From the NCBI GenBank assembly GCA_028281825.1, contig JANQJC010000078.1:1602-65601 (forward strand): a stretch of DNA of 64,000 nt. Reading direction: 5' to 3'. How positions within the stretch are numbered: the stretch's first letter is position 1; every line of letters begins with the position of its first letter. The notes beneath the pieces are model-generated. The model ran no database searches and was not told the origin of the DNA. It saw nothing but the letters and a program-made list of their open reading frames with translations. Origin of the DNA: Flavobacteriales bacterium. GTDB taxonomy: Bacteria > Bacteroidota > Bacteroidia > JANQJC01. Made by a program: the position numbers and the translations under genes. Shown piece after piece: positions 1 through 64,000 of the stretch.

Positions 1-1
1 A

Positions 2-523
2 TGCATTGAAGGCGTTCCTGGTTTTTCTTTCGTTATTGCTGATAGGGAAGCATTGAAAAAGGCAAAAGGCCAGGCTCGCTCGTTAACGCTTGACTTATAT
101 ACCCAATGGGAAGGGTTGGAGAAGAATGGTCAATTTAGGTTTACACCACCTACCCATGCTATTGTAGCTTTTAGGCAAGCCTTGAAAGAATTAGAAGCAG
201 AAGGCGGAGTAGAAGCCAGAACAGCCCGCTACCAAGAGAATTATAATACTCTTATCGAAGGTATGAGAAACCTCGGGTTTAAAGAATACCTGGATAAAGA
301 CAAGCAAGGTTGGATTATTACCTCTTTCCTGTATCCTGAGAATGAAAATTTCGATTTCAACGAGTTTTATGCTCGCCTTAATGAGCAAGGATATGTGATT
401 TATCCAGGTAAACTAAGCCAGGCTGATTGCTTCCGTATTGGCAATATTGGGCAAATCTATAAGAAAGATGTGGAAGGCCTGATTGCTGCCATTAAGAGAG
501 CCAAGGCTGCGATGGGGTTTTAG
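2..523 (+). CDS. phnW: 2-aminoethylphosphonate--pyruvate transaminase, 5'-truncated by the window edge
   Basis: The frame is open from position 2 (CIEGVPGFSFVIAD...). It carries the class V PLP aminotransferase motifs typical of PhnW: QFRFTPPTH, IYPGKLS and CFRIGNIG. Confidence 0.9.
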   Translation, partial: CIEGVPGFSFVIADREALKKAKGQARSLTLDLYTQWEGLEKNGQFRFTPPTHAIVAFRQALKELEAEGGVEARTARYQENYNTLIEGMRNLGFKEYLDKDKQGWIITSFLYPENENFDFNEFYARLNEQGYVIYPGKLSQADCFRIGNIGQIYKKDVEGLIAAIKRAKAAMGF

Positions 524-608
524 GTGGTGACCAACATCACTCTTTCGCCTGACCGTTGTCATTCCCACGTTCTATCAAGCGCTCTAGATTTGCTGAAAAA
601 TCAGAGAC

Positions 609-995
609 ATGAAAAAAGCGGGAGAGTACTTAACGGACCTACATTTTGAGCATCAACTATGGAGCAGTAAACTAAGCTTTTACAGCGATGAAGTGAAAAT
701 TTATGAGAATCGCCTGGGTGAAATTGCCGGTAAATATACCAGCGAAGAAGTTTTGGCTCAGGTTGAGCATTTCCAAAATCAGTTCATCAGGCAAAAAGAA
801 GTGATAGATGAATTGAATCATGGAGTGAATAAACACGAAGAAGCCTTAACCCAATATGTGCTGGAAAACCCTACTGCTGTTGACCATGTGAAGTTCCGTG
901 ACCATGGTGCTTTGAGGAATGAAATGACCAGCTTTGATAAACTGTACGGTGAGTTGAAAGAAGAATTCCAAAGGTTTTCTTCAAAGTGGATGTAA
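609..995 (+). CDS. Conserved hypothetical helical protein
   Basis: 128-aa ORF, amphipathic helical and His/Glu-rich, with a TAGATTTG promoter-like motif at ~586-593. Confidence 0.75.
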   Translation: MKKAGEYLTDLHFEHQLWSSKLSFYSDEVKIYENRLGEIAGKYTSEEVLAQVEHFQNQFIRQKEVIDELNHGVNKHEEALTQYVLENPTAVDHVKFRDHGALRNEMTSFDKLYGELKEEFQRFSSKWM

Positions 996-1082
996 AGGGC
1001 AACAGCCAGTAAACAATCCTCTAGTTTATTTTGCATGCTTGGCAAAAAGCATCAAACTAGATGCTGGTAAAATAACTATCTT

Positions 1083-1928
1083 TTGGGCAAGTTAAGAGGT
1101 GTGTTTATGGCTCTCATATCCATGCGTTTGTATTTATTAGTACTGGCTGTTTTGGTTCCAGTAATTTCTCAGGCACAACAGGCGAAGCAAAAGTATTTAG
1201 TTTTGGGCAGTGGTTGGAAGTACCATACGGTGCTTGACCAATCACTATCGCGCATCAAATATAAAGGTAGTGACGTAGCCTTTGAGTTGAGCTATCTGTC
1301 TCAAAGTGATACAATCATCAATCAGTTGGATGTACAAGGTAGTTTTGGCAGAATTAGTTCTAGCGCCAATAGTTTGATAACATCAACAGCTCTGACAAAA
1401 GGGGCTAATATCAACTATAGAAGATTGTATTATATCATGCCTTTGTCAAAGGGTAATTATCATTGGTATCTGGGTGGTGGCTTTCTCAATCATGCTTTTT
1501 ATAGAGAGTATGAGGACTTTACCAATAACATATGGCAATATGATATTAGTAGTTCGCTGAGTATAGAGAGTTTGATAAAAAGAACGCTGGTTGTTAGGGA
1601 AAGAAATTTGGTAGCATCGTGGCAGCTATCGGTATCGGTTCTTTCGGCGGTGGTGAGGCCTGCATATAATACCTCCTTGCCTGAGGGTTTTATCCATTAT
1701 CAGGAGACCCCAGTAAAGGCGGTTCTCAAGAGCATTTCGTACCATACTATGAATACTTATGCCAGAGTTGAGTCTGGGTTTGAAGTTGTTTACTATCTGC
1801 TGAACAAGAATGCTTTAAAGGTGAGTTATAACTGGGACTTTTATCATTTTAGTACAGTCAATAAGCTTTCAGTAGCCTCGCACCAAGTTGAATTTGGATT
1901 GCTGTTTAACTTATCAAGACCGGAATGA
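1083..1928 (+). CDS. Secreted, probable outer-membrane beta-barrel protein (true start may be ATG 1107 or 1122)
   Basis: Signal peptide, alternating beta-strand pattern, aromatic C-terminal strand (VEFGLLFNL); overlaps the next gene by 4 nt. Confidence 0.6.
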   Translation: MGKLRGVFMALISMRLYLLVLAVLVPVISQAQQAKQKYLVLGSGWKYHTVLDQSLSRIKYKGSDVAFELSYLSQSDTIINQLDVQGSFGRISSSANSLITSTALTKGANINYRRLYYIMPLSKGNYHWYLGGGFLNHAFYREYEDFTNNIWQYDISSSLSIESLIKRTLVVRERNLVASWQLSVSVLSAVVRPAYNTSLPEGFIHYQETPVKAVLKSISYHTMNTYARVESGFEVVYYLLNKNALKVSYNWDFYHFSTVNKLSVASHQVEFGLLFNLSRPE

Positions 1929-2926
1929 AGTTCAGATACTACATATTCCTATTACTCCTGTTGGTGTTTTTCTCTTGCGAGAAAGTTTTCATGAAAAAAG
2001 ACAGTGAAAACAGTCCGAAGGAGAACTTTGAGTACCTGTGGCAAACACTGGACCAGAGGTATTCGTTTTTTACCTACAAGGGTATAGACTGGGATGGCAT
2101 CCATGACAAATACGCACCTGAGGTGAAAGAAGATATGAATGATAGGGAGCTGTTTGAAGTATTGGCCAATATGCTTAACGAGCTACGGGATGGACATGTT
2201 AATCTACACTCGGGGTCTGATGTTTCGCACTACTGGAATTGGTTTTTGGACTACCCTTCCAACTATGAAGCTTCAATAGTTGAGGCGAACTACCTGAAAG
2301 ATGATTACCACATATCAGGTCCACTCTTGAACACCATTATAGACTCGATAGGATATATTTATTGCGGTAGTTTTTCAACAGCAATTAAGGCGGGAGAGAT
2401 CGACTATGTGATAGAAAGGTTTAAGGATTTAAAGGGGGTAATTATAGATGTTCGCAATAACGGAGGAGGAAACCTCGAAGGAGCCATGATTTTAGCAAGC
2501 AGGTTTGCAGATACTAAGCGACATACTCAAGATACCTATTTTAAAAAAGGGCCAGGGCATGATGATTTTCATTTGCCCGTTGCTACTTATATCAGCCCAG
2601 CAGGGCCTCAGCAGTTTCTTAAGAAAGTGATTGTGCTTAGTAATAGAAAATGCTATAGTTCAACCAATCAGTTTGTACAAACTATGCGAGTGATGCCGCA
2701 TGTGGTTATTATGGGTGACACCACTGGCGGTGGTGGTGGAACGCCCATCAGCCATGAATTGCCTAACGGGTGGATTTTCCGTTATTCTTCTGATATGACA
2801 GTAGCTCCTGATGGGTTTAACCTCGAGCACGGCATACCACCCGATGTAGTGGTGTCGCTAAAACCTGCTGATGCCTCACAGGGTATAGATACCATGATTG
2901 AGAAAGCCTTGGACGAAATGAACTAA
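1925..2926 (+). CDS. S41 family peptidase, lipoprotein
   Basis: Lipobox FFSC; motifs LRDGHVNL, IIDVRNNGGG, CYSS (catalytic Ser region), GDTTGGG and HGIPPD. Confidence 0.88.
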   Translation: MKFRYYIFLLLLLVFFSCEKVFMKKDSENSPKENFEYLWQTLDQRYSFFTYKGIDWDGIHDKYAPEVKEDMNDRELFEVLANMLNELRDGHVNLHSGSDVSHYWNWFLDYPSNYEASIVEANYLKDDYHISGPLLNTIIDSIGYIYCGSFSTAIKAGEIDYVIERFKDLKGVIIDVRNNGGGNLEGAMILASRFADTKRHTQDTYFKKGPGHDDFHLPVATYISPAGPQQFLKKVIVLSNRKCYSSTNQFVQTMRVMPHVVIMGDTTGGGGGTPISHELPNGWIFRYSSDMTVAPDGFNLEHGIPPDVVVSLKPADASQGIDTMIEKALDEMN

Positions 2927-4230
2927 GGCAACTTCAAAAACACGTCCCAATATTTTTCCTTATTCATATCCTCCCAGTGTATCATTTGGTAGCGATACTG
3001 GTAGGTTTGTATTTGGTTAAGGGCTAAGCTGGCTATTAGCAGAGAGATAAAGCTTACCTTTAACCAGGACTGCCTGATATGTTTGAGTGCTGTTGCTAAA
3101 AGTATGGCAAACAAAGGAATGTATTCCACATACACCCTGGAAGAAAAACTGCCACCGTACCACCAACTCCACCAGCTAGAGAGGATGTAGTTAAGTATAA
3201 TAAAGAAGAGTCCTAGGGTTATGGCTTGATACGTGTTACGTCTCCACAAGTGATAAAAACCAACAAGGGAGAATAACATTAAAGGGGTATATACGAATAA
3301 TCCTTTTTTGTAGCTGAACAGCATCGCCCAAAAGCGGGGCTCAAGAAATTGAAAGCTCTCCCCTGGATAAGTGTCTGCCCAAAAACTACCTGTCGCAATT
3401 TTATAGTAAAGTGCTTGGAGGACTATTATGCCTACAAAAAGAAAAAGTGAACCAATCAAGGTGAGTGGTTGCCTAAACAGTTTTCTTATGCCATTGCTAA
3501 AGTTGAGCAACTCACCCGCCGCAAATGGGAGCAATAGTATGACTATCAAGTTAGCTGGCCTCACAAGGCCTGTCAGCCCATATATGATGGCTAATAAGGG
3601 CAGGAGCCTCAAGTTCTCAGTCTTGAAGTATTGCCTCGCGTAATAGAGAAAAGCGCTGATAAGGGCAAAAGAATACACGTGAGACATACCCGGCTCACCT
3701 ATGGTATAATAAAACGCATGGGTTCCAAACGTGAGCAAGAGCATTACCATAATCCTAATGGTAGTTGCAATTTCATATCCCGCCAACAGCTTGTTCAAAA
3801 AAAGCAGCCCCAAACAGAAATAGAAAATGGCGGCTATACATATCAAGTAGATGTATATCTTGGAATAGCCATCACTTGGGAAGCCGAGCGGTTTGCTAAG
3901 CATATGGGCTGCCAAGAAAAAGGGAGCCTGCATTATAGCCACCCCGCAGAAATACTTGTTAACCATAGTTCCGTCAATGCCTACCCGATATTCATATTGG
4001 TTGGTGGGGTGGTAGTATTTCTCCTTTTCAATTTCATCAAAGAAACCGAAATTAGGGTCTCCATAAATGAAAATGGCAGGCAAGTAGGCGTAATACCCCT
4101 TGGCATCGGATTGAACGACCCGGAGCCAACTGTTCTTGTGCCAATTGATATTGGAGCTTATAATCAGCAGCCCAATTCCAATCAACAGGATGAATACCCT
4201 TGAAACTTTTGATTTCATTTCAAGAGCCAA
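2923..4230 (-). CDS. Multi-pass membrane protein, GT-C fold glycosyltransferase-like
   Basis: About 10 TM segments; acidic SD motif in the first external loop (QSDAKGYYAYLPA); WWYGGSFSSR motif. Confidence 0.7.
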   Translation of the reverse strand: MALEMKSKVSRVFILLIGIGLLIISSNINWHKNSWLRVVQSDAKGYYAYLPAIFIYGDPNFGFFDEIEKEKYYHPTNQYEYRVGIDGTMVNKYFCGVAIMQAPFFLAAHMLSKPLGFPSDGYSKIYIYLICIAAIFYFCLGLLFLNKLLAGYEIATTIRIMVMLLLTFGTHAFYYTIGEPGMSHVYSFALISAFLYYARQYFKTENLRLLPLLAIIYGLTGLVRPANLIVILLLPFAAGELLNFSNGIRKLFRQPLTLIGSLFLFVGIIVLQALYYKIATGSFWADTYPGESFQFLEPRFWAMLFSYKKGLFVYTPLMLFSLVGFYHLWRRNTYQAITLGLFFIILNYILSSWWSWWYGGSFSSRVYVEYIPLFAILLATALKHIRQSWLKVSFISLLIASLALNQIQTYQYRYQMIHWEDMNKEKYWDVFLKLP

Positions 4231-4264
4231 AATACAATCTTAAATGTAGAATTGATAGTTGTTC

Positions 4265-4753
4265 TTAATGAGAAGATGGTAATTCCTCTGGCTTGCGTTC
4301 CAGTACTTGAAGTATTCTATTCCCACTGCCCCAATCTTCAACCAATATTATTTGGATTGGACTAATGGCTATTAAATCAACCGTCACAGTACTTTCTACT
4401 TCTACGTTATACTTTACGAAACAGGTCATTCTTTTTTGGTCAGGGCTTACGGAAAACTTGCCATGGTAATCTTCCCCAATATTTGTAACGGCTTAGGGTT
4501 TTCCTCTTTCAAAACAACTATCTTTATAAAAGTGGTAAGTATACACTTCATATAAACGTTCACTTTTTTGACAAAACTCATCATCATGAGGGTAAAAATG
4601 TCCGCCAGATATGAAGTCGGCATAGATTACCTGTCATGTTCCAAATATGTCTTGATAATCATTTCTGGGGCCAGGCTTTTTCTGGTTGCAGCTGACAATT
4701 AGAGCAAACACAATAGTATAGATAACCCAACTAATAACCTTGCAAGTTGACAT
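4265..4753 (-). pseudogene. Lipoprotein (lipocalin-like) pseudogene with two in-frame stops
   Basis: Manual translation of 163 codons: MSTCKVISWVIYTIVFALIVSC-NQKK...IFGT*QVIY...RGKP*AVTN...SSH*. Lipobox present; internal TGA at 4634-4636 and TAA at 4493-4495; no frameshift. Confidence 0.75.
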
Positions 4754-4785
4754 ACTTCAAATATATAAGAAATTAAGGTTAAAAA

Positions 4786-6087
4786 TTAGGCATTTGTTTT
4801 ATGCCAATTCACATGTTTTCTCATGAAATAAATCATGGACAGCATAGAGAGGATAACTCCTATAACAGCCAGCAAATAACAGGAGGTAGTGAAGAAACTC
4901 AACCAACTGATGTTCTTCACAGCGAGGTCTTTATAAAGTAATACACCCACTACACTCAGGTAGCCGAAAGCATCAGCAACGTAGATAAGAAAACCAGCGT
5001 TACTCACATATTTAAAGGCTGCTATCAGCCGTTCAAAAATGATACAATTGAAAGGTATGTAAGCCATATAGGTGGCAAAACCGGTAAGCATAATCCACAC
5101 CACCGGGTCTATTGTCCCCGCCTGGAAGGCCCAGGTACTGATGCCCGCAACCGCAAAGCCACCCGCAATCACCCAGTGATTTACCAATAACGCCCTAAGG
5201 TTGTCTTTGATAAACATGATAGTGCCCAGCAGAACCAACACACCCAAAGTAACGGGGATTTCTGTCTTGGTGAAGATATCAGGCTGGTCAGTAATGCCCA
5301 AACCAATCAATATCTCGTTCATAAAGTTATCGCGAAAGTCCCTGAAAGCAGTAAGGAACATATAAGCTAAAATCAACATTACCATCCCAGGGCCAAAGGT
5401 TTTGAAAAACTTCACCCTGTCTGCCCTTGTCATTGGTGCGCGTTTGGTTCTGAGGGTTTCATCTTCTTTGGTTGGGTCGGGCATAGCATTGAGCATCAAC
5501 GTAAAAATCACTAGAGGTACTAAGTAAATCGCTCCCGATAAAAATGGCATCCAATACACTGCCATATCCGTGGTTTCCAAAAACTGCTGTACTGATTTTC
5601 CTATCGTTTTAGCGAAGCCTGAAGCAAAAGCAAAGCTGGCACACAATCCGGCACCCATAGCTTCTGTAAAACGGCGCCCTTCAAGATAGCTGAAAACCAA
5701 GCCCCACACCATCCCCAATGGCAAACCGTTGAAGAACATAAAGGCGAGTTTTAGTTTTTCAGGCACAATAGCAAAGCCTAAAAGGGCCAGTTCCGCAATA
5801 CCAATCAAGATAAGAATGGCTCTTGCCCTGTTGTTTTTCCCCATTTCAGAAATCACCTTGATACCAATGAATTTTGAAAGGGTATATCCGAGCACTTGGC
5901 TTATCACCAGGGCCGTTTTAAACTCCAGTCCAAAAAAGTCTCCTGCCTCGCTATATCCTGCGGCAGCAAAAGGCTTTCGAAAGCCGTACATACATGAGTA
6001 AGTGCAAAATGCGGCGACTATGGCGTAGGCCGTAAGAAAGAAACCGTTGGTTTGGCTTAGCCGGTTTTTAATGTTGTTCTTAAGCAC
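4786..6087 (-). CDS. MFS-like transporter, DUF5690-like
   Basis: About 12 TM helices; N-terminal CTYSCMYGFRKPF motif recalled from the DUF5690 family. Confidence 0.7.
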   Translation of the reverse strand: MLKNNIKNRLSQTNGFFLTAYAIVAAFCTYSCMYGFRKPFAAAGYSEAGDFFGLEFKTALVISQVLGYTLSKFIGIKVISEMGKNNRARAILILIGIAELALLGFAIVPEKLKLAFMFFNGLPLGMVWGLVFSYLEGRRFTEAMGAGLCASFAFASGFAKTIGKSVQQFLETTDMAVYWMPFLSGAIYLVPLVIFTLMLNAMPDPTKEDETLRTKRAPMTRADRVKFFKTFGPGMVMLILAYMFLTAFRDFRDNFMNEILIGLGITDQPDIFTKTEIPVTLGVLVLLGTIMFIKDNLRALLVNHWVIAGGFAVAGISTWAFQAGTIDPVVWIMLTGFATYMAYIPFNCIIFERLIAAFKYVSNAGFLIYVADAFGYLSVVGVLLYKDLAVKNISWLSFFTTSCYLLAVIGVILSMLSMIYFMRKHVNWHKTNA

Positions 6088-6958
6088 GAATAGGTAATGC
6101 TAGACCGTTTTTGTCAAAGCGGAAAGGTCGCCATTTCCCGTCAAACAGGTTGTAAACATACTCAAACCCTACGGATTTCAAAAGGTCAGCAGCAAATTCA
6201 AATTCAGCTACTATCTCAGAGGGATGGTGAGCGTCTGAGTTGATAGTTACTGGTATGTTGCGTTTATATAGCTCTTTCAACACCCATTGACTAGGGTAGG
6301 TCTCGTTGGCTTTCTTTTTGTATAGGCCACGGGTGTTAACCTCAACAATTGCTCGGCTGTGCTTAATGAGGTCAAGGGTAATAATCATCTCATTGTGATA
6401 CCACTCTTCGCTTTCTGAGAAATACTTATTCCCAGCGTTTTGCATTTTTATCTTGTCGATATGCCCAATAACATCTGGGCATTCTTCTAAAATCATTTGG
6501 CGGGTAAGCTCATAATATCGGCTTACTGCGAGTTCAACATTTCCACCGAAAATTTCTTCCAAGCCCTCTTCAAAAACCTTACCTGTGCTATCAATTTCCC
6601 ATGGTCTACCGTCTTCCAAAGCATCTACAAAGTGAATGGAGCCTATGGTATAATCCAGATTGGCATTGCGAATAAAAAGGCTTTTTGGTCCCATTACTCC
6701 TGGTACGTAATCTACTTCTAAACCACAATAAATTTGGATATGGTTTTTCCAGGCGTCCTTTAATTGATTAACTTCCCTCACGTAGGAGCGCAGATTATCA
6801 GCTTCCATGGCCCATGGAATGTTGTTAAAGGGAGTTGGGGCATGGGATGAAAAACCATAGGCTGCGAGACCTAAGTCAACGGCCTCTTCCGCATATACGT
6901 AAGCCTGATCGCTTCCGTCGCAGAACTTACAATGGCTATGATAGTTTGTCCAAGACAT
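6080..6958 (-). CDS. PHP-family phosphatase (HisJ/HisK histidinol-phosphatase-like)
   Basis: Motifs NYHSHC..CDG, FSSHAP, GLEVD, IGHIDK, EVNT and NSDAH. Confidence 0.88.
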   Translation of the reverse strand: MSWTNYHSHCKFCDGSDQAYVYAEEAVDLGLAAYGFSSHAPTPFNNIPWAMEADNLRSYVREVNQLKDAWKNHIQIYCGLEVDYVPGVMGPKSLFIRNANLDYTIGSIHFVDALEDGRPWEIDSTGKVFEEGLEEIFGGNVELAVSRYYELTRQMILEECPDVIGHIDKIKMQNAGNKYFSESEEWYHNEMIITLDLIKHSRAIVEVNTRGLYKKKANETYPSQWVLKELYKRNIPVTINSDAHHPSEIVAEFEFAADLLKSVGFEYVYNLFDGKWRPFRFDKNGLALPIRA

Positions 6959-7278
6959 TTACCTGAATGATATAATCCGCTAAATTAGACCTTGAATATT
7001 GCTCAAAATGCATCGCAATTTTACATATCCGTTAAGTTATGGTTAATCCGCTATAATAATAAACAAGCCTTTGTTGAAAACAAGTTTAAAAACAAAAAGT
7101 CTTGGCATAACACCTTTACAACAAGAGTTGTTTACACATTATCAACATTCGTATTATGAAAAAGCCCATCATCCTATTATTTGCTATTAATGCAAATGGT
7201 ATACTGGCGGCTAAATAGCAGCAAGTAAACGCTTAGCCCGATATTTTCCGATATTTGCCATTCTCTTGAATTATATCA

Positions 7279-8154
7279 ATGGCAAAAAAGCCTGAAGCAG
7301 AAGATAAAAAGAAGCTAAAGAAAAAGCTCACCAACAAATACAGGTTGGTAGTGATGAATGAAGACACCTTTGAGGAAAAGGCTTCGTTTACGCTGTCCCG
7401 CTTGAATGTTATCACTTTTGGGGGGGCTTTAGGCCTGTTTTTAATCACCATTACCATTTACCTGATTGCTTTTACTCCTTTGAGAGAATATATCCCAGGC
7501 TATGCTGATGTGGAGACTAAAAAAGAGGTAAGGAGATTGGTTGCCAAGGCGGACTCATTAGAGAGCGAACTTAGAAGCAAGGCTTTTTATATTGAGAACA
7601 TTAAAAACATTATTGAAGGTAAGGGACTGATTGAGGAATACGAACAAGATGTTGACCCAAAGAAGGACTACAAGAATATAAAGTTTAAACTATCCCCGGA
7701 AGATTCTGCATTGAGGGCGCAAGTGGCTCAGGAGGACAAATTCAATATTGTGAAATCTGAGTTGGCGGCTTCTTCGGGCATCTCGGGCTTTTCTTTTTTC
7801 ACACCGCTAAAGGGTGAAGTAACCAGTGCCTTTGATTTATCTGAGAAGCACTACGGCACAGATATAGTTACTGCCCGAAATGAGCCAATTAAAGCTACCT
7901 TGGATGGAGTAGTTGTTTTTTCCTCATGGACCAACGATACAGGATACGTGATAGCCCTGCAACACTCCAATAACCTGGTTTCTCTTTACAAGCACAACTC
8001 AGTGCTGCTTAAAAAAGTGGGCAATACCGTAAAGGCGGGTGAGGTAATAGCCATAGTAGGTAACTCAGGCGAATTGACCACTGGCCCACACCTTCATTTT
8101 GAGCTTTGGTATCAAGGCAAGCCTATCAACGCGGAAAATTACATGGTGTTCTAA
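7279..8154 (+). CDS. M23 family metallopeptidase
   Basis: N-terminal TM anchor and coiled coil; HYGTD, YKHN and PHLHFELW zinc motifs. Confidence 0.92.
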   Translation: MAKKPEAEDKKKLKKKLTNKYRLVVMNEDTFEEKASFTLSRLNVITFGGALGLFLITITIYLIAFTPLREYIPGYADVETKKEVRRLVAKADSLESELRSKAFYIENIKNIIEGKGLIEEYEQDVDPKKDYKNIKFKLSPEDSALRAQVAQEDKFNIVKSELAASSGISGFSFFTPLKGEVTSAFDLSEKHYGTDIVTARNEPIKATLDGVVVFSSWTNDTGYVIALQHSNNLVSLYKHNSVLLKKVGNTVKAGEVIAIVGNSGELTTGPHLHFELWYQGKPINAENYMVF

Positions 8155-8462
8155 AGTTCGAAGTCCATTACTTCTTTGCGGCAGGCGCTTACTTCAACAG
8201 TATCCAGCCAATCAAATGGTGAGAAGTGCGTTGAATCAAGGTCTTTGGCGCCGATAATGTGTGTACCCACATCCAGTTCCAAGGTTTCTGTTACGAGGCT
8301 CTCCAAATCATACAGATAAACACCGTCGAAGTAAAACTTAATGGGGTCGTCAGTATAGTTGGTAACTATCAAGGTCCCAAATTGAAACTCTTCACAATCT
8401 CTCTTCTTACATGAAGGGATGGCAAAGATTCCAATAGCTAAAAGAAGTAGCAGCTTTTTCAT
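8151..8462 (-). CDS. Small lipoprotein, unknown function
   Basis: Lipobox IPSC followed by a small beta-rich domain. Confidence 0.7.
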   Translation of the reverse strand: MKKLLLLLAIGIFAIPSCKKRDCEEFQFGTLIVTNYTDDPIKFYFDGVYLYDLESLVTETLELDVGTHIIGAKDLDSTHFSPFDWLDTVEVSACRKEVMDFEL

Positions 8463-8516
8463 AAAGTAAATAGCTAACGGGCTAAAGGTATTAAAAATTG
8501 AGTTTGGTATCTAAAT

Positions 8517-9500
8517 TTATACTTCTCTACCCATTAAAGCCCTTACATACTCAATAAGTGTGGCTTTTGTTTCAGGATTTCCATTTATTGCATCCATTGC
8601 AATCATGGCTTTATCAAAGTATTGCTTAGAGAGCGCTTCTGTGTGTTCAGGAATCGAAAGCTTGTTGTACAATGCTTTCACTTCTCTTACCTTATCTGGG
8701 GGCTGAATGGTTTCATCTTCCAAGAGTTGTTGTAGTTTGGCTTTATCGCTTGCATCAGCCAATTCAAATGCTTTAAGCAGCAAATATGTTTTTTTGTTGG
8801 CGATGATATCCCCGCCTACTTGCTTACCGAAATCTTCTTTGGCATACGCATCCAATAAGTCATCCCTGAGTTGGAAAGCAATGCCAATATTTTTTCCGAA
8901 AGCATATATGTTTTTCCTGTCATCTTCAGAAGCATTGGCAGTTATAGCACCAACTTCAAGTGCGCAACCCAAAAGCACAGCGGTTTTCTTTCCTATCATT
9001 TCCATGTACTCCCCAATAGACACGTCATCTCGGGTTTCAAAGTTCATGTCTTCTTGCTGGCCCTCGCATACTTCCAATGCGGTTCGATTGAACAGTGGTA
9101 AGAGTTTTGGTAAAAACTCCACCCGTGTTTGTATAATCAGTTCATAAGCCTGAATCATCATGGCATCACCAGAAAGTATGGCGATATCACTATTCCATTT
9201 CTCATGAACGGTGGCATGGCCTCTGCGCAGTGGAGCTTTATCCATAATGTCATCATGGATAAGGGTGAAGTTGTGAAACACTTCTATTGCAATAGCAGGA
9301 TTAATAGCCCATTCAGGCTTGCCATTGAACAAACTGTTACCCAACATAACCAACAAAGGGCGTAACCTTTTACCACCTAGTGAAAGGATATACTCAACCG
9401 GCTGATAAAGTTCTTTTGGGGTTTTTTCCAAGCTGAGTGCATTGATGGCCTTATCAATGTCTTCTTGAAAAGTTTTGATAGATGACATTACAACTGTCAT
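8517..9500 (-). CDS. Polyprenyl (geranylgeranyl/farnesyl) diphosphate synthase
   Basis: GGKRLRP, FARM HDDIMD, SARM FQLRDD and GGDIIANKKT motifs. Confidence 0.93.
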   Translation of the reverse strand: MTVVMSSIKTFQEDIDKAINALSLEKTPKELYQPVEYILSLGGKRLRPLLVMLGNSLFNGKPEWAINPAIAIEVFHNFTLIHDDIMDKAPLRRGHATVHEKWNSDIAILSGDAMMIQAYELIIQTRVEFLPKLLPLFNRTALEVCEGQQEDMNFETRDDVSIGEYMEMIGKKTAVLLGCALEVGAITANASEDDRKNIYAFGKNIGIAFQLRDDLLDAYAKEDFGKQVGGDIIANKKTYLLLKAFELADASDKAKLQQLLEDETIQPPDKVREVKALYNKLSIPEHTEALSKQYFDKAMIAMDAINGNPETKATLIEYVRALMGREV

Positions 9501-10444
9501 GCTTCGAGTAGAGAAATGAATTGCCCGTTGTTGATAACTGACCTTAAACCTTCATAGAATGGAGTTGGCTCCCTTTTCAGCAGGGTTCTCATCTTGCTTA
9601 CATCCGGCTGCCTTCGTGTCATGTCTCCTTCTTCCAGTGGAGGCAAGTGAGTAAGCTTTGATTTTGAGCCTGTTACCTCAATGATATGATTTGCAAGCTC
9701 AAGTATTGTAATTTCCTTGTCACCGCCAATGTTGACTACATCATTCACATACATGTCATCGTAAAAGGCATTTACGCAGGCTTGCACATTATCATCTACA
9801 TAGCAGAAGGTTCGTGTTTGGCTGCCGTCGCCATAAATGGTAATGTCTTGATTTTGTAAAGCCAGGTATATAAAACGCGAGATGACGAAATCTTTACTTT
9901 GCTTAGGGCCGTAGGTGTTAAAGAAACGGAAGATAGTATAATCCAGGTTGTACTCTTTCTTGTAGGAGCGGAGATAGGCCTCACCAACGTTTTTAACAAT
10001 AGCATAAGGTAACCTTGAGTTAAGTGGTGTAGTGTGTTCGTTCTGTGGGAATTCAACAGGTTCACCATATACTTCTGATGAGGAAGAATAGTATACCCTG
10101 CGTACACCAGTGTTTTTGCTCAGGTTAAGTATATTCTTGATGCCTGTGATATCATCTAATACTTTTACAGGGTTAGCGAGCGTTCTCTTCACACCAACTA
10201 ATGCCGCATAGTGAAATACGTAATCAAACGTGTAGGCGTAGAAAACAGAGGAAATGTCTGCAAAATCATTTACATCACACTTGATAAAGCGAATGTTGTT
10301 GTGCACAGGGCGGGGTAGTTTTCTAGTAAAACCGGTAAGCAGATTATCAACTATTACTACATAGTTATCCGGGTCTTCAGCCAATTTTTCAGCTAATGCA
10401 CTTCCAATAAAACCTGCACCTCCCGTTACCAGTATCTTTCTCAT
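9497..10444 (-). CDS. NAD-dependent nucleotide-sugar epimerase/dehydratase (extended SDR)
   Basis: GGAGFIG, SSSEVYG, YAIVK (YxxxK) and GDGSQTRTFCYVDD motifs. Confidence 0.92.
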   Translation of the reverse strand: MRKILVTGGAGFIGSALAEKLAEDPDNYVVIVDNLLTGFTRKLPRPVHNNIRFIKCDVNDFADISSVFYAYTFDYVFHYAALVGVKRTLANPVKVLDDITGIKNILNLSKNTGVRRVYYSSSSEVYGEPVEFPQNEHTTPLNSRLPYAIVKNVGEAYLRSYKKEYNLDYTIFRFFNTYGPKQSKDFVISRFIYLALQNQDITIYGDGSQTRTFCYVDDNVQACVNAFYDDMYVNDVVNIGGDKEITILELANHIIEVTGSKSKLTHLPPLEEGDMTRRQPDVSKMRTLLKREPTPFYEGLRSVINNGQFISLLEA

Positions 10445-10547
10445 CTATAGAGGATAAAAGATTAATTCTACTGCAAAACTACTAAATTTCCTTTCTGCAT
10501 TGCAGTTTTTGGAATTAACAAGCTAGTGCTGAAGGATTTGATAATGA

Positions 10548-11408
10548 TTACTTAATCAAACTTAAAAGGTATTCACCATAACCACTTTTCATCAATGGCT
10601 TGGCAAGCTCTTTCAATTGCTCGGTATTGATAAAGCCCTCCTGATAGGCGATTTCTTCAATACAGCCAATCTTGAGGCCTTGCCTTTCTTCAATCACCTG
10701 TACAAATTGAGAGGCTTGCATCAATGAATTGAAAGTTCCAGTATCCAGCCATGCCGTACCACGGCTGAGCACGGCTACCTGCAGTTTTCCTTCGGCCAGG
10801 TAGTGCTTATTCACGTCAGTTATCTCATATTCACCGCGAGTACTTGGTTGGAGGTTCTTGGCTATTTCAATCACTGAGTTATCATACAGATACAAGCCGG
10901 GTACCGCAAAGTTAGACTTAGGTTGGCTTGGTTTTTCCTCGATGGAAACGGCTACCTTATCCCTATCAAACTCCACCACGCCATAGCGCTGTGGGTCGCT
11001 CACGTGATAAGCAAACACCACTCCACCATCGGGGTTGTTGTTGTCCTTCATCAGTCTGTCGATATCGTTTCCGTAAAAGATATTATCGCCAAGGATAAGC
11101 GCTACTTTATCATTACCTATAAACTCTTCACCAATTACGAAGGCTTGTGCCAGTCCATTAGGTTCTTCCTGCACGGCATACGAAAACTTACACCCAAGTT
11201 TTGAGCCATCACCCAATAGTTTTTCAAAATTGGGCAGGTCATGTGGAGTTGAAATAATCAATATTTCATTGATGCCACCCATCATAAGTACTGATAAGGG
11301 GTAATATATCATGGGTTTATCATAAACAGGCATCATTTGCTTGCTCATGGCAACGGTAAGAGGGTGTAAACGGGTTCCGGAGCCTCCGGCCAAAATTATT
11401 CCCTTCAT
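10548..11408 (-). CDS. rfbA: Glucose-1-phosphate thymidylyltransferase
   Basis: [30 protein letters not shown] and WLDTGT motifs. Confidence 0.97.
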
Positions 11409-13813
11409 AAGTTATCGGGGTTTTCGGTTGGTTCTGTCTTTACTTCAAGATTATCTAACTCAATGTCTTCTTCTTCATCAAATATCTCAAGATAAGGTTC
11501 TTTAAACGCTTTAGTGGTTAAGATTTTTTCAAGAGACAGTATCAGTGAAGGCAAAATTATAAGATTGGAGAACATGGCTACAAAAAGTGTGATGGCGGTT
11601 AATAGCCCTAGTGCTACTGTGCCGCCAAAAGTGGACATAGTGAAAATGAAAAAGCCACAGAATAATACTATTGAGGTGTATATCATGCTCACGCCTACTT
11701 CTTTTAGGGCCAAGATAACCGCTGTTCTGATGTTCCAGCTGTAGCTCTTCAATTCCTGCCGATACTTGGCCAAAAAGTGAATGGTATCATCCACAGAAAT
11801 ACCAAAAGCGATACTAAACACCAAGATGGTTGAGGTTTTGATTGGGATGCCAAAATAACCCATCAGCGCTGCGGTGATTATTAATGGAATGATGTTTGGC
11901 AAGAGCGAAACAGCCACCATCCTGAAGGAGGAGAACATGAAGGCCATTATTATAGAAATGATAACTATTGCCAAGGCCAAACTCACTACTAAGTTTTTAA
12001 TGAGGTAGTCGTTGCTTTTTAAGAAGACCACACTGGTGCCCGTAAGAGTCACATCGTAATCTTCGGGAGAGAAAATGGAGTCTATTTTTGGAGCGATATC
12101 TGCTTTGAGGTCCCTGAGTTCGTTAGTCCCGATATCTTCTATGTAAGAGCTTACCCGGGTGATTTGCTTATTGCTATCCAGAAATGAACGCAGCAGGTTG
12201 TCGTTACCATCACCGCTGGGCACATAATCAAGGATAAAAGACCTTTCGCGGCTGGATGGCAAGTCATACTTGCTGGTTTTCCCATAGTAGAAAGCCTGGC
12301 GGGAATACTTCAATACTTCAACAATGGATATAGGCCTAGAGAATTGTGGGTATTCAGCCAATAAGCCTTGCAGTTTGTCTATCCTTTTTATGGTGGCTGT
12401 GCTGATAACCTTGCCTTTCTTTTTGGTGTCAATTTCTATCTCAAAAGGCATTACCCCATTAAAGTGTTTCTCAAAAAATTTGAGGTCTAAATACAGAGGG
12501 TCATTTTTTGGCAGGTCGTCTACGATATTACCTGTTGATACCATTTTGGAAATACCTATGCCGCCGAATACCAGCAGTACAACAGTAGAAACATATACCC
12601 ACGGCCTGTATGAAGTAACGATGAGGACAAGTTTGTTAACGATGTTTTGGATGAACTTTCTATCCAGGTGTTTCACGTGTTTCTCAGACGGAGGAGCCAA
12701 CATGCTGAAAATGATAGGTATCAGCAGAATAGACAGCACAAATACTGAAAGTATACTTAGTGATGCTATGACGCCAAACTCTTTGACAATCTGACTTTCA
12801 ATCAGTATAAAAGCGGCAAAACCAGAGGCTGTAGTTACATTGGTAAGCAAAATGGCATTACCCACTTTTTTAATGCTCTTGGTGAGAGCCCTGGCCTGTC
12901 CACCATGGCGTTTAATCTCAGACTGGTATTTATTGAGGAAAAAGATACAATTGGGGATGCCAATGATGATGATTAAAGGAGGGATGAGACCATTAAGCAC
13001 CGTTAGCTTATAACCCAGCATGCCAATTAGGCCAAAACACCAGGTAACGCCGAAAGCCACCACCAGCATGGAGAACATTACCACTTTAAATGAGCGGAAG
13101 AAGAAATAAAGGATGATGGCAGTAGCCAGTGCTGCAAAGGCAATAAATTCCACCAATTCACCTGACACCAGCATAGATATCTTACTGCGGATAAAAGGCA
13201 GCCCAGAGTAGTGAAGGTCAAGACCATACTTTTCACTGTATAGATTGCCTATCTCCTGTATTTTCACAACGAGATGGTTGCGTTTTTTGGTGTCCAGAAC
13301 TTCATCACTCACGGTGATGCCCATAAGGGTCACGTCATTCTTTTCATTGAAAAGGACTCCTTCATAAAAAGGCAGCCCATAGATGGCGTTTTTAATACTA
13401 TCCAACTCCGATTGGGTGGTCGGCTTTGAGTCCAGTAGCCTCACGAATTGGAATTTTTTAAGGCTGTCATCACGAGTGAGGTTGTACATCCTCGCGACTG
13501 AAACAACTTCGTCTACACCGTCAAGCTGGAGGAACTCTTCCCCCAAGTCATACCAGGCATTGAATTTTTCGAGTTGGAAAAGATTACTGTCTTGCAAGCC
13601 AATCATCAGCACGTTGCCGTCTTCACCAAAGCGGTCTATAAACTGCTCATATTCAATGTAAGTGCTATCTGTGGCAGGCAGCATTTGCGCAAAATCGTAG
13701 CGAATTTGAACCCTGCGGGCATTCCATGCCATCAACACTGTTATAGTGCCAATAACTGCAAGAATTGCAAATCTTTTGCGAAGGATAAAGCTGGCTATTT
13801 TTTCCCAGATCAA
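11405..13813 (-). CDS. MMPL/RND family transporter
   Basis: Two repeats of periplasmic domain plus TM bundle; GISVDDTIH motif. Confidence 0.88.
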
Positions 13814-13903
13814 AACGTTGGTTTTATAGCTTTTTCAGGCTGTTTACCTGCCAATTAATAAGCAAGCGAAAGTAGAAACAATAATCGTAATAAGAAACCC
13901 AAC

Positions 13904-13935
13904 TTTGATTTAAAAGTTCGTACCTGTTACATTTG
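13904..13935 (+). promoter_or_regulatory. Bacteroidota sigma-A promoter
   Basis: TTTG (13904-13907), 20-nt spacer, TACATTTG (13928-13935), upstream of the ATG at 13979. Confidence 0.75.
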
Positions 13936-13978
13936 GCACAAAATTTGGCTAGGCATAGTCAAATGAATAGACTTAGAC

Positions 13979-15148
13979 ATGAAACAATATATACTACTTA
14001 TACTTTGCACAGCGGCATTGGCTTCGTGCGTTACACCCAAAAAGCTTTACCAAAAGGACCGGTATGATGATGCCGTAACGGCCTTAAGTAAAAAGCTAAA
14101 GAAAAAACCCAACAAACAGAAAAACATTATACTGATACAGAGAGCTTACAAAAAAGCTACTGAAGCAGATATGGAGGCGATTGCCTTTTTGAAAAAAGAA
14201 GGAAGGCCTGAAGATTATGAGGAGATCTTTAACATTTATGAAAAAATAAGACGTAGGCAGGGCAGGGTAAAAAGGCTTCCACAATTAGTTGACCAAAAGA
14301 CAAGGAGTGTTATCTACTTTGAATACATCAATGTGGATGGAGAGTTGTTTCACTACAAGCAAAAAACAGCGGAGTATACTTATGCCAGGGCAGTAAAGAC
14401 CTTAGAGGCTGGTGGACGCGATAATGCACGTTCAGCTTATAATGACTTTAAACAAGTGAAGGCCTATTACAGCGACTTTAAGGATGTGGATGCCATGCTT
14501 AATAAATCGTGGAACGCAGGTTTGTCTCATGTGCTGTTTGGTATTGAGAACAATAGTAGGGTCATTTTGCCCAGGGAATTTGACAATGAAATAAAAAGCA
14601 TTGCTGTGAGTGACTTGAACCAGGGGTGGGTGCATATTGATGTGAACTCCGTGAGTGGCAAGCGCTATGATTTTAACGTAGTATTGAATATTACCCAGAT
14701 TGACGTTGCACCTGAAAGGGTGAAAGAAGTGCGTTACACTGAAGTGCGAGAAGTAGAAGATGGCTGGGTGTATAAAAAAGACAAGAAGGGTAATGTGCTG
14801 AAAGACTCATTGGGCAATGACATAAAAGTGCCCAAAATAGTAAGAATCGAATGCGATGTGATAGAAACAATTCAACAGAAAGCTGCGATGGTGAGTGGCA
14901 GGCTAGAGATAACCAATAACGCTACCGGGCAATTGGTGCAGACCATACCTGTGAGGGCAGATAGTCATTTTGAGTACGTGTCGTTGGCGGCATTTGGTAA
15001 TCTGAATGCCCTAACCAAAGAGAAAAGGAGAATGATTGGGCGCCCAGTACCTTTTCCTGATGACTTTGAGATGTTGCTGATGTGCTCTGAAGACTTTAAG
15101 CGGAATGCGAAGAAAGCCATAAGTGACAACTACTTTTATATGGATTAG
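13979..15148 (+). CDS. Lipoprotein, helical-repeat N-terminus, unknown function
   Basis: Lipobox LASC; TPR-like helices followed by a beta-rich C-terminal half. Confidence 0.75.
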   Translation: MKQYILLILCTAALASCVTPKKLYQKDRYDDAVTALSKKLKKKPNKQKNIILIQRAYKKATEADMEAIAFLKKEGRPEDYEEIFNIYEKIRRRQGRVKRLPQLVDQKTRSVIYFEYINVDGELFHYKQKTAEYTYARAVKTLEAGGRDNARSAYNDFKQVKAYYSDFKDVDAMLNKSWNAGLSHVLFGIENNSRVILPREFDNEIKSIAVSDLNQGWVHIDVNSVSGKRYDFNVVLNITQIDVAPERVKEVRYTEVREVEDGWVYKKDKKGNVLKDSLGNDIKVPKIVRIECDVIETIQQKAAMVSGRLEITNNATGQLVQTIPVRADSHFEYVSLAAFGNLNALTKEKRRMIGRPVPFPDDFEMLLMCSEDFKRNAKKAISDNYFYMD

Positions 15149-15309
15149 TTACCGTTAACAATTTTTAAGATTCAGCTTAAATAGTTGAAGAGCAAGGCGA
15201 TTCGATAAAAAACACCGTATTGTTTGTGGAATTGTAGGACTGCGTGCATCTACCTTTTGTAATGCAATCGAAAAATTCATAAATTAGTCCTACTAAAAAC
15301 ACTACGATT

Positions 15310-16908
15310 ATGAAGAAAATCTATCTCGCACTGTGTACGGTTTTAACTACAGGTATAGCTTCGCAATCATTTGCTCAATCACACATTAATGGAGAGCATT
15401 TGGATGTTAACAACATCAAGGCAAAAGTAAACTCGAATGGCCACCTTTTCAATTATGTATTGAATAATTGGAAGAGTGAACCCAGCTTTGAAATCAAAGA
15501 TACGGATGGTAAGCACACTATTCATGCTGCTTCTTTTTGGATTGGCGGGGTGGATGAATCCAACAAATATCACTTGAGCGCACCAACCTTTATGCTTCAG
15601 GGATTTGATATGTTCCAGGGGCCAATGATGTATTCACAATACTACAGCGCTGAAGAAGATGAGCAGTGGAACCGCGTGTGGAAAGTGAACAAGGAGCAGA
15701 TAGATAAGCACATTGAGCATTATGCCGAAACGGGCTATGTGATGGACGAAGTGATTAAGAACTGGCCTGCGCATGGTGATTTAGTGAAAGGCCAGTCGCC
15801 TAATTTGGCTCCGTTTGTGGATATTAACGCCAATGGCACTTATGACCCTGAGAATGGTGATTATCCATCTATCAAGGGTGACCAGGCCATTCTTTTCATT
15901 TATAACGATGCGAGGGCAAGCCACAGCAGTTCAGGGGCTTTGCAAATGGGTGTTGAAGTAGTGGGTATGGCTTATGCTTTTAACCGCCCCGATGATGAGA
16001 CTTACAACAACATGGTGTTTACGGAATACACTATCATCAACCGCAGTGGTATCAATTATAAGGATGTGAAATTGGGCATTTGGACGGATACTGACCTGGG
16101 GCGCTATGAGGATGACTATATCGGTAGTGACGTGAAGCGCAACAGCTATTTTGGTTATAACTCACAGAAAGAGACTACGAAGGAGATATTTGGCACTGTG
16201 GAAACTCCATTCCAATCAGTCACGCTATTGAGCGAGGATATGGACGGTTTTATTTCATGGGACAATAACTTTAGTGTGAAAGGAGACCCAAGATTTGTAG
16301 TGGATTATTACAGTTACCTTAACCTGAAGTGGAAAGATGGCAGCCCACTTACCAAAGGTGAGTATGGCAAAGGAGGCACAACTGATGCCAGGTATATGTA
16401 TGACGGGAATCCAATCAAGGGCAAGGGTTGGAATGAATTGAGTGAAGACCACCAACCTGCCGACCGCAGGGGGTTGGCTACTACCAAAACATTTAACCTG
16501 GAAGATGGCGGCATGAAGAAGCTGGCAGTGGCCTACAACTTCTCTACAGGGTACAAAGAGATGTTGAAGAACATTGACAAGGCTAGCCGCCAATACAAAC
16601 GCCAAGCAGGGCCATTTGCTCCTGAAGCACAAGTATTTGCCAATAGCGAAGGCAGTAGTATGAAGCCAATGGATATGATGGTATTCCCTAACCCGATGAG
16701 AGACCATGCTACCATTGCTTTTGACAACCCAGACAATGAAAGGTTTAGTGTGATTGTTTATGACCTGATGGGCAAGCAAGTAATGAGGGAAGAAGGCTTA
16801 AGCGGCATACAATACCAAATCACGGATGAGAAGCTGGAAAGCGGCATCTATGTGGTGGAGTTGGTATTTGAAACAAGAAGGAACAGCGCCAAATTGGTGG
16901 TGCAATAA
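15310..16908 (+). CDS. T9SS type A sorting domain-containing secreted protein
   Basis: Signal peptide; C-terminal CTD (VFPNP...YDLMGKQV...LESGIYVV...KLVVQ). Confidence 0.88.
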   Translation: MKKIYLALCTVLTTGIASQSFAQSHINGEHLDVNNIKAKVNSNGHLFNYVLNNWKSEPSFEIKDTDGKHTIHAASFWIGGVDESNKYHLSAPTFMLQGFDMFQGPMMYSQYYSAEEDEQWNRVWKVNKEQIDKHIEHYAETGYVMDEVIKNWPAHGDLVKGQSPNLAPFVDINANGTYDPENGDYPSIKGDQAILFIYNDARASHSSSGALQMGVEVVGMAYAFNRPDDETYNNMVFTEYTIINRSGINYKDVKLGIWTDTDLGRYEDDYIGSDVKRNSYFGYNSQKETTKEIFGTVETPFQSVTLLSEDMDGFISWDNNFSVKGDPRFVVDYYSYLNLKWKDGSPLTKGEYGKGGTTDARYMYDGNPIKGKGWNELSEDHQPADRRGLATTKTFNLEDGGMKKLAVAYNFSTGYKEMLKNIDKASRQYKRQAGPFAPEAQVFANSEGSSMKPMDMMVFPNPMRDHATIAFDNPDNERFSVIVYDLMGKQVMREEGLSGIQYQITDEKLESGIYVVELVFETRRNSAKLVVQ

Positions 16909-16936
16909 ACGTTATCTCAACCCTAACGTTGAAAAG

Positions 16937-16967
16937 AAGGGGCGGCTTGATTTTCAAGCCGCCCCTT
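16937..16967. terminator. Bidirectional intrinsic terminator hairpin
   Basis: Perfect 14-bp stem AAGGGGCGGCTTGA/TCAAGCCGCCCCTT between convergent genes. Confidence 0.85.
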
Positions 16968-16970
16968 TGG

Positions 16971-17255
16971 TTATTTTTCCCGAACAAGAAGGTAGGTGTA
17001 AACTTGGGTCTCTTTTTCAAAATCAAAAACTTCCCAACCTTCTTCTGTTAAAGTGTTAATAGCTTCGAGTACATACTGAACACCTCTATCTGGTATAGTT
17101 ACTTTTTCTTCTGCAGTTTTAGCTTTGTTGGCAACATAAAACTTGGCATTTTCCAAATAGGTAATAATCATATACTCTTTAGGGCCACCGGCAAAGCTAT
17201 TAGTGCTGAAGGCAAGCAAGCCCATTAAAAGAGCGACAGTCAATAATCTTTTCAT
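16971..17255 (-). CDS. Small secreted protein, DUF4177-like (paralog A)
   Basis: Signal peptide; INTLTEEGWEV motif resembling the LNxLGxxGWELV signature. Confidence 0.65.
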   Translation of the reverse strand: MKRLLTVALLMGLLAFSTNSFAGGPKEYMIITYLENAKFYVANKAKTAEEKVTIPDRGVQYVLEAINTLTEEGWEVFDFEKETQVYTYLLVREK

Positions 17256-17267
17256 TGTGTTGTAATT

Positions 17268-17417
17268 TTTGGTTTGCTACCAAATATAGTGCTTCTTACA
17301 CCCCCTCAATGTTAGTCCTTCGAAATAGAGGTTTTTTACTTTTCCCTCTAGGAGAAAGTGGCAATACTGAATGAGGTGAGACAGAATTTGTGGGGGTTTT
17401 TGTTTTACAACACAAAA
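17268..17417. repeat. ~150-bp duplicated upstream element, copy 1
   Basis: Aligns by eye at roughly 80-85% with 17729-17879; contains TATATTTG (minus strand, 17281-17288) and an inverted-repeat-bounded core at 17298-17399. Confidence 0.92.
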
Positions 17418-17420
17418 AAT

Positions 17421-17717
17421 CTACTCTTCTTCTTCAAATTCCAAAACGTATACGAAGGTGTTATCAGCGCATGTCATGTTTTCAAGTTCCCAGCCTTCTT
17501 TGGCTAATTCATTCAGTTTTTTAGTCACCTGGTTAATGCCTTCTTCATAACTGTTGTCCAACTTTATTTTTTCCATCCCACCTTCTGCATAGCAGATGAA
17601 ATAATGGCGGTTGGTCCAATTATGGATAAGAGTCATGTACTTGGGGTTATCCGCAAATCCGCTGGCAGTGAAAAGAAAAAGACCTAAAAAGAATGTAGCT
17701 GTGAGTAATTTTTTCAT
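17421..17717 (-). CDS. Small secreted protein, DUF4177-like (paralog B); start refined to ATG 17717
   Basis: MKKLLTATFFLGLF signal peptide; LNELAKEGWEL motif. Confidence 0.7.
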   Translation of the reverse strand: MKKLLTATFFLGLFLFTASGFADNPKYMTLIHNWTNRHYFICYAEGGMEKIKLDNSYEEGINQVTKKLNELAKEGWELENMTCADNTFVYVLEFEEEE

Positions 17718-17728
17718 GAGATTGTGAA

Positions 17729-17879
17729 TTTGGTTTGATACCAAATATAGTACTTCTTACACCCCCTCAATGTTAGACGTTCGAAATAAAGCTTTCTGCT
17801 GTTCCCCTCGAGGGGAACAGTGGAGATACTGAATGTGGATAGACAGAATTTGCGGGGGTGTTTGTCTTACAGCACAAAA
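17729..17879. repeat. ~150-bp duplicated upstream element, copy 2
   Basis: Contains TATATTTG (minus strand, 17742-17749), 12-bp inverted repeats at 17759-17770/17850-17861 and a perfect 22-bp palindrome at 17799-17820. Confidence 0.92.
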
Positions 17880-20260
17880 GTAAGCGTGAGTTTCGCTGCG
17901 ACGTTGTCCTTCAGTTCAGGTTTTTGGTAGCCACCATAGCGGTAGAATACCCCTGCGCCTAATCCACTGAAGTTAACTTTCAAGATGTTGTCAATACGCA
18001 AGCCCGTTTCAAAAAAGCCATGCTGGAATGAGCGCACAGGCACATTATGGTGCAAATTGGGTTGCCCCAGCCAACCAAAGCCAATGTTGTTTACCAGGAC
18101 AAATGAAGGTTCCAGCTTTTTGGTTTTAAAGAGCAAGGTGCCGAAATTGTGGGTGTGGTATAGCGTGATGTATTTATTGGCAATGAACTCATTAATACCC
18201 ATAGTCTCAAAGGTGTTCTGGCTTGCAGCTGGAAGTCGGTCCTGGTAATCGCCCCTGCCTTTGTATAGCTTGCTGTAAGGTACGTCATCACTTACCCATC
18301 CTGCTGTAACTTGCCAGTTTTGTGTGCCCAGGTTCCTGATAATAAAGCGGTATTCCAGCTTGGCGTCTACTTTATAGTATTTATAAGTACCATTCCATAG
18401 ATTATTCAACCCCTGGCGGGCGGTAATCCAAATCACGGGGAACTTGGTACCCACTGAGTAGTCAACATCTTTGGTGCGCACTATTTTTTCCCTGAAGGCA
18501 TACCGCAGCCCAACAAATGCTTCTGTAAAATTGAATTGATTGACACCTGCAAAAACCCCATTGGCATCTACGCCATAGAGATAATTGTCGGTGATGCCTA
18601 TGGCTTGTTCCGCTAGCCCTACTTGTAGTTTTAGATATTTCAACATCCGCCATTGGATAGAAAAGCACCACTCTTGCAGGTCGTCTCTGCGGCCTAGGTA
18701 GTATCTGCGGTAAAGCTCTTGTGTGGTAGGTTTCCTGTCTTGAAGTAACACAGGGCGGCCAGCCTCAGGTATTTCTTTTTGGTATTCTGCCATTAAGGCA
18801 AGTTCGGAGTTGCGATGAAGGTTGAGCCTTACATCTCCGCCGTACTTAGCGGCTTTATCCTTAAAACCATAGCCCCACCATCCACCGAGAACAAATACCC
18901 GACTTAACTTATCATTGGTGTGCGCCCCCAAGCCTAATCTGAGGGTTTCAAAGCTATTAACAGATAGGAGGCGTTTCAAATCGATATCCAATGGACCAAT
19001 GGGATACCTGCCTGTGCTGAGGGCCGTGAGTACCTTTACCTTTCTATCCAGATTGGCTTCTTTACCTATGCTATCTACAACTTGATAGGTAGTCTTGTCT
19101 TTTTCGGACAGCTCATTGTACCTGTATTGATTCCAAAACTCCTCTGATTTTGTTGTTGCATCGGGCATTATTTCGAGTTCAACCTGGCTGAACTGGTTAT
19201 TCTTTAACCTGGGGTTTATCCTTATATCCCGGAGATATGCCCTGCCGATACCTTTTACGTGATAATTGTTAACATTAATCGTGTTCAGCACCATATCGGT
19301 ATTTAATTGGACTGGAAACCATTGGCCCTCTATCTTCTTATATTTCTGCTGGATATTGAGAGAGACATTATCCGCGTCTACTGCCTTGGCGGTCACATTT
19401 TGTACTGCCCAGCCATCCGTCGTGATGTATAACAAACCTTCCAGCCCATCAAAGTTCTTACCTTTTTTTGGACGGTATGAAATTACAAAAATGCTGTCAG
19501 CACCTGAATAGATGGTGTCTTCGAGCAAAAAGAAATACTTATTGGTTGAGCCACCGCTAATGGGGTTGAGGTAGTTTTTATCCCCCAAAGTGAAATAATC
19601 ATTGTAAAATGAAAAGGACTGGAATTCGGTGGCCATTACGCTAAAGGTGGGGTCTTTTAAACCTGAAACGCGGGTCGCCAATACTTTTTCATTGCTTTTA
19701 CCTGATTTGTAAATCCTTTCGGAAATGGTTTCAGAGAGAAACAAATGCTGCTTTTGAAAAAACTGCACCATCCGCATATCCGAGCTGTCTTGCTGGGGCA
19801 TATCTTCGGGTTTATCAGCGGTGAAATACATCTTATTGTATGAAGTATAGCTGAATGAGGGTAATTGTTCTGGATTGTTCTTTTTACGGTTGGTAGTGGC
19901 GTTTTTAATCATCCGATGAGCAGGGTTTTCACCCGGGAGCACAACCACATCCTGCATTTCGACACCTTCTGATGACAGGCGTACAGTTAATGGTTTTTCT
20001 TTAAGTGCATTACCTTCTAGTTTGAGTTTTTTATAACCCACATAACTAAAGGTGAGTGAGTTGACAGGCTCATCAGGTTGAACCGTAAACCGTCCATCAA
20101 TATCAGAAGTGGTGCCAACGGGCTTTTCATTAATAAGTATATTAACGAAGGGTAGCACCTGCCCATTAACACTGTCAATAACGGTTCCGCTAATTTGAGT
20201 GGATTGACAAAAAGCCCACGCGGGTATCAACAGCAAAAAGAGGCCTAGGGCTTTTTTCAT
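17867..20260 (-). CDS. Outer-membrane protein with carboxypeptidase-like regulatory domain and DUF5686-like barrel; start refined to ATG 20260
   Basis: Signal peptide; GTTSDIDGRF...SYVGY N-terminal domain; beta-barrel C-terminus. TATATTTG lies just upstream of ATG 20260. Confidence 0.8.
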   Translation of the reverse strand: MKKALGLFLLLIPAWAFCQSTQISGTVIDSVNGQVLPFVNILINEKPVGTTSDIDGRFTVQPDEPVNSLTFSYVGYKKLKLEGNALKEKPLTVRLSSEGVEMQDVVVLPGENPAHRMIKNATTNRKKNNPEQLPSFSYTSYNKMYFTADKPEDMPQQDSSDMRMVQFFQKQHLFLSETISERIYKSGKSNEKVLATRVSGLKDPTFSVMATEFQSFSFYNDYFTLGDKNYLNPISGGSTNKYFFLLEDTIYSGADSIFVISYRPKKGKNFDGLEGLLYITTDGWAVQNVTAKAVDADNVSLNIQQKYKKIEGQWFPVQLNTDMVLNTINVNNYHVKGIGRAYLRDIRINPRLKNNQFSQVELEIMPDATTKSEEFWNQYRYNELSEKDKTTYQVVDSIGKEANLDRKVKVLTALSTGRYPIGPLDIDLKRLLSVNSFETLRLGLGAHTNDKLSRVFVLGGWWGYGFKDKAAKYGGDVRLNLHRNSELALMAEYQKEIPEAGRPVLLQDRKPTTQELYRRYYLGRRDDLQEWCFSIQWRMLKYLKLQVGLAEQAIGITDNYLYGVDANGVFAGVNQFNFTEAFVGLRYAFREKIVRTKDVDYSVGTKFPVIWITARQGLNNLWNGTYKYYKVDAKLEYRFIIRNLGTQNWQVTAGWVSDDVPYSKLYKGRGDYQDRLPAASQNTFETMGINEFIANKYITLYHTHNFGTLLFKTKKLEPSFVLVNNIGFGWLGQPNLHHNVPVRSFQHGFFETGLRIDNILKVNFSGLGAGVFYRYGGYQKPELKDNVAAKLTLTFVL

Positions 20261-20313
20261 ACGGACAAATATAGATTGAATAATTACTACCTTAGAGCTA
20301 CAAACCCTCATTT

Positions 20314-21309
20314 ATGAAAAGAATTCTGTGCTTTTTTATTCCTATTTTATCTTTTTCTCAGGGGTTCTCACAGCAAGCAGGTAATCCTGCTGAATGTGAC
20401 TCTTTGGATATTGTTTCTCTTCAGTACAACCCTTTCGACCTTAATGAATTATTGGTAGTAGCCCAAAACAACAATCATTTGGAGATTTTCTCTTACCCGG
20501 GCTTCAAGTTGATTAATACTAGTAACGATACGGTGGCAGAAGAAACTGTTAATTATTTTGGTATTAGCAGTCAATCTGTTCATCAATTAAATACGACATT
20601 GACCGGATTTCAGCCTGGCGATGTTTTTAGTGGGGAGTTGTTGCTTTATACCAACTTTTACGATTCCTTGAGATGCGTGTTTCCAGTTAGTACTACCTTG
20701 ATACCCAATAGTGGTTGTTCAGAGTTCTATATTTCAACAACAGACTGGTCGGAGAATATCATGCAGTCAATTTATTGGACAATTACTAACGAACAAGGCA
20801 GCGTGGTTGAATCGGGTGAGCATGACCATACGTCAATTGAATATACACTATATGACACGGTATGCCTACCTAATAATAACTGTTATACCCTTAATATCAC
20901 GACCAATAATCCACTTGAGGGCAACTCTGACATCTCGATTACCTATTTGGGGTTTTGGGTTTCTCAAGGCAGCCAAATGGCACAGGGCACTACCCAATAC
21001 AACAGGGATTTTAGTGTGTATTTCTGTGATTCTTTGCTTAGTGTTGGGCAAGCGGAAGAGCCATTGAAACAAGTGAGATTGATGCCAAACCCAGCTGCGG
21101 AAAGGCTTAGTGTGAGCTGGGAAGATACTGAGCATTATCATACGGCAGAAGTATTTGACCTCAAGGGAAGAAGAGTGATGCTTGAGGGGCTTAATGCCCA
21201 AAGGTTTTTTACATTGGACATAGAGGGGTTACATGACGGCATCTATTCACTCAGGTTAACAGGTGCAGACGGTGTGGTGAACAGAAAGTTTATCAAAAGC
21301 GAGAGATAG
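20314..21309 (+). CDS. T9SS type A sorting domain-containing protein
   Basis: Signal peptide; LMPNPA...FDLKGRRV...LHDGIYSL...RKFIK CTD. Confidence 0.85.
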   Translation: MKRILCFFIPILSFSQGFSQQAGNPAECDSLDIVSLQYNPFDLNELLVVAQNNNHLEIFSYPGFKLINTSNDTVAEETVNYFGISSQSVHQLNTTLTGFQPGDVFSGELLLYTNFYDSLRCVFPVSTTLIPNSGCSEFYISTTDWSENIMQSIYWTITNEQGSVVESGEHDHTSIEYTLYDTVCLPNNNCYTLNITTNNPLEGNSDISITYLGFWVSQGSQMAQGTTQYNRDFSVYFCDSLLSVGQAEEPLKQVRLMPNPAAERLSVSWEDTEHYHTAEVFDLKGRRVMLEGLNAQRFFTLDIEGLHDGIYSLRLTGADGVVNRKFIKSER

Positions 21310-21335
21310 TTCACCTCAAAAGCTAAATTAGCGTC

Positions 21336-22364
21336 ATGAAAGCTATTACCATTGTAAAACACGGCAGCGCCAGAGAAGCATTTGAAGTGCGTGAGAAAAA
21401 CATTCCACAACCGCAATCCCATGAGTTATTGGTAAAGGTTGAAGCCTTTGGTCTCAACTTTGCCGACGTAATGGCCCGAAAAGGGCTTTATCAGGATGCA
21501 CCACCTTTGCCTTCAGTAGTGGGCTATGAAGTAGTGGGCAGGATTGAAAAATTGGGCGGTGAATTTGAAGGCCTGTCGGTTGGGCAAAGGGTAGTTGCCA
21601 TGACCAGGTTTGGCGGTTATGCTGAATATGCCGTGACCGATGCGCGAGCAGCAGTCGCGATACCTGATGATATGCCAGTGGGTGTGGCTGCTGCCCTGGC
21701 AGTGCAATATAGTACGGCTTGGTACAGTGCCGAAGAAATGACCAGGCTGCACAAAGGCGACCACGTTTTGATACAAGCAGCTGCAGGAGGTGTGGGTACT
21801 GCATTAGTACAAATAGCGAAACGCAGAGGTTGCGTGGTGTATGGTACAGCAGGCTCAGATGCAAAGTTGGATTACCTGAGAGAGCAGGGCGTTGATTATC
21901 CTATCAATTATAGAAAGCAGGATTTTTACCAGGAAGTGAAGAAGTTGAGAGGGGAAGAAGGGATTGATGTTGCTTTTGACTCGTTGGGTGGTGAGACGTG
22001 GAAAAAAGCATATAAGTTGCTTGGCAGTGGCGGCAGAATAGTGAATTATGGAGTGGCTGAGCAAGTGAGCAGTGGCCCTGCAATATTCAATACCCTGAGA
22101 GTAATGTGGAAGTTTGGGTTGTTCCATCCAGTTATATTGACCTTGAACTCAAGGGGAATAATTGGGGTGAACATGCTGCGTATCGCTGATAACAGGCCTG
22201 AAGCTTTGAAGCGATGCATACAAGACGTGGCGGATTTGGTTGCCAAAGGCGAACTAAAACCACAAGTGGCGGCTGAGTTTACTGCCGACCAGATAGCTGA
22301 AGCACATGAGTATCTTGAAGGGCGGAAGACCTTGGGTAAGATTGTGGTGAAATGGTCAAAATAG
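21336..22364 (+). CDS. NADPH:quinone oxidoreductase, MDR family (VAT-1-like)
   Basis: GLNFAD, VGYEVVG and AAAGGVG motifs; no catalytic zinc ligands seen. Confidence 0.88.
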   Translation: MKAITIVKHGSAREAFEVREKNIPQPQSHELLVKVEAFGLNFADVMARKGLYQDAPPLPSVVGYEVVGRIEKLGGEFEGLSVGQRVVAMTRFGGYAEYAVTDARAAVAIPDDMPVGVAAALAVQYSTAWYSAEEMTRLHKGDHVLIQAAAGGVGTALVQIAKRRGCVVYGTAGSDAKLDYLREQGVDYPINYRKQDFYQEVKKLRGEEGIDVAFDSLGGETWKKAYKLLGSGGRIVNYGVAEQVSSGPAIFNTLRVMWKFGLFHPVILTLNSRGIIGVNMLRIADNRPEALKRCIQDVADLVAKGELKPQVAAEFTADQIAEAHEYLEGRKTLGKIVVKWSK

Positions 22365-22543
22365 AAAGGAAGGCATAAGCAACATTTCATTTATTAAAAA
22401 CGTAAAGTGAATAACTATTTATTGTTATGCTTTCAAACAAGCAGATAGATTGACATCTTTGGAATGATAAAAGAGAAACAGTAGTTATGTCATTTGTTAA
22501 TTGGTTAAACAAGATTTACTATTTTTGCACAAATTTTTATGTG

Positions 22544-22690
22544 ATGAAACCATCCAAAGAAGCTGAAAGGATAGTTAAAGTAGCGAATGAGAAATTAGCG
22601 AGTATTAGAGAAAGTAGAGAGAATAATAATTCTGATAACTCTAATAAGTCGAGGGCTTCTTATACGACGGCTATTCGTGGAAGCTTCTAG
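22544..22690 (+). CDS. Small 48-aa protein, candidate antitoxin; start refined to ATG 22544
   Basis: Charged helical ORF downstream of a TATTTTTG promoter motif; overlaps the next gene by 14 nt. Confidence 0.5.
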   Translation: MKPSKEAERIVKVANEKLASIRESRENNNSDNSNKSRASYTTAIRGSF

Positions 22691-23306
22691 TGCTCCCACC
22701 TTATTTATTGTTGCAGGCCCAAACGGTGCAGGAAAAACTTCCCTAAGCAACGATATATTAAAAAAACACAAAGTTGAAGCTTTTGATTGGGATTTTGAAT
22801 ATGACCAATTTTGGGCCGAATTTAACTATGATTCTGACAGGACTATCAAGGAGAGTGCTAGGGAAAGGGCTACAGAGAAGTTTATTTCATTATATCACGC
22901 AGCTTTAAAGGAAAAAAGAAATTTTGCCTTTGAAGCAAACTTTCATTTAAAAGAGCATGTTGATTGGGCACAGAAGGCTAAACAAGCTGGTCATCACATT
23001 GTGCTCATATTCATGTACATGAAAAGTGTGGAGCTATGCATTGAAAGGGTAGTCGAAAGAGTAAAGTATGGAGGTCATCATGTAGAGGAGTTAGACATCA
23101 GAAAAAGGTATTCGAAAGGGCTTCAACATCTAAATGAATACTTCTCGATTTTTGATAATGTAATCATTTTTGATGCGTCATTAACATGGGAGATTGCCAT
23201 CATTGCGGAATTTAACAAGGGAAAACCAAATTATAAATCAAATAAAAGACTGAAAGAGAATGGAGGATTGCTTGAACTCCCAAGTCTTAGGTTGACTATG
23301 AGTTAA
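22677..23306 (+). CDS. Zeta-toxin family / P-loop kinase (predicted ATPase)
   Basis: IVAGPNGAGKTS Walker A, FAFE, and RVVERVKYGGHHV...IRKRY motifs. Confidence 0.85.
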   Translation: MEASSAPTLFIVAGPNGAGKTSLSNDILKKHKVEAFDWDFEYDQFWAEFNYDSDRTIKESARERATEKFISLYHAALKEKRNFAFEANFHLKEHVDWAQKAKQAGHHIVLIFMYMKSVELCIERVVERVKYGGHHVEELDIRKRYSKGLQHLNEYFSIFDNVIIFDASLTWEIAIIAEFNKGKPNYKSNKRLKENGGLLELPSLRLTMS

Positions 23307-23308
23307 TT

Positions 23309-23770
23309 TTACTCCAAAGTGATAGGCCTTTTAATACTTTCCTCTAAAGAGATAATGGTTTCTGTGCTATGCACACCATCTATATCCTGGATGTCTTCAT
23401 TTAGTACATCGCGGAGATGCTGGGTATTGCGGCAAACTATCTTTAAGAAGATGCTGTATTTACCAGTAGTGTAATAGGCCTCCACCACTTCGGGGATGTA
23501 TTCCAGTTTTTTGATAACGTCATTATACACGGAGCCTTTTTCCAAGAAAACACCAATAAAAGCGGAGACATCCATACCCAACTTATGGGCATTTACTGTC
23601 AGCGTGGAGCCTTCCACAATGCCGCTTTCTTTCAATTTATTCATCCTCACATGGATGGTTCCAGGAGAAACAACCACTTTTTTGGCCACTTCAGTGTATG
23701 GAATCATGGCGTTTTCCATTAAAATGGATAAAATCTCCCTATCTACCTTATCAATCTGATAATTTTCCAT
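23309..23770 (-). CDS. Lrp/AsnC family transcriptional regulator; start refined to ATG 23770
   Basis: IDKVDREIL...PYTEVAKKVVVSPGTIHVRMNKL HTH; TTGKYSIF..IVCRN RAM domain; close to the AsnC pattern. Confidence 0.93.
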   Translation of the reverse strand: MENYQIDKVDREILSILMENAMIPYTEVAKKVVVSPGTIHVRMNKLKESGIVEGSTLTVNAHKLGMDVSAFIGVFLEKGSVYNDVIKKLEYIPEVVEAYYTTGKYSIFLKIVCRNTQHLRDVLNEDIQDIDGVHSTETIISLEESIKRPITLE

Positions 23771-23857
23771 GTGTTTTATTGAATAAAATTGAATTATATA
23801 CAAATAAAGGAATTAATATTATGATAATAATAAAAATTATCTGTAAATATTGAATTA

Positions 23858-23889
23858 TTTGTAAAGAAAGGTGTATATCCTTACATTTG
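23858..23889 (+). promoter_or_regulatory. Consensus Bacteroidota sigma-A promoter driving the ncRNA unit
   Basis: TTTG (23858-23861), 20-nt spacer, TACATTTG (23882-23889). Confidence 0.85.
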
Positions 23890-23922
23890 TATCACGTTCT
23901 TTTTAAATAAAGTATTGGTTAT

Positions 23923-23987
23923 GCCCGACCTGGGATGGTTTGCATTAAATGGGGTACATTTTGCAAGCTATTTCCAGCGTCAGGTGC
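23923..23987 (+). ncRNA. Rod-like hairpin RNA upstream of the tRNA-like element
   Basis: Near-continuous pairing: GAC/GTC, CTGGGATGGTTTGCA/TGCAAGCTATTTCCAG (G-U pairs, one bulge) and AAATG/CATTT closing a GGGTA loop. Confidence 0.55.
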
Positions 23988-24022
23988 AAAAAATGAGGGA
24001 CAATTAGCAAAAATTGGAATAC

Positions 24023-24154
24023 TGTGGGGTGATGAAACCGGTCTGAATGACCATGGCAGACATGCCGCCCTGTCCCGGTGGTGGAGAGTACGGGATAAAG
24101 TGCGAGACAACTGCACCCAACCGCTCCGTGAAGGTTCGAATCCTTCCCCTACAG
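24023..24154 (+). tRNA. Atypical tRNA-Asp(GUC)-like RNA, 132 nt
   Basis: Acceptor TGTGGGG/CCCTACA with G73; D-stem ATG/CAT with GG in the loop; anticodon stem CCGCC/GGTGG with loop CTGTCCC (GTC at 24072-24074); T-arm GAAGG-TTCGAAT-CCTTC; 48-nt variable region; no encoded CCA. Confidence 0.8.
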
Positions 24155-24158
24155 CTAG

Positions 24159-24193
24159 AAGCCCCCTTACCGAATTGGTGAGGGGGCTTTTTT
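24159..24193 (+). terminator. Intrinsic terminator of the ncRNA unit
   Basis: AAGCCCCCTTACC-GAATT-GGTGAGGGGGCTT stem followed by a T-run. Confidence 0.88.
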
Positions 24194-24210
24194 ATTACAT
24201 TTACTCCATT

Positions 24211-24705
24211 ATGTTGATATTTCTCGTTACCTACATACAGGTTAATATAATACTGGGAATATTTCTTGGGATATACTACTGGGTAAAGGGCGATGGCCCT
24301 ACAGATTGGGCTAGCAGAATTTTATTGGTTCTTTTTCCCGTTTATGGATGGGGTAATTGGGTGTACAAGCGGGAAACCAAACTTGGAGGAATTCAATCCA
24401 ACAAACTGAAGGATGCTAAAATCATGATTAGGTTTGGTGTAGTGAATGGTTTTGCAATATTCTTTAGCCTACCTGCATTGATGAGAGCAATGGCCCTTGG
24501 GGGAATAGAAGACCATGCAGACAATTCAGGAGAATGGCTATTTAATGCAGGGTTTAATTTAGGTGGCATGCTTGTTAGCGGTTTTACAGGGTTACTATTG
24601 GCGGGTTTTTTATACACTGTCTTTTGCTGGGCACCTATTATTATTGGGCTGATAAGACAATCATCGGTTTATAAAAACTCGAACAGAGATAAGGCTTCTA
24701 GTTAG
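24211..24705 (+). CDS. Hypothetical membrane protein; start refined to ATG 24211
   Basis: Hydrophobic segments begin at 24211. The track's 23935 start runs through the RNA gene and its terminator. Confidence 0.65.
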   Translation: MLIFLVTYIQVNIILGIFLGIYYWVKGDGPTDWASRILLVLFPVYGWGNWVYKRETKLGGIQSNKLKDAKIMIRFGVVNGFAIFFSLPALMRAMALGGIEDHADNSGEWLFNAGFNLGGMLVSGFTGLLLAGFLYTVFCWAPIIIGLIRQSSVYKNSNRDKASS

Positions 24706-24719
24706 AAATCTGATATAGA

Positions 24720-25193
24720 ATGGAAAAACATTTCTGGGTTTTATTCATTGTGGCAACAGTGGCCAATGGGCTGATATTCAAATTCCGTTCAAGAAAATAT
24801 ATCAAGGAGAATCCAGAACTTAAAGATGGCTATGATATTCTCTTTAAAGGTTGGATATTTTACGGCAATATACCTTGGGTGATAATGGGTATTGGGGTAA
24901 TGACAGGAATGGTGGAAAGTGTGTTTGAGTTTTTCGATATAGGTGGACTGAAGCCTATTGTAGTTCTGTTTTACCTTTCAGTTGTCGTTTTGTGGATACT
25001 AGGTTCACGTTGGATATATTTTAGGGGCGGAGCAGAGATGCTATCAAAACATCCAGGATTTTTAACCGTCGGTTTCTCCGCAGTTAAAATATCTCCATTT
25101 TGGGTTAAAGCACTTTGGACTCTTATGTTGGTATCAGGAATTTTTGGTTTCACGATGATGCTGATGGGGCAACTTGGATTTTTTGCACAATAA
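24720..25193 (+). CDS. Hypothetical membrane protein (about 4 TM)
   Basis: 157-aa ORF with four hydrophobic segments. Confidence 0.7.
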   Translation: MEKHFWVLFIVATVANGLIFKFRSRKYIKENPELKDGYDILFKGWIFYGNIPWVIMGIGVMTGMVESVFEFFDIGGLKPIVVLFYLSVVVLWILGSRWIYFRGGAEMLSKHPGFLTVGFSAVKISPFWVKALWTLMLVSGIFGFTMMLMGQLGFFAQ

Positions 25194-25251
25194 ATTACCA
25201 TTTATGGAATTTCTCTAAATTCACATCTTATAGTGAAAAGAGAGAAAACCT

Positions 25252-28200
25252 ATGTCCAGATACCAGCTATTTATTAGTTTCAGCTTAATCATTTCGCTGT
25301 TTGCAGCTATTGCCATTAATCCTAATCCAAGGCCGCTACCTCCCAAGCCATGGCCCATAGGGGATGACTACGACAAAGAATGGAAAACTGTGGACTCCCT
25401 TGCGAAAAAGGGGTTGAATAAGTCTGCCCTTGAGTTGGTGGATGCGCTTTATGAAAAGGCGTTGAAAGATGAGAATGCCGCGCAGCAGGTAAAAGCACTT
25501 ATCCACAAGGTGAAGTTTGCGAGTTTTATGGAAGAAGACGCCCTACTGAAAAGCATGGCTGAACTGGAGGATGAAGCCAGGGTGAGTACGTTTCCGGCCA
25601 AGCCTATTTTGCATAGTATGCTGGCGCAAATGTATTGGCAGTACTACCAGAACAACCGCTGGCGTTTTATGGACCGCAGTGAGACGGTGAACTTTAAAAA
25701 TGAGGATGTAGCTACCTGGACATTGGAGCACCTGGTGCGCAGGGTGGATGAGCATTATCAGGCCTCTTTACAACCAGGAGATAGTTTGATGGGTGTGAGG
25801 TTGGATGTGTTTGATGCGGTATTGCAACATGGTGAGCATACCCGCAGCTTGAGATCAACGCTGTATGATTTTTTGGCGCACAGGGCAATAGATTTTTACA
25901 TGAATACCGAGCCCCAGATTACTCGGCCAGCTTATAAGTTTGAAGTAGAAGGCAAGGAATATTTTGCTCCTGCCCGGGAGTTTATTGACTTAAAGATTAC
26001 GACCAAGGATACGGCATCACTCAAGTACAAAGGCTTGATAGTACTACAGGGTTTGATAAAGTTCCAGCTGAATGGGCCGCCGTGGGGTGAACCTACGCAG
26101 CAAAAAACTGCAGCCCCCTTATTTGACGCCGACCTGAAACGCCTGGACTTGGTTCGCGCAAGTAGTATTGAGACAGATAAGGATACTTTGTATTTCGATG
26201 CCTTGCTTACGATGGAGAAAAAACACCCGAGCGACACGGCTACCGCGCAGGTATCATACCACGTAGCACAATGGCTAAATGCCATGGGCAATAACTACCG
26301 CAAGGAAAATGAAGACGACCCTAATCGCTGGAAGGTGAAGGAAGCCTATGAAAAATGCGAAGCCACGATTAAGAAATATCCAGGCACTTTTGGTGCAGCT
26401 AATTGTGAGTCGCTGATGTCTGCCATTGCGCAAAGAAGCCTGCATTTTACTATGGAAAACTGCAATGTGGCTGATAAGCCATTCCGTAGTTTATTGAATT
26501 ACAGAAACCCTGCTGATGAAGCTGGCGGCACTAAAGAGATATCCATCAGGGTGGGCAGACTTGATTATGAGGAATACAAGGAGAATCGCCGTAAGTATTA
26601 TGGTGATGAGTTGCATGAGTACCTGGTGAAAAGCTCAAAGGAAACCAGTTCATATAGCATTAGCGTGGAGGACGCGGGGGATTTTCAGTCGCATAGTACA
26701 GAGTTTAAAGTTCCAGCGCAAACGCCGGGCCTGTATATCATTTCGGCAAGTGTAGATAAAGAGACTCCCATTGCTTTTGGGATAACTTCAGTTTCAAACA
26801 TAGCTTACATACATAGAAGCAATGCAGGGAACCAACAATTTTTAGTAGCCCACAGAAAGGATGGCCAGCCACTGGAAGGGGTGGACGCCCAGGTGTGGGA
26901 AGAAGTGTATGACTACAAAGACCGCGAATATAAGCTCAAGAAAGGCGGTAAGTACAACACGGATAAGGATGGACAATTTACCATCAAGGGAGGTTCAAGC
27001 AGCCGCAATTTTATGGTGGAGTTCACCTATAAAGATGACCGCCTTTTTAGCGATAACTCGTTTTATGCATACAAGTATAGAGACGGTAAGATATACCGTA
27101 CGGAAAAGACCCATTTCTTCACGGACAGGTCTATATACAGGCCAGGGCAAACAGTACATTTTAAGGGTATCATGTTGGACGTATATGGCGAGGAAGTGAA
27201 GATAAAGCCCAACACCAAGACCAAGGTGATGTTTTATGATGCCAATTACCAAAAGGTGCATGAGTTGGATTTGACCAGCAATGAGTATGGAACTTTCAGC
27301 GGGACTTTCACGGCCCCTGTTGGGGTGCTTAACGGACAAATGCATATCGGCAATAACAGCGGTAATGTGTATTTCTCGGTGGAAGAGTATAAGCGACCTA
27401 AGTTTGAGGTAGACTTTAAGCCAATAGCCGGGAGCTATAAGCTAGGTGAGGAAGTAGAAGTGACTGGCCTTGCCAAGGCCTATGCAGGCAATAATATTGA
27501 TGATGCCGAAGTGAAATACAGGGTGGTCAGAAAAGCCTATTTCCCTTATCCGTGGTATTTCAGGGGATGGTACCCACAAACCAATGCGATGGAAATAAGT
27601 CATGGCATCGCCAAGACGGATGAGAATGGGGAGTTTAAAATTACTTTTGAAGCGATACCAGATAAGAGCCTGTCGCCTAAGTATAAACCTTCATTCCATT
27701 ATACCATTTATGCTGATGTGACGGACATCAATGAAGAAACAAGAAGTGGGGAAACATCGGTTAAGATAGGATATACTGCATTGGAGGTTGGCAGCAATGT
27801 GCCTGGAGAAATTAATAGGGAGGAAGAGCAAAAGTATGAGATAAATACCACCAATCTTGCTGGTGAGTTTGAGCCTGCGAAAGGCAACGTAAAGATTTAT
27901 CCATTGAAGGCTCCTGACCGAGTTTTGAGGGCGAGGAAGTGGTCAAAGCCTGACCAATTTATCCTGAATGAGGAAGAGTATCACAAGAATTTTCCGAATG
28001 ATGTGTATAAAGATGAGAACGAATTTGCGAGTTGGGAGAAACAAGCCCCCATTTATGATAAGGCTTTTGATACCAAGAAGGATAAAGCACTTGACTTGAA
28101 AAAGCTGAAGAGCGCTGCACAAGGGGTGTATTTAATAGAGATAAGCTCAAAAGATAAGTATGGCACCGAGGTGAAAAACCAGAGTTATTTCACGCTGTAC

Positions 28201-31200
28201 TCGCCCAAAGAAAAAACAGTTCCATACACCAACTCAAAGTGGTTTACCCTGCTGCAAGACAAAGCCGAACCAGGTGATGAAGTCTCCTTCCTGATAGGGT
28301 CGTCATATAAGGATGTGAAGGTACTGTATGAAATTGAGGAGCATTTATCCAACAATAGGGCGAACGAAATAACCAGTAGCAAGTGGCTGGATATCAACAA
28401 TGAGCAGAAGCTGATAAAGATACCCGTTGAGGAACAGCACAGGGGCAACTTTATGATACATCTCGCTTTCTTTAAGAATAATGAGGTGTTTCATTTCAGC
28501 AGGGTGATAACCGTTCCAAGGACGAATAAGGAGCTGGATATCGAATTCATGACCTTCCGCAATAAGCTACAGCCTGGGGAGAAAGAGGAATGGAAATTGA
28601 AAGTAAAAGGAAAAAATGGAGAGAAAGTAGCGGCTGAAATGGTGGCAACATTATACGATGCATCATTAGATGCATTTAAGGCTCATTACTGGGGCTTAAA
28701 CATTTATAACAACTACTACGCGCAAATAAAGTGGCAACACGACAATAAGTTTGGTACGGCGAACTCACAAGCGTTGAGGTCTGATTGGTTTGGTAAGAGC
28801 AAGCCAGGTAAAAACAGGAGGTATGAAGAGTTGAACTGGTTTGGTTATTACTTCTATGACAATTACTATAGTTATAGGTCAAGAGGTGTTGCTGAACCAA
28901 CAATAATGGCTGATATGGCAATGCCAGTTGAAGAAATGGAAGTAGCGGAGGGCAGGGCTATGGTGACTGCAAAAGCAGAGAAGGCAAAGGCACAGTCAGC
29001 AAGGATGAAAAGTGCTGAGCAAGAGCGAGTGGCAGATGCCTTAGACGGATGGGCCGAGGATGATATGTTGAACGCTGACAGCAATGCGCAAGGTATAGTT
29101 GCGGAGATAGGTGGAAAAGATAAGCCAGACTTATCAGCAGTTCAGGCGCGGACTAACTTTAATGAGACGGCGTTTTTCTATCCTCATTTGGAAACCGATG
29201 AGGAGGGGAACATCCTGATTAACTTCACCATACCCGAGGCTTTGACCAAATGGAAAATGATGGGCTTGAGCCATACCAAGGATTTGAGCTTTGGGGTGAC
29301 CCAAAATGAATTGGTGACCCAAAAAGAGTTGATGGTGATACCTAATACACCACGCTTTTTAAGGGAAAATGATAAGATTACTTTTTCAGCCAAGGTGTCT
29401 AACATTTCGGATAAGGATTTGAGTGGCACTGCGCAGTTGTTCTTATTTGATGCGGTTACCTATCAACCTATTGATGCCGAGTTGGCAAATACCAATGCGC
29501 AAAAGGGCTTTACTGTTGAGGGGAGTAAGAGCACCTCCGTGAGTTGGGAATTGAAGATACCAGAAGGCATCGGTGCGGTAACTTATAGGGTTGTTGCAAA
29601 AGCCGGTAATTTCTCTGACGGAGAGGAAATGGCATTGCCTGTGCTTACCAATAGGATGCTGGTAACCGAAACCTTGCCACTGCCAATCAGAGGGAGCGGG
29701 GAGAAGCAATTCACCTTTACCAAGTTGAAGGAGAATAAATCTACAACGTTGAGTCATCATAGGTTGACGGTGGAGTTTACTCCTAACTCAGCATGGTATG
29801 CGGTGCAAGCATTGCCTTACCTGATGGAATACCCTTATGAGTGCTCGGAACAGGTGTTTAGCCGTTATTATGCCAATAGCCTGGCTACACATATAGCCAA
29901 TTCTGACCCGAAGATACAGCGAGTTTTCGAGGCGTGGAAAAGAGATGCGGAGACCAATAAAGAGTCTACGTTGTTCTCTAATTTGGAGAGGAACCAGGAA
30001 TTGAAATCATTGCTGTTGGAAGAAACGCCCTGGGTGATGGATGCCAAGAATGAGAGCGAGCGCAAGCGCAGGCTGGCACTATTATTTGACCTGAATAAGA
30101 TGAGCAGGGAGTTGGACAAGGCACTGAGGAAATTGGAGAAGGTGCAATCGCCGAATGGTGGGTGGCCCTGGTTTAAAGGCATGCCTGACAATCGCTACAT
30201 CACACAGCATATTGCTACTGGCATGGGGCATTTGTATAAGCTGGGCGTGGGCGATGTGAAAAGCGACAAAAGCCAATGGCGCATGTTGGAAAAGGCGGTG
30301 AGATATTTGGATGAACGAGTTGCGGAAGATTATGAGCGCCTGAAAAAGATAAAAAATATAGACCTGAAAAAGGACCACATTAGCCAGATACAGATACAGT
30401 ATTTATATATGAGGAGCTTCTTTAAAGATGACTTTAAGCTACCTAACTCAAGCAAGGAAGCGTTTGATTATTACAAGGGGCAGGCGGAAAAGTATTGGCT
30501 GGACAAAGGTCGATACATGCAAGGAATGATTTCCCTGGCCTTGAATAGGTATGAGAGCAAGGTAGTGCCGCAGGATATCATTAAGTCTTTGAAGGAGAAC
30601 TCCATCAACCATGAGGAGTTGGGGATGTATTGGAAAGATATGATGGGCGGCTATTACTGGTACCAGGCTCCTATTGAGACACAAGCACTGCTGATAGAGG
30701 CTTTCCATGAAGTAGCCAATGATGAAAAAAGTGTTGATGACATGAGGGTGTGGTTACTGAAGCAAAAGCAAACACAGGATTGGAAAACCACCAAGGCCAC
30801 TGCCGAGGCTTGCTATGCCTTGCTGCTGGAAGGAACGGAATGGTTGGATGATGAGCCTTCAGTAGAGATATACCTGGGGGATTACAAAATATATAACCAG
30901 AACCCAACCAGGGGTATCAAGCAAGGTGAGATGTATGTGGGAAGCGAGGCAGGCACAGGCTACTTTAAAATGGCTTTGGATGGCGACGAGGTAAAGAATG
31001 ATATGGGCAATATCAAAGTGAAAAAGGATAATGAGGATGTTTCATGGGGAGCGGTGTATTGGCAGTATTTTGAGCAGTTGGATAAGATAACACCGGCTGA
31101 GACGCCATTGAGCTTGAAGAAGGAGGTGTTTGTGGAACGCTTGACGGATAAAGGCCCTGTGATAGAGCCAATCAAGAATGGTGATAAGCTGAAGGTGGGT

Positions 31201-31524
31201 GATAAGCTGAAGATAAGAATAGAGTTGCGTGTAGACAGGGCAATGGAGTATGTGCAGATGAAGGACATGCGAGCCTCTGGTTTTGAGCCGATGAATGTGT
31301 TGAGCCAATACAAATACCAGGATGGCTTGGGTTATTATGAAAGCACCCGCGATGCTGCCACCAATTTCTTTTTTGACTATTTACCGCGTGGCACTTATGT
31401 ATTTGAGTACCCATTAAGGGTGAGCCATAAAGGAGATTTCTCGAATGGTATTACCAGTATCCAATGTATGTATGCGCCTGAATTTGCTTCACATTCAGAA
31501 GGGATAAGGGTGAAGGTGGAGTAG
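25252..31524 (+). CDS. Bacterial alpha-2-macroglobulin (MG2 domain) family protein
   Basis: FTDRSIYRPGQ MG2 motif, F.ETAFFYPHL, thioester motif YPYECSEQ (29842-29853), C-terminal MYAPEF. Confidence 0.95.
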   Translation: MSRYQLFISFSLIISLFAAIAINPNPRPLPPKPWPIGDDYDKEWKTVDSLAKKGLNKSALELVDALYEKALKDENAAQQVKALIHKVKFASFMEEDALLKSMAELEDEARVSTFPAKPILHSMLAQMYWQYYQNNRWRFMDRSETVNFKNEDVATWTLEHLVRRVDEHYQASLQPGDSLMGVRLDVFDAVLQHGEHTRSLRSTLYDFLAHRAIDFYMNTEPQITRPAYKFEVEGKEYFAPAREFIDLKITTKDTASLKYKGLIVLQGLIKFQLNGPPWGEPTQQKTAAPLFDADLKRLDLVRASSIETDKDTLYFDALLTMEKKHPSDTATAQVSYHVAQWLNAMGNNYRKENEDDPNRWKVKEAYEKCEATIKKYPGTFGAANCESLMSAIAQRSLHFTMENCNVADKPFRSLLNYRNPADEAGGTKEISIRVGRLDYEEYKENRRKYYGDELHEYLVKSSKETSSYSISVEDAGDFQSHSTEFKVPAQTPGLYIISASVDKETPIAFGITSVSNIAYIHRSNAGNQQFLVAHRKDGQPLEGVDAQVWEEVYDYKDREYKLKKGGKYNTDKDGQFTIKGGSSSRNFMVEFTYKDDRLFSDNSFYAYKYRDGKIYRTEKTHFFTDRSIYRPGQTVHFKGIMLDVYGEEVKIKPNTKTKVMFYDANYQKVHELDLTSNEYGTFSGTFTAPVGVLNGQMHIGNNSGNVYFSVEEYKRPKFEVDFKPIAGSYKLGEEVEVTGLAKAYAGNNIDDAEVKYRVVRKAYFPYPWYFRGWYPQTNAMEISHGIAKTDENGEFKITFEAIPDKSLSPKYKPSFHYTIYADVTDINEETRSGETSVKIGYTALEVGSNVPGEINREEEQKYEINTTNLAGEFEPAKGNVKIYPLKAPDRVLRARKWSKPDQFILNEEEYHKNFPNDVYKDENEFASWEKQAPIYDKAFDTKKDKALDLKKLKSAAQGVYLIEISSKDKYGTEVKNQSYFTLYSPKEKTVPYTNSKWFTLLQDKAEPGDEVSFLIGSSYKDVKVLYEIEEHLSNNRANEITSSKWLDINNEQKLIKIPVEEQHRGNFMIHLAFFKNNEVFHFSRVITVPRTNKELDIEFMTFRNKLQPGEKEEWKLKVKGKNGEKVAAEMVATLYDASLDAFKAHYWGLNIYNNYYAQIKWQHDNKFGTANSQALRSDWFGKSKPGKNRRYEELNWFGYYFYDNYYSYRSRGVAEPTIMADMAMPVEEMEVAEGRAMVTAKAEKAKAQSARMKSAEQERVADALDGWAEDDMLNADSNAQGIVAEIGGKDKPDLSAVQARTNFNETAFFYPHLETDEEGNILINFTIPEALTKWKMMGLSHTKDLSFGVTQNELVTQKELMVIPNTPRFLRENDKITFSAKVSNISDKDLSGTAQLFLFDAVTYQPIDAELANTNAQKGFTVEGSKSTSVSWELKIPEGIGAVTYRVVAKAGNFSDGEEMALPVLTNRMLVTETLPLPIRGSGEKQFTFTKLKENKSTTLSHHRLTVEFTPNSAWYAVQALPYLMEYPYECSEQVFSRYYANSLATHIANSDPKIQRVFEAWKRDAETNKESTLFSNLERNQELKSLLLEETPWVMDAKNESERKRRLALLFDLNKMSRELDKALRKLEKVQSPNGGWPWFKGMPDNRYITQHIATGMGHLYKLGVGDVKSDKSQWRMLEKAVRYLDERVAEDYERLKKIKNIDLKKDHISQIQIQYLYMRSFFKDDFKLPNSSKEAFDYYKGQAEKYWLDKGRYMQGMISLALNRYESKVVPQDIIKSLKENSINHEELGMYWKDMMGGYYWYQAPIETQALLIEAFHEVANDEKSVDDMRVWLLKQKQTQDWKTTKATAEACYALLLEGTEWLDDEPSVEIYLGDYKIYNQNPTRGIKQGEMYVGSEAGTGYFKMALDGDEVKNDMGNIKVKKDNEDVSWGAVYWQYFEQLDKITPAETPLSLKKEVFVERLTDKGPVIEPIKNGDKLKVGDKLKIRIELRVDRAMEYVQMKDMRASGFEPMNVLSQYKYQDGLGYYESTRDAATNFFFDYLPRGTYVFEYPLRVSHKGDFSNGITSIQCMYAPEFASHSEGIRVKVE

Positions 31525-31539
31525 AGAATTAATTGATTC

Positions 31540-31715
31540 GTACTTTTTGCTTGACCAAAAAGCACCCAAAAAATCAAGGCTGACTAGCTTATCCTTGAAA
31601 CATATCATAATCCCAGCCACGGATGTATCGAAGCCGTCCACTGCGTGGACTTAGGCGGTTCATCCTTAGGCCAATCCTGCTATGAATGTTTACTACAGGT
31701 AACCCAGTAGGCCAA
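31540..31715 (+). repeat. 176-bp structured dispersed repeat / ncRNA, copy 1 (Flavo-1-like by recollection)
   Basis: About 90% identical to 36428-36603; multiple stems with compensatory substitutions. Confidence 0.85.
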
Positions 31716-31820
31716 TCAGAATAAAAGTGATGTATGTCATCGTTGAGTGCTCCTTCAGGTCATTTCATAGGCTATAAATTGTAGGCACTTTTGTAGCATA
31801 AACTTAAGAACCTCAGAGTT

Positions 31821-32021
31821 ATGAAAAAGAACATGGGTACAGCTGATAAGGTTATCAGGATAATTTTAGCAGCAGTTATGGCAGGTCTTTACTTTGGTGA
31901 AGTAGTTACTGGCACGGTAGGCATTATACTATTGGTGTTAGCTGGTGTATTTCTATTGACCAGCGTGGTAAGCTTTTGCCCTCTCTATGCCCCGTTTGGC
32001 ATAAAAACATGTAAGAATTAA
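31821..32021 (+). CDS. DUF2892 (YgaP-like) small membrane protein
   Basis: KKNMGTADKVIR...FCPLYAPFGIKTC signature. Confidence 0.9.
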   Translation: MKKNMGTADKVIRIILAAVMAGLYFGEVVTGTVGIILLVLAGVFLLTSVVSFCPLYAPFGIKTCKN

Positions 32022-32037
32022 TGCAGCTATCGGTAGA

Positions 32038-32691
32038 ATGAAGTTAAAATATCTTTTCCTTTTAGTGGGCATTGTTTTGACGTGGGTGTCCTGTGCGCCT
32101 GACGTTAATTTTACGGAGCCACAACCACCAGGTACTAAGGATCAAACCAAGTTTAAAAGAAGATATCAAGGAGATTACCAGTCGTTAGCAGACAATTCTA
32201 TAATCACTATTACAAAATCCAGTATTGGACAGGCTTGGCATATTGATGTTAAGGTGCATAAGGATAGCCTTGGGTTGGAGTTTACCAATGAAGAGAATGG
32301 AGGCCTGAAAGAGATAGATGGATTTGAATTAACCTTGGATGGTGATAGTGTGCATATAGTTGGAACAACTAACAAGCATATATTCACCATATCTGAAAAC
32401 CAGGCTTTGAGATATTACAAAGGGTATTATTTCTTGAATACAAGAGGAAAGGATGGCTTTTGGACTGTAAAAATGTTAACCCTGAAACGAGGAATTCTAT
32501 CTTTTAAGAAGTTTTCTGGAACTGAAGCCGAAATCAAAGAATTGGCAGAACTAACGAGTGCTATAGATACTATCAAAAATGAAGAAGGGAAAATTTTGGA
32601 TTACAGTTTTCAACCTACACTGAAGGAGTTCAAGGAAATACTAAAGAGTGTTCATTTTAACGATAGTGGCAGCTTTAAGAAAATCAAGTAG
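32038..32691 (+). CDS. Lipoprotein, unknown function
   Basis: Lipobox WVSC; FTEPQP motif; beta-rich. Confidence 0.7.
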   Translation: MKLKYLFLLVGIVLTWVSCAPDVNFTEPQPPGTKDQTKFKRRYQGDYQSLADNSIITITKSSIGQAWHIDVKVHKDSLGLEFTNEENGGLKEIDGFELTLDGDSVHIVGTTNKHIFTISENQALRYYKGYYFLNTRGKDGFWTVKMLTLKRGILSFKKFSGTEAEIKELAELTSAIDTIKNEEGKILDYSFQPTLKEFKEILKSVHFNDSGSFKKIK

Positions 32692-32692
32692 T

Positions 32693-33304
32693 TTAAGTCA
32701 TCATTATTACTCCCAGCATTACTGCGCTGCCGAGAAGGAAGCCAGTGTAAACTTGCGCTTGGGTGTGGGCATAAAGCTTGAGGCGGGCAAAGCCTACCAA
32801 GCCTGAAATAAGAATCAGGGTGGTGAGAATATGAATAATAGGTGCCTGAAGGATAAGGATAAGCCCGAGCGTAGTGCCCACTATGCCACCCATACCTATC
32901 ATGTGCACACTTATTTTCCATTTCATGGTGATGAAAAAGGCCACTATTACCAGAAAGGTGGCGCCCAGTAGGAGTAGATAAACCAATTCATCTAATCCGA
33001 GGCTTTTTAGAAAATAGAAGGTTATGCCATAGAACATGACAGTAGAGAACATGGGTAAGCGTCGCTCCTCAATGGTTTCCATTTCATAGCTGTTGATGCG
33101 TCCCATCTTTTTCAAGCGCACAATCAAAGCTATAGGCATCAAAATCATAGAAAAGCATACGATGCCATATATCCATTTTTGCAGCCTGAAGGGGATATCA
33201 TAGACAATATAGGTATCGCTATTGAATAGCACAATGAGCATGTATAGCGGCATCAATAGGGGATGAAACAAGTAAGAAAAGAAGTTGGCTATTTTCTTCT
33301 CCAT
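32693..33304 (-). CDS. PAP2-superfamily-like membrane protein
   Basis: About 6 TM; KISVHM and ARLKLYAHTQAQV motifs. Confidence 0.65.
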   Translation of the reverse strand: MEKKIANFFSYLFHPLLMPLYMLIVLFNSDTYIVYDIPFRLQKWIYGIVCFSMILMPIALIVRLKKMGRINSYEMETIEERRLPMFSTVMFYGITFYFLKSLGLDELVYLLLLGATFLVIVAFFITMKWKISVHMIGMGGIVGTTLGLILILQAPIIHILTTLILISGLVGFARLKLYAHTQAQVYTGFLLGSAVMLGVIMMT

Positions 33305-34131
33305 CAGCCTTTTACCTCGATATTGAAATGGTCGGCATCCATTGCCACGGGAAATTTTTCCCGAAAGCTTTCCAGTAGTGATTTTGAAAGAGTGCTTGTG
33401 TCGGCTCTTTCTACTCTTAATGGGGTTTCGTTGACGTATTTACCGTAGGGGTCAACAACCACGGTACCGCCTAAGTAAGAGATGCCCTTGCCGTCCTGCC
33501 CAATGCGGTTAAGTCCAATTACATAGCATTGGTTTTCAATAGCACGAGCCAGCAAAAGGCTTGCCCATGCGTTGAACCTAGGCTTAGGCCAGTTGGCGAC
33601 ATATATCAGGCAATCATAAACGGGTTCGTTGCCCATTTCAGTGGCCGTGTTTTCATTTTTGAGCGGGGCATTTCTGCTCCACACCGGAAAGCGAAGGTCG
33701 TAGCACACCAGGGGGCAAATGCGCCAGCCTTTCAGTTCAACAATTAAGCGTTTGTTTCCATTGTTGAAGTATTGGTCTTCCTCCGCCATGCGGAAAAGGT
33801 GGCGTTTATCATAATACTCATAAGTACCATCGGGACGCATCCATATTAGGCGATTGTAGTAATTACCATCCTCTTTAATGATAAGGCTACCTGAAATCAC
33901 ACAGTTTTTCTCAACGGCTTTTTGCTTCATCCAGGCTATGGTTTCGCCATTCATTTCTTCGGCTACTTGCGCTGTATTCATGGTGAAGCCCGTACTGAAC
34001 ATTTCAGGCAGCAGGATAAGGTCTGTTGGTTCGGTGATATCTTCCAGAAGCTTATCAAAACCATCCCTGTTTTGTTGGGGGTTTTCCCAATCAAGGCTGG
34101 TTTGGACAGTGGTTATTTTTAAATCGCTCAT
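33304..34131 (-). CDS. yafV: Omega-amidase, nitrilase family (YafV-like)
   Basis: LPEMF (Glu), YDKRHLF (Lys) and VCYDLRFP (Cys) triad motifs; VANWP. Confidence 0.85.
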   Translation of the reverse strand: MSDLKITTVQTSLDWENPQQNRDGFDKLLEDITEPTDLILLPEMFSTGFTMNTAQVAEEMNGETIAWMKQKAVEKNCVISGSLIIKEDGNYYNRLIWMRPDGTYEYYDKRHLFRMAEEDQYFNNGNKRLIVELKGWRICPLVCYDLRFPVWSRNAPLKNENTATEMGNEPVYDCLIYVANWPKPRFNAWASLLLARAIENQCYVIGLNRIGQDGKGISYLGGTVVVDPYGKYVNETPLRVERADTSTLSKSLLESFREKFPVAMDADHFNIEVKG

Positions 34132-34137
34132 AACTAA

Positions 34138-35298
34138 CTATACTTTGCGTAAGAGTTCGGCCGCTTGTTCTAAGGTTTCATAGCCTTTGCAGAAACAAAA
34201 ACGGATGAATTTGTCGTCAATTCCCTCGTGATAGAAAACCGAAATTGGAATAGAAGCGACTTTGGTTTCTTTGGTAAGCCTTACTACAAAATCAGTATCT
34301 TTTTCATCGCTGATGTCCTTATATCTCAATAGCTGAAAATATGTGCCCGCGGATGGGGTGAAAGTAAACCGAGAACCCTCAATACACTTATTGAAGAAGT
34401 CCCTTTTCTCCTGGTAGAATTTGGCTAAATCTGCATACCAATGAAAGGAGTCATTCATAAAGTCGGCAATGGCATGTTGCATAGGGTTATTCACCGTGAA
34501 CACGTTGAACTGGTGCACTTTCCTAAACTCCTCCATCAGGTTTTGAGGCGCCAGGATGTAACCTATTTTCCAGCCTGTATTGTGGAAGGTTTTGCCAAAG
34601 GATGAAACCACGAAACTGCGTTCAGCCAGTTTAGGATATCGGGCTATGCTTTGGTGCTCGTAGCCATCAAAGATGATGTGTTCGTAAACTTCATCGCTAA
34701 TGATAACGATGTCTGTGCCTTTGGTGAGTTTTTCCAATTGCTGCATATCGCCAGCGTTCATAATACTGCCCGTTGGGTTGTGGGGAGTATTGATGATAAT
34801 GGCTTTGGTGCGTCGACTTACCAGTTTTTGTACTTCCTTCCAATTGATATGGTAGTCTGGAGCTTTGAGTTGCACAAATATGGGGATGCCTCCACACAAC
34901 TCGATGGCGGGTACGTAACTATCATAAGCGGGCTCAAATACAATCACTTCATCACCCTCTCGAATCATGGCCGTTAGGGCGGTATAGATGGCTTGGGTGG
35001 CACCAGCAGTAACGTTAATCTCAGTATCGGGGTCGTATTGGGCACTGTATAATCGCTCCACTTTATCTGCAATAGCCTCCCTGAGTTTGGGCACACCCTG
35101 CATGGGGGCATACTGATTGTAGCCATTGCTCATGTAATGATTGGTGCGCTCCTTGATTTTATCAGGACAGTCGAAATCAGGAAACCCCTGCGACAGGTTG
35201 ATGGCCTTTTCTTCATTGGCTAGCTTAGTCATCACCGTAAAAATAGTGGTGCCTGTATCAGGTAATTTAGAGTGTATTATTCCAGGAAATTTTGGCAT
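34138..35298 (-). CDS. ybdL: Methionine aminotransferase (YbdL-like, class I PLP)
   Basis: SKLPDTGTTIFTVM, AINLSQGFPDF, SDEVYEHI and SSFGKTFHNTGWK motifs. Confidence 0.88.
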   Translation of the reverse strand: MPKFPGIIHSKLPDTGTTIFTVMTKLANEEKAINLSQGFPDFDCPDKIKERTNHYMSNGYNQYAPMQGVPKLREAIADKVERLYSAQYDPDTEINVTAGATQAIYTALTAMIREGDEVIVFEPAYDSYVPAIELCGGIPIFVQLKAPDYHINWKEVQKLVSRRTKAIIINTPHNPTGSIMNAGDMQQLEKLTKGTDIVIISDEVYEHIIFDGYEHQSIARYPKLAERSFVVSSFGKTFHNTGWKIGYILAPQNLMEEFRKVHQFNVFTVNNPMQHAIADFMNDSFHWYADLAKFYQEKRDFFNKCIEGSRFTFTPSAGTYFQLLRYKDISDEKDTDFVVRLTKETKVASIPISVFYHEGIDDKFIRFCFCKGYETLEQAAELLRKV

Positions 35299-35418
35299 AA
35301 GGAGTGTTTAATCAGGCGTAAAAATAAGCAAATGCGGTGCTTATAAAAATACAAGGCTAAGAGGATATTGTTCAATAGGTGTAAATATATTCAATTACTT
35401 ATGGTTTAACTGAAATAC

Positions 35419-35451
35419 CCTCATCCCCTGCCCCTCTCCCTGGGGTGAGGA
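35419..35451. repeat. REP-like hairpin (CCCTCATCCCCTGCCCCTCTCCCTGGGGTGAGG)
   Basis: CCTCATCCC/GGGGTGAGG stem in a divergent intergenic region; resembles common CCTCACCCC...CCTCTCC REP-type repeats. Confidence 0.45.
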
Positions 35452-35519
35452 CCAATATAGCCGCATGAAAAAATTCAATTTTTACCTTTGTGCTTCTCAA
35501 CCAGAATTAAGGATAGATT

Positions 35520-36269
35520 ATGGCAGGACACAGTAAATGGGCCAACATTAAGCACAGGAAAGGCAGGCAGGATGCCAAGAAAGCCAAGATATTTGCACGG
35601 ATAATTAAAGAACTTACCATAGCTGCGCGAGACGGTGGTGACGACCCAACAGGCAACCCAGCCCTGAGGTTGGCGATACAAAAAGCAAAGGCGGCTAACC
35701 TTGCTAAGGATACCATGGAGCGTGCCATCAACAAGGGTGCTGGTGGTGAAGGTGCAGAGTTGCAAGAGGTGACTTATGAAGGTTATGGGCCTAATGGAAT
35801 TGCTGTTTTCGTGGAATGTACCACAGACAATATCAACCGCACGGTGGCTAATGTGCGAGCGGCTTTCACCAAGTATAATGGCAACCTGGGGACTAACGGT
35901 TCACTAAGCTTTTTGTTTGACAGAAAAGGAGTGTTTGTATTTCCATTGGGAGAGTGGGATGAAGAGGAATTGATGCTGGAATTGATAGATGCTGGTGCTG
36001 AGGAAATGGAAACGAATGAAGGACTATTTACCCTGTACACTTCTTTTGAGGATTTCGGCAAGATGCAGAAGAAGCTGGAAGACCTTGAGATTGAAGTGGA
36101 GAATGCAGAACTACAACGCATACCGCATGATTACACCCAACTAGAGATAGAAGACGCCAAAAAAGTAATGAAACTTATTGAGGCATTGGAGGATGTGGAT
36201 GACTCGCAGGCGGTGTACCACAATATGGAGATGAGTGAGGAGTTACTAGCTGCTTTGGATGAGGAGTAG
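35520..36269 (+). CDS. yebC: YebC/PmpR family DNA-binding regulator
   Basis: MAGHSKWANIKHRK, YEGYGPNG and TDNINRT motifs. Confidence 0.96.
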   Translation: MAGHSKWANIKHRKGRQDAKKAKIFARIIKELTIAARDGGDDPTGNPALRLAIQKAKAANLAKDTMERAINKGAGGEGAELQEVTYEGYGPNGIAVFVECTTDNINRTVANVRAAFTKYNGNLGTNGSLSFLFDRKGVFVFPLGEWDEEELMLELIDAGAEEMETNEGLFTLYTSFEDFGKMQKKLEDLEIEVENAELQRIPHDYTQLEIEDAKKVMKLIEALEDVDDSQAVYHNMEMSEELLAALDEE

Positions 36270-36427
36270 TAAGGAGGTTTTAGGTCAAAGGTCTTGGGTC
36301 TTAGTGATTTAACCATAAAGGGCACTAAGTAGGCATGGATAGCGTGGCAATTTCATCCTGCAATTCAGACCCCGATGGATGTCGGGGGAAGAATCGACAT
36401 TACTATTTTTCACACTTTTCTTTGCCT

Positions 36428-36603
36428 GTACTTTTTGCTTGACGAAAAAGTACACAAAAAGTCAAGGCTGACTAGCCTATCCTTGAAATATATCATAACC
36501 TCAACCACGGATGTATCGAAGCCGTCCACGAAGTGGACTTAGGCGATTCATCCTTAGGCCAACCCTGCTATGAATGTTTGCTACGGATAGCCCAGTAGGC
36601 CAA
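36428..36603 (+). repeat. 176-bp structured dispersed repeat / ncRNA, copy 2
   Basis: Perfect GTACTTTTT/AAAAAGTAC stem; loop CTTGAC is complementary to downstream GTCAAG (pseudoknot); stems GTCCAC/GTGGAC and GGATG/CATCC. Confidence 0.85.
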
Positions 36604-36638
36604 ATTTAATAAGCCCTTTTCTTGAGAGAAGGACTGGT

Positions 36639-37016
36639 TTACGGAGTTTGGCTGTAGTATTTCCTGATTACCACCTTTTGTAGTTCACGGTTGATGATGA
36701 GGTCGGTAAGTTCTTCATCTGGGTTGTCGGCGTTACCCGCGAGAATGGCTCTTACTTTTTTTTCATTTAAGTCAATGCTGTAAAGCAGACTGGATAGCTT
36801 ACTGGGGTTTCGCTCTAGCAGGTGGTTGATAACAGGTTTTACCTGGGTGAATAGTTCTGTATAGGCGGTTTCTTCATTGCCTGAAAACTCTACGTTAAAG
36901 CCATGTAGCCCAAAGTCTTTAATCACTTGTGCAGCGGTGAGGCGAATCAATTCCAGCCGCTTTTTGTAAGGCTCCAAGTTGTTGAAATTGGGGGTGATAT
37001 CGGGCATAGATTTCAA
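36639..37016 (-). CDS. Hypothetical protein
   Basis: 125-aa ORF with plausible helical composition (LLYSIDLNEK). Confidence 0.7.
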   Translation of the reverse strand: MKSMPDITPNFNNLEPYKKRLELIRLTAAQVIKDFGLHGFNVEFSGNEETAYTELFTQVKPVINHLLERNPSKLSSLLYSIDLNEKKVRAILAGNADNPDEELTDLIINRELQKVVIRKYYSQTP

Positions 37017-37017
37017 A

Positions 37018-37047
37018 GGTACTAAGTATTAGGTATTAAGTACTAGG
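37018..37047. repeat. Heptamer tandem repeat (RGTAYTA)x4
   Basis: GGTACTA AGTATTA GGTATTA AGTACTA. Confidence 0.7.
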
Positions 37048-37429
37048 AGCATGCACTTAGCGAGTAGAGTTTTGTCATTCCGAATGAAATGAAGAATCTA
37101 GAGTTTTGTACTTTTTGCTTGACTAAAAAGAGTTTAACATTGAAAGTTAAAAATTTGATTTTCAGCTAATTATGTAAAAAATAGTATAGCATAGTGCTGC
37201 TTATTTCAACAGAGTATTCACGGAAAATAACAGTCAAAAAAATCGAAAAAAGGCCAAAAAATGCGTTTATCGATACCCCCGAGGGACTCACGGAAAATCT
37301 TGGGTGACGTGTAACATCGTCTATTTTTGAAGGTGCTTTTATTAGGTAAGAAAGAAGGTTGAATTTCATTTCAGGAATAATTGTTTATTGTTAAAACTCC
37401 TTATCTTGGCTTCTCATTGTTGAAAGCCC

Positions 37430-38149
37430 ATGCTTGAGCACGTAAGCCTAAAAAACATATTGTTTATTGACATTGAAACTGTCCCCCAAGAAGCTGATTA
37501 TAAATCATTGGAAGACAATAATCGTGAGCTATGGAATGATAAAGCCAGGTGGATAGTAAAAGAAGACCAATCTCCTGAAGATGTTTATCAAAGGGCTGGT
37601 ATTTATGCCGAGTTTGGTAAGATTATATGTATTTCAGCAGGCTTTATCCATTTTAAAGAAGATAAAACACGGGAGTTTCGGCTGCGTTCGTTTTATGGGC
37701 ATGATGAAGTAAAAATACTTGAAGACTTTGCCCAAATGCTTACTCGCTTTTATAACGACTCCAATAAAATGCTTTGCGCCCACAATGGCAAAGAGTTTGA
37801 CTTCCCATACCTATGCAGGCGCATGTTGGTCAATAGTATTAAAATCCCTGACATATTAAACTTAGCTGGAAAGAAACCCTGGGATGTCGGCCATCTCGAT
37901 ACTATGCACTTATGGCGCTTTGGGGATTACAAGCACTTCACCTCCTTAAAACTACTTGCTAATATTCTTAATATCCCAACACCCAAAGAGGATATTGAAG
38001 GCAAAGACATTGCACGTGTATACTGGGAGGAGAAAAACCTGGAACGTATAGTAGACTACTGCCAACAAGATACTCTAGCTGTTGCTCAACTTATGTTGCG
38101 CTACAAAGGTGAAGACCTTTTACAGCCAGAAGATGTTGTAATCACTTAA
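37430..38149 (+). CDS. 3'-5' exonuclease, PolB-exo-like (DEDD)
   Basis: FIDIET, HNGKEFDFP, HLDTM and YCQQD motifs. Confidence 0.9.
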   Translation: MLEHVSLKNILFIDIETVPQEADYKSLEDNNRELWNDKARWIVKEDQSPEDVYQRAGIYAEFGKIICISAGFIHFKEDKTREFRLRSFYGHDEVKILEDFAQMLTRFYNDSNKMLCAHNGKEFDFPYLCRRMLVNSIKIPDILNLAGKKPWDVGHLDTMHLWRFGDYKHFTSLKLLANILNIPTPKEDIEGKDIARVYWEEKNLERIVDYCQQDTLAVAQLMLRYKGEDLLQPEDVVIT

Positions 38150-38164
38150 GTTCTGAAACGAGAA

Positions 38165-39373
38165 TTAAACGCGTTCAAATACAGTAGCAATACCCATTCC
38201 GCCACCTACGCAAAGGGTAACCACGCCAAACTGTTTATCCTGGCGGTGAAGCTCATCTATTAAAGTGCCAGCAAGTATAGCACCCGTAGCGCCCAATGGA
38301 TGGCCCATAGCAATGGCCCCGCCATTCACGTTCACTTTATCTTCAGAAACATTTAGCTCTTCCATAAAGCGGGTAGGTACGGCAGCAAAAGCTTCGTTAA
38401 CTTCAAATAAGTCAATATCACTAACATTCAAGCCGGCTTTTCCCAAGGCTTTTTGTGTAGCAGGGCCAGGACCTACCAACATGATGGTTGGCTCTGTACC
38501 CACAACGCCAAACGAGCGTATCTTCGCCTTTGGTTTCAAGCCTAGCTTTTCGCCCATCTCTTTGCTTCCTATCAATACAGCAGCTGCACCGTCTACGATA
38601 CCAGATGAATTACCAGCATGATGAACGTGATTTATTGCATCTAACTCAGGATAGCGTTGAATAGCCAAGGCATCCATACCCCCCTGCTGTCCCATTATCT
38701 CAAAAGATGGCCTCAGGTTAGCCAGCACATCAGCGGTTGTGTCGGGCCGAATGGTTTCATCTCTATCCAATACAATTGTGCCATTTACATCCTTTACGGG
38801 AATTACAGAACCATTAAACCTATTTTCAGCCCATGCTTTAGCAGCCTTTTGGTGTGAGCGCGTAGCAAATTCATCCAATTGCCTGCGGTTGTAGCCATAT
38901 TTGGTGGCAATCAAATCAGCAGAAATACCTTGCGGCACAATCTTATGCTTCATGATAACCTCTGGGCTGGTAAATAACGCACCACCATCAGAACCCATAG
39001 GCACACGAGACATTGATTCAACACCACCAGCCAATAGCAAATCAACCTGGCCTGACATCACGTAAGCAGCAGCCTGGTTAACGGCTTCAAGCCCTGAAGC
39101 ACAAAATCGGTTAAGCGTTACACCTGAAGTGATATTATCATACCCAGAGTCAATAGCAGCAGTCTTGGCAATATCAGCCCCTTGCTCTCCCACAGGACTC
39201 ACACAACCCATAATAGCATCTTCTACATAGCCAGTACCCAGGTTATTCCTGTCTTTAACAGCCCTGTATACAGTATTCAATAAGTCAAGCGGAGTGATAG
39301 TATATAGTGAACCATCCTTTTTGCCTTTTCCCCTTGGGGTGCGCACTGCGTCGTAGATATATGCTTCTGCCAT
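38165..39373 (-). CDS. Acetyl-CoA C-acyltransferase (thiolase)
   Basis: NRFCASGL, NEAFA, GHPLGATG and LCVGGGMG motifs. Confidence 0.95.
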   Translation of the reverse strand: MAEAYIYDAVRTPRGKGKKDGSLYTITPLDLLNTVYRAVKDRNNLGTGYVEDAIMGCVSPVGEQGADIAKTAAIDSGYDNITSGVTLNRFCASGLEAVNQAAAYVMSGQVDLLLAGGVESMSRVPMGSDGGALFTSPEVIMKHKIVPQGISADLIATKYGYNRRQLDEFATRSHQKAAKAWAENRFNGSVIPVKDVNGTIVLDRDETIRPDTTADVLANLRPSFEIMGQQGGMDALAIQRYPELDAINHVHHAGNSSGIVDGAAAVLIGSKEMGEKLGLKPKAKIRSFGVVGTEPTIMLVGPGPATQKALGKAGLNVSDIDLFEVNEAFAAVPTRFMEELNVSEDKVNVNGGAIAMGHPLGATGAILAGTLIDELHRQDKQFGVVTLCVGGGMGIATVFERV

Positions 39374-39417
39374 GATTGATATGTTTTTATTACAAGAAGA
39401 GCAAATGTAGTTAATTC

Positions 39418-39502
39418 GTACTAGGTATCAGGTACTAAGTATAAGGGCGAATGAAAAATGCCTTTTCGGTATCTTAGTACCTAATACTTGGTACTTAATA
39501 CC
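39418..39502. repeat. Inverted pair of heptamer tandem repeats
   Basis: GTACTAG GTATCAG GTACTAA GTATAAG ... CTTAGTA CCTAATA CTTGGTA CTTAATA. Confidence 0.7.
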
Positions 39503-39505
39503 ATA

Positions 39506-40708
39506 TTAGTATAATAAATTGTCATAAGGATAGCGCCCCACATGTATCTCCTTTACTTTCTCATAAAGCATTTCCCTGAATTCTTCTATGTTGTCTTTAT
39601 TCAATGCCGAAATGAATATAAAGTCGTTACCAAGCTTAGCCATCCAGGTTTTTTTCAACTCTTCTAAACTCATTTGCTTTTCGGTAATTGGCTCTAAATC
39701 CCATTCTTCCCTTTCTTTCGGCTGGTAAGAGTCTATCTTATTGAATACCAAAATAGTTGGCTTATCTCCTGCCCCTATTTCTTCTAATGTCTGGTTCACC
39801 ACATTCATGTGGTCTTCAAAGTCGGGATGAGAAATATCAATTACATGCAGTAGTATATCTGCTTCCCTTACTTCATCTAACGTTGACTTAAATGACTCCA
39901 CCAACTGGTGGGGCAGTTTGCGTATAAACCCCACCGTATCTGACATCAAAAAAGGCAAATTGCCTAGTACCACCTTTCTCACAGTAGTGTCCAACGTGGC
40001 AAACAACTTATTCTCAGCAAACACCTCCGATTTACTAATCAAATTCATAATGGTTGACTTCCCCACGTTGGTGTATCCCACCAAAGCCACCCTCACCAGC
40101 TGCCCCCTACTCTTGCGTTGGGTAGCCATTTGCTTGTCTATTTCTTCAAGTTGCTTCTTGAGCCTGGTAATTTTATTCCTGATGATACGGCGGTCAGTCT
40201 CAATCTCCTTTTCACCCGCACCACCCCTGGTTCCGGTGCCACCCCTTTGTCGCTCCAAGTGAGTCCACATTCGGGTCAGTCGCGGTAACAAGTACTGATA
40301 TCGGGCCAACTCAACCTGTGTTCTTGCATGTGAGGTCCTCGCCCTTTGCTGAAATATCTCCAATATCAACAAACTCCTGTCATAGATGCGCACTTTCATA
40401 GCCCTCTCCAGGTTGCGTAATTGTGAAGGGCTCAAGTCATCATCAAAGATGATATAATCAACCTTATTCTCTTGAACGTACTCTTTAACTTCTTCCAGCT
40501 TACCCTTGCCGATAAAAGTCCCCGGCTCTGGTGTATTCATTTTTTGAGTAAACCGCCTTACAGGCTTCACTCCCGCCGTTTCTGACAAAAAAGCCAATTC
40601 ATCCAGATATTCTTCTACTTCAGCTTCATCTTGCAGTTGGGTAATAATCGCCACTAATACCGCGGTCTCCTGCTTTGGAGCCGTTGTATGTACTTTCTTC
40701 TTCGCCAT
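39506..40708 (-). CDS. hflX: GTPase HflX
   Basis: LILEIFQQRART, GAGEKEIETDRR, VGYTNVGKST, FATLD and DTVGFI motifs. Confidence 0.97.
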   Translation of the reverse strand: MAKKKVHTTAPKQETAVLVAIITQLQDEAEVEEYLDELAFLSETAGVKPVRRFTQKMNTPEPGTFIGKGKLEEVKEYVQENKVDYIIFDDDLSPSQLRNLERAMKVRIYDRSLLILEIFQQRARTSHARTQVELARYQYLLPRLTRMWTHLERQRGGTGTRGGAGEKEIETDRRIIRNKITRLKKQLEEIDKQMATQRKSRGQLVRVALVGYTNVGKSTIMNLISKSEVFAENKLFATLDTTVRKVVLGNLPFLMSDTVGFIRKLPHQLVESFKSTLDEVREADILLHVIDISHPDFEDHMNVVNQTLEEIGAGDKPTILVFNKIDSYQPKEREEWDLEPITEKQMSLEELKKTWMAKLGNDFIFISALNKDNIEEFREMLYEKVKEIHVGRYPYDNLLY

Positions 40709-40729
40709 TAATCTATATAAACGCCTTTT

Positions 40730-41392
40730 TTATTTTTTAGTGAAAGTATTAAGGTAGGTTGCCACTGCCCTCATTTCTTGCTCACTAAGTTGGTCAGCAT
40801 AGGGAGGCATTAGGCTGGTTCCGTTAGCAATAATCATCATGCGTTGCTCCACTTCCAATTCTGACATTTGCAGGTTCAAAGCCCCTTCAGAGCCTAGGTC
40901 TCCATTCTCACCATGGCAGTGTACACAGGCTTTACCGCTTACATTACCAACCCTACCATCATATAGTGCCTTGCCATGCTCCATGATATCGTAATCAGCA
41001 CTTAATGTATCCGTCACGATTGTTTCATCTTTAGCCTTTACAAAGGTTGGGCTTCTGGTTTCTGATATACCATATATGTATAGTAACAACACACCTGCAA
41101 GAAGAATCATTGGTTTTATCTCTTTCTTATAACCAATAATCGACATTGGAATAACCAACGCAACACCTACCAACTTGGCAATAAACCAGGGCTGCATAGA
41201 CTCTAATTGTATCGCCAGGTAAATACCTGTTGCCAAAAACAAAAAGCTAATAACCATCTCAGGCACTTTCATCACTTTCAAGTACTTATCAAAGGCTCCT
41301 CTATTACTGAAATAAAGGATGGTTTTAATAAAATATGAAAGAACAAAAAGCGTGACTAAAAGCACGTGTGAGTGTAGCATTCCTGTTTGCAT
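40730..41392 (-). CDS. SirB2-like 4-TM domain fused to a c-type cytochrome; start refined to ATG 41392
   Basis: Four TM helices beginning LHSH, then CVHCH and a distal MPPY axial Met motif. Confidence 0.75.
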   Translation of the reverse strand: MQTGMLHSHVLLVTLFVLSYFIKTILYFSNRGAFDKYLKVMKVPEMVISFLFLATGIYLAIQLESMQPWFIAKLVGVALVIPMSIIGYKKEIKPMILLAGVLLLYIYGISETRSPTFVKAKDETIVTDTLSADYDIMEHGKALYDGRVGNVSGKACVHCHGENGDLGSEGALNLQMSELEVEQRMMIIANGTSLMPPYADQLSEQEMRAVATYLNTFTKK

Positions 41393-41449
41393 GGGATTAG
41401 GGGATTTTATATACACCGCCAAAGGTATTAAAAGAACAACAACCTTTTG

Positions 41450-42322
41450 CTACGCGATAAACCCTTCTATCTCTTTTGTTACTTCACCAACCCTTTCCTC
41501 CTGAAGGAAGTGCCCACAATCGTATTTCACCACTCTGGCTTCAGGTATTCGCTGCTGCCATTTCTTCAAAAACTCGGGCTTAATAAAAGTATCTTTCATC
41601 CCCCAAAGTATAAGAGTCGGTTTATCCTTCAATTTGTCCATTTGCTCCCACTGCTCTTGATACCAATCTGAAGAACCCAATAGCGCCCGTCCTATTTTCA
41701 ATAAGCCATGCCTACTACCCCTATTTGGAAAGACTTTAATGTAGTGTGCGTGAATAGCCTTTGTCAGCTTGTTTCTGTCATAGAAAGCTTGCTTGAGCAA
41801 TACCTTAGGAGAAAAATTCAAATTAATGTACATAAACCTACCCAACCAACTGTTCAATACCTTATCTGCTTTTCGCACTTCTGAATTGCTTTCCGTTTCC
41901 CAAAGCCAGGTGTTCATAATCACTATGCGCTTTACTTTCTTTGGATTTCTCAAGGCAAAACTCAAACCTATCGGCCCACCAAAGTCATGCACCACAAGAG
42001 TAATATTCTCTAATTGAAGATGATTAACTAATGCCTCTAACCTTCCTGAATGAGCCTTTGGATTACCATTAAATTCTTGTAGTTTATCTGATAAGCCAAA
42101 TCCTATATGGTCAGGAGCGATACACCTGTTTGTTTTTGATAGTGTCTTTATCTGTTCCCTGTATAGAAAAGACCATACTGGTGTACCGTGCACGAATAGT
42201 ATGGGTTCCCCTTCACCTTCATCTACAAAGTGCATATCCCCTGCATTTGTCTTGAAGTAATTAGATTGAAAAGGATAAGTACCCTTGTCAAACCAATTTT
42301 CTTCTTTGAGTTGTGTTTCCAT
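41450..42322 (-). CDS. Alpha/beta hydrolase, haloalkane dehalogenase-like
   Basis: FVHGTP, APDHIGFGLS, VHDFGGP (Asp nucleophile), WGMKD and CGHFLQE motifs. Confidence 0.88.
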   Translation of the reverse strand: METQLKEENWFDKGTYPFQSNYFKTNAGDMHFVDEGEGEPILFVHGTPVWSFLYREQIKTLSKTNRCIAPDHIGFGLSDKLQEFNGNPKAHSGRLEALVNHLQLENITLVVHDFGGPIGLSFALRNPKKVKRIVIMNTWLWETESNSEVRKADKVLNSWLGRFMYINLNFSPKVLLKQAFYDRNKLTKAIHAHYIKVFPNRGSRHGLLKIGRALLGSSDWYQEQWEQMDKLKDKPTLILWGMKDTFIKPEFLKKWQQRIPEARVVKYDCGHFLQEERVGEVTKEIEGFIA

Positions 42323-42387
42323 AGCTTTATGATTTATGCCACAAAGCTAGGGGGGTTGGTCGAGATGATTTTTGGTATAAACCAAGA

Positions 42388-42957
42388 TTACAACTTCACT
42401 TTCCCCATCAACTTACTAAAATTGGTAGCGTCCATCCCTAAGTAGGAAGCCAAGTGTTTGTGTGGCACCATGCCAAATAGGTGGGGGCTGCGCTCCGCAA
42501 AGGCTTTAAAGCGTTCTTCAATGCTATACGCCATTAATTCATAATGCCGATGTATGAAGCCAACTAGCACCAATTCTGTTGCTTTCCGAAAGAGCCGCTC
42601 TATTTCTCGTTCTTCTTCCATCAGTTGCTCCAGGCTGGTGTGGGATAGTCTTAGCATTTTACTATCAGTAATACATTCCAAATAGTATTTAGAAGGCATT
42701 TGCATGATGAAAGACTCTGGTATGCCAGAAAAAGAAGGTGGATAGGTAAAAGCAATTACGTGTTCCTTGTCTTCCTTAATATAATAAGAACGTTGAATCC
42801 CTTCTAACACAAAATACATGTATTTCTCTATTTGACCTTCTCTCGTGAGTATTTCCTTGCGCCTAAAATCCCTCTCATTATAAGCCGAAAGCAACTTATT
42901 CATCACTCTCTCGTCAAGCGGATATATCTGATTTAAAAATGCCCTTAGCTGCTCCAT
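42388..42957 (-). CDS. Crp/Fnr family cNMP-binding domain protein; start refined to ATG 42957
   Basis: cNMP-binding fold (EGQIEKYMYFVLEG); C-terminal PHKHLASYLGM HTH. Confidence 0.87.
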   Translation of the reverse strand: MEQLRAFLNQIYPLDERVMNKLLSAYNERDFRRKEILTREGQIEKYMYFVLEGIQRSYYIKEDKEHVIAFTYPPSFSGIPESFIMQMPSKYYLECITDSKMLRLSHTSLEQLMEEEREIERLFRKATELVLVGFIHRHYELMAYSIEERFKAFAERSPHLFGMVPHKHLASYLGMDATNFSKLMGKVKL

Positions 42958-43024
42958 ACGTTCCGCAATATAATCATTGAGATTAGTACCCAAAATCTTG
43001 CTACCTTGGTAAAAACTTATCGAA

Positions 43025-43336
43025 ATGGAACCCGCCGAAGAACTTTTCTATGAAATAGTGGCCTCAATGCCCAAAGCTAAACTCAGTAAAATGTTTGGAG
43101 CCCTGTGCTTTAAAGCCTCTAACGGTAAAGCTGGAGGTATGTATTGGCAAGGCCATATGGTCTTTAAACTCACTGGCGACTACGAAAAAGAAGCACTGAG
43201 TTTAGATGGGGCTTCGTACTTTGACCCTATGGGCAATCGCCCTATGAAAGGTTGGGTACAGGTGCCTTATCACTATAAAGACAAATGGAAAGGATTTGCA
43301 CAAAAGTCATTAGATTACGTAAAAACCTTAAGGTAA
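43025..43336 (+). CDS. TfoX N-terminal-like small protein
   Basis: KMFGALCF...FDPMGNRPMKGWVQV motifs. Confidence 0.6.
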   Translation: MEPAEELFYEIVASMPKAKLSKMFGALCFKASNGKAGGMYWQGHMVFKLTGDYEKEALSLDGASYFDPMGNRPMKGWVQVPYHYKDKWKGFAQKSLDYVKTLR

Positions 43337-43789
43337 CTAACCCCTCATTTTATCCAATAAGTCGGCTAGTTGAGCCGCCTCTTTTTTGCTAAGTTGAGTT
43401 GCCATTGCGTTCTCACTCTTTGTAATAGCAGGTTGTATTTCATCAAGCAAATCCAGTCCTTTTTTAGTAATAGTAATTTCTACCTTTCGCCTGTTCTTTT
43501 CACATATTTCCCGCTTAACCAACCCTTTCAAACGCAATTTCTCCACCAACCTGGTTGCATTACTCATGGGATGTATCATGCGCTCTTGTATCGAAAAAAG
43601 ATTGGCTGGTTTCCCCTTCTGTCCCCGCAATATTCTTAGCACATTATATTGTTGGTCTGAGAGGCCATAAGGCTTTAAAACTGAGTTTACCTGCTCTAGC
43701 AACCAGATACCACTGTAAATAATATTGAGAGTGGCACGATGGTATTCACTCTCAAACTTCTTCATTTTCAACACGTCTTCTAGCTTCAT
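43337..43789 (-). CDS. MarR family transcriptional regulator
   Basis: QQYNVLRILRG, SNATRLVEKL and RRKVEITIT..G motifs. Confidence 0.92.
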   Translation of the reverse strand: MKLEDVLKMKKFESEYHRATLNIIYSGIWLLEQVNSVLKPYGLSDQQYNVLRILRGQKGKPANLFSIQERMIHPMSNATRLVEKLRLKGLVKREICEKNRRKVEITITKKGLDLLDEIQPAITKSENAMATQLSKKEAAQLADLLDKMRG

Positions 43790-43879
43790 ACAACTACACT
43801 TGCAAATATTGTATCAACAACAAAAATATTTCAATGCTTGCATATATACAAGTCTCTGCTTGCTTTGTTCTGGAATGGC

Positions 43880-45379
43880 CTAAATCTCTATTCCAACAAA
43901 AGTCACATCATCTACCTGCTCATTCCCTTTCTTCCACGCCAAAAACTCAGCTTCCAATACTTCCTTCTGCTTATTCATCGGGGTGCCATTCATGCCCTCT
44001 AGCAAGGGATACAATCGTTTCATCATGAATTTTTTATCCTTTTCCCCGCCAAACTGGTCTACATAACCATCGCTAAACATGTAAAACCTATCCCCAGGTT
44101 GTATCTCTATTATTTGCTCATCAAAACTCCTTTGGGCATCATAGTGCACCCCCCCAATTGGAAACCTATTTGGCTTATACGTCCGACACTTCTGCTCTCG
44201 CACCATTACCAATGGATTAAATGCCCCTGCAAAAGTTAACTTCTTCTCATCTCCATTGAAACAGCACAATGCCATATCCATCCCATCATTCACATTGCTT
44301 CCCCCTTTCTTCAGCAATGAAATTATCATCTTATTCAATTGATTGAGTATTTGGGCTGGACTTTTGATTCCACGTTCAATCACAATCTCGTCCAATAAGG
44401 TATGCCCAATGAGGGACATAAAAGCTCCTGGAACCCCATGCCCCGTGCAATCCACTACAGCTACAAAGCAATTTTTCTCATCCACTTGATGGAACCAATA
44501 AAAATCTCCACTTACAATATCTTTGGGTTTGTATATCACGAATCCTGCCTTGAAATGATTTGTAAGTTGCTCTGGGGATGGAATGATAGATTTCTGAATT
44601 CTACTTGCATAGTCTATGCTATCGGTAATATCCTTGTTTTTCTGTTGCAACTCAGTGTTAATTCTCCCAATAGTCTGGTTATATGCTTCTAGCTTCTTCT
44701 TTGATTGCTCATCCTGGCGCAGTAGCCCGCGAATTTGGAAATAAAGTAAGACACCTACCACAATAAAAACCGCAAGGGTAAAGAGAATGTTTCTCCACAA
44801 TTTGCCCTGCGCAACTGCAAAAAAGTCATCAAAAGGCAAATCAACTTCCACCACACCTATTACCCTACCCTCAGCATTTGTAATGGGTGAAACCGCCGAA
44901 AGCCATGTGCCATGAGCATCCTCAAAGCGAGGGATAACACCTCCTGTTTCATAATTTTCATCCAACTCTTTTGGATGTGTATCATAAGGATGGCGATAAA
45001 ACAATGGGTCAGAAGAACTAATCCCTAGAAAATAATTACCAGAACTATCCCTACTCAAAGTGTAAAGAGGTGTTGGAAGCTTATTTAGCTTACTAGCCCT
45101 TATTAAGATTTCTCTTTGCTCATTATAGTACATGTCCTGAGCAGGATCTGTAATATCATCCTTGTTAGGAAAGCTATCAAGAATCATTTCTAATGCATTT
45201 CCATCCATTTGAGCAGATAAAGTCTGAGAAATGCTATACAAACGCTGAAGTTCAACCTTTTCAGCGGTTTTGATGTGGCTGATATATGAAGCTGTGATGA
45301 AGTATCCTGAAAGGATAAGAAGGGCCAGGTAAACCGTTACCAATATCCTTCCTGAGATATTTCTTAAAATTGAAGACAC
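43880..45379 (-). CDS. Membrane sensor with SpoIIE/PP2C phosphatase domain
   Basis: TM-periplasmic-TM architecture, then SGDFYW, DCTGHGVPGA, DGMD, SDGYVDQFGG and DDVT motifs. Confidence 0.9.
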   Translation of the reverse strand: MSSILRNISGRILVTVYLALLILSGYFITASYISHIKTAEKVELQRLYSISQTLSAQMDGNALEMILDSFPNKDDITDPAQDMYYNEQREILIRASKLNKLPTPLYTLSRDSSGNYFLGISSSDPLFYRHPYDTHPKELDENYETGGVIPRFEDAHGTWLSAVSPITNAEGRVIGVVEVDLPFDDFFAVAQGKLWRNILFTLAVFIVVGVLLYFQIRGLLRQDEQSKKKLEAYNQTIGRINTELQQKNKDITDSIDYASRIQKSIIPSPEQLTNHFKAGFVIYKPKDIVSGDFYWFHQVDEKNCFVAVVDCTGHGVPGAFMSLIGHTLLDEIVIERGIKSPAQILNQLNKMIISLLKKGGSNVNDGMDMALCCFNGDEKKLTFAGAFNPLVMVREQKCRTYKPNRFPIGGVHYDAQRSFDEQIIEIQPGDRFYMFSDGYVDQFGGEKDKKFMMKRLYPLLEGMNGTPMNKQKEVLEAEFLAWKKGNEQVDDVTFVGIEI

Positions 45380-45516
45380 ATCTTTCTGTTGGAAGTGTAC
45401 TTACGTAAACATCTTCCTAAAGTTTTACAAACGAGTGTTAATGTTGCATTGCTGACAAATCCTCGGCACTACGGCAATTCAAACGATGGGATGTAAAGTA
45501 TATTATACCCCAATAC

Positions 45517-47901
45517 TCAAAAATCGATTTTGTAATAAAAAGCAGGGAGAAACCCTAGCTGGTATTCTTCTACAACTTCATTACTGTCAATGATATAGCG
45601 CTGCCTGAGGACATTTTTAATATCAAATACATTCACCAGGTCTACTCCTATCTCATGGGTAATCTTGCTGGCATTTATCTTATAGTTAAGCTTGATATCA
45701 GCCCTAAAGTAGTCCCTGAATTGAAATAGGTTTCTCTCACTATCAACATATACTGTTTCGCCCATGACTCGGGAAGCTATAGTATCAATGGGCGTGTATC
45801 TTCTTCCGCCAGCAAAGGTTACTTTTCCACCCAAACCAAATGAAGAGTTATTCTTCTCGCCCCACTTAAACTCTTTAGTGCCCAAGGCATTCAGCACGTA
45901 ATTTCCGTTAAAATCTGAGTTGAGTGTTTTGCCAGCACTTCCCCTGAAGGTTGCATTATAGAGGGAACCAGTCACCATAAAGAAATATCCTTTATTGAAA
46001 AACTTTTCCAAAGTCATCTCAACCCCATAGTTTTCGCCAGTACCCTTGTTCACTAATTCCCCAGGCCAAAAACGGTCAAATCCACTGCCCTCGTTCAGCA
46101 CATAAAAGTTCGATGCAAAAGTATCTACTGGCACATTATATACTCTTTGATAATAAGTTTCTAACTTCAAGCGCAGGTAGTCGCTGAGTGAATTATCGTA
46201 AGAAAGCACATAATGGATACTCTTGTTAAAATCCAGGTTAGTATTAGCTAAGGTAAAGTTGCCATTTGCGTCATATTGCCTTTGGAAATACACGTAGGTA
46301 GGCTGCAACTGGCTATGCATTCCAAATCCTGCACTCAATGATTGCGTGGGATGGAATTTCCATTTCAGCCCTGCTCTTGGCTCTATTGCCCAGGCATTAT
46401 TAAGTGTGAAATACTGGCCATGTAAGCCAGTATTTAAGGTCCAGTTTTGGGTTATCTTCCAATTCCATTGTGCAAATGGCTGTATCAATAATGCCATCCC
46501 TTCATAATCCATGCGTGTGAGAAACTGCCCAACTGTATCAGTTACTATACTGTCTGCAAAATCAAAAAGATAATCCTCACAATAAACCCCTGTTTTAAAA
46601 GTATGCCTCGCATTGAACTTCTTGTTGTAAAAAAAATTGGCTGATATCTTGTGTTGACTGAAAAGGTAGGAAGTGTGTAAAGTGAGAGAGTCCACTTTAA
46701 AGGTCGAATCGCGGTACACTTTCTCCAAATCATTAGCCGTATATTCTGTTGAACCAGCCAACGTAAATTTCAGGTAGTCATTGTTTTTCAATGACTTAGT
46801 GTAGCTCATCCCTACTGTGCCCATCCCTGAGCGGAAGTATTCATCTTTATCCAAATCACCATACAATTCCCTCTCTGCAATTTCATCAATATCACTTGTT
46901 ATCAAATCAATATTGCTTATTCCCCCCAACCCAAACACTGAAAAATTGTCTGCCTTGCCCAAAGGAAAGTTTAACTTGAAAGCCATATCTTGATACTTAG
47001 GCTCACTATCCGTGCCTATATCAATACCCAGTGCCGAGAAAAGAGTGATGGTAGCATACCTGTAATTAACCAAGTAAGAAGAGCGCTTTTCTTTTGAGAT
47101 AGGCCCTTCAGCGGTTAACTCTGTTCCGAAAAACCCAAGTTGGCCTGTAAATTCATGCTTCTCATTGTTTCCATTTCTCATCTTAAGGTCAAAAGCAGCC
47201 GCTATACTATTGCCAAACTCCGCTGGAAAAGCCCCCGTCATGAAATCAGAATTGGAAAGCACCTTATTGTTCAAAATACCCACTGGCCCACCCGTGCTGC
47301 CTGCCACACTAAAGTGATTTGGGCTGGGGATATTCACTCCCTCCATCCGGTACAATACTCCAAATGGAGAGTTACCGCGCACCACAATATCATTTTTTGA
47401 GTCATCATTACCCACCACCCCAGCAAAGTTAGATGCCATTCTTGCTGGGTCTCCACGGCTACCTGCATATCTATCTGTTTCTTCTACTGAAAAACTTCTG
47501 GCACTTACAGTCGCCATCTCATTAAGGGCTTCACCACGCTTGTTGGCGGTAACGGTAACCTCCTTCATATTGGTGATGGATTCCTCCAACTCAAAATCGT
47601 GGATAAACTCCTTACCTGAATTCAGCACGATATTAGGCAACACGATTTTCTCATAGCCAATATATGATGCTACTAGGGTATAGCGCCCCACAGGTACATT
47701 ATCAATGCGATAAATACCGTCAATGTCAGTAGTAGCTCCTTTTACTAGAATTGTATCCTCGTATACCGTAATTGCAGCCCCTATTAATGTTGATTTGGTG
47801 TCAATATCTATCACCTGCCCTCGGATAGTCTGTGTCGGCTCTTGTGCCATGGTGGATAACGCGCAGACAGTAATGGTGAAAAAGATGAGAATTTGTCGCA
47901 T
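45517..47901 (-). CDS. TonB-dependent receptor with carboxypeptidase-like regulatory domain
   Basis: Signal peptide, plug motif (VRGNSP...YRMEG), terminal aromatic residue (YKIDF). Confidence 0.9.
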   Translation of the reverse strand: MRQILIFFTITVCALSTMAQEPTQTIRGQVIDIDTKSTLIGAAITVYEDTILVKGATTDIDGIYRIDNVPVGRYTLVASYIGYEKIVLPNIVLNSGKEFIHDFELEESITNMKEVTVTANKRGEALNEMATVSARSFSVEETDRYAGSRGDPARMASNFAGVVGNDDSKNDIVVRGNSPFGVLYRMEGVNIPSPNHFSVAGSTGGPVGILNNKVLSNSDFMTGAFPAEFGNSIAAAFDLKMRNGNNEKHEFTGQLGFFGTELTAEGPISKEKRSSYLVNYRYATITLFSALGIDIGTDSEPKYQDMAFKLNFPLGKADNFSVFGLGGISNIDLITSDIDEIAERELYGDLDKDEYFRSGMGTVGMSYTKSLKNNDYLKFTLAGSTEYTANDLEKVYRDSTFKVDSLTLHTSYLFSQHKISANFFYNKKFNARHTFKTGVYCEDYLFDFADSIVTDTVGQFLTRMDYEGMALLIQPFAQWNWKITQNWTLNTGLHGQYFTLNNAWAIEPRAGLKWKFHPTQSLSAGFGMHSQLQPTYVYFQRQYDANGNFTLANTNLDFNKSIHYVLSYDNSLSDYLRLKLETYYQRVYNVPVDTFASNFYVLNEGSGFDRFWPGELVNKGTGENYGVEMTLEKFFNKGYFFMVTGSLYNATFRGSAGKTLNSDFNGNYVLNALGTKEFKWGEKNNSSFGLGGKVTFAGGRRYTPIDTIASRVMGETVYVDSERNLFQFRDYFRADIKLNYKINASKITHEIGVDLVNVFDIKNVLRQRYIIDSNEVVEEYQLGFLPAFYYKIDF

Positions 47902-48011
47902 AAGACTCGCAGAAACGAAAATAGATATTTTTCCTAAAGCTTTGATTCTGGCTTAATCCATTGAAAACAATATTTTTACAGCCTGTTTGTTAATAGCATA
48001 CCAATCGCTAA

Positions 48012-49589
48012 ATGAAAAATACCCTACAAAAGGCCGAGCCTTATTTTTTTCTCCTGGTATGCCTATTAAATGCCATTCCACTCTTTCTACATAGATTTTT
48101 TCCCACGATGGATGGGCCCGCTCATCTCTACAATTCTACGCTTATAGGTGATGTGCTCTTTGGAGATAACTCATTGCAAGACTACTATATTTTCCGGGGC
48201 CGTCCGGTACCCAATTGGATTGGCCATTTTTTGTTGAGTATCTTCGATATTGTACTACCCGCATGGCTTGCAGAAAAAGCACTCTTATTGAGTTACTTCA
48301 TCTTCCTACCATTATCCTTCAGAAAATTGGTGTCTCAATTTGGTAATGTTTGGGCCTCATATCTTATTTTTCCTTTTACTTATAGCCTTCTGTTTTTTAT
48401 GGGCTTCTATAATCTCAGTTTATCCCTCATCTTTTTGTTTGTTACCATTGCCTATTGGGTTAGGCATCAGGATAATCTCAATACCAAAAAGGGGCTCATT
48501 CTTTTCGGGTTAATAACTGCAGCTTTTTTCTCTCATGTTTTTATATATGCCATCCTGCTCTTCACGCTATTCCTGTTTTCACTTCAATCTTTTCTCAAAC
48601 AAGAAACCCGGGAAATTGGTGCCCTAGTCAAAAAGAACCTATACCTACTGGCAGCAAGTGCTTTGAGTCTAATTTTCTTTTTCATGTTTCTCGGCACCAG
48701 TCAGTTACCATCAACAGATAGGCAATTACCTTTTTACGAATTGGTGAAATGGATTGAAGACGTTCGCCCATTAATTGCTCTAGACTATGACAAGGAAAGG
48801 TCATTCACAAGGCTTATCTTTTATGTAGCCATGACCCTTTCAGGAATGATAATCTACCAGCGGTTTACCAAACTGGACTTTAAGAATGGGTTCACCATTC
48901 AAAAAATAACGCGCTCAGGCTTCTTTCTTGCTTCAGATGTGTTTGCCTTAATTGCCTTACTATTGCTCACTCTGTATATCAAAGTACCAGACGGTGCGGG
49001 CGCAGGTATGATGTCAGACAGGTTTTGCCTTTTGTTCTATTTCTTTTTCATCACTTGGATAGCCTCGCAACCCTTGCCAAAAAGGATACTCATTCCTACT
49101 ACCTTCATAATCCTTTTTCTATCATACAAGCTCATTGACTTTTACAAAGATCCGGTAAAAGACATGAACACAGTAGCCGTGGAGTTGGAGAAAGCAGGTG
49201 AACATATAGAGCCTTACAGCACAGTATTGCCAATCAATAGGTCGGGGCATTGGTTAATGCCACATGTTTCAAACTATGCAGGCATTAATACTCCCATCGT
49301 ATTGCTTGAAAACTATGAGGCAAGCCTGGATTGGTTCCCAATTGGATGGAATAACGAAAAGATGCCGCGCTATATGTTTGGAGACTTAGCTGGTTCTCCC
49401 TGTTACTGGTGGAAAACCGATAGTGAAGGCAAAAAAGAGTTAATTGACTACGTGTTGATATTCGGGGGTCAACCTTTTGATGAAAATTGCCAAACTGAAT
49501 ACGATAGAATAATTACGACCTATTACGAGCCCGTTTATAGCTCTGATAGTTACAAGCTAGAACTATTCAAACTGAAATCAAACCTATGA
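48012..49589 (+). CDS. Multi-pass membrane protein, GT-C-like
   Basis: PTMDGPAHLYNS first-loop motif, about 11 TM, soluble C-terminal domain. Confidence 0.65.
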   Translation: MKNTLQKAEPYFFLLVCLLNAIPLFLHRFFPTMDGPAHLYNSTLIGDVLFGDNSLQDYYIFRGRPVPNWIGHFLLSIFDIVLPAWLAEKALLLSYFIFLPLSFRKLVSQFGNVWASYLIFPFTYSLLFFMGFYNLSLSLIFLFVTIAYWVRHQDNLNTKKGLILFGLITAAFFSHVFIYAILLFTLFLFSLQSFLKQETREIGALVKKNLYLLAASALSLIFFFMFLGTSQLPSTDRQLPFYELVKWIEDVRPLIALDYDKERSFTRLIFYVAMTLSGMIIYQRFTKLDFKNGFTIQKITRSGFFLASDVFALIALLLLTLYIKVPDGAGAGMMSDRFCLLFYFFFITWIASQPLPKRILIPTTFIILFLSYKLIDFYKDPVKDMNTVAVELEKAGEHIEPYSTVLPINRSGHWLMPHVSNYAGINTPIVLLENYEASLDWFPIGWNNEKMPRYMFGDLAGSPCYWWKTDSEGKKELIDYVLIFGGQPFDENCQTEYDRIITTYYEPVYSSDSYKLELFKLKSNL

Positions 49590-50146
49590 GACTAATTCTT
49601 GCATTTATCTTATCACTATGTTTTTTGCCGTGCATGTCGCAGGTTACTCTTAACGGAGTAAAACTGCCTGCTAAAATAAAGCATGAAGACACAGAGCTGA
49701 GCTTAAGTAATGCCGGCATTAGAAAAAAATATTGGTTCAAAGTATATACTCTTGGCCTATACCTGGAGCAAAAAAACACGAATGCATCGCAGATAGTAAA
49801 TGCAGGCCAACCAATGGGATTTCGTTTGGTGGTAACATCCAGTATGGTTGACAGCGATAATTTCTCCGAGTCAACAAGAGAAGGATTCAAAAGGTCACTA
49901 AAAGGCAAAACCGCTCCCCTTCAATCCAAAATTGATGCCTTCATAAATACTTTCTCGAAAAATGAGATTAACGAGGGGGATGTGTTTGACTTATGGTATA
50001 CACCCAACGTGGGATTAAGGTCTTATAGAAATGGCACACTCGTGAGCACCATTGAAGGTCATGATTTTAAAAAAGCACTTTTTGGCATTTGGCTTGGTGA
50101 TGACCCGGTTGATGAAGACCTACATGACACCCTAATCGGTAAATAA
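49586..50146 (+). CDS. Chalcone isomerase-like (CHI-fold) secreted protein
   Basis: Signal peptide; GIRKKYWFKVY...LYL and FGIWLG..PVD motifs. Confidence 0.85.
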   Translation: MRLILAFILSLCFLPCMSQVTLNGVKLPAKIKHEDTELSLSNAGIRKKYWFKVYTLGLYLEQKNTNASQIVNAGQPMGFRLVVTSSMVDSDNFSESTREGFKRSLKGKTAPLQSKIDAFINTFSKNEINEGDVFDLWYTPNVGLRSYRNGTLVSTIEGHDFKKALFGIWLGDDPVDEDLHDTLIGK

Positions 50147-50306
50147 TCGTAACAATATTTGCATTTTTGACACTGGTCAGTCAAAAAGCAAGAGAAGGCT
50201 AAAAAACAGCATAAAAGGAGTCAATAAAGTCCTTATGAGCGTAACTAAACAAGGCATTTTCTCGTTCTAGAAAGCACCGTTTAACTAACCGCTATCCGCT
50301 AATCCG

Positions 50307-52664
50307 ATGGGAAGGGCTAAAACAAGTATTGCTGGTATTGATACCTTGAATCAAGATGCTTGGGAATTGCGTACCTCTGAACCCGAAAAAGCATCTGAAT
50401 TAGCAAAAAAAGCATTATCAAAATCACAAAGGCTTAATTACACTAAAGGGATTGCAGAGTGCCGAAGAACCATTGCAATGCTGGCTTTTCGCTCTGATGT
50501 TTATGCCGTAGCTTATGAAAACGCCCTGCTTTCGGCTAAACTATTTCAAGAAATCGGGGACATACAAAATGAAGCCATCGTTCTCAATATCCTTGGTGGC
50601 ATTTACAATTATCTGGGAGACCACAAGCATCGCCTGGAAGCAAACCTGAGAAGCCTACAATTAAGGCGAAAAGTGGGTGATAGGATGGATATCCTCACCT
50701 CCATGAACAATACAGGTGATACCTATATCAAACTGGGTGACTATGATAGGGCATTAAGCCTTTTTTATGAATGCCTTGATATAGTGGGTGATGAGCGAGA
50801 CAAGATAAGAGCTATTGTACTTTGCAATATTGGGGAGATTAAAATGCTTCAAGGTGAATATCCTGAAGCAATTGAAATACTCGAAGAAAGCCTTGATATA
50901 TCAAGAGAAATAGACTACACTCAAATAGTTATCGTTGATTTACTGATGCTGGGGAATATTAACATCATTAATAGTGAGCCAAAAGCTGCCATAAGCCAAC
51001 TGCAAGAAGCGCTGGAAATAGCTGTGTCAATTCAAAGCCATCGCGATATTTCTGAAGCTCATGATTTACTATCCAGGGCATGGCAGAATCTCGACAAACC
51101 AGAAACCGCCCTTGAGCATTTCAAAAAGTTCTTTCATCATAAAAATCTGGTAATTAATGAAGAAAAGCTCACAGAGCTTAAGAACATCCAATTTAAAAAC
51201 GAGTTGGCCACCTATCAAACCACCAATGAAAGGCTTGAAAAAGAAGTAAAAGCAAGAACAGAGGAACTAAGGCAAGCATATAAAGAGCAGCAAACAGCCC
51301 TTGAGGTGGAGCGTACTGTTAATCAGTTCTCTTCTTCACTGCACACCTTAAATACCATTGATGACCTGGTTTGGGGTTTGGCAAAAAACTGTATTTCTCG
51401 CCTTGATTTTGTCGATTGCGTGATATACCTGATGGATGATGAAAGAAAAGTACTGGTGCAAAGAGCCGCTTATGGTATAAAAAACCCAAAAGACTATGAC
51501 ATTATGAACCCAATCGAAATACCTATTGGTAAGGGTATTGTGGGTTCGGTAGCGCAAAGTGGCCAGGCTGAATTGATTGGGGATACGTCTCAAGACCCCA
51601 GGTATATAATAGACGACGAAGTAAGACTTGCTGAAATTGCTGTACCCATAATCAGCGGCAGCAAAATAATTGGTGTAATTGACAGCGAACACCCTGAGAA
51701 GAATTTCTTTAGTGAAAAACATTTAAGGATACTTACCACCATTGCGTCACTTTGTGCCAATAAAATTGAACACATAAAGGCGGAAGAATACAAAGAAAAG
51801 CTGCAGCAAGAGCTTATTGACCAGCTGCGTAAAAATGAAGAATTACAAACCAAAGTAAATAGAGAGCTTGAAGAAAAAGTACAAGAAAGAACTCTTGAGA
51901 TTGAACAGCAAAGGAAAGATATAACAGACAGTATCAATTATGCAAGAACTATACAGGATTCTTTACTGCCCAGCAATGCAGTACTTAAATCTCACTTTCC
52001 TGATATATTCATCTATTACCAACCAAAAGATATTGTAAGCGGTGATTTTTATTGGGTAGGTGAAAGGGATATTGAAAGTGTTCTTGCCATTGCTGACTCC
52101 ACTGGGCATGGCGTGCCAGGAGCCTTGATGAGTGTTTTAGGGAGTTCAAAACTTGGCCTGGCTTTAGAGCGTACAAATCATCCTGGTGAAATATTATCCA
52201 TCATCAATAAAGAAGTTAAGAAAGCCTTGTCACAAACCATGCCCGATTCCATATCAAAAGATGGCATGGATATGGCCATCATCAAGCATAACCCCAATAA
52301 AAAAACACTAGAATACGCTGGCGCACACAGACCTTTTTGGCTGATTAGAGACGGGAAGCTAACCGAAATAAGAGCTACTCGTTCATCACTTGGAGGCCTT
52401 TCATCTAATGACCAAAACTTTGAAACCCACACCATAAAGGTGAAAAAGGGTGATATGGTTTACCTGTTCACCGATGGCTATGCCGACCAATTTGGCGGTA
52501 ATAATGGAAGAAAAATGATGATTCGACGTTTCAGAGAATTGCTGCTAAAAATCGCCCCATTTGAACTAAGACAACAAGAAGAAAGGCTAAAAGACTACTT
52601 CAATAACTGGAAAGGGGAAAAGGCGCAGATAGACGACATTTTGGTTGCTGGAATCAAATTCTAA
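50307..52664 (+). CDS. TPR-GAF-SpoIIE/PP2C phosphatase
   Basis: N-terminal TPRs, coiled coil, GAF (GKGIVGSVA...IGVIDSE), PP2C motifs SGDFYW, GHGVPGA, DGMD, TDGY and DDI. Confidence 0.9.
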   Translation: MGRAKTSIAGIDTLNQDAWELRTSEPEKASELAKKALSKSQRLNYTKGIAECRRTIAMLAFRSDVYAVAYENALLSAKLFQEIGDIQNEAIVLNILGGIYNYLGDHKHRLEANLRSLQLRRKVGDRMDILTSMNNTGDTYIKLGDYDRALSLFYECLDIVGDERDKIRAIVLCNIGEIKMLQGEYPEAIEILEESLDISREIDYTQIVIVDLLMLGNINIINSEPKAAISQLQEALEIAVSIQSHRDISEAHDLLSRAWQNLDKPETALEHFKKFFHHKNLVINEEKLTELKNIQFKNELATYQTTNERLEKEVKARTEELRQAYKEQQTALEVERTVNQFSSSLHTLNTIDDLVWGLAKNCISRLDFVDCVIYLMDDERKVLVQRAAYGIKNPKDYDIMNPIEIPIGKGIVGSVAQSGQAELIGDTSQDPRYIIDDEVRLAEIAVPIISGSKIIGVIDSEHPEKNFFSEKHLRILTTIASLCANKIEHIKAEEYKEKLQQELIDQLRKNEELQTKVNRELEEKVQERTLEIEQQRKDITDSINYARTIQDSLLPSNAVLKSHFPDIFIYYQPKDIVSGDFYWVGERDIESVLAIADSTGHGVPGALMSVLGSSKLGLALERTNHPGEILSIINKEVKKALSQTMPDSISKDGMDMAIIKHNPNKKTLEYAGAHRPFWLIRDGKLTEIRATRSSLGGLSSNDQNFETHTIKVKKGDMVYLFTDGYADQFGGNNGRKMMIRRFRELLLKIAPFELRQQEERLKDYFNNWKGEKAQIDDILVAGIKF

Positions 52665-52721
52665 TTATACAGGCATACCACCCCTGCCCTACATTTCGCA
52701 TCTTTGCGCATCAATTGAGAT

Positions 52722-53219
52722 GTGATGAAAGATAACCTAAAGACCTTCGAAATACGCTGGGGAGACCTTGACCCTAATCGCCACGTAGCTAATTCAGCCT
52801 ATGTTGAGTTCATGAATGATACTCGTATGACTTACATGAACAGAAATGGGTTTACCCAAAATAAGTTTGCAGAACACAACATTGGGCCTGTAGTATTTAA
52901 TGAAGAATACCATTACCTGAAAGAAATAATGCCCAGAGAAATTATTTATGTGGATGTTGAGCTAAAAGGTGTTTCTGAAGACAAAAGGTTTTACAGGTTT
53001 GCCCATTGTCTTTATAAAGAAAGTGGGGAGATAGCTGTATATAGCGAATTGCTTTTTGGGTGGATGGATTTGAGTGAACGCAAACTTCGTGTACCACCAG
53101 GTGAATTACTTAACATACTCGAGAATATGCCTAAGTCAGATTCGTTTGCACCAATTTTAAAACAAGAAATGAGGTCTGCTAAAGTGCCTTACGGTAAATT
53201 ACTTGAGGTGACAGCTTAA
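52722..53219 (+). CDS. Acyl-CoA thioesterase (4HBT/FcbC-like)
   Basis: RWGDLDPNRHVANSAY hotdog-fold motif. Confidence 0.88.
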   Translation: MMKDNLKTFEIRWGDLDPNRHVANSAYVEFMNDTRMTYMNRNGFTQNKFAEHNIGPVVFNEEYHYLKEIMPREIIYVDVELKGVSEDKRFYRFAHCLYKESGEIAVYSELLFGWMDLSERKLRVPPGELLNILENMPKSDSFAPILKQEMRSAKVPYGKLLEVTA

Positions 53220-54178
53220 GAACCTGCTTTCAAATTTTTGATTTGCTGCAATTGTTCGTGCCTCTCTACCTTTCTCTGAACCTCTTGAGCCTTCGACTCT
53301 TTTTCAGCTTCTGCATATAATTTCATGTGTTTGTGTGCCGAGTCTTCATCTCCAATAGCACTATAGGCTTTTGATATTATTTCATGAACCTTGTCTCTCA
53401 ATGAAATGAGGTTAATCCGTTCAGCCACCTCTAATGCCCTGTTGGAGTATTGTATTGCTCCTGTGTAATTACCCAGTTGGTAATGGGTCTCACCATAGTT
53501 CATTAAGGTAAGGGCTATACCCCTTTGGTTATCAATTTGCTGATTGAGTCGAAGGGCTTTCTCCAAATACTCCAATCCCATATTAAACTTCCTCATATAA
53601 ACATAAGCTCCAGCAGCACCTCCAAGTGCATTACTCTTCCCCAGTTTATCATCATATATCTCATGTATTTCAAGGCTTTTCAAAAAACACTCCAAGGCTT
53701 CTTCATTCTCATAGTTATGCAGTCTAACAAACCCAATATTATTCAAAAGAGTACCGCAGAAGTTCTCATTTCCCGCCTTAGTAGCTGCTTCTATGGCTTT
53801 TTCAAAAAAGGTGATTGCATTATCATTGTCATTCAATTCCCCATGCACAATACCTATCCCACAGTAAACCAAACTCTTACCATGTTGGTCATCCAGCAGT
53901 TGATATTTGTTAAGCGCTTCTGTGTAATGGTCTAGCGCGCTGGAATAATCCGCCAACTTCCAAAGAGCGCTTGCGGCCTGTATGTGTGCTCCGGCAATTA
54001 TCTCCTGGTTGCTTATGTGCTCCGCCTCTTGTATTGCCTCATTAGCTAGAGACCAAGATCTTAAATAGTCTCTCTCGCTTAGTAATTTACTCAGTTCCAG
54101 GAGTGTTTCAGCCCTTTCTTGCCCCGTTGAAAGATAGGAGGCCTTATGTTCTAATTCCTTTAGTTTTTTCTCGTCCAT
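53216..54178 (-). CDS. Stand-alone tetratricopeptide repeat protein
   Basis: About 6-7 TPRs, no output domain. Confidence 0.85.
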   Translation of the reverse strand: MDEKKLKELEHKASYLSTGQERAETLLELSKLLSERDYLRSWSLANEAIQEAEHISNQEIIAGAHIQAASALWKLADYSSALDHYTEALNKYQLLDDQHGKSLVYCGIGIVHGELNDNDNAITFFEKAIEAATKAGNENFCGTLLNNIGFVRLHNYENEEALECFLKSLEIHEIYDDKLGKSNALGGAAGAYVYMRKFNMGLEYLEKALRLNQQIDNQRGIALTLMNYGETHYQLGNYTGAIQYSNRALEVAERINLISLRDKVHEIISKAYSAIGDEDSAHKHMKLYAEAEKESKAQEVQRKVERHEQLQQIKNLKAGS

Positions 54179-54338
54179 TTTCTTTCAAAAAACACCTTTC
54201 TTATAAGGAATTATATCGATAAAGTTACAGTTCAGCGCACATTACTTTCGTATTTTTAGCAATTATTGTTCTGCAAGGGCTATAACGTGATTTGTATCTC
54301 ATTTTCCCCTATTTTTGCAGCCAATTTCAAAACGCTGA

Positions 54339-56126
54339 ATGAAGAACATCCGTAACTTTTGCATCATTGCTCATATTGACCATGGGAAAAGCACCCTGGC
54401 CGACCGCTTGCTAGAGTTCACGGGAACCGTGAGTGGTAAAGAGCTTCAAGCTCAGGTTTTGGATGATATGGACCTGGAGCGCGAGCGTGGAATTACCATT
54501 AAAAGCCATGCTATACAAATGAACTATGAGTTTGAGGGTGAACAATATACCCTTAACTTGATAGACACTCCTGGGCATGTAGATTTTTCTTACGAAGTTT
54601 CTCGCTCCATTGCCGCATGCGAAGGTGCCCTATTGATAGTAGATGCAGCTCAGGGTATTCAGGCGCAAACCATCTCTAACCTTTATCTGGCCATTGAACA
54701 CGACCTGGAAATCATTCCAGTGATGAACAAAATTGATTTGCCAAGCGCGATGCCAGAAGAAGTGGCCGACCAGATTATTGACTTGATTGGGTGCAACAGG
54801 GAAGATATCTTGAGTGCCAGTGGCAAAACTGGTCAAGGTGTTGATGATATCCTGGAGGCAATTGTAAAAAGGGTTAACCCTCCAAAAGGGGACCCTGAAG
54901 CGCCACTGCAAGCCTTGATTTTCGACTCCGTTTTTAACCCTTTTAGAGGCATTATTGCCTACTTCAAGGTGGTAAATGGGCAAATGAAGAAAGGCGATAA
55001 GGTAAAATTTGTCAATACCAAAAAAGAATACCTGGCTGACGAAATTGGTGTATTAAGGCTGAAACCTGAACCACGTAACTTGATTAGTGCAGGTAACGTT
55101 GGATATATTATCTCGGGCATAAAAGAAGCCCGAGAGGTTAAAGTAGGTGATACCATTACCCATATAGACCGCCCATGCCCATCGGCTATCAAAGGTTTTG
55201 AGGACGTAAAGCCAATGGTGTTTGCTGGCATCTATCCAGTTGAAACAGATGATTACGAGGAATTGCGCGCCTCAATGGAAAAACTACAACTTAATGATGC
55301 CTCACTAACCTATGAGCCTGAATCGTCGGCTGCATTGGGCTTTGGATTCCGTTGTGGCTTCTTGGGTATGCTGCACATGGAGATTATCCAGGAAAGGTTG
55401 GACCGCGAATTTGATATGACGGTAATCACTACCGTGCCCAACGTATCCTACAAAGCATATACTTCCAAAGGGGAACAACTCACAGTAAATAATCCTTCAG
55501 ACCTGCCCGACCCTAACTATCTTGATCGTGTCGAAGAACCTTATATCTCTGCCTCAATCATCACCAAATCAGAATATACGGGTGCAATCATGTCTTTGTG
55601 TATTGAAAAAAGGGGGGTGTTAAAAAATCAGGTTTATCTGACTTCGGATAGGGTTGAGTTAAGCTTTGAAATGCCCTTGGGTGAAATCGTCTTTGATTTT
55701 TATGATAAACTCAAATCCGTGTCACGTGGCTATGCCTCCTTTGATTATCATCCGCTAGATTACAGGGCTTCAACTCTTGTGAAACTGGATATTCTACTTA
55801 ATGGTGAGCAAGTGGATGCCCTTTCTGCATTGATACATAGGGATAACGCTTACAATTTCGGGAAAAAGATTTGTGAAAAACTCAAAGAATTAATCCCTAA
55901 GCAGCAATTCCAAATTGCCATACAAGCTGCCATTGGGGCTAAGATTGTCGCACGAGAAACCATTTCTGCACTACGTAAAGATGTTACTGCTAAGTGTTAT
56001 GGCGGAGATATCACCCGTAAACGTAAACTACTAGAGAAGCAGAAAAAAGGTAAAAAGAGAATGCGCCAGGTGGGTAATGTGGAAGTACCGCAATCCGCAT
56101 TCCTTGCAGTATTGAAACTAGATTAG
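54339..56126 (+). CDS. lepA: Translation elongation factor 4
   Basis: [36 protein letters not shown] and [11 protein letters not shown] motifs. Confidence 0.99.
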
Positions 56127-56196
56127 TTGCTTTACTCCGTTCAATTAATTGATTTTTTCATTTAGTTTCGCTTCAAATGATTAAATAGTCATTTGA

Positions 56197-57945
56197 GTGA
56201 AAAATCAAAAGTTATATTCCGCCAATTGGCATTTGCATTTAGGCCTACTGACAATATATGGACTTTTGTTCTACATGGTTTATACTATCATCACTACTAT
56301 CAACCATGGCTTTGATTTTACTGATGAAGGGTATTACCTATTGTCCATCCAAAACAACTACAACCCGGCCTATGCCTTGCCGCAATGGTATATCATATTT
56401 AGAAACATATTCGGATTCCTTGGGTTGGACATCATAACCGTAAGGTGGATACGTCTGGTGCTTACAATTGCCACCAGCCTTATTTTCTCTTCTTCCCTGT
56501 GGTTTATATATAGGCAGCTGAACCACAAGAAGGCTACTCCATTGAACTTCTTATTGACTGCTGGCTTAGTGACAATAGGCTCATTAATGTGCTACTGCTG
56601 GCTGCCACAAAGCCCATCCTATAACGACTTGACTCAGTATATTGTATTCACTTCTATTTCTTTCAGCATTGCAAGCACATTTTCAAAGCCCCCTTTCAAA
56701 CATCCTTTTGTCCCTATCATATTAGCTTTTGTGGCTGGCTTTATTGCTTCGGTAGTATCTATTACCAAACTAAGTGTTACTCCCATGTTGTTCGTGATTT
56801 TGATAGTAATAGTACTAGTGTTTGCGTATCTTAACAGAATAGCGAAAAGCAGAAAATGGATGATTATTTGTGGGTTGTTGTGCGGAATGGGCTTTTCAAC
56901 ATCTTTAATTCTCATCTATCCGCAGACAAGGCAATTCTTTACTAACCTTCCGATGACTTTGATGTTTTATCAAAACATCTCTTCAGGCTATGATTCACAA
57001 TCTCTGATGCAGGGCATGTATATAGCATTAGAAAGTGCTGCACATATGCTCCTTCTCGCAACCGTTAGTTTTTTTATTTATTTTATTCTTAACCGCTTGA
57101 TTAAGAAATGGATTAGTGATCATCTATTAGTAGGAGCCACGTCTATATTTCTTTTAACACTTATCTTTTACATAATAATCACGGGGCATATTCCAACTGG
57201 ACGCATTAACCTGATTTTACCAATTGCCTTCATTAGTTTCTTTGCAATGGTATCAATTATTAAAGCAAATTGGAAGCAGAATAAATTAATTATTATAGGG
57301 TTTTCTTTATTTCTAATTCTGGCTCCCCTGCTATTTACTTTTGGCACAAATAGAATGCTGATGATGGCGGCATTCAGCTATTTAGGATTTTGGTTTTTTC
57401 CCGTTGGACTATTCTCACATCAATTCTCAAAAAGCAGTTACTTGGTTGTTTTGGCTTTTTTGCTACTTGCATCACTTACCCGTTTTAATGAAGCATATAC
57501 CAATTACGCCTACAGACAACCCCCTAGAGAAAAGCAAAACACCTTATTCGCCTATAGAAATAGCAGCATTCAAATAGACGAAGCCAGAGCCGCTTATTTA
57601 TCCAGATTAAGAACCTCACTTGGCAAGGCTGGTTTCAAAAAAGGTGATTACATTCTTGGGTTTTATAAAATTCCAGGCATCGTTTATCTAATGGAAGGCC
57701 AAGCATTAGGAGGTTTCATATGGGATAACAAGTTAGACCGTATCTTCTGTGCCAATGTATCTGCTGAAGACATTAATCCTCAAAAAGGCCTCTTCATTAT
57801 CCAGATTGAACCCCCAAGTGATGAAACAAAGTATTGGCTAAAAAAGGAGGGAATTAACTTAGACTTTTTTCAAATTACGGACAGTATTCAAACACCCCCT
57901 GAAGCCCAATTCAAAAATAAATGGACTTATATCTATCGTCAATAG
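56197..57945 (+). CDS. Multi-pass membrane protein, GT-C-like
   Basis: GFDFTDEGYYLL first-loop DE motif, about 13 TM, soluble C-terminal domain. Confidence 0.7.
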   Translation: MKNQKLYSANWHLHLGLLTIYGLLFYMVYTIITTINHGFDFTDEGYYLLSIQNNYNPAYALPQWYIIFRNIFGFLGLDIITVRWIRLVLTIATSLIFSSSLWFIYRQLNHKKATPLNFLLTAGLVTIGSLMCYCWLPQSPSYNDLTQYIVFTSISFSIASTFSKPPFKHPFVPIILAFVAGFIASVVSITKLSVTPMLFVILIVIVLVFAYLNRIAKSRKWMIICGLLCGMGFSTSLILIYPQTRQFFTNLPMTLMFYQNISSGYDSQSLMQGMYIALESAAHMLLLATVSFFIYFILNRLIKKWISDHLLVGATSIFLLTLIFYIIITGHIPTGRINLILPIAFISFFAMVSIIKANWKQNKLIIIGFSLFLILAPLLFTFGTNRMLMMAAFSYLGFWFFPVGLFSHQFSKSSYLVVLAFLLLASLTRFNEAYTNYAYRQPPREKQNTLFAYRNSSIQIDEARAAYLSRLRTSLGKAGFKKGDYILGFYKIPGIVYLMEGQALGGFIWDNKLDRIFCANVSAEDINPQKGLFIIQIEPPSDETKYWLKKEGINLDFFQITDSIQTPPEAQFKNKWTYIYRQ

Positions 57946-57948
57946 ATT

Positions 57949-58668
57949 TTACTTAGAGAAAATATTGTACTTGATGATACAATAGATAGCCCTGAAACCA
58001 TCTTTCCAGTTTATTTTCTTCCCTTCGGCATAGGTGCGGCCATAATATGAAATCCCGACTTCGTATACCCTAACTTTAGGTATTCTCGACATCTTGGCAG
58101 TAACCTCTGGTTCAAAGCCGAAACGGTTCTCTTTCAAGTCTAAAGATTTCAACATTTTGGCATCAAACAATTTGTAGCAAGTCTCCATATCTGTTAAATT
58201 CAGATTGGTGTACATGTTTGATAAAAACGTCAAGAACTTATTACCAATGGAGTGCCAGAAGAACAATATCCTATGGGGGTTACCACCCATAAAACGCGAA
58301 CCATAAACTACATCGGCAAAACCTTCAACAATCGGTTTTAACAACAAATTATACTCGCGAGGGTCATATTCCAAATCTGCGTCCTGAATAATGATATAAT
58401 CACCAGTAGCTAACTCTATACCCTTATGCAAAGCAGCTCCCTTACCCATGTTTACTGGCTGACTGAAAAGGCTCATATTCATATCTGGGTTTTGGCCCAT
58501 GTAGCCTTGTACAACATCCACCGTGTTATCACTTGAGCAGTCATTCACCACAATTACTTCCTTCTCAAAACCATTGATGAGTTGAACTTCCTTGATTTTA
58601 TCAAAAATACGGGTGATGGTCTTGCCTTCATTATAGGCTGGAATTACTATAGATAGCTTATTGCTCAC
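57949..58668 (-). CDS. GT2 glycosyltransferase (polyprenol-phosphate sugar synthase, DPM1-like); start refined to GTG 58668
   Basis: [31 protein letters not shown] and RFGFEPE motifs. Confidence 0.9.
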
Positions 58669-59602
58669 TTTCTTCTTTTCTAATATTTGTTTCTCCAATA
58701 ATGTATAGAGGCCTTTGTCTCACATTGGCACTCATACGGCTAATGTATTCACCAATAATACCAATACTTATTAACTGAATGCCACCCAAAAATAGCACAG
58801 CCAGCATTAGTGATGTCCAGCCAGGCACATAATCTTTAATGATATATCTTGAGTATAACGCATAGAGTATCATCACAAATGCCACTCCACTCACCACAAA
58901 ACCAGAAAAAGTCGCAAACTTGAGTGGAAAATCAGAAAAGGAAGTAATACCGTCTAAGGCCAGCTTTAGCATCTTTCGAATGGTGTATCCCGTTTCACCG
59001 GCTTTACGCTCTTCCCTGTCGTAGGTAATATAAGTTTGGTTAAACCCCGCCCAGGCTATCTGCCCTCTCAAGAATTTCTGTTGCTCAGGCATTTGTTTTA
59101 ACACGTCAACCACCTTTCTATCTATTATTCTAAAGTCTCCAGTATCCACTGGAATGTTAATAGAAGTAATGCGTGAAATAATACGGTAGAAATACTTGGC
59201 AGTAAGGGTCTTAAACATCGTCTCCCCTGCCCTTTTTGACCTTTGGGCATATACAACCTCAAAACCCCTTTTGTATTTTTCGTACATCTCTATTATCAAT
59301 TCGGGAGGGTCCTGTAAGTCGGCATCAATAATCACAATGGCATCACCATAGCAATGGTCCAGCCCTGCACTCACCGCTATTTGATGCCCAAAGTTCCTTG
59401 AAAAATTGATGTACTTGATGAAAGGATACTGCTCTGAATAATCCTTTATAAGTCTGAGTGAGTTATCCTTACTTCCATCGTTAATGAAAATAAACTCATA
59501 ACTGAGGTTCATGGAATCAACCACCCCCTTTAGTCGCTCTACAAGTGCAGGGATATTCCCCTCTTCATTGTAAATGGGTATGATTACAGATAACTTAGGC
59601 AT
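58658..59602 (-). CDS. GT2 glycosyltransferase, GtrB/ArnC-like with two C-terminal TM
   Basis: [30 protein letters not shown] and IGEYISR motifs. Confidence 0.92.
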
Positions 59603-59676
59603 TGTGGTTGATTGAATCGAATGTAAAAATAGAAAAGATGGGGGATGTTATTTCATTAACGCCCAAGTTTTAACGC

Positions 59677-62010
59677 TTATGGCAACGTAATAGGCAATAA
59701 AATGTTGTTTTTTATCACATATTGTTTCCCTTCTTTTTCCAACAATTGATAAACATCTCCATCTATCGGGCGTATCATAAACTCATCCAAGTAAATCTTC
59801 ATGTTCTCCTTTTCAAAAGATTTCATCAGGAATTTTATCAATCTATCATTCGTGGGAGCTTTGAATTTAATTTCCACGTAAGACCAATCACCATCAATCA
59901 CTTTTGATGTTCTTGGGTCCGCTACATCTGGCCATTGGCAATTGTTTCCGTCACCGTCACACTCCTCTCTCACTATACCAATTTGGTTTCTCAACTCACC
60001 TTTGTTGTAGTGCCAAAAACTTGCGACATAGTCCCTACCGGGAGTAAGTTCATAGCGCCCTTTTTCAAGTATGGTTGTGAAATCAAGCCTATTACCTTCC
60101 AAAGCCCCACCAAAGCGATAGGCAATACTATCCTGTCTTTCGCTAAATGATTGGTATATAACGGTATCGATGTTCTTGCTCACCAGGAAACCATTTACTG
60201 CCTTCAAACTGTCCCTTATTGCTACAAACTCATCAACTAAAAGTTGCGCATTTGAACCAAACACAGCATTGTAGTCTAGTTTTGCTACTATAAACTTTCC
60301 ATTCTCAAACACTTTCTCTGCCATTTGCATGTAATAGTTCTCCATTTCATCCAAATACTGTTTGCCATGCAATATCATAAAAGGTTTGTCACTTGGCAGG
60401 TCATTTTCTATTTCCTTTTTAAAATAGGGGGGACTAAAAAACTGCATTAATCTCTTGCCTTCAATTATGGGGGTTCGCGCTGCCGAGTTGCCCATACTAG
60501 GCAAATTGGTATGGTGTGCTATTAGCATCCCGTCTTGAAGCATCTCGTGGTTGCTAGGCCCAAAATTTTCTGTGCCTATATGGTAAAATGGCAAGGGCAA
60601 AATGCACTGATAGTCTTGTTTATTGACATTAATAAAGTCAATGACCTGCTTATAATCATCAGGCAATTGATTATAGTCAAACCAATTGTCTGATTGGGTC
60701 ACCCTTGCGGATGTTCCTTCATGATACGTCCACGATTCGAGTATAAAAAAGCAGGGCACGATGATTGCTAGCGTGTATGCAGTGCGTTTCAATCCCTTCT
60801 TGAATAGCAATCGCATGCATATCCACAGGTAGTAAAAAGTAAAGACGGTGATTACATAATAGAAAGCCCATGCAAATCGACCCAAGCTTCTAAACTGCCT
60901 TAAAAAGCCGAACACATCTGTTACCAGAAAATCTAAGCCCCATTTAAAAGGAATACACATAGAATAAAGCAGCACTATTACTGCAGACAATAACGATACC
61001 CTTAAAATATTCGGTGTGGCTGGTAGTAGTCTCTTAACTGACCTGCGTTTTACTATTCCAGCCAAAACTCTCCAAAAGACAAAAATCATTACCAATCCCG
61101 CAGGTATGCCAACGTAACTCCATGCTTCCCAAGGTTGCTTTAATTCTCCCCACCAAAACTCAAATATACTTTTGAACGGGACATGAGTCGGAAGAAAGAC
61201 CGAATCGAAAGTAGCATAAAACCACCAAAAACCCCAAGGGTATTCAGACCTTGCGGGGTGTGTATCCACTATAAATGCATACACCCTTGTGAAGGCTAGT
61301 GCTATGATTATTTGTAGCGAAAAATGAATGAGGTTTTTTATCCATTGTTTCTTACCGTTAGCTATAAACTTGAACAACCAACAGCATAAAAGAAATAAGG
61401 CATTGAGCAGAATAAAATAAGGATGAATAAAGAAGGAAATAATGTTTGTCAACCCAATTAATGATGAAAACAGCCATTTTCTATTCCCTGATTCAAATTG
61501 GATATAAAACCACCAGGTCATCGGGAAAACAACCATATAGGCCAGGGTAGGATGCCCTCCCAAGCGATGAATTTGTGGAGATAGCATCATCACGCATATA
61601 CCACCTATTGTGCTTAACCAAACAGGCAAAGAGAAATATCTAAGTATTAGAAATACAAAGACTACACAAAAAGCAAAAGACAGCATCATTAATAAGTTGT
61701 ATATAGCAACTGAATGTTTGCCAAACACAGGATGTATACCATTCAGTAGCTTTACAGTATTGGCCAAAGCTGTCTGCCCGTCGGTATATGCATGAACCTG
61801 CCCATAAGGGTAATTCATATTTTCGAAGTGGTGATAGGTGCTATCATTTATCACATGTCCCACATAACAAGCGAAACTCTTGATACCGTCTGCACTATCA
61901 GACATCAGCACCCCATTAGGGTGTTGTAGCACTCTTCCATAAAAATAGAACAGCACTGCCATCGCCAGTAAAAAAGTAATCGATATGCCTGATAACTCAA
62001 GGCGTTTCAT
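59677..62010 (-). CDS. Multi-pass membrane protein (GT-C/YfhO-like) with large periplasmic C-terminal domain
   Basis: SADG first-loop motif, about 11 TM, QFRSLGRF motif, beta-rich C-terminus. Confidence 0.65.
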   Translation of the reverse strand: MKRLELSGISITFLLAMAVLFYFYGRVLQHPNGVLMSDSADGIKSFACYVGHVINDSTYHHFENMNYPYGQVHAYTDGQTALANTVKLLNGIHPVFGKHSVAIYNLLMMLSFAFCVVFVFLILRYFSLPVWLSTIGGICVMMLSPQIHRLGGHPTLAYMVVFPMTWWFYIQFESGNRKWLFSSLIGLTNIISFFIHPYFILLNALFLLCCWLFKFIANGKKQWIKNLIHFSLQIIIALAFTRVYAFIVDTHPARSEYPWGFWWFYATFDSVFLPTHVPFKSIFEFWWGELKQPWEAWSYVGIPAGLVMIFVFWRVLAGIVKRRSVKRLLPATPNILRVSLLSAVIVLLYSMCIPFKWGLDFLVTDVFGFLRQFRSLGRFAWAFYYVITVFTFYYLWICMRLLFKKGLKRTAYTLAIIVPCFFILESWTYHEGTSARVTQSDNWFDYNQLPDDYKQVIDFINVNKQDYQCILPLPFYHIGTENFGPSNHEMLQDGMLIAHHTNLPSMGNSAARTPIIEGKRLMQFFSPPYFKKEIENDLPSDKPFMILHGKQYLDEMENYYMQMAEKVFENGKFIVAKLDYNAVFGSNAQLLVDEFVAIRDSLKAVNGFLVSKNIDTVIYQSFSERQDSIAYRFGGALEGNRLDFTTILEKGRYELTPGRDYVASFWHYNKGELRNQIGIVREECDGDGNNCQWPDVADPRTSKVIDGDWSYVEIKFKAPTNDRLIKFLMKSFEKENMKIYLDEFMIRPIDGDVYQLLEKEGKQYVIKNNILLPITLP

Positions 62011-64000
62011 TTCCTAGTTTCTTTTTTGTTGGGAAATCTTCCCTCACATATGTCAGCAATGTAATCTCTATATCGTCCTGGTACACCCTCCCTTCGGCAC
62101 CCCCCAATAGGTATACGGCTATTTCATCTCCCACTTTCACTTCTACACTTTCAAGGTCGTCAAAACTTACATTCCAGGTAGTCCATTCGTTGGGCTTGTC
62201 AAAGATATAGCCTATCCATTTTCCTCCCCAATATATCGTTTCCCCATTTCTCCCTATAGAAAGTACATACGATATATTAGGCTCAACTATTTCGCTTTTG
62301 AGCTTTGCCTTAATCCTCGCAGCAAATATACCATTCACATAGGTGCTGTCTGCTGTTTTTCTTAAAGTATAGCCGTATTCCTTGCCTGGCCCAACCCAAT
62401 CCACTTTAGGGCCAACTGGTGCAGTCTCATCTATCAATGCATCTTCCTCGCTTTCAAAATCAACCCTTTCGATATGTGCTACATTCTGAACGTGCAAGCT
62501 ATCAAGTGTTTTATATATCCAGAGAAAGGCACCCGAAGGTGTTTCCAACTTCTTCACTAATTCTGAACTTATCGCTGGCTCCAATTTCTTCTTTGCCCGG
62601 TAATCAGCTAAGTAATACATCCCTTTTTTGTGAAGGCCCTGTAGGTATATCAATCTTTCGGCTTCATTTCCTTTCAGTATATGGTGATTATCATATCCTG
62701 GTGGATGCTCCACCATTAATGCTATATCTCCCGTTTCATTCTCAAGTACATATTCTAACCCCTGTCTGTAGCCAAGCCCCCAATAGTCCATCTCAAAATT
62801 CTCTTCCACCGGAGTAAAAAATGTGGTGGCAATAGCGTTGAAATAAACGAATTGATAGGGGTGGTGACTAATAGTGCTATAACTCGACCCACCAAAGATT
62901 AAAAGGAAAAATATTGCTAAAGTTGGCTTAGTATTCTTTTCACTTATAAGCCCTTCTATCCAATCCCATAGCACCTTTCCTCCTGCGGTGCCTATCAAAA
63001 CAAAAAAAGCGTATAGAAAATACATATGCCGCCAGCCGTCATAAACAGAAGGCCTTTTGATGATGATGATAGATAATAAACCTACCATACACACAAAACT
63101 TAAGAACAGGAAGCCATATTCTTGATGAGTCTTTCTATTGAAAGAAAAAGCTTTAATCAATATCAGCACCAAACCAATACCTGCAATGAGTTGAAAGGCA
63201 ATAGGTATAGTAACCAACATCCATCCAAGAATGTAATGCCTGGGTATTTCATCAAACCTAAATATCTCACCCCAGTACTTGATATCACCCGTCCAGAAAA
63301 AGTATCCCTCCACTCCTTCAGCTCGGTTAAGTTCCTTTAATGCACTCATCATGTGATGCATTGGGCCATCCCACATGATAGGCCAAAAAGCAATGATGCT
63401 ACCAATTTGTAGCACTACATAAGCCCCTAACACACTTGTTAATCTTAAGAGTGATAGCCTTTTATCACTAATGAAACTGTTGTACAACACAAACCCAATT
63501 GTGGCCACTGGCATAAAAAGCCCCATTATTCTCACATCAACTAAATAGCCGGTTACAATGGCATGAAGTAGGGCCCATTTCAGGTTGGGTTTGTTGGTAA
63601 AACGATAAAGCGTGTAAAGTGATATGACGAGAACTGAAAGAAAGATAATGTCTTTGCAGTTATAGTGAGCTTCTGCAAAAAACCTTGGAAAAAGACCGTA
63701 AACAAGCGAGGCAAAAAGACCCCATTTGTCATCCTTAAAAACTCCGCGAGCCAGAAAAAACATAGCTACAAGCGACAAAAAGAAAACGAGGAAGTTAACC
63801 GTATGCCTAGCCAGATAAATCTGTCTTTTGTCGGTTAACCCCAGGGCTTTTTCAATAAACACCAAGGTTACTTCAAAGGCTGGTCCATGATACTTTTCGT
63901 TGCCTGTTCTCAGCAGGTCTTTATCCTGCCCGGTGATGAAAAAGTAATTGTAATAGCCATTATTATAGCGCTGGGCTTCTTCATCATAAGAAATGCCATA
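61997..64000 (-). CDS. GT-C (PMT/GT39-like) membrane glycosyltransferase, 5'-truncated by the window edge
   Basis: The frame is open to 64000 (YGISYDEEAQR...YHGPAFE); HYNCKD, YDGWRH and DYWGL motifs; beta-rich C-terminal domain. Confidence 0.75.
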   Translation of the reverse strand, partial: YGISYDEEAQRYNNGYYNYFFITGQDKDLLRTGNEKYHGPAFEVTLVFIEKALGLTDKRQIYLARHTVNFLVFFLSLVAMFFLARGVFKDDKWGLFASLVYGLFPRFFAEAHYNCKDIIFLSVLVISLYTLYRFTNKPNLKWALLHAIVTGYLVDVRIMGLFMPVATIGFVLYNSFISDKRLSLLRLTSVLGAYVVLQIGSIIAFWPIMWDGPMHHMMSALKELNRAEGVEGYFFWTGDIKYWGEIFRFDEIPRHYILGWMLVTIPIAFQLIAGIGLVLILIKAFSFNRKTHQEYGFLFLSFVCMVGLLSIIIIKRPSVYDGWRHMYFLYAFFVLIGTAGGKVLWDWIEGLISEKNTKPTLAIFFLLIFGGSSYSTISHHPYQFVYFNAIATTFFTPVEENFEMDYWGLGYRQGLEYVLENETGDIALMVEHPPGYDNHHILKGNEAERLIYLQGLHKKGMYYLADYRAKKKLEPAISSELVKKLETPSGAFLWIYKTLDSLHVQNVAHIERVDFESEEDALIDETAPVGPKVDWVGPGKEYGYTLRKTADSTYVNGIFAARIKAKLKSEIVEPNISYVLSIGRNGETIYWGGKWIGYIFDKPNEWTTWNVSFDDLESVEVKVGDEIAVYLLGGAEGRVYQDDIEITLLTYVREDFPTKKKLGNETP

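Follow-up and report, generated by a model that had tools for sequence, protein, structure and literature searches.

A structured non-coding element of 102-104 nt, measured arm to arm, follows the stop codon of a DUF5686 outer-membrane barrel gene and precedes a Bacteroidota-type promoter for small secreted proteins, and comparison of related genomes shows it to be a locus-specific, vertically inherited non-coding module. It was analyzed in a 64-kb stretch of DNA (64,000 nucleotides, hereafter the window) from an uncultured coral-associated Bacteroidota bacterium, and its carriers belong to a small clade of coral-associated Bacteroidota. The element is probably neither mobile nor widespread but a regulatory structure of local effect. 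Our best guess at its function, a tentative one drawn from sequence comparison, is that of an intercistronic (3'-UTR) stem-loop.

The barrel gene and two small genes, P1 and P2, are all located on the minus strand, and one copy of the element lies upstream of each small gene on that strand. The barrel gene (17867-20311) is an ORF of 814 aa whose product is a predicted outer-membrane barrel protein with a CarboxypepD_reg-like domain and DUF5686 (Pfam matches PF18939, E 9e-42, and PF13715, E 1e-16); its orthologues share 84, 82, 76 and 68% identity. A TTTGT within the end of this gene can pair with an ACAAA just downstream. P1 (17421-17717) encodes a small secreted protein of 98 aa with a signal peptide and a weak, sub-threshold match to DUF4177, and P2 (16971-17255) encodes a secreted paralogue of 94 aa. 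The P2 orthologue in the relative L001 is 85% identical. A canonical GC-rich terminator hairpin with T-runs (16936-16968) is common to the small-gene array and a convergent T9SS gene. Among 1.84 billion clusters, the small-protein family has 20 representatives, and JGI metagenomes contain one distant match (L012), where the element is absent. An AlphaFold model of the small protein (pLDDT 80) weakly resembles a GFRP-like fold (TM ~0.5), and its fold search returned nothing at E 0.001 or better. The content of the array varies among relatives, which carry P1 and P2, P2 and P3, or a single gene. These proteins evolve fast between species: L007 and L009 share 43% identity in the small protein and 77% in the barrel protein.

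The two element copies are part of a non-coding direct repeat (17268-17417 and 17729-17879) that is 82-85% identical. Identity amounts to 84% over 89 nt between 17268-17356 and 17729-17817, and to 85% over 61 nt between 17357-17417 and 17819-17879, with a 1-nt indel in the MAFFT alignment; BLAST of the repeat copies gives 81.7% over 175 nt. One 18-mer of the repeat has exactly two occurrences in the window, where chance predicts 0.06. Both copies contain the inverted repeat ACACCCCCTCAA...TTG(C/T)GGGGGT(G/T)T. Copy 2 (17759-17861, minus strand, 103 nt) lies next to the barrel gene and is intact: its outer stem pairs perfectly over 8 bp (12 positions if one mismatch is allowed), and all 9 bp of its central stem are matched. 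Its left arm (17854-17861, minus strand) reads ACACCCCC on the gene strand and reaches 17850 as ACACCCCCGCAA, its right arm block CATTGAGGGGGTGT covers 17759-17772 (minus strand), and its central hairpin or palindrome is CTGTTCCCC-TCGA-GGGGAACAG (17799-17820). Copy 1 (17298-17399, minus strand, 102 nt) is decaying: it has an arm mismatch (AAACCCCC), and the eight positions of its central hairpin CTTTCTCC-TAGA-GGGAAAAG (17339-17358) comprise six Watson-Crick pairs, one G.U and one C.A. A direct repeat, TGTAAGA, at the right edge of copy 2 (17755-17761, minus strand) matches its partner at 17865-17871 in 7/7 positions; the equivalent minus-strand pair of copy 1, TGTAAGA at 17294-17300 and TGTAAAA at 17403-17409, matches in 6/7. 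An earlier note on this DNA had described a 12-bp inverted repeat bounding a 102-103-bp core. The repeat is present, but the 102-103 nt span the whole element with both arms, and the inner part measures 78-79 nt.

Other observations of that note were borne out, namely two copies about 80-85% identical, each upstream of a small secreted gene, and proteins far less alike than the copies, with 30% amino-acid identity between P1 and P2. The tandem duplication that it proposed is likewise supported. The repeat unit begins 13 nt ahead of the barrel stop codon, and repeat copy 2 is bounded on its left by the final codons of that gene with their stop, TTTTGTGCTGTAA (F V L *; 17867-17879, minus strand). 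As the note had stated, the same end persists as a non-coding relic in copy 1, TTTTTTGTGTTGTAA (17405-17419, minus strand), 1 nt past the P1 stop codon, where it marks the duplication junction; a relic is also kept after the P2 orthologue in L001. From the conservation of the non-coding DNA above that of the proteins, structural selection on the whole 150 bp had been deduced, and this argument fails. The spacer differences between the window copies are not compensatory; unrelated intergenic regions are 80-91% identical between species, with four-fold synonymous sites saturated, and the small proteins are unusually fast. Given that this clade conserves its intergenic DNA well in general and that these proteins evolve very fast, the 82-85% identity of the copies is better explained by recent copying or gene conversion together with ordinary intergenic constraint. 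As a lesson on method, non-coding DNA conserved above a neighbouring protein is for the same reason weak evidence by itself here. The idea that the spacers pair as one long hairpin was also rejected, with no spacer comparison significant; palindromy is only residual in the window copies and at chance level in L007 and L009.

Selection on structure is supported only through comparison with relatives and only for part of the element, namely its outer arms, its central stem and the precise lengths of its segments. The comparison drew on syntenic loci of relatives, with only three independent lineages, the window being identical in sequence to L002 and L003, and L007 to L008. L007 and L009, two related species, each carry the element once; L001 lacks it, and its gap between the barrel stop codon and the -7 promoter box is only 7 nt. 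In the barrel protein tree, ((window,(L007,L001)),L009),(L010,L011), L001 is nested among carriers, so its lack of the element represents a loss. Judged by the sequences, this loss probably occurred by deletion between the flanking TGTAAGA direct repeats, as a deletion between 17865-17871 and 17294-17300 would give the layout of L001. A search for an element remnant in the outgroup L010 gave no significant same-strand similarity (z 0.4).

Across the carrier lineages, the outer inverted repeat of 8-12 bp (ACACCCCC...GGGGGTGT), a GC-rich central hairpin of 8-9 bp with a 4-nt loop and the right-hand block CTA.CATTG.GGGGGTGT are kept, and the segment lengths are fixed in all four copies at 41 + 20-22 + 40-41 nt. 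The intervening spacers can change freely. Between the window and the L007/L009 group, agreement in the spacers is at random level, with 6-10 of 33 positions on the left and 4-6 of 18 on the right; the arms agree at 5-8 of 8 positions, and in the right-hand 22 nt 16-18 positions are shared. On its left side the element is flanked by GACA(C)AAA(C), and this flank is homologous across lineages. Relative to the central stem of L007 and L009, CTTTCCCCC/GGGGGAAAG, copy 2 (CTGTTCCCC/GGGGAACAG) differs on both sides of two pairs, T-A to G-C and C-G to T-A, with pairing kept, and an arm change in L007 pairs as T-A in a shifted register. The compensatory changes thus number two double-sided ones in the central stem and one in an arm, from three independent lineages only. 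The compensatory hairpin difference noticed earlier between the window copies is real but interpretable only with these outgroups, through the two double-sided pairs of copy 2, and the hairpin of copy 1 is imperfect. The palindrome, including its TCGA centre, is perfect in copy 2 and in L009. In overall likeness the elements of L007 and L009 resemble each other and differ from that of the window, which conflicts with the barrel tree.

L007 and L009 alone served to build a covariance model, which was searched against the 64-kb window. Its top match was copy 2 (full length, 37.6 bits, E 2.6e-7), followed by copy 1 (full length, gene strand, 19.9 bits, E 0.014), and these were the only credible matches. 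The same model found nothing in L001, L010, L011 or L013-L015. It scores both strands of copy 2 equally, and the counts of G.U and C.A appositions are balanced, with no strand bias. Folding of copy 2 yields -34.5 kcal/mol in the sense direction (z -4.1) and -45.2 kcal/mol in antisense (z -5.7); z is -3.1 for the sense strand of L007 and -2.3 to -3.0 for L009.

The restricted distribution of the element is consistent across searches. A sequence-independent architecture scan recovered only this locus, with a match in 1/20 shuffled windows, and scanning the window and every locus by regex, architecture and covariance model likewise returned this locus alone. No Rfam family matched anywhere in the window at the gathering threshold, and at E up to 10 the element region gave scattered matches only, far below gathering scores. 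Extra copies were not found in GTDB genomes by a 20-mer scan, in JGI metagenomes and viral contigs by the architecture pattern, or in plasmids and phages by blastn; contigs of the four source metagenome runs contained, at 80% likeness or better, only the locus itself and no other context. A similar motif upstream of any other gene was not seen in about 170 kb. No RNA run contained the locus. Three further candidates were discarded. A conserved small ORF inside the element is contradicted by a 20-codon ORF of L009 that the window lacks and that a frameshift breaks in L007; an internal ECF-type promoter (GGAAC...CGTC) has, on sequence inspection, unconserved motifs with wrong spacing; and a cross-lineage test for inversion of the window element relative to L007 and L009 was negative.

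Bacteroidota lack Shine-Dalgarno sequences and have unusual promoters. At this locus, a TATATTT(G/A) box lies 20-25 nt before each ATG and is followed by an A-rich leader without a Shine-Dalgarno sequence. The sigma-A promoter of Bacteroidota combines a -7 element, TAnnTTTG, with a -33 TTTG/TTG about 19 nt upstream, and typical leaders measure 24-32 nt (PMC6847099, PMC9723704). The putative -7 box of P1, TATATTTG (17742-17749, minus strand), matches this consensus, with a leader of ~20 nt from the inferred start, and the same putative box serves P2 at 17281-17288 (minus strand), so that each paralogue has its own TAnnTTTG. In the window, the TTG lies 18 nt upstream of the box, at 17768-17770 (about -33) within the right arm block of copy 2 and at 17307-17309 inside that of copy 1; the distance is 20-21 nt in L009 and L007, and leaders measure ~20-22 nt from the inferred start. 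All six homologous intergenic regions keep the -7 box, and the distant L015 also has a TAnnTTTG. The box stands 9-12 nt outside the right arm, and no TAnnTTTG occurs within the element on either strand.

These observations can be assembled into the tentatively preferred reading, an intercistronic stem-loop. A unit consisting of barrel 3' end, element, promoter and small gene would have been tandemly repeated, giving the two copies in the window, and its intergenic part would have been copied or homogenized by gene conversion much later than the genes diverged. The element would be transcribed as the 3'UTR of the barrel gene, because no terminator is predicted between the barrel stop codon and the element; the scan gives only 16936-16968, after the last small gene. 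Copy 1 would, given read-through, become the 3'UTR of P1. The transcript is predicted to fold into the outer stem around the stable GC-rich hairpin, and this stem-loop may end, pause or protect the upstream transcript, insulating it from the small-gene promoter, whose -33 region the right arm would also supply. The equivalent gap in L015 holds an ordinary terminator and a promoter. Several observations weigh against an intercistronic stem-loop. The central hairpin is followed by no T-run on either strand and is not a canonical intrinsic terminator, and the covariation rests on two to three events in three independent lineages. L001 does without the element, which makes it dispensable. The spacers of the window are unrelated to those of L007 and L009, yet control intergenic regions of these genomes share 80-85% identity, which calls for an extra assumption, either old paralogous element types with conversion or replacement. 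Finally, neither the pairing balance nor the covariance scores show a consistent strand preference, so the constraint could act on DNA and not on RNA, and segment lengths kept so exactly would more typically point to protein-DNA phasing than to RNA stems.

The last two points bear on a DNA-level operator, a rather unlikely explanation, in which the 20-22-bp palindrome and the two inverted arm half-sites would be transcription factor sites controlling the small-gene promoter. The palindrome would be centred at about -72 to -76 relative to the inferred start, with helical phasing or DNA looping as the reason for the fixed spacing. Such an operator would account for the strict retention of 41/22/41 segments while the spacers turn over, for the overlap of the right arm with the -33 region, for the perfect palindrome of copy 2 and L009 with its TCGA centre, and for the missing strand preference; moreover, a gene for an AsnC/Lrp-type regulator lies a few kb away in L001 and L007. 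However, a base-paired stem would more typically show perfect 9-bp complementarity with compensation on both sides than a protein site would. Neither arm forms a palindrome on its own, and the two are complementary to each other over about 87 nt, which a simple dimer site does not need. No sign of a regulon appears either, in that no other gene within about 170 kb is preceded by a similar motif, and the promoters of L001 lack the element.

It is also possible, if improbable, that the element has no dedicated function and that recent gene conversion or concerted evolution of promoter regions acted on a conserved intergenic background, with palindromy incidental or left over. The high identity of control intergenic regions despite saturated four-fold sites agrees with this, as do the 85% identity between the two element-less intergenic regions of L001, the uncompensated spacer differences in the window, the decay of copy 1 and the loss in L001. 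An absence of function leaves unexplained, however, the arms, the compensated central stem and the exact lengths amid randomized spacers, as well as the recovery of the window copies by a model from other species (E~1e-7).

Somewhat more doubtful is an origin as a relic or domesticated MITE-like element, possibly inserted site-specifically between stop codon and -7 box and supplying the -33 TTG, with the window and L007/L009 carrying different subfamilies and L001 an empty site. Terminal inverted repeats of 8-12 bp are present (arms ACACCCCC(N)CAA / TTG(N)GGGGGTGT), the length is uniform at 102-104 nt while interiors are unrelated between lineages, and presence or absence varies among close relatives. 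The TGTAAGA repeats flank copy 2 and, less perfectly, copy 1, and the empty site reconstructed from them has the 7-nt stop-to-box spacing of L001. The likeness of the L007 and L009 elements, at odds with the barrel tree, would also suit a mobile origin. As a target-site duplication, TGTAAGA overlaps the right arm and the stop-codon region; L007 offers only a 6-mer, CGAAAT, at unequal offsets, and L009 nothing clear. Against mobility, the copies are not dispersed: two adjacent ones in 64 kb, no other context in the four source runs, and no matches in GTDB genomes, JGI metagenomes, viral contigs, plasmids or phages. No transposase occurs among Pfam-annotated neighbours within about 6 kb at any locus, and the homologous left flank favours vertical descent. 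A recent insertion, which the 7-nt 'empty' sites of L001 had favoured, was downgraded once L007 and L009 proved to carry the element and L001 to fall inside the carrier clade. Arms and hairpin are moreover retained despite saturated synonymous sites, which requires selection whatever the origin.

Very unlikely is a geometry-locked, structured hotspot of recombination or gene conversion, formed by single-stranded DNA or a cruciform, for a rapidly diversifying array of secreted-protein genes. It would explain the differing gene complements of the relatives and the homogenized intergenic modules within genomes and, if true, would mean a non-integron cassette system in Bacteroidota in which promoter-plus-gene units are gained, lost and reshuffled downstream of the barrel gene. 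Least probable of all is a site-specific recombination site, as the earlier note had entertained, either attC-like or an invertible phase-variable segment that shuffles or switches the array: the imperfect palindrome of attC-like size between small ORFs, the variable array, the GTCTAAC/GTTAGAC of copy 2, which fits the attC core consensus, and inverted repeats around a promoter-proximal segment, as in Bacteroides invertons, are outweighed by a core-like heptamer at the wrong end that is imperfect in copy 1 and absent in L007 and L009, by paralogues with their own promoters and a barrel relic at each junction, which indicate unequal crossing-over and not cassette insertion, by an element that precedes genes and is missing after the last one, by a -7 box outside the inverted repeats, by the lack of extra copies and of any recombinase, integrase or invertase in the neighbourhood, and by a single orientation in all assemblies with a negative cross-lineage inversion test.

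If the structural constraint is real, the element represents an uncatalogued cis-acting element in a barely sampled coral-associated lineage of Bacteroidota, and a compact test case for how adjacent transcription units are separated or coupled in this phylum. It sits where an outer-membrane barrel gene meets a tiny family of fast-evolving secreted proteins, and its restricted distribution limits its wider importance.

Several known systems resemble the element in part. Integron attC sites (e.g. Vibrio VCRs) are, like it, imperfect palindromes between small ORFs with conserved structure and variable sequence, their copies within a genome are much more alike than the genes between them, and array content is variable. 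The attC end pair RYYYAAC/GTTRRRY differs from the element termini ACACCCCC/GGGGGTGT, and in a search for attC cores GTCTAAC was found only in copy 2, near the gene-strand 3' end, with GACTAAC in copy 1, ACCTATC in L009 and ATCTAGC in L007. In contrast to attC arrays, whose cassettes are unrelated, mostly lack a promoter and each have a site after them, with intI nearby, the ORFs here are paralogous and have their own promoters, the element stands upstream of the genes, the last gene is followed by a terminator, no integrase lies in the neighbourhood, and relics of the upstream gene at the junctions indicate tandem duplication. Bacteroides invertons share with the element a Bacteroidota host, short inverted repeats and a promoter-proximal segment of ~100-200 bp upstream of genes for surface or secreted proteins. 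Unlike their promoters, the -7 box here lies outside the repeats, inversion would barely alter the -33 region, no recombinase is found nearby and only one orientation is seen: the window, L002 and L003 are identical, as are L007 and L008, and contigs, considered as assembled sequence only, show no strand-switch joints. ERIC, REP/BIME and Correia palindromes and bacterial MITEs also measure about 100-130 nt with terminal inverted repeats round an internal hairpin, occupy transcribed intergenic gaps near promoters or 3' ends, are present or absent between relatives, and can stabilize or process mRNA or supply promoter elements. These families are multi-copy and dispersed, whereas the element occurs at one locus in one or two copies, has no similar sequence in the collections searched, and its lineages share architecture alone and not sequence. 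The Bacteroidota sigma-A promoter explains the right-hand ~22 nt only and leaves left arm, central hairpin and fixed lengths unexplained. Like intrinsic terminators and the stabilizing stem-loops of 3'-UTRs and intercistronic regions, the element places a stable GC-rich hairpin after a stop codon and before the next promoter, and it differs from them in having no U-tract, an additional long-range outer stem and a fixed geometry.

On the minus strand, the barrel gene (20311..17867; 814 aa, CarboxypepD_reg/DUF5686 in Pfam), predicted to encode an outer-membrane protein, is followed by the genes of two small secreted proteins, P1 (17717..17421, 98 aa) and P2 (17255..16971, 94 aa), and by a canonical terminator hairpin (16936-16968). 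A hairpin-forming non-coding element precedes each small gene: copy 2 (17759-17861, arm to arm) lies ahead of P1 and copy 1 (17298-17399) ahead of P2. The earlier note assigned 102-103 nt to a core between the arms, but this figure spans the entire element, both arms included. The duplication itself is as described: 17268-17356 aligns with 17729-17817 at 84% identity over 89 nt and 17357-17417 with 17819-17879 at 85% over 61 nt, a 1-nt indel separates the two matching blocks, and the 64-kb window contains exactly two occurrences of an 18-mer taken from the repeat (0.06 expected by chance). P1 and P2, each with a signal peptide, share 30% identity. The tandem origin is also borne out, since repeat copy 2 starts with the last barrel-gene codons TTTTGTGCTGTAA, of which copy 1 keeps a non-coding relic 1 nt past the P1 stop codon. 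Neighbouring genes encode T9SS sorting domains. The source is a coral metagenome, and the closest GTDB genome is a Bacteroidia MAG with a barrel protein 51% identical. Rfam returned no family matches, and neither tRNAs nor tandem-repeat arrays were found in the window.

A word-indexed protein database gave no relatives of P1 and one of P2 (85% identity), and the contigs of barrel-protein relatives graded at 84, 82, 76, 68, 68 and 52% identity were compared. The element was missed by BLAST and recognised by its architecture in L007/L008 (barrel protein 82%) and L009 (76%), loci with one small gene each. It reads ACGCCCTCC...CTTTCCCCC-TCAA-GGGGGAAAG...CATTGTGGGAGTGT, 12 nt, TATATTTA in L007, and ACACCCCC...CTTTCCCCC-TCGA-GGGGGAAAG...CATTGTGGGGGTGT, 11 nt, TATATTTA in L009. 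A geometry-anchored comparison showed one layout in all four copies: 41 nt lead from the first arm base up to the central stem, which has 8-9 bp and a 4-nt loop, and a further 40-41 nt reach the end of the right arm. Of the 33 left-spacer positions, 6-10 agree between the window and the L007/L009 type, as do 4-6 of 18 in the right spacer, which is chance level for both; the arms agree at 5-8 of 8 positions and the right-most 22 nt at 16-18. An inverted relationship of the two types was rejected, as the spacers are unrelated in both orientations. Two double-sided changes in the central stem (T-A to G-C, C-G to T-A) preserve pairing between copy 2 and L007/L009, and the arm substitutions of L007 form T-A pairs in a shifted register. 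Copy 1 is degraded, with one arm mismatch and C.A and G.U in its central stem. With a covariance model trained on L007 and L009 only, copy 2 is the best full-length match in the window (37.6 bits, E 2.6e-7), with the same score on either strand owing to the palindromic nature of the element. Copy 1 ranks third (19.9 bits, E 0.014) and nothing further is convincing; a weak match on the minus strand inside the MMPL transporter gene (11764-11856; 18.9 bits, rough E 0.026) is probably due to chance, given the shortened calibration. The model found no matches in L001, L010, L011 or L013-L015. A sequence-independent architecture scan recovered this locus only, and 1 of 20 shuffled windows gave a match.

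In gene-strand orientation, 9 nt separate the downstream end of each copy from TATATTTG, a motif ~20-22 nt ahead of the ATG. Sigma-A promoters of Bacteroidota have TAnnTTTG as their -7 box, at -12 to -5, and typically short leaders that lack a Shine-Dalgarno sequence (PMC6847099, PMC9723704); TATATTTG and its leader agree with both. The TTG of the right-arm block CATTGAGGGGGTGT falls at ~-33 from the predicted start. A promoter/leader box, TATATTT(G/A)...AAACCAAA...TTACAAC(AC)ATG, stands ahead of every member of the small-protein family (window 17718-17749 and 17256-17288; L001:5961-6000 and 6320-6363), also in the distant L015 (TAAGTTTGGCAATACAAACAATAAACCAAATAATACATG; L015:630-670). In the window and L001 it contains an inverted repeat, TTTGGT-N5-ACCAAA, across the predicted transcription start. 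Upstream of the element, the last barrel-gene codons TTTTGTGT can pair with ACACAAAA 3' of the stop codon, which is thereby enclosed (8 bp at L009:4542-4582 and L007:6684-6722, 5-6 bp at window 17858-17879). As no terminator was found between the barrel gene and the element, the latter should be transcribed as the barrel-gene 3'UTR, and copy 1 would form that of P1 in the same way. In this position, the RNA would fold into an outer stem around a stable GC hairpin and would serve as a barrier between cistrons, as a stabiliser or as a processing structure, parting the upstream transcript from the small gene's promoter, with the right arm doubling as the -33 region. Such a 3'UTR intercistronic stem-loop is put forward tentatively. 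An operator acting at the DNA level would account for the strict spacing and the absence of strand bias, and is considered unlikely.

The earlier note inferred structural selection from the better conservation of the element than of the proteins. This argument fails, since other long intergenic regions, used as controls, are equally conserved: they reach 80% identity between L007 and L009, and when the window is compared with L007 and L001, identity is 80-86% upstream of the T9SS gene and 85-91% in the divergent region beside the MMPL gene. Well-conserved intergenic DNA is therefore normal for this clade, and the small proteins change unusually fast. Between L007 and L009, identity is 83% in the intergenic region, 74% in the last 600 nt of the barrel gene, 66% in the small gene and 43% in its protein. 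At its four-fold synonymous sites, the barrel gene has reached saturation in every pairing of these genomes (36-43% identity). Across the clade, intergenic regions (window 13814-13978 and 15149-15309, compared with L001, L007 and L009) are 80-91% identical between species, above coding DNA (~75% nucleotide identity); densely packed regulatory sequence or biased evolution at synonymous sites could account for this. The true anomaly is the reverse of that proposed: the controls are 80-85% identical between the window and L007, yet the element spacers are fully replaced, with arms, hairpin and lengths persisting. This turnover supports selection on architecture, and the structural constraint on arms, central stem and geometry is real; what falls away is the high identity of the copies as evidence for it. 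Since the spacers are free to change, the 82-85% copy identity points to an intergenic module that was copied, or homogenised by gene conversion, fairly recently, and not to structural selection since the ancient P1/P2 split. The two element-less intergenic regions of L001 are 85% identical to each other, consistent with concerted evolution. The window and L007/L009 types are, given the conserved controls, not simple orthologues; the difference could stem from old paralogous types, one of which was overwritten by the other through conversion, or from replacement of one type by the other. That promoter sequence and gene conversion explain the element, with no dedicated function beyond them, is doubtful.

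In a search of 1.84 billion protein clusters, the small-protein family had 20 representatives with E no higher than 0.001. Its array turns over fast, with P1 and P2 in the window (16971-17717), P2 and P3 in L001 (6001-6654) and one gene each in L007 (6893-7198) and L009 (4732-5022). Paralogues are 29-52% identical and the L007 and L009 proteins 43%, next to a barrel protein at 77-85%. An AlphaFold model of P2 (pLDDT ~80) has a beta-beta-beta-alpha-beta-beta fold, for which a fold search gave a weak GFRP-like match (TM ~0.5) and none at E 0.001 or better. A distant member lies directly upstream of a Thioredox_DsbH-domain gene (L013:3001-5430), and a homologous-looking thioredoxin-domain gene follows the barrel gene in L011 (7539-9689), which hints that barrel, small and thioredoxin genes were once neighbours.

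Beyond the two window copies and those in L007/L008 and L009, no further copy or context turned up in GTDB genomes, JGI metagenomes, viral contigs, plasmids or phages, nor, at 80% likeness, among contigs from four source runs. The element is missing around more distant family members (L012, L013, L014), whose genes have other surroundings. Between the two tandem members in L015 lie an ordinary terminator, then a TAAGTTTG box and a similar A-rich leader, so that the element occupies the position where other lineages have terminator and promoter. In L001 (barrel protein 84%), where the barrel gene precedes a P2 orthologue and the third paralogue P3, both intergenic regions keep the relic GTGTT(A/G)TAA and a TATATTTGG box; these lie 7 nt apart, against 116-117 nt in the window, and exactly window 17290-17866 is therefore missing. 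Other genes follow the barrel gene in the outgroups L010 and L011 (68%) and L004 (51%), which have no element; an apparent remnant in L010 was not significant. The repeat-rich region after the L011 barrel gene (7371-7538), with several CACAGAG/CACGGAG motifs and complements CTCTGTG/CTCCGTG, is unrelated to the element in sequence. The barrel tree, ((window,(L007,L001)),L009),(L010,L011), places the element in the ancestor shared by the four lineages that carry small genes, with loss in L001. In the window, a direct repeat, TGTAAGA, flanks the element (7/7 in copy 2, 6/7 in copy 1), and we infer that the layout of the first L001 intergenic region would result from one deletion running from the barrel-end repeat to the repeat that borders copy 1 on the right. 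The 7-nt spacer of that L001 region, TTCCCCC (L001:5961-5967), matches the left half of the central hairpin (TTCCCCC-TCGA) and could be a remnant or a coincidence. The stop-to-element distance is 5 nt in the window, 30 nt in L009 and 49 nt in L007, longer in the last because of a ~19-nt tandem duplication directly upstream of the element (L007:6712-6745; CACTAAAACACAAAGG / CACTAAAGAACACGAAATT). Terminal repeats, flanking direct repeats, presence/absence among relatives and tree incongruence would suit a domesticated MITE-like insertion, but the single-locus distribution and homologous flanks make this quite improbable. The recombination site suggested earlier is very improbable as an attC-like site or an inverton, several defining features of which were checked and are lacking.

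The module shown here is locus-specific, ancestral, architecture-constrained and palindromic, and adjoins a conserved promoter-like box. Compared with known systems, it is a new, lineage-restricted case of a known general kind, the structured palindromic intergenic cis element, with a putative role.

Follow-up and report, generated by a model that had tools for sequence, protein, structure and literature searches.

An apparently undescribed tRNA-derived RNA is linked to asnC in Bacteroidota and Ignavibacteria and occurs in phages

The stretch of DNA analysed in this study (the window, 64 kb in length) contains an orthologue of the regulatory gene asnC and, transcribed divergently from it, a gene for what appears to be a real, previously undescribed, tRNA-derived RNA that is linked to AsnC. 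The pairing of the two genes suggests that the RNA is connected with aspartate/asparagine metabolism. The explanation that we favour, and to which we accord slightly less than even confidence, is that the locus represents a conserved two-gene module composed of an AsnC orthologue and a divergent, monocistronic, non-canonical tRNA-derived RNA, and that this RNA is controlled by AsnC, charged by AspRS, kept out of decoding, and possibly amidated. The features of the locus are collected in Table 1.

Table 1. Features of the asnC-RNA locus (window coordinates).
Feature	Coordinates	Strand	Details and basis
asnC orthologue, HTH_AsnC-type and RAM/AsnC_trans_reg domains	23309..23770	-	Pfam, NCBIfam and PDB 2CG4 match
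AT-rich divergent control region, presumed asnC promoter and candidate regulator sites	23771..23857	.	putative operator role
Bacteroidetes-type promoter	23858..23889	+	-33 TTTG 23858-23861, 20-nt spacer, -7 TACATTTG 23882-23889; read from sequence
Leader hairpin, insert in 5′ leader	23921..23988	+	MFE fold
tRNA-like RNA, 132 nt	24023..24154	+	family covariance model, RNAalifold cloverleaf, covariation
Acceptor stem (U1-A72)	24023-24029/24147-24153	+	discriminator G 24154
D-stem	24032-24034/24061-24063	+	D-loop carries extra small 16-nt hairpin 24038-24053
Anticodon stem; loop CUGUCCC	24065-24069/24077-24081; loop 24070-24076	+	GUC 24072-24074; C37
Variable arm	24083-24127	+	
T-arm	24130-24146	+	
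Intrinsic terminator	24160..24193	+	12-bp G+C-rich stem 24160-24171/24177-24188, GAAUU loop, U-run to 24193

The minus-strand gene, which had been assigned to the Lrp/AsnC family in the preliminary description, appears to encode a genuine AsnC orthologue of 153 aa. Pfam searches recovered an N-terminal HTH domain (PF13404, 49.2 bits) and a C-terminal RAM domain (PF01037, 72.3 bits). Against the NCBIfam AsnC equivalog the protein scored 195.7 bits, which is below the cut-off of 227, and the runner-up family reached 88 bits. Moreover, E. coli AsnC (PDB 2CG4) was matched over its full length at 146.7 bits, compared with at most 83 bits for other Lrp-family structures, and the YYTTG-YSIF block was kept. 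The ATG at 23770, which yields the same N terminus (MENYQID...) as that of E. coli AsnC, was assigned as the start codon, and a TTG at 23803 was rejected in its favour. No copy of asnA or asnB was seen next to asnC, either in the window or among the 80 related loci that were inspected. A gene of ∼555 aa that is divergent from asnC in relatives was considered as asnB and rejected, given that its Pfam match was to an AMP-binding acyl-CoA ligase or an S41 peptidase.

The RNA gene is flanked by transcription signals of its own. A consensus promoter had been described for it, and Bacteroidetes-type boxes were indeed read there, which we take to agree with the Bacteroidetes -33/-7 consensus; a generic sigma-70 scan did not return this site among its plus-strand predictions. 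Among 66 asnC-linked homologues, TAn(n)TTTG was located 15-51 nt 5′ of the RNA in 42, and a hairpin with a T-run was found within 80 nt of the RNA in 43. The strong terminator of the window was evident both in the sequence and in the fold, with Rfam giving only partial, terminator-type matches at that position. The spacer separating asnC from the RNA measures 252 nt in the window, compared with 124-181 nt in 60 of the 66 homologues. Within it, the inverted repeat GATAAT-N7-ATTATC (23823-23841) is a candidate regulator site. AT-rich inverted repeats occurred at about twice the shuffled expectation across the 66 homologous spacers, and no defined operator motif emerged from gapped palindromes or from a MAFFT consensus of 60-66 spacers. 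The hairpin RNA that had been counted as part of the unit is present in the MFE fold, but it is a local insert that lies outside the conserved module: no second copy of it, nor any similarity to it, was detected in the rest of the window or in 274 loci, so it is regarded as lineage-specific, and as a single copy it was ruled out as a repeat element. A 256-aa open reading frame (23935-24705) spans both the RNA and the terminator. It is only formal, the RNA being conserved elsewhere without it, and the real protein gene at this place likely starts with the ATG at 24211, 3′ of the terminator, in agreement with the first description of a unit lacking a protein gene.

The RNA itself, initially noted as tRNA-Asp-like, is a real, self-contained gene whose anticodon loop is of the Asp type (GUC, C38) and which shows strong covariation. 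The family covariance model R1 matched the window at this RNA only (98.1 bits, E = 2e-30), and the fold z-score was -3.5. In an alignment of 99 homologues, 98.9% of the cells paired, compared with 50-62% in slid controls, and compensatory changes were observed in 16 of 25 pairs. RNAalifold and pair counts yielded a cloverleaf with a 7-bp acceptor stem, D, anticodon, and T arms, and the T-loop GGUUCGAAUCC. The D-arm, GGUG-NN-GAAAUUGGCAGAC, is of the tRNA-Leu type with an 11-nt D-loop, into which a small hairpin is inserted in the window and in several relatives. The 7-nt anticodon-like loop reads C-N-N-U-C-Y-C, mostly CUGUCUC (GUC), and the variable arm, which ranges from 17 to 113 nt, contains a conserved GAUAAA/CUAAC internal loop. 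G73 was found in all 209 copies, and U1-A72 in all 139 bacterial or metagenome copies and in 66 of 70 viral copies. The search pattern used to assemble the metagenome and viral sets prescribed U35, C36, and C38; the copies unbiased at these three positions comprise only 18 that were asnC-anchored and about 9 that were recovered by the model only. A pseudoknot between the anticodon loop and the D-loop (AGAC/GUCU) was considered and dropped, as no covariation was seen in the variants L060 and L064. The family model separated full-length members, at 93.6 bits or more, from the tRNA-Leu and tRNA-Asp genes in their loci, at 30-54 bits, which marks the family off from ordinary tRNAs. ARAGORN reported neither a tRNA gene nor a tmRNA in the window, and the window RNA had no Rfam tRNA match even at E ≤ 10. 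At gathering or E-value thresholds, Rfam gave terminator-type noise for the window, L009, and L245, the 86-nt phage member excepted, and the long family members had no Rfam or ARAGORN match.

Synteny of the regulator and the RNA was assessed in 88 RNA loci that were drawn from metagenomes by pattern, independently of 80 asnC loci from GTDB genomes. In 50 of the 88 RNA loci, asnC was divergent from the RNA at a distance of 85-270 nt; conversely, the RNA was paired with asnC in 16 of the 80 asnC loci. These 16 loci belonged to Cyclobacteriaceae, Cytophagaceae, Roseivirga, Ohtaekwangia, and an Ignavibacteria MAG. The outer neighbours of the pair were varied, with about 15 different ones flanking asnC and more than 25 flanking the RNA, and the genes 3′ of the RNA fell into more than 25 clusters, many of them convergent. 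In L094 and L097, aspS adjoins the pair. Among the 80 asnC loci, no RNA was found beside the orthologues of Saprospiraceae and Lewinellaceae, and when the covariance model was run unfiltered for a hidden RNA between aspS and asnC of Lewinella (L053 and L062), nothing scored above 6.4 bits. The anticipated link between regulator and RNA thus holds as synteny in many Bacteroidota, but about 40% of the sampled RNA loci lack asnC, and the asnC orthologues of Saprospiraceae and Lewinellaceae have no RNA beside them. Similarly, the proposal that an Asp-identity tRNA mimic occupies the place of the regulated gene stands insofar as an RNA with an Asp-type loop is divergent from an AsnC orthologue; the conserved pairing is not universal, however. 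A reading of the RNA as a leader, which an asnB gene divergent from asnC would have favoured, was dropped after the Pfam result and also because each copy has its own terminator. Nor does the RNA fit a T-box-like cis element in the 5′ UTR of a conserved regulated gene, since a terminator follows it and the downstream genes differ by locus.

The same arrangement could be an inherited neighbourhood, in which AsnC would control itself and/or sufBCD or other genes, and the RNA would be constitutive and merely located upstream. The RNA-linked AsnC proteins cluster together in a neighbour-joining tree, so much of the synteny could stem from one ancestral arrangement. Furthermore, sufB-sufC-sufD lies 3′ of asnC in about half of the linked loci, and because asnC is placed directly upstream of sufBCD in Cytophagales (87 nt apart), the RNA need not be the main target of AsnC. 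The failure to recover an operator motif from the homologous spacers and the activity that the RNA would have in phages without asnC also fit such an inheritance. On the other hand, the pair persists despite repeated changes of both outer flanks, including in the window, L001, and L002, where it is kept without suf; the spacing is narrow (124-181 nt); and Asn/Asp identity features together with a close aspS beside an AsnC orthologue would be an odd coincidence. We consider inheritance without regulation rather unlikely.

In the explanation that we prefer, control by AsnC is modelled on E. coli, where AsnC controls asnA in response to asparagine. The two systems share an orthologous regulator and, between it and its divergently transcribed neighbour, a short AT-rich spacer; here, the neighbour is an RNA gene rather than asparagine synthetase A. 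By analogy, AsnC would bind the spacer and tie transcription of the RNA to asparagine status. The transcript would then be trimmed like a tRNA, by RNase P and 3′ processing, with CCA addition. AspRS is predicted to charge the RNA with Asp because five strong Asp determinants are present (G73, G34, U35, C36, and C38; identity set in PMC9976931); G10, a further bacterial Asp determinant, is not conserved in the family. The charged RNA would probably not decode, because position 37 is a pyrimidine, position 33 is variable, and the variable arm is huge. As the favoured but least certain step, GatCAB may amidate the bound Asp, such that the RNA would serve tRNA-dependent Asn formation as a carrier or sensor away from the ribosome. 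Phages carry the RNA alone.

Amidation is proposed on the ground that the RNA carries U1-A72, a pair which bacterial GatCAB needs in its substrates. Its acceptor end (U1-A72, G73) is of the tRNA-Asn/Gln type; U1-A72 is a determinant of bacterial GatCAB substrates and favours amidation, whereas G1-C72 and an extra D-loop base block it (PMC1635274). A supernumerary D-loop base (U20A) is a GatCAB antideterminant, and the Leu-type 11-nt D-loop, plus the 16-nt hairpin in the window, may clash with the D-loop check of GatCAB. Table S1 of PMC4206432 scores Cytophagales and Ignavibacteria as gatCAB=1 and Saprospira as gatCAB=0, and these scores match, by lineage only, where the RNA does or does not adjoin asnC. 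The Cytophagales listed in that table already have AsnRS and AsnB, and thus a further Asn route is not obviously needed. No gatCAB gene was present in the 64-kb window. With regard to function, it is conceivable, although we rate it as rather improbable, that the RNA is a translation-orthogonal, tRNA-like cofactor that is loaded with an acidic amino acid by AspRS (or by GluRS for UUC/CUC variants), amidated by GatCAB, set by AsnC, and carried by phages as an RNA-type auxiliary metabolic gene. The amidation would again follow from U1-A72, and with its transcription set by AsnC the RNA gene would stand where asnA stands in E. coli. If this were true, Asn (or Gln) would be made or sensed off the ribosome, and some bacteria would have a reason for keeping GatCAB alongside AsnRS.

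Copies without asnC were frequent. They accounted for 38 of the 88 metagenome loci, mostly phage and including tRNA arrays, and for 74 IMG/VR contigs retrieved with one strict pattern, which also retrieved at least 120 metagenome contigs with the RNA; from these loci and contigs it follows that the RNA can act without AsnC. When two phage-type members were compared by blastn with 50,697 GenBank phage records, cultured phages gave T-arm matches only. No conserved partner protein was found around the phage copies, the neighbours being terminase, portal, DnaB, PhoH, and others. Such a distribution, together with the presence of the RNA in arrays that already hold tRNA-Asp, would suit a decoy or counter-defence mimic that imitates the GUN-family anticodon arm and acceptor end and absorbs or blocks an anticodon nuclease or other toxin aimed at tRNA, protecting translation in phages and persisting as a regulated copy in bacteria. 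Some phage tRNAs are known to evade the nucleases of the host; moreover, the loop (Y37, variable N33) argues against decoding, and degenerate tandem copies retain only the acceptor/T minihelix. A decoy, however, leaves the conserved AsnC partner and the close aspS unexplained, no toxin or nuclease gene is conserved beside the RNA, and mimicry of the anticodon loop does not account for the invariant U1-A72/G73 acceptor end. We regard it as improbable.

There is little prospect that gene finders have overlooked a decoding tRNA-Asp isoacceptor of the usual kind here, or else a class II tRNA bearing an unusual insertion. For such a reading, ARAGORN calls the shortest members, of 86-95 nt, tRNA-Asp, and they score above the tRNA threshold of Rfam (43.4 bits, cut-off 29); two members have the canonical loop CUGUCAC, and the 3′ trailer (C74, then A or T) agrees with that of 295 ordinary tRNA genes in these loci. 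Nevertheless, almost every copy has a pyrimidine at position 37, where a canonical elongator tRNA has a purine; ∼20% have a base other than U at position 33, and position 34 is U, C, or A instead of G in ∼10% (CUC in the aspS-linked L094 and L097). Ordinary tRNA-Asp genes of the same loci have G1-C72 instead of U1-A72, the variable arm, short in a canonical elongator tRNA, extends up to 113 nt, and phage arrays carry the RNA besides a normal tRNA-Asp. Least credible of all is that the RNA reports the tRNA-modification or Fe-S state, its UGUC loop being a queuosine-pathway substrate tied to asnC-sufBCD: queuosine enzymes act on GUN anticodons in a pathway that includes Fe-S enzymes, most copies have U33-G34-U35, and sufBCD directly follows asnC in many loci, but the copies lacking U33 or G34, the half of the linked loci without suf genes, and the lack of any queuosine gene near the RNA all speak against it.

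When compared with known RNAs, the family shares with class II tRNAs (tRNA-Leu) and the Rfam tRNA family RF00005 a D-arm close to that of bacterial tRNA-Leu, a long variable arm, a T-arm, and a tRNA-gene-like trailer; it differs in having G73 and U1-A72 where they have A73 and G1-C72, and in a variable arm of up to 113 nt with a conserved internal loop. From tmRNA, which combines a tRNA-like domain with a tag reading frame and pseudoknots, it is set apart by its complete anticodon arm and by a length of just 132 nt in the window, where ARAGORN found no tmRNA and Rfam no match. The cell-wall tRNA-Gly of S. aureus and tRNA-Other of B. cereus are likewise tRNA-shaped RNAs with identity elements that are poor in, or kept out of, translation and have metabolic or regulatory roles. 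Those RNAs are of normal size and have no sequence relation to the present family, and to our knowledge they neither accompany an Lrp/AsnC regulator nor occur widely in phages. With the tRNA-Asn of the indirect pathway, which uses a non-discriminating AspRS and GatCAB (PMC1635274, PMC4206432), the RNA shares U1-A72, G73, and a GUN-type loop that AspRS could recognise, and it adjoins asnC in lineages scored gatCAB-positive; in contrast, it has GUC rather than GUU, Y37, a Leu-type D-arm, and a giant variable arm, and it is probably non-decoding. The structured-RNA candidate 'DNAVirus_1850' of PMC10690425 is reported there to occur 27 times in IMG/VR and to overlap an ARAGORN tRNA-Asp at only one site. 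It resembles the present family, by description only, in the rarity of ARAGORN tRNA-Asp calls (2 of 139 copies here), and the paper gives it no bacterial context, AsnC link, or function. Our literature search found no description of such a tRNA-like RNA with asnC, with GatCAB, or in Bacteroidetes.

RNAs of tRNA shape that function in roles other than decoding are rare, and every such RNA known so far has brought new biochemistry to light. The family described here is absent from Rfam; it is abundant, strongly structured, and common to Bacteroidota/Ignavibacteria and phages, having been missed by standard annotation. In bacteria its gene is tied to that of the orthologue of the classic asparagine regulator. 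An anticodon loop of the Asp type is combined in it with the acceptor-end pair by which tRNA-dependent amidation is directed, and the charging/amidation hypothesis has a bearing on the retention of GatCAB by bacteria with AsnRS. Should the mechanism proposed here be wrong, the family would still merit an Rfam entry and would account for 'missing' features in phage tRNA arrays.

When 80 loci with AsnC-protein relatives, taken from GTDB genomes, were searched with nhmmer, window segment 24018-24156, and no other, recurred at 16 of them, immediately upstream of asnC and in divergent orientation. RNAalifold analysis of 18 asnC-anchored sequences yielded a cloverleaf whose acceptor, D-, and anticodon stems measure 7, 3, and 5-6 bp; the anticodon loop has 7 nt, a covarying 4-bp helix closes the long variable arm, and the T-arm is GGUUCGAAUCC. 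Scanning a metagenome collection and IMG/VR with a strict D-arm and anticodon-arm pattern retrieved at least 120 metagenome contigs and 74 viral contigs; the matches listed included 209 full-length copies, 178 of them unique. In a 99-sequence non-redundant alignment, standard pairs occupied 98.9% of cells (compared with 50-62% with slid partners), compensatory changes were found in 16 of 25 pairs, and none of 500 shuffles reached any observed measure; the acceptor and T-arm helices are biased in this respect because extraction demanded 10 of their 12 pairs, and pairing in the D, anticodon, and variable-arm helices played no part in extraction. A covariance model based on these 99 aligned sequences found one copy only in the window (98.1 bits, E 2e-30) and gave complete family members at least 93.6 bits, versus 30-54 bits for ordinary tRNA-Leu and tRNA-Asp of the same loci. 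Over the entire window, ARAGORN detected neither a tRNA nor a tmRNA, and Rfam 15 returned nothing there at gathering scores (and terminator-like noise only at E<=10); no Rfam family matched these RNAs, and full-text literature searches found no description of such an RNA. Taken together, these data firmly show that this strongly covarying, tRNA-derived RNA family is real and is missed by standard tools.

Features of the window and of the comparison loci (bare coordinates are window positions; coordinates after an L handle are positions within that fetched locus)
Feature	Location	Strand	Remarks
asnC	23309-23770	minus	153 aa; AsnC-type HTH and Lrp/AsnC ligand-binding (RAM) domain
Promoter-like element	23858-23889	plus	TTTG 23858-23861, 20 nt, TACATTTG 23882-23889
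Stable leader hairpin	23921-23988	plus	read from sequence
Cloverleaf-like RNA	24023-24154	plus	read from sequence
Terminator-type hairpin	24160-24193	plus	12-bp G+C-rich hairpin and U-run
Zeta-toxin/AAA-kinase-like ORF	22677-23306	plus	P-loop GPNGAGKT
Small hydrophobic ORFs	24211-24705; 24720-25193	plus	164 and 157 aa
Alpha-2-macroglobulin, bacterial	25252-31524	plus	2090 aa; MG2, bait region, A2M, bMG10 domains
Carbon-nitrogen hydrolase and aminotransferase genes	33304-35298	minus	omega-amidase-like; class I/II
asnC-sufBCD loci	L009 3995-8062		also L015, L022, L025, L029, L033, L060, L064, and ~24 metagenome loci
aspS	L094 698-2548; L097 10848-12629; L053 1229-2998; L062 1255-3258		
Phage tRNA-array loci	L123 1134-4531; L151 6033-12943; L181 214-6776; L133 1188-3007		
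RNA-thrA loci	L117 5012-7579		also L161, L200; NUDIX gene divergent on other side
Degenerate tandem copies	L101 5374-5536; L111 986-1092; L145 4332-4466; L120 5845-5957		
CCCGATAGNTATCGGG example sites	L022 3602-3617; L143 528-897; L189 1557-1730; L192 6059-6074		

The preliminary description had placed an AsnC-type regulator on the minus strand, and this proved accurate. Besides having the expected domains, the protein scored 195.7 bits with the NCBI AsnC equivalog model, just under the curated cut-off of 227 (next family, 88 bits), and its alignment with E. coli AsnC (PDB 2CG4) spanned the full length at 146.7 bits, other Lrp-family structures reaching at most 83 bits. Both proteins have MENY.ID at the N-terminus and an EAYYTTG.YSIF.K block; given this common N-terminus, the start was assigned to ATG 23770 rather than to the upstream ORF-call TTG 23803. 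By these sequence comparisons, the window regulator is most likely a true AsnC orthologue. The asnC stop codon is separated by 2 nt from the end of a convergent zeta-toxin/AAA-kinase-like ORF.

On the plus strand, the promoter-like element has an arrangement that fits the Bacteroidetes -33/-7 consensus; it was not among the results of a generic sigma-70 scan of the window. The fold of a 311-nt stretch was more stable than that of every shuffle (z-score -3.5). A formal 256-aa ORF (23935-24705) runs across the RNA and its terminator, but at other loci the RNA is conserved in the absence of this ORF. The true gene in this ORF likely starts at ATG 24211, past the terminator, and would encode a 164-aa membrane-like protein without a Pfam or NCBIfam match; the claim that the unit contains no protein gene was thus upheld. 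This and a second small hydrophobic ORF lie 3' of the terminator; neither matched Pfam or NCBIfam, and their adjacency to the RNA was not conserved at other loci. An alpha-2-macroglobulin gene lies farther along the same strand. The unit had also been described as self-contained, and the homologues agree: a TAn(n)TTTG box was present 15-51 nt upstream of 42 of 66 asnC-linked copies (versus 12 of 70 viral copies), and a hairpin with a T-run was present within 80 nt downstream of 43 of 66 (versus 1 of 70). It is firmly shown that the bacterial RNA gene is monocistronic. The window copy is atypical in that 134 nt separate the RNA from its upstream promoter, with the leader hairpin filling the gap, and in that its asnC-to-RNA spacer measures 252 nt, whereas that of 60 of 66 homologues measures 124-181 nt. 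As no relative of this hairpin was found anywhere in the window or the compared loci, and as the spacer is longer than in most homologues, the "hairpin RNA" previously counted as part of the module is a local leader insert outside the conserved module.

Synteny was assessed from both sides. Among 88 pattern-retrieved metagenome arrays with at least 650 nt of upstream sequence (among the matches listed), a divergent asnC homologue was present at 85-270 nt in 50 and absent in 38. The 16 asnC loci carrying the RNA came from Cyclobacteriaceae, Cytophagaceae, Roseivirga, Ohtaekwangia, unclassified Bacteroidota, and an Ignavibacteria MAG; Saprospiraceae, Lewinellaceae, and Clostridium asnC loci within the 80 had no RNA, even with the covariance model. 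In a neighbor-joining tree, RNA-linked AsnC proteins clustered and the RNA-less Saprospiria formed a separate clade. About 15 different gene clusters lie beyond asnC (sufB at about half of the loci; others include AspRS, a 2-oxoacid dehydrogenase E2 subunit, and a GAF protein) and more than 25 beyond the RNA. Because the outer flanks vary so widely, the pair appears to have been kept while its surroundings changed, as exemplified by the window (zeta-toxin-like kinase past asnC, membrane proteins past the RNA) and by comparison loci L001 (dnaE) and L002. The regulator-RNA association thus extends beyond the window in part: divergent pairing is firmly shown to be conserved within one large clade, but it fails in the asnC-less arrays and in Saprospiraceae and Lewinellaceae. 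Downstream of the RNA-linked asnC of Cytophagales, after ~87 nt and on the same strand, comes sufB-sufC-sufD, and an AsnC-type regulator may head this Fe-S assembly operon.

RNA loci without asnC were for the most part phage, with runs of small same-strand ORFs and genes for terminase, portal, DnaB, exonuclease, and PhoH. On some phage contigs, the RNA was located at the edge of arrays of at least 20 tRNA genes that included ordinary tRNA-Asp; one such contig also encodes a phage tmRNA (L133 2619-3007). A blastn search with two phage-type members did not find the RNA in cultured phages in GenBank. Carriage of the RNA by phages independently of asnC is firmly shown. Compared by description only, the nearest possible record is the catalogue entry "DNAVirus_1850", with 27 IMG/VR reports and one overlap with an ARAGORN tRNA-Asp call (PMC10690425), which may represent the family's phage branch. 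A minority of asnC-less loci were bacterial; at three of these, thrA (aspartokinase-homoserine dehydrogenase) was found 470-740 nt downstream of the RNA.

The D-arm of the family, GGUG-NN-GAAAUUGGCAGAC, is nearly identical to that of bacterial tRNA-Leu, which makes the family look like a branch of the class II tRNAs. ARAGORN called the shortest members (phage, 86-95 nt) tRNA-Asp(GUC), and one short phage member exceeded the Rfam tRNA threshold (43.4 bits, cut-off 29); long members (e.g., that of the Cytophagales locus L009 and the window copy) had no Rfam tRNA match. The variable arm ranges from 17 to 113 nt and, in all except the shortest members, contains an internal loop with conserved GAUAAA in its 5' strand and CUAAC in its 3' strand, a loop that presumably resembles the UAA/GAN motif; one subgroup has a distal AUAAUGGGUUGACCAC element.

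Among the matches listed, the anticodon-like loop was CUGUCUC in 93 of 139 copies and CGGUCUC in 23 of 139; the window copy has CUGUCCC. By tRNA numbering, position 34 is U, C, or A in rarer loop forms, position 33 is not invariably U, and position 37 is a pyrimidine in nearly every copy. U35, C36, and C38 were invariant in the 18 asnC-anchored copies and in copies found by the covariance model only, and were preset by the search pattern in pattern-retrieved copies. All variant anticodons were NUC, i.e., of the GAN (Asp/Glu) codon box. Among the matches listed, U1-A72 was present in all 139 bacterial/metagenome copies and in 66 of 70 viral copies, and G73 in 209 of 209. The five strong aspartate determinants are G73, G34, U35, C36, and C38 (PMC9976931); bacterial GatCAB amidation is promoted by U1-A72 and blocked by G1-C72 and an extra D-loop base (PMC1635274). 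Because G1-C72 is the pair found in the ordinary tRNA-Asp genes of these loci, the RNA is, as judged from its sequence, a chimera in which an Asp-type anticodon loop is joined to an Asn/Gln-type acceptor end.

C74 was always encoded, followed mostly by AA, AT, or TA; CCA occurred in few copies. The trailers of 295 ordinary tRNA genes in the same loci were alike (CAA 114, CAT 52, CTA 30, CCA 21), which points to tRNA-like maturation of the RNA. Tandem runs of two or three copies occurred in 12 of 107 arrays among the matches listed, and some tandem copies were degenerate: that of L101 has a CUUCGG-capped helix in place of the anticodon loop, and others, e.g., that of L111, retain the acceptor/T-arm minihelix alone (U1-A72, G73). 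At some Cytophagales loci, the small palindromic element CCCGATAGNTATCGGG, which resembles a miniature insertion element, recurs inside or beside RNA genes. Of its 8 copies, spread over 5 loci, 7 lie in an RNA gene or no more than 300 nt from one.

Links to Asp/Asn metabolism were seen at two RNA-carrying loci, L094 and L097, where the gene order is aspS, asnC, RNA, with aspS immediately past asnC and an AspRS of bacterial type (class II core, GAD and OB domains); at the RNA-less Lewinella loci L053 and L062, one small ORF separates aspS from asnC. In published data, gatCAB is scored as present in Cyclobacterium, Cytophaga, Belliella, Flexibacter, Marivirga, Spirosoma, Ignavibacterium, and Melioribacter, and as absent in Saprospira grandis, the listed Flavobacteriales, and Bacteroides (PMC4206432 Table S1), a pattern that agrees, at the lineage level only, with the presence or absence of asnC-adjacent RNA. 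The same table lists AsnRS and asnB in all listed Cytophagales (and asnA in Cyclobacterium), so that these have no obvious need for an extra Asn route; Melioribacter has neither asnA nor asnB. In the window, 9 kb from the asnC-RNA pair, adjoining carbon-nitrogen hydrolase and aminotransferase genes recall the Gln/Asn transaminase-omega-amidase route.

By analogy with asnC-asnA, and given the fixed short spacer, AsnC would control the RNA promoter; an operator search of homologous asnC-RNA spacers found no defined motif, only AT-rich inverted repeats at ~2x the shuffled level. The trailer signature suggests that the RNA would be processed and CCA-tailed as a tRNA, and the identity set suggests that AspRS may charge it. 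Y37, variable N33, and the giant variable arm would keep it off the ribosome. Most speculatively, the bound Asp might be amidated by GatCAB, making the RNA an off-ribosome Asn carrier or sensor. Chief among the points against this explanation, the best at hand, are that phages have copies lacking asnC, that in Cytophagales the sufBCD operon lies behind asnC, that position 34 varies (the aspS-linked loci L094 and L097 have CUC), that position 10 is not conserved, and that the D-loop is Leu-type, sometimes with an inserted hairpin, as in the window copy. The RNA is tRNA-derived and probably non-decoding, and if the amidation hypothesis were true, the mechanism would be categorically new.

Follow-up and report, generated by a model that had tools for sequence, protein, structure and literature searches.

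The Staphylococcus cell-wall tRNA-Gly and the Bacillus cereus tRNA-Other, an off-ribosome pseudo-tRNA (PMC3399842, as cited in PMC8007984), are normal-sized class-I molecules that are found by tRNA finders and have kept synthetase recognition while departing from features that efficient translation requires. The allo-tRNAs combine a long variable arm (V-arm), an unusual anticodon (GUC is one of the predominant ones), G73 and polycistronic arrangement with an acceptor/T geometry of 8/4 or 9/3, and they decode in E. coli (Mukai et al. 2017, PMC5389517). The pair U1-A72, on which amidotransferases rely (PMC9976931; PMC4206432), is found in tRNA-Asn and tRNA-Gln, and about 68 bacterial genera, several Bacteroidetes included, keep the amidotransferase GatCAB despite having both AsnRS and GlnRS (PMC4206432). 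In E. coli the regulatory gene asnC and the asparagine synthetase A gene asnA are divergent and lie 151 bp apart. Mimicry of the acceptor and T-arms, with probable processing by tRNA enzymes, is seen in the tRNA-like domain of tmRNA, in YrlA/Y RNA, in mascRNA and in viral TLS, which have incomplete D or anticodon arms or another scaffold. The hallmarks of tmRNA are the lack of an anticodon arm, a tag reading frame, pseudoknots and the pair G3.U70.

Here we describe a gene, equipped with a promoter and a terminator of its own, that lies in a window of 64,000 nt (the whole stretch of DNA analysed: GCA_028281825.1, contig JANQJC010000078.1, positions 1,602-65,601, forward strand) and specifies one member of a large, undescribed family of tRNA-like RNAs of the Bacteroidota. 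With the tRNA-Asn and tRNA-Asp of the indirect ND-AspRS and GatCAB pathway the family has G73 and G34-U35 in common; its C36 and C38 match tRNA-Asp, its U1-A72 matches tRNA-Asn and tRNA-Gln, and it resembles the local tRNA genes in having C74 and no encoded CCA. Unlike tRNA-Asn and tRNA-Asp, it mixes both identities in a class-II shape of 96-210 nt with a long V-arm, it sits beside asnC, it has a pyrimidine at position 37 and a variable U33, and it draws no ARAGORN call and falls below the Rfam gathering threshold. It is like the allo-tRNAs in its long V-arm, GUC anticodon, G73 and arrays, but has a 7/5 geometry (8/5 at most), no purine-37, expansions in the D-loop and V-arm, a link to asnC and, among the matches listed, a confinement to Bacteroidota; assignment to the allo-tRNA class, with its 12-bp branch split 8/4 or 9/3, was consequently rejected. 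We also rejected tRNA-Sec (8/5, 6-bp D-stem, UCA), the D-stem of the family having 3 bp and its anticodon loop reading NNGUCNC, and, on architecture, tmRNA, permuted tmRNA and YrlA, given a whole cloverleaf with a complete anticodon arm and a pair 3-70 that is U-A and not G3.U70. In the window and the loci scanned ARAGORN found no tmRNA, and Rfam no tmRNA, YrlA/Y RNA, mascRNA or viral TLS. By analogy, the off-ribosome tRNA-Gly and tRNA-Other may be the closest match in possible mode of action, with synthetase recognition presumably kept and translation features lost, although they serve a different amino acid, have no sequence kinship to the family and lack a dedicated transcription-factor partner. 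The setting resembles that of asnC-asnA in E. coli in its orthologous regulator (about 50% identity), divergent arrangement and short gap (about 110-250 bp, against 151 bp) and differs in that the partner is an RNA gene and not asparagine synthetase A; control by AsnC and asparagine would carry over by inference. The features of the locus are as follows.

23309..23803, minus strand: asnC, an asparagine-type Lrp/AsnC transcription factor gene divergent from the RNA gene (Pfam, NCBIfam and PDB matches)
23858..23889, plus strand: putative Bacteroidetes-type promoter, -33 element TTTG at 23858-61 and -7 element TACATTTG at 23882-89 (sequence)
23896..24001, plus strand: clade-specific structured 5' leader, with GTTCTT at 23896-901, an invariant AAGTATTGGTTAYGCC and a hairpin at about 23919-23991
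24023..24155, plus strand: tRNA-like RNA in the form of a class-II cloverleaf, spanning positions 1-73 and the invariant C74 (covariance model R1, covariation)
24023..24029, plus strand: acceptor 5' strand TGTGGGG, pairing with CCCTACA at 24147-24153
24032..24063, plus strand: D-arm, 3-bp stem ATG (24032-34) with CAT (24061-63), G18 and G19 at 24055-56 in the loop
24040..24052, plus strand: D-loop hairpin insert GGTC-TGAAT-GACC in the alpha region, 5' of G18 (comparison of relatives)
24065..24081, plus strand: anticodon-like arm, stem CCGCC (24065-69) with GGTGG (24077-81) (sequence, covariation)
24070-76, plus strand: anticodon loop CTGTCCC, with G34 U35 C36 C37 C38 (sequence)
24082..24129, plus strand: long variable arm made of Va, Vb and an apical hairpin (covariation in Va and Vb)
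24083-86 with 24124-27, plus strand: V-arm helix Va, GGAG/CTCC, followed by the bulge AGTA
24091-93 with 24121-23, plus strand: V-arm helix Vb, CGG/CCG, followed by the internal loop GATAAA/CCAA
24100-24116, plus strand: V-arm apical hairpin, containing GTGC/GCAC
24130..24146, plus strand: T-arm GAAGG-TTCGAAT-CCTTC, loop TTCGAAT
24154..24155, plus strand: G73 discriminator and C74, with no CCA encoded (conservation)
24160..24194, plus strand: intrinsic terminator AGCCCCCTTACC-GAATT-GGTGAGGGGGCT, then TTTTTT (sequence)

The window copy is 132 nt long, against about 70-95 nt for a canonical tRNA, and has the parts of a canonical cloverleaf: a 7-bp acceptor, a D-arm, an anticodon arm of 5 bp and 7 nt and a 5-bp T-arm. 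The T-stem abuts the acceptor directly, in a 7/5 geometry that would become 8/5 with an eighth pair between position -1 and the invariant G73 (of 122 copies, 106 have C or U at -1 and 16 have A). Every cloverleaf element of the original prediction was found where it had been placed, as were the D-loop hairpin and C37; the V-arm, which had been described as branched, does contain the helices GGAG/CTCC, CGG/CCG and GTGC/GCAC, arranged in a single irregular hairpin. The 5' leader, the invariant U1-A72 as an amidotransferase determinant, the invariant C74 and the partnership with asnC had escaped that first reading.

Folding of the domain alone gave a minimum free energy z-score of -1.78, which by itself is weak evidence for structure; the argument for the RNA is comparative. 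Scans of genomes and metagenomes (at least 119 and at least 120 matching stretches, respectively) yielded more than 240 distinct copies of 96-210 nt from several orders. A covariance model built from relatives (R1) scored the window copy at 109.4 bits (E=1.6e-28) and its matches at 83-128 bits, and the sole genuine tRNA that it matched within the loci was a real tRNA-Asp, at 34.7 bits. In two alignments 98.8% and 98.4% of cells were paired, with double changes in 20 of 27 and 21 of 27 pairs, a level reached by none of 500 shuffles, and slid controls paired in 56-62% of cells. All six helices of the class-II cloverleaf covary across the family: acceptor pairs 3-70, 4-69, 5-68, 6-67 and 7-66; D-stem pairs 10-25 (AU 64, GC 18, UA 12) and 11-24 (UA 88, CG 6); anticodon-stem pair 30-40, seen as U.G, U-A, C-G, G-C and A-U; V-arm helices Va and Vb, which covary strongly (for instance GC 58 with AU 46, or CG 66, UA 19 and AU 6); and T-stem pair 50-64 (GC, GU, AU, UA, CG), next to an invariant G53-C61 and TTCGA. 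The nucleotides of the tRNA tertiary interactions are present as well (U8, A14, G18, G19, T54, Psi55, C56, A58), with TG at positions 8-9 in 95 of 96 copies and AAA at 13-15, GG and TTCGA near-invariant. Alternative pairings fared poorly: the alternatives from energy minimization and RNAalifold, namely a GGCA/UGCC hairpin, which minimum-energy folding prefers, and G9A10U11 with G34U35C36, left 22-32% of cells unpaired with zero covariation, and no covariation was seen by eye for pairing of a GUCUC loop with a D-loop AGAC or with the V-arm. That this is a real, structured RNA family we regard as practically certain.

This comparison had been proposed as a check on both expansions of the window copy. 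Helices Va and Vb of the V-arm covary. The D-loop hairpin is absent from or different in relatives: the same insert occurs in the window, L002 and L003, another hairpin in L004 and L005, and none in L007 and most of the family, while hairpins capped by GNRA have arisen independently at this site in L030, L114, L089 and L173. The apical part of the V-arm is freely replaced among relatives, and arms of up to about 125 nt occur beside a minimal one (GAGG-AUC-CGG-GAUAA-CCG-CCUC, in L064, the minimal member at 96 nt). Both the inserted hairpin and the 48-nt V-arm are lineage-specific expansions at fixed sites, a point that the first reading had missed.

Annotation tools had nonetheless passed the family by. 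Across the window and 70 loci ARAGORN did not call a single copy of the family, and Rfam 15 at gathering thresholds matched none in the window or in 10 loci, so the proposed comparison with these resources turned up no characterised family; run in E-value mode on three regions, Rfam returned terminator-like noise and one sub-threshold tRNA match, the best such score being that of the 96-nt L064, aligned end to end at 25.2 bits against a gathering threshold of 29. Neither Rfam nor full-text literature searches yielded an account of an RNA of this kind. These silent tools and the unremarkable folding energy are what a decaying pseudo-tRNA or a chance cloverleaf would produce, and decay had been named in advance as the outcome that would sink the prediction; more than 240 distinct copies in several orders, with strict conservation and covariation, refute it, leaving it a negligible chance, and the truly degenerate copies that do exist (L045, L110) look quite different from the others. 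If the family is what it seems, soil and aquatic Bacteroidota carry an abundant, often multi-copy tRNA-shaped RNA missed by ARAGORN and Rfam.

We also considered that the element acts as DNA that happens to resemble a tRNA, either as an array of AsnC operators or as an integration (att) site. It starts just 110-250 bp from asnC, and tRNA-like sequences are common as att sites. Compensatory changes in six helices, however, are the kind of signal that is left by selection on an RNA, the RNA has a promoter and terminator of its own, and no integrase is among the conserved neighbours; we hold this reading to be most improbable. A plasmid or phage origin was likewise set aside, there being no blastn matches and a chromosomal housekeeping context.

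The predicted transcript, which is conserved, is about 300 nt long and runs from the promoter through the 5' leader and the tRNA-like domain to the intrinsic terminator. The putative -33 and -7 elements, which were read against the Bacteroidetes promoter consensus, are separated by a spacer of 20 nt, and TTACATTTGT is conserved in L002-L007, L128, L130 and L254. The terminator shows compensatory changes in L002 (A-U to G.U and G.U to U-A), gives weak terminator-like matches in Rfam and has counterparts elsewhere, the commonest 7-mers in the 60 nt 3' of the RNA being terminator-like (GCTTTTT, CTTTTTT). It lies between the RNA and the downstream gene for a membrane protein, which in relatives is a different or a convergent gene, so a cis-regulatory leader or riboswitch for that gene was discarded. 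A coding reading, by way of the ORF at 23935-24705 and a leader ORF of 28-38 aa, failed because the substitutions are all non-synonymous, the stop is unconserved and the homologue begins at the position equivalent to 24211; the small leader ORF is non-coding, its substitutions being all non-synonymous. A covariance model for the family in Rfam-style annotation would prevent spurious ORFs such as the 256-aa read-through ORF predicted here.

The original prediction had singled out G34, U35, C36, C38 and G73 as retained AspRS identity elements, and over more than 200 copies these proved invariant or nearly so. In a set anchored at the 3' end (n=95), U35 and C36 were each found in 95 copies and C38 in 94; G34 was found in 88 of 95 and 119 of 123 copies (93-97%), and about 5-7% of copies, from a small number of lineages, have U, C or A instead. 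The window copy has all five elements. G73 was present in 123 of 123 and C74 in 122 of 122. In an acceptor alignment of 117 rows, fetched with a pattern that imposed nothing on positions 1-5 or on any of the 3' strand, U1-A72 and G2-C71 each occurred in 115, the exceptions being degenerate copies and one real tRNA-Asp. Aspartate identity in bacteria is set by G73, G10, G34, U35, C36, C38 and, as a minor element, G2-C71 (PMC9976931). G10 is the element that the window copy lacks, having A10-U25; A10 is found in about 65% of the family and G10-C25 in about 19%. Where true tRNA-Asp has G1-C72, a pair that in E. coli AspRS helps to place the acceptor end, the family has the invariant U1-A72. Strict purifying selection acts on U1-A72, G2-C71, G73, C74, U35, C36 and C38, and almost as strictly on G34; U33 and position 37, like the D-loop and the V-arm, are free to vary or expand. 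On these grounds recognition by AspRS is somewhat favoured. Counting against it, as against any role as an aspartate carrier, are the A10-U25 of most members, U1-A72 in place of G1-C72, the variants of G34 and one paralogue, L204, that has no anticodon loop; the class-II shape with G73 and G2-C71, moreover, partly suits SerRS identity too.

Decoding is another matter, and the suspicion that the RNA is poorly suited to it finds support. U33 was present in 89 of 95 copies of the 3'-anchored set and is kept in about 86-94% overall, being C, G or A in several lineages, and position 37, which is C in the window, was U in 84, C in 7, G in 3 and A in 1, a pyrimidine in about 96-99% of copies; the combination of U33 with a purine at 37 was thus not what we found. 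A genuine decoding or recoding tRNA under AsnC control, either a class-II Asp isoacceptor or a Ser-charged tRNA with a GUC anticodon, would account for the full set of tertiary-interaction nucleotides, the prevalence of U33 and the anticodon shared with the allo-tRNAs (PMC5389517). The Ser variant gains something from the identity set G73, C72, G2-C71, R4-Y69, C11-G24, large variable region and G30-C40 (PMC9976931), of which the family has G73, G2-C71, the large V-arm and mostly R4-Y69, but it departs from it in A72, U11-A24 (C11-G24 in 6 rows) and U30.G40. V-arms of up to about 125 nt, D-loop hairpins, a loopless paralogue, an acceptor/T geometry other than 8/4 and the co-existence of a canonical tRNA-Asp with the family RNA speak further against decoding, which we consider very unlikely. 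Even with no GatCAB step, the family would be a natural example of selection parting synthetase identity from decoding, the principle that underlies engineered orthogonal tRNAs.

The only conserved neighbour of the RNA gene is asnC: 87 genome loci have it upstream in divergent orientation, as do 62 of the 84 metagenome loci with room for it; about a quarter of loci with room have no asnC nearby. The product in the window (153 aa from an ATG at 23770) has the Pfam domains AsnC_trans_reg and HTH_AsnC, scores 196 bits with the NCBIfam model NF008384 'transcriptional regulator AsnC' against 57 with that of Lrp, and matches E. coli AsnC (PDB 2CG4) over its full length at about 50% identity (E=6e-42); by these matches it is evidently a true AsnC orthologue. 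Since the sole conserved neighbour is a divergent AsnC orthologue, the RNA occupies the place that asnA has in E. coli, and its function is probably linked to asparagine or AsnC. The prediction of a conserved tRNA mimic with aspartate identity therefore stands, and its likely biology shifts from the aspartate sensing first proposed to asparagine metabolism. It would be unusual for a transcription factor of amino-acid metabolism to have, as its conserved divergent target, an RNA in place of the gene for the biosynthetic enzyme. No aspS, gatCAB, asnA or asnB was found among 30 larger ORFs of the 64-kb window, a scan that left out 10 ORFs of at least 110 aa.

The explanation that we tentatively prefer is a non-decoding tRNA mimic, recognised by AspRS and belonging to an asparagine regulon, that possibly serves as an Asp-to-Asn carrier for GatCAB. 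It would mature through the tRNA machinery (RNase P, 3' trimming and CCA addition), as its ends suggest by their likeness to those of real tRNA genes of the same genomes, four of which (Ala, Asp, Arg and Cys, in related genomes) likewise read N73-C74 with no CCA encoded. It would then be recognised and probably aspartylated by AspRS and kept off the ribosome, and its expression would answer to asparagine through AsnC, as that of asnA does in E. coli. The most specific and least certain step is the last, in which GatCAB, reading U1-A72, would amidate the aspartate, making the RNA a carrier devoted to tRNA-dependent asparagine synthesis that could not put asparagine at aspartate codons: its acceptor end, U1-A72/G73, would be that of tRNA-Asn and tRNA-Gln, and its pyrimidine-37, variable U33 and bulky D-loop and V-arm would bar Asn on a GUC anticodon from translation. 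The carrier role itself we rate as doubtful, and we give no greater weight to the corresponding view of the molecule as a hybrid scaffold for Asp-to-Asn conversion, with Asp identity in the anticodon loop for a discriminating AspRS and a U1-A72/G73 end for GatCAB. The tandem arrays, in which up to 5 copies occur, agree with a role that is stoichiometric, like that of a tRNA. An extra D-loop base between G19 and position 22 hinders GatCAB, and the family has about 3 nt (CAG) there, closer to tRNA-Asp. The carrier model gives no account of how asparagine would be released.

The distribution of the family bears on this last step. Among the matches listed, every clade in which it was seen is one with reported GatCAB, a co-occurrence assessed at genus or family level, by genus proxies, over few independent clades. 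RNA-bearing groups include Chitinophaga, Dyadobacter, Emticicia, Saprospiraceae, Cyclobacteriaceae and Bernardetiaceae, among others; where genera of these groups were surveyed, they are gatCAB-positive except Saprospira grandis (PMC4206432 Table S1). Cultured Bacteroidota with the RNA include Chitinophaga, Dyadobacter, Emticicia, Niabella, Fulvivirga and Persicobacter. No Bacteroidales, Flavobacteriaceae or Sphingobacterium, all gatCAB-negative (PMC4206432 Table S1), appeared among the 119 genome matches listed. Within the Sphingobacteriales, the RNA is present in Daejeonella-like contigs and absent from Sphingobacterium and Olivibacter. We take Daejeonella to be a relative of Pedobacter. Pedobacter is gatCAB-positive (PMC4206432). 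Against a carrier stands its lack of obvious need: asnB is found in most of the genera that bear the RNA, and the tRNA-Asn of these genera has U1-A72 already. If the carrier reading is true, it explains why Chitinophagales, Cytophagales and their relatives keep GatCAB despite AsnRS and GlnRS, a concrete and testable answer to a stated open question (PMC4206432).

Instead of carrying an amino acid for GatCAB, the RNA might tune aspartate and asparagine metabolism as a decoy or sensor, binding AspRS or another tRNA-binding protein or having its charged-to-uncharged ratio read out. Conserved identity nucleotides in a molecule with non-decoding features would suit such a role, the link to AsnC implies amino-acid-responsive expression, tandem arrays fit titration, and tRNA-like regulators of synthetases provide precedents (reviewed in PMC9976931). 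It leaves unexplained, however, the invariant U1-A72, which tRNA-Asp does not have, the invariant C74 and, among the matches listed, the occurrence in none but clades with reported gatCAB, and it names no partner or target; we judge it unlikely.

A further role would lie in the flanking sequences, the tRNA-like domain serving mainly to attract RNase P, RNase Z or the CCA enzyme, so that a small RNA is released or stabilised from the 5' leader here and from 3' trailers elsewhere, much as mascRNA does for MALAT1 and as is seen with the tRNA-linked spacers of E. coli. Most members, though, have just about 15 nt of leader (with AGTTCTT) and a trailer that runs straight into the terminator, and a processing handle needs no invariant UC-C motif in the anticodon loop, no conserved V-arm core and no U1-A72, which makes this reading distinctly improbable. 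In its favour, in the clade of the window the leader (23896-24001), whose structure is backed by alignment A3 and by folds, is as conserved as the tRNA-like part, at about 93% between species whose flanking protein is just 72% identical, and the trailers of Cytophagales and Chitinophagaceae contain conserved motifs of their own. One motif, AUUGGUUA, is shared by the window leader and the 3' trailer of the Daejeonella-like copies, and it outlives the tRNA-like domain, persisting beside asnC in Sphingobacterium and Olivibacter, where that domain has been lost.

The RNA element occupies a 407-nt gap between asnC and a small membrane-protein gene, and each feature read from it in the original prediction was found in place, as set out here with its transcription signals.

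Parts of the window copy and its flanks (coordinates, strand, identity, basis)
23309-23803, -, Lrp/AsnC-family gene asnC; divergent from the RNA gene
23858-23861 (TTTG) and 23882-23889 (TACATTTG), +, Bacteroidetes-type promoter; conserved in nearest relative
23896-24001, +, structured 5' leader; clade comparison and folds
24023-24029 (TGTGGGG) with 24147-24153 (CCCTACA), +, acceptor stem; sequence reading
24032-24034 (ATG) with 24061-24063 (CAT), +, 3-bp D-stem; sequence reading
24040-24052, +, D-loop hairpin GGTC-TGAAT-GACC; sequence reading
24055-24056, +, G18G19 of the D-loop; sequence reading
24070-24076, +, loop CTGTCCC of the anticodon arm (stem CCGCC/GGTGG); sequence reading
24082-24129, +, 48-nt variable arm; sequence reading
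24130-24146, +, T-arm GAAGG-TTCGAAT-CCTTC; sequence reading
24154, +, G73; sequence reading
24160-24194, +, intrinsic terminator; compensatory changes in nearest relative

ARAGORN called no tRNA or tmRNA anywhere in the window, which had no gathering-level match in Rfam 15 (E-value mode returned terminator-like noise only), and the minimum free energy fold of the copy retains the acceptor and T arms yet is non-significant alone (z=-1.78); the case for the RNA therefore rests on comparative data. In the nearest relative the stretch from promoter through terminator is ~93% conserved, against just 72% identity in the flanking protein, which argues for a primary transcript of ~300 nt in this clade, composed of 5' leader, variable linker, tRNA-like domain and terminator. 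A 256-aa ORF (23935-24705, +; recorded protein P0001) extends across the RNA gene and on past its terminator; the 161-aa homologue P0002 begins at the counterpart of ATG 24211, the true start of the membrane-protein gene, and on this comparison the longer call is an annotation artefact of the unannotated RNA. Around the locus the chromosome is unremarkable for Bacteroidota (T9SS sorting domains, DUF5686, alpha-2-macroglobulin, LepA, HflX, RmlA). Between an alcohol-dehydrogenase-like gene and asnC lies a zeta-toxin/AAA_33-like kinase ORF (22677-23306, +); one related locus (L001) has a 211-aa gene call at this position and another (L002) has none, its dehydrogenase gene abutting asnC, which suggests a minor indel polymorphism next to the RNA locus.

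Species-representative genomes scanned with a D-arm pattern (GGTGATGAAAY...TGGCAGNCATGCC) yielded at least 119 stretches, and metagenomes scanned with a separate pattern, drawn independently from the 3' half, at least 120; the two sets are complementary, each leaving the other half of the molecule free. A covariance model built from 13 short members, with the originally proposed cloverleaf as its structure, recovers 125 and 118 copies, full-length matches scoring 83-128 bits. Among the matches listed, named sources are nearly all Bacteroidota: Chitinophagaceae (Chitinophaga, Niabella, Terrimonas, Ferruginibacter, Sediminibacterium and others), Saprospiraceae (Neolewinella, Portibacter), Cytophagales (seven Dyadobacter, Emticicia, Fulvivirga, Marinoscillum, Persicobacter, Cyclobacteriaceae, Bernardetiaceae, Roseivirgaceae) and one Flavobacteriales MAG, a second (L007) having been reached via asnC. 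The sole other source among them is a contig binned as Solibacteraceae (Acidobacteriota; L080 3337-3378), where the RNA breaks off after ~42 nt and unrelated GC-rich sequence follows; since this is probably a chimeric assembly or truncated fragment, it is no evidence for the family outside Bacteroidota. Copies measure 96 to 210 nt and tandem arrays are common, Persicobacter diffluens carrying five copies with a 172-nt period. In that array (L059 6436-7247, -) a promoter-like box, TTACATTTA, precedes each copy and a single terminator follows the last; arrays of two or three are found at many further loci (L013, L017, L033, L044, L046, L069, L078, L094, L107, L254).

Both alignments, A2 from the D-arm-anchored set and A4 from the 3'-anchored set, support the cloverleaf. 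Standard pairs fill 98.8% and 98.4% of cells, respectively, 20/27 and 21/27 pairs have changed on both sides, and 0/500 shuffles of either reached the observed values; when partners were slid as a control, 56-62% of cells remained paired in each. As the D-stem was fixed by the first search pattern, its covariation was read from the 3'-anchored set, in which pair 10-25 is AU 64, GC 18 and UA 12 times and pair 11-24 is UA 88 and CG 6 times. Rival pairings offered by minimum free energy folding or RNAalifold (a GGCA/UGCC hairpin; G9A10U11 with G34U35C36) left 22-32% of cells unpaired in the same alignment and showed no covariation. Since the cloverleaf covaries and these rivals fail, the family RNA is, on comparative grounds, a true class-II-shaped tRNA mimic, with a 3-bp D-stem, usual in bacterial class-II tRNAs, and a variable arm leaving between positions 44 and 47-48. 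Strict conservation and covariation across the family contradict a decaying pseudo-tRNA, and a pseudogene is given a negligible chance; a purely DNA-level element is very improbable.

The D-loop hairpin and long variable arm first noted as anomalies are present, but prove to be expansions at fixed sites and not family-wide traits. Most members lack the hairpin, and in unrelated lineages this D-loop site holds different hairpins, several of them with GNRA caps. The variable arm has a conserved core (4-bp outer helix, 3-4-nt bulge, 3-bp inner helix, GAUAA(A)...CUAA) into which variable hairpins are inserted. Many arms contain an insert of 40-100 nt that is itself conserved, ...GCAUAGAGCCG[hairpin]CGACCAGGGUCGACCACUGAAC..., as in L009 (6537-6709). 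In 67% of members (154/229 distinct) it includes a module whose 9-nt loop, GGUYGACCA, is capped onto a 3-bp stem that covaries (seen as CAG/CUG, CGG/CCG and UGG/CCA); this module is absent from the window copy and had no Rfam match.

When relatives were reached via ever more distant regulator orthologues, from 88% down to 60% identity, the RNA stayed directly upstream and divergent of asnC. The far-side gene varies among them (A2M, a HisKA protein, UvrC, a metallo-beta-lactamase-fold protein) and is often convergent, which excludes a cis-regulatory leader of the downstream gene; the comparison revealed the conserved positions as well. Among the matches listed, asnC is the sole neighbour family conserved across lineages, lying upstream and divergent in at least 87 genome loci and in 62/84 metagenome loci with room. 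By sequence, the regulator is of AsnC type and no general Lrp protein. Among NCBIfam models the AsnC equivalog fits it best (196 bits versus 57 for Lrp), and among solved structures E. coli AsnC does (2CG4, E=6e-42), with about half of all residues identical from end to end. The E. coli K-12 asnC gene diverges from the asparagine synthetase A gene asnA, 151 bp away, whereas in Bacteroidota an RNA gene holds that place. Comparative analysis thus shows a conserved, apparently independently transcribed, class-II-shaped tRNA mimic as the divergent partner of asnC.

Across the family U1-A72 and G2-C71 are effectively invariant, as are G73 (123/123), C74 (122/122), U35 and C36 (95/95 each) and C38 (94/95); G34 stands at 88/95 and 119/123, position 32 is a pyrimidine, U33 is found in 89/95 (106/123 in the other set), and position 37 is U84, C7, G3, A1. 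True tRNA-Asp has G1-C72 as first pair, as does the canonical tRNA-Asp (loop CUGUCAC) that co-exists with the family RNA in Dyadobacter and is the only real tRNA matched by the covariance model in these loci (34.7 bits). The bacterial aspartate identity set comprises G73, G10, G34, U35, C36 and C38, with G2-C71 as minor element (PMC9976931); G10 excepted, these are the positions the family conserves, so that the AspRS elements originally noted hold family-wide, G34 least strictly. U1-A72 is the pair by which bacterial amidotransferases recognise Asp-tRNA-Asn and Glu-tRNA-Gln (PMC4206432; PMC9976931). AspRS-type identity nucleotides and an amidotransferase-type first pair thus appear under strict selection while decoding features, U33 and purine-37, are relaxed or wrong, as the suggestion of an RNA poorly suited to decoding would predict; a decoding or recoding tRNA is distinctly unlikely. 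Serine identity is mixed, with G73, G2-C71 and a large variable arm present and C72, C11-G24 and G30-C40 absent. Genuine tRNA genes of these genomes (Ala, L034 232-306, -; Asp, L063 62-136; Arg, L036 6655-6729; Cys, L057 4311-4382) encode no CCA and have C74 in 4/4. The family RNA thus ends much as the local tRNA genes do, and its lack of an encoded CCA does not speak against charging. The shared C74 may reflect a common 3'-processing requirement.

The RNA's distribution was set against that of the amidotransferase GatCAB.

GatCAB status by group (Table S1, PMC4206432)
gatCAB, asnS and glnS present: Chitinophaga, Niastella, Dyadobacter, Emticicia, Spirosoma, Runella, Leadbetterella, Marivirga, Haliscomenobacter, Pedobacter, Solitalea
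gatCAB present, no glnS: Cytophaga, Cyclobacteriaceae, Flexibacter, Fluviicola, Owenweeksia
gatCAB absent: Bacteroidales, Flavobacteriaceae, Sphingobacterium sp. 21, Saprospira

Among the matches listed, the RNA occurs only in gatCAB-bearing groups, status being a genus-level proxy. The predicted link was tested within Sphingobacteriales. Contigs like Daejeonella, which we take to be a relative of the gatCAB-positive Pedobacter, bear 2-3 tandem copies upstream of asnC (94-98 bits), and in Sphingobacterium and Olivibacter asnC is accompanied by the same promoter but by no tRNA-like domain (best score ~5 bits, filters off), a pattern that agrees with the GatCAB model on genus-level proxies and few independent events.

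We infer that the RNA would be matured by tRNA enzymes, aspartylated, excluded from translation and controlled by AsnC and asparagine. More specifically, we tentatively consider it possible that aspartate on the RNA is amidated by GatCAB, making it a dedicated carrier for asparagine synthesis. Such a carrier would account for the hybrid identity, for the non-decoding features, as asparagine on a GUC anticodon must avoid the ribosome, and for the retention of GatCAB in lineages with AsnRS and GlnRS. Against it stand the missing G10 and G1-C72, a G34 that is not universal, a D-loop region after G19 like that of tRNA-Asp, the asnB and U1-A72 tRNA-Asn that most hosts already have, and the lack of a known release step. 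A regulatory decoy or sensor is a less likely alternative. ARAGORN missed every family copy (70 loci scanned), Rfam matched none (10 loci scanned), the 96-nt minimal member L064 aligning end to end with the Rfam tRNA model at 25.2 bits versus a 29-bit threshold, and a full-text search found no such RNA described within the literature covered; the family is best placed with non-canonical or off-ribosome tRNA mimics and has a realistic chance of embodying a new mechanism.

Sequences flanking the tRNA-like domain recur as well. The motif AUUGGUUA belongs to the invariant portion of the window's 5' leader (AAGTATTGGTTATGCC, 23911-23925) and recurs in Daejeonella-like copies within the 3' trailer (AGGTTTATAATTGGTTAG plus terminator), and the same trailer survives beside asnC as a short stand-alone sRNA in Sphingobacterium and Olivibacter (trailer loci: L254 ~830-860, L128 ~2310-2335 and L256 ~1300-1320, all -). 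It may act as an sRNA seed, giving asnC-divergent transcripts a second functional module; that the tRNA-like domain is a processing handle for flanking small RNAs is unlikely. Within 60 nt upstream of members, AGTTCTT is the most enriched word in short 5' leaders (65/247 distinct copies), just downstream of the -7 box (window equivalent 23896-23901), and position -2 is A in 115/122 copies; the word may belong to the transcription start region or to an AsnC operator, or may be a leader signal for RNase P. Among reduced or degenerate relatives, L130 (2303-2385, -) is a mini version adjoining asnC and reduced to a 6-bp acceptor and the T-arm, L110 (5822-5924, -) has acceptor and T-arm but an AT-rich interior unrelated to the family, L045 (2920-3098, -) has a disrupted 5' half, and the paralogue L204 (5373-5536, -) an extended hairpin in place of the anticodon loop; loss appears to reach the acceptor/T-arm half last.
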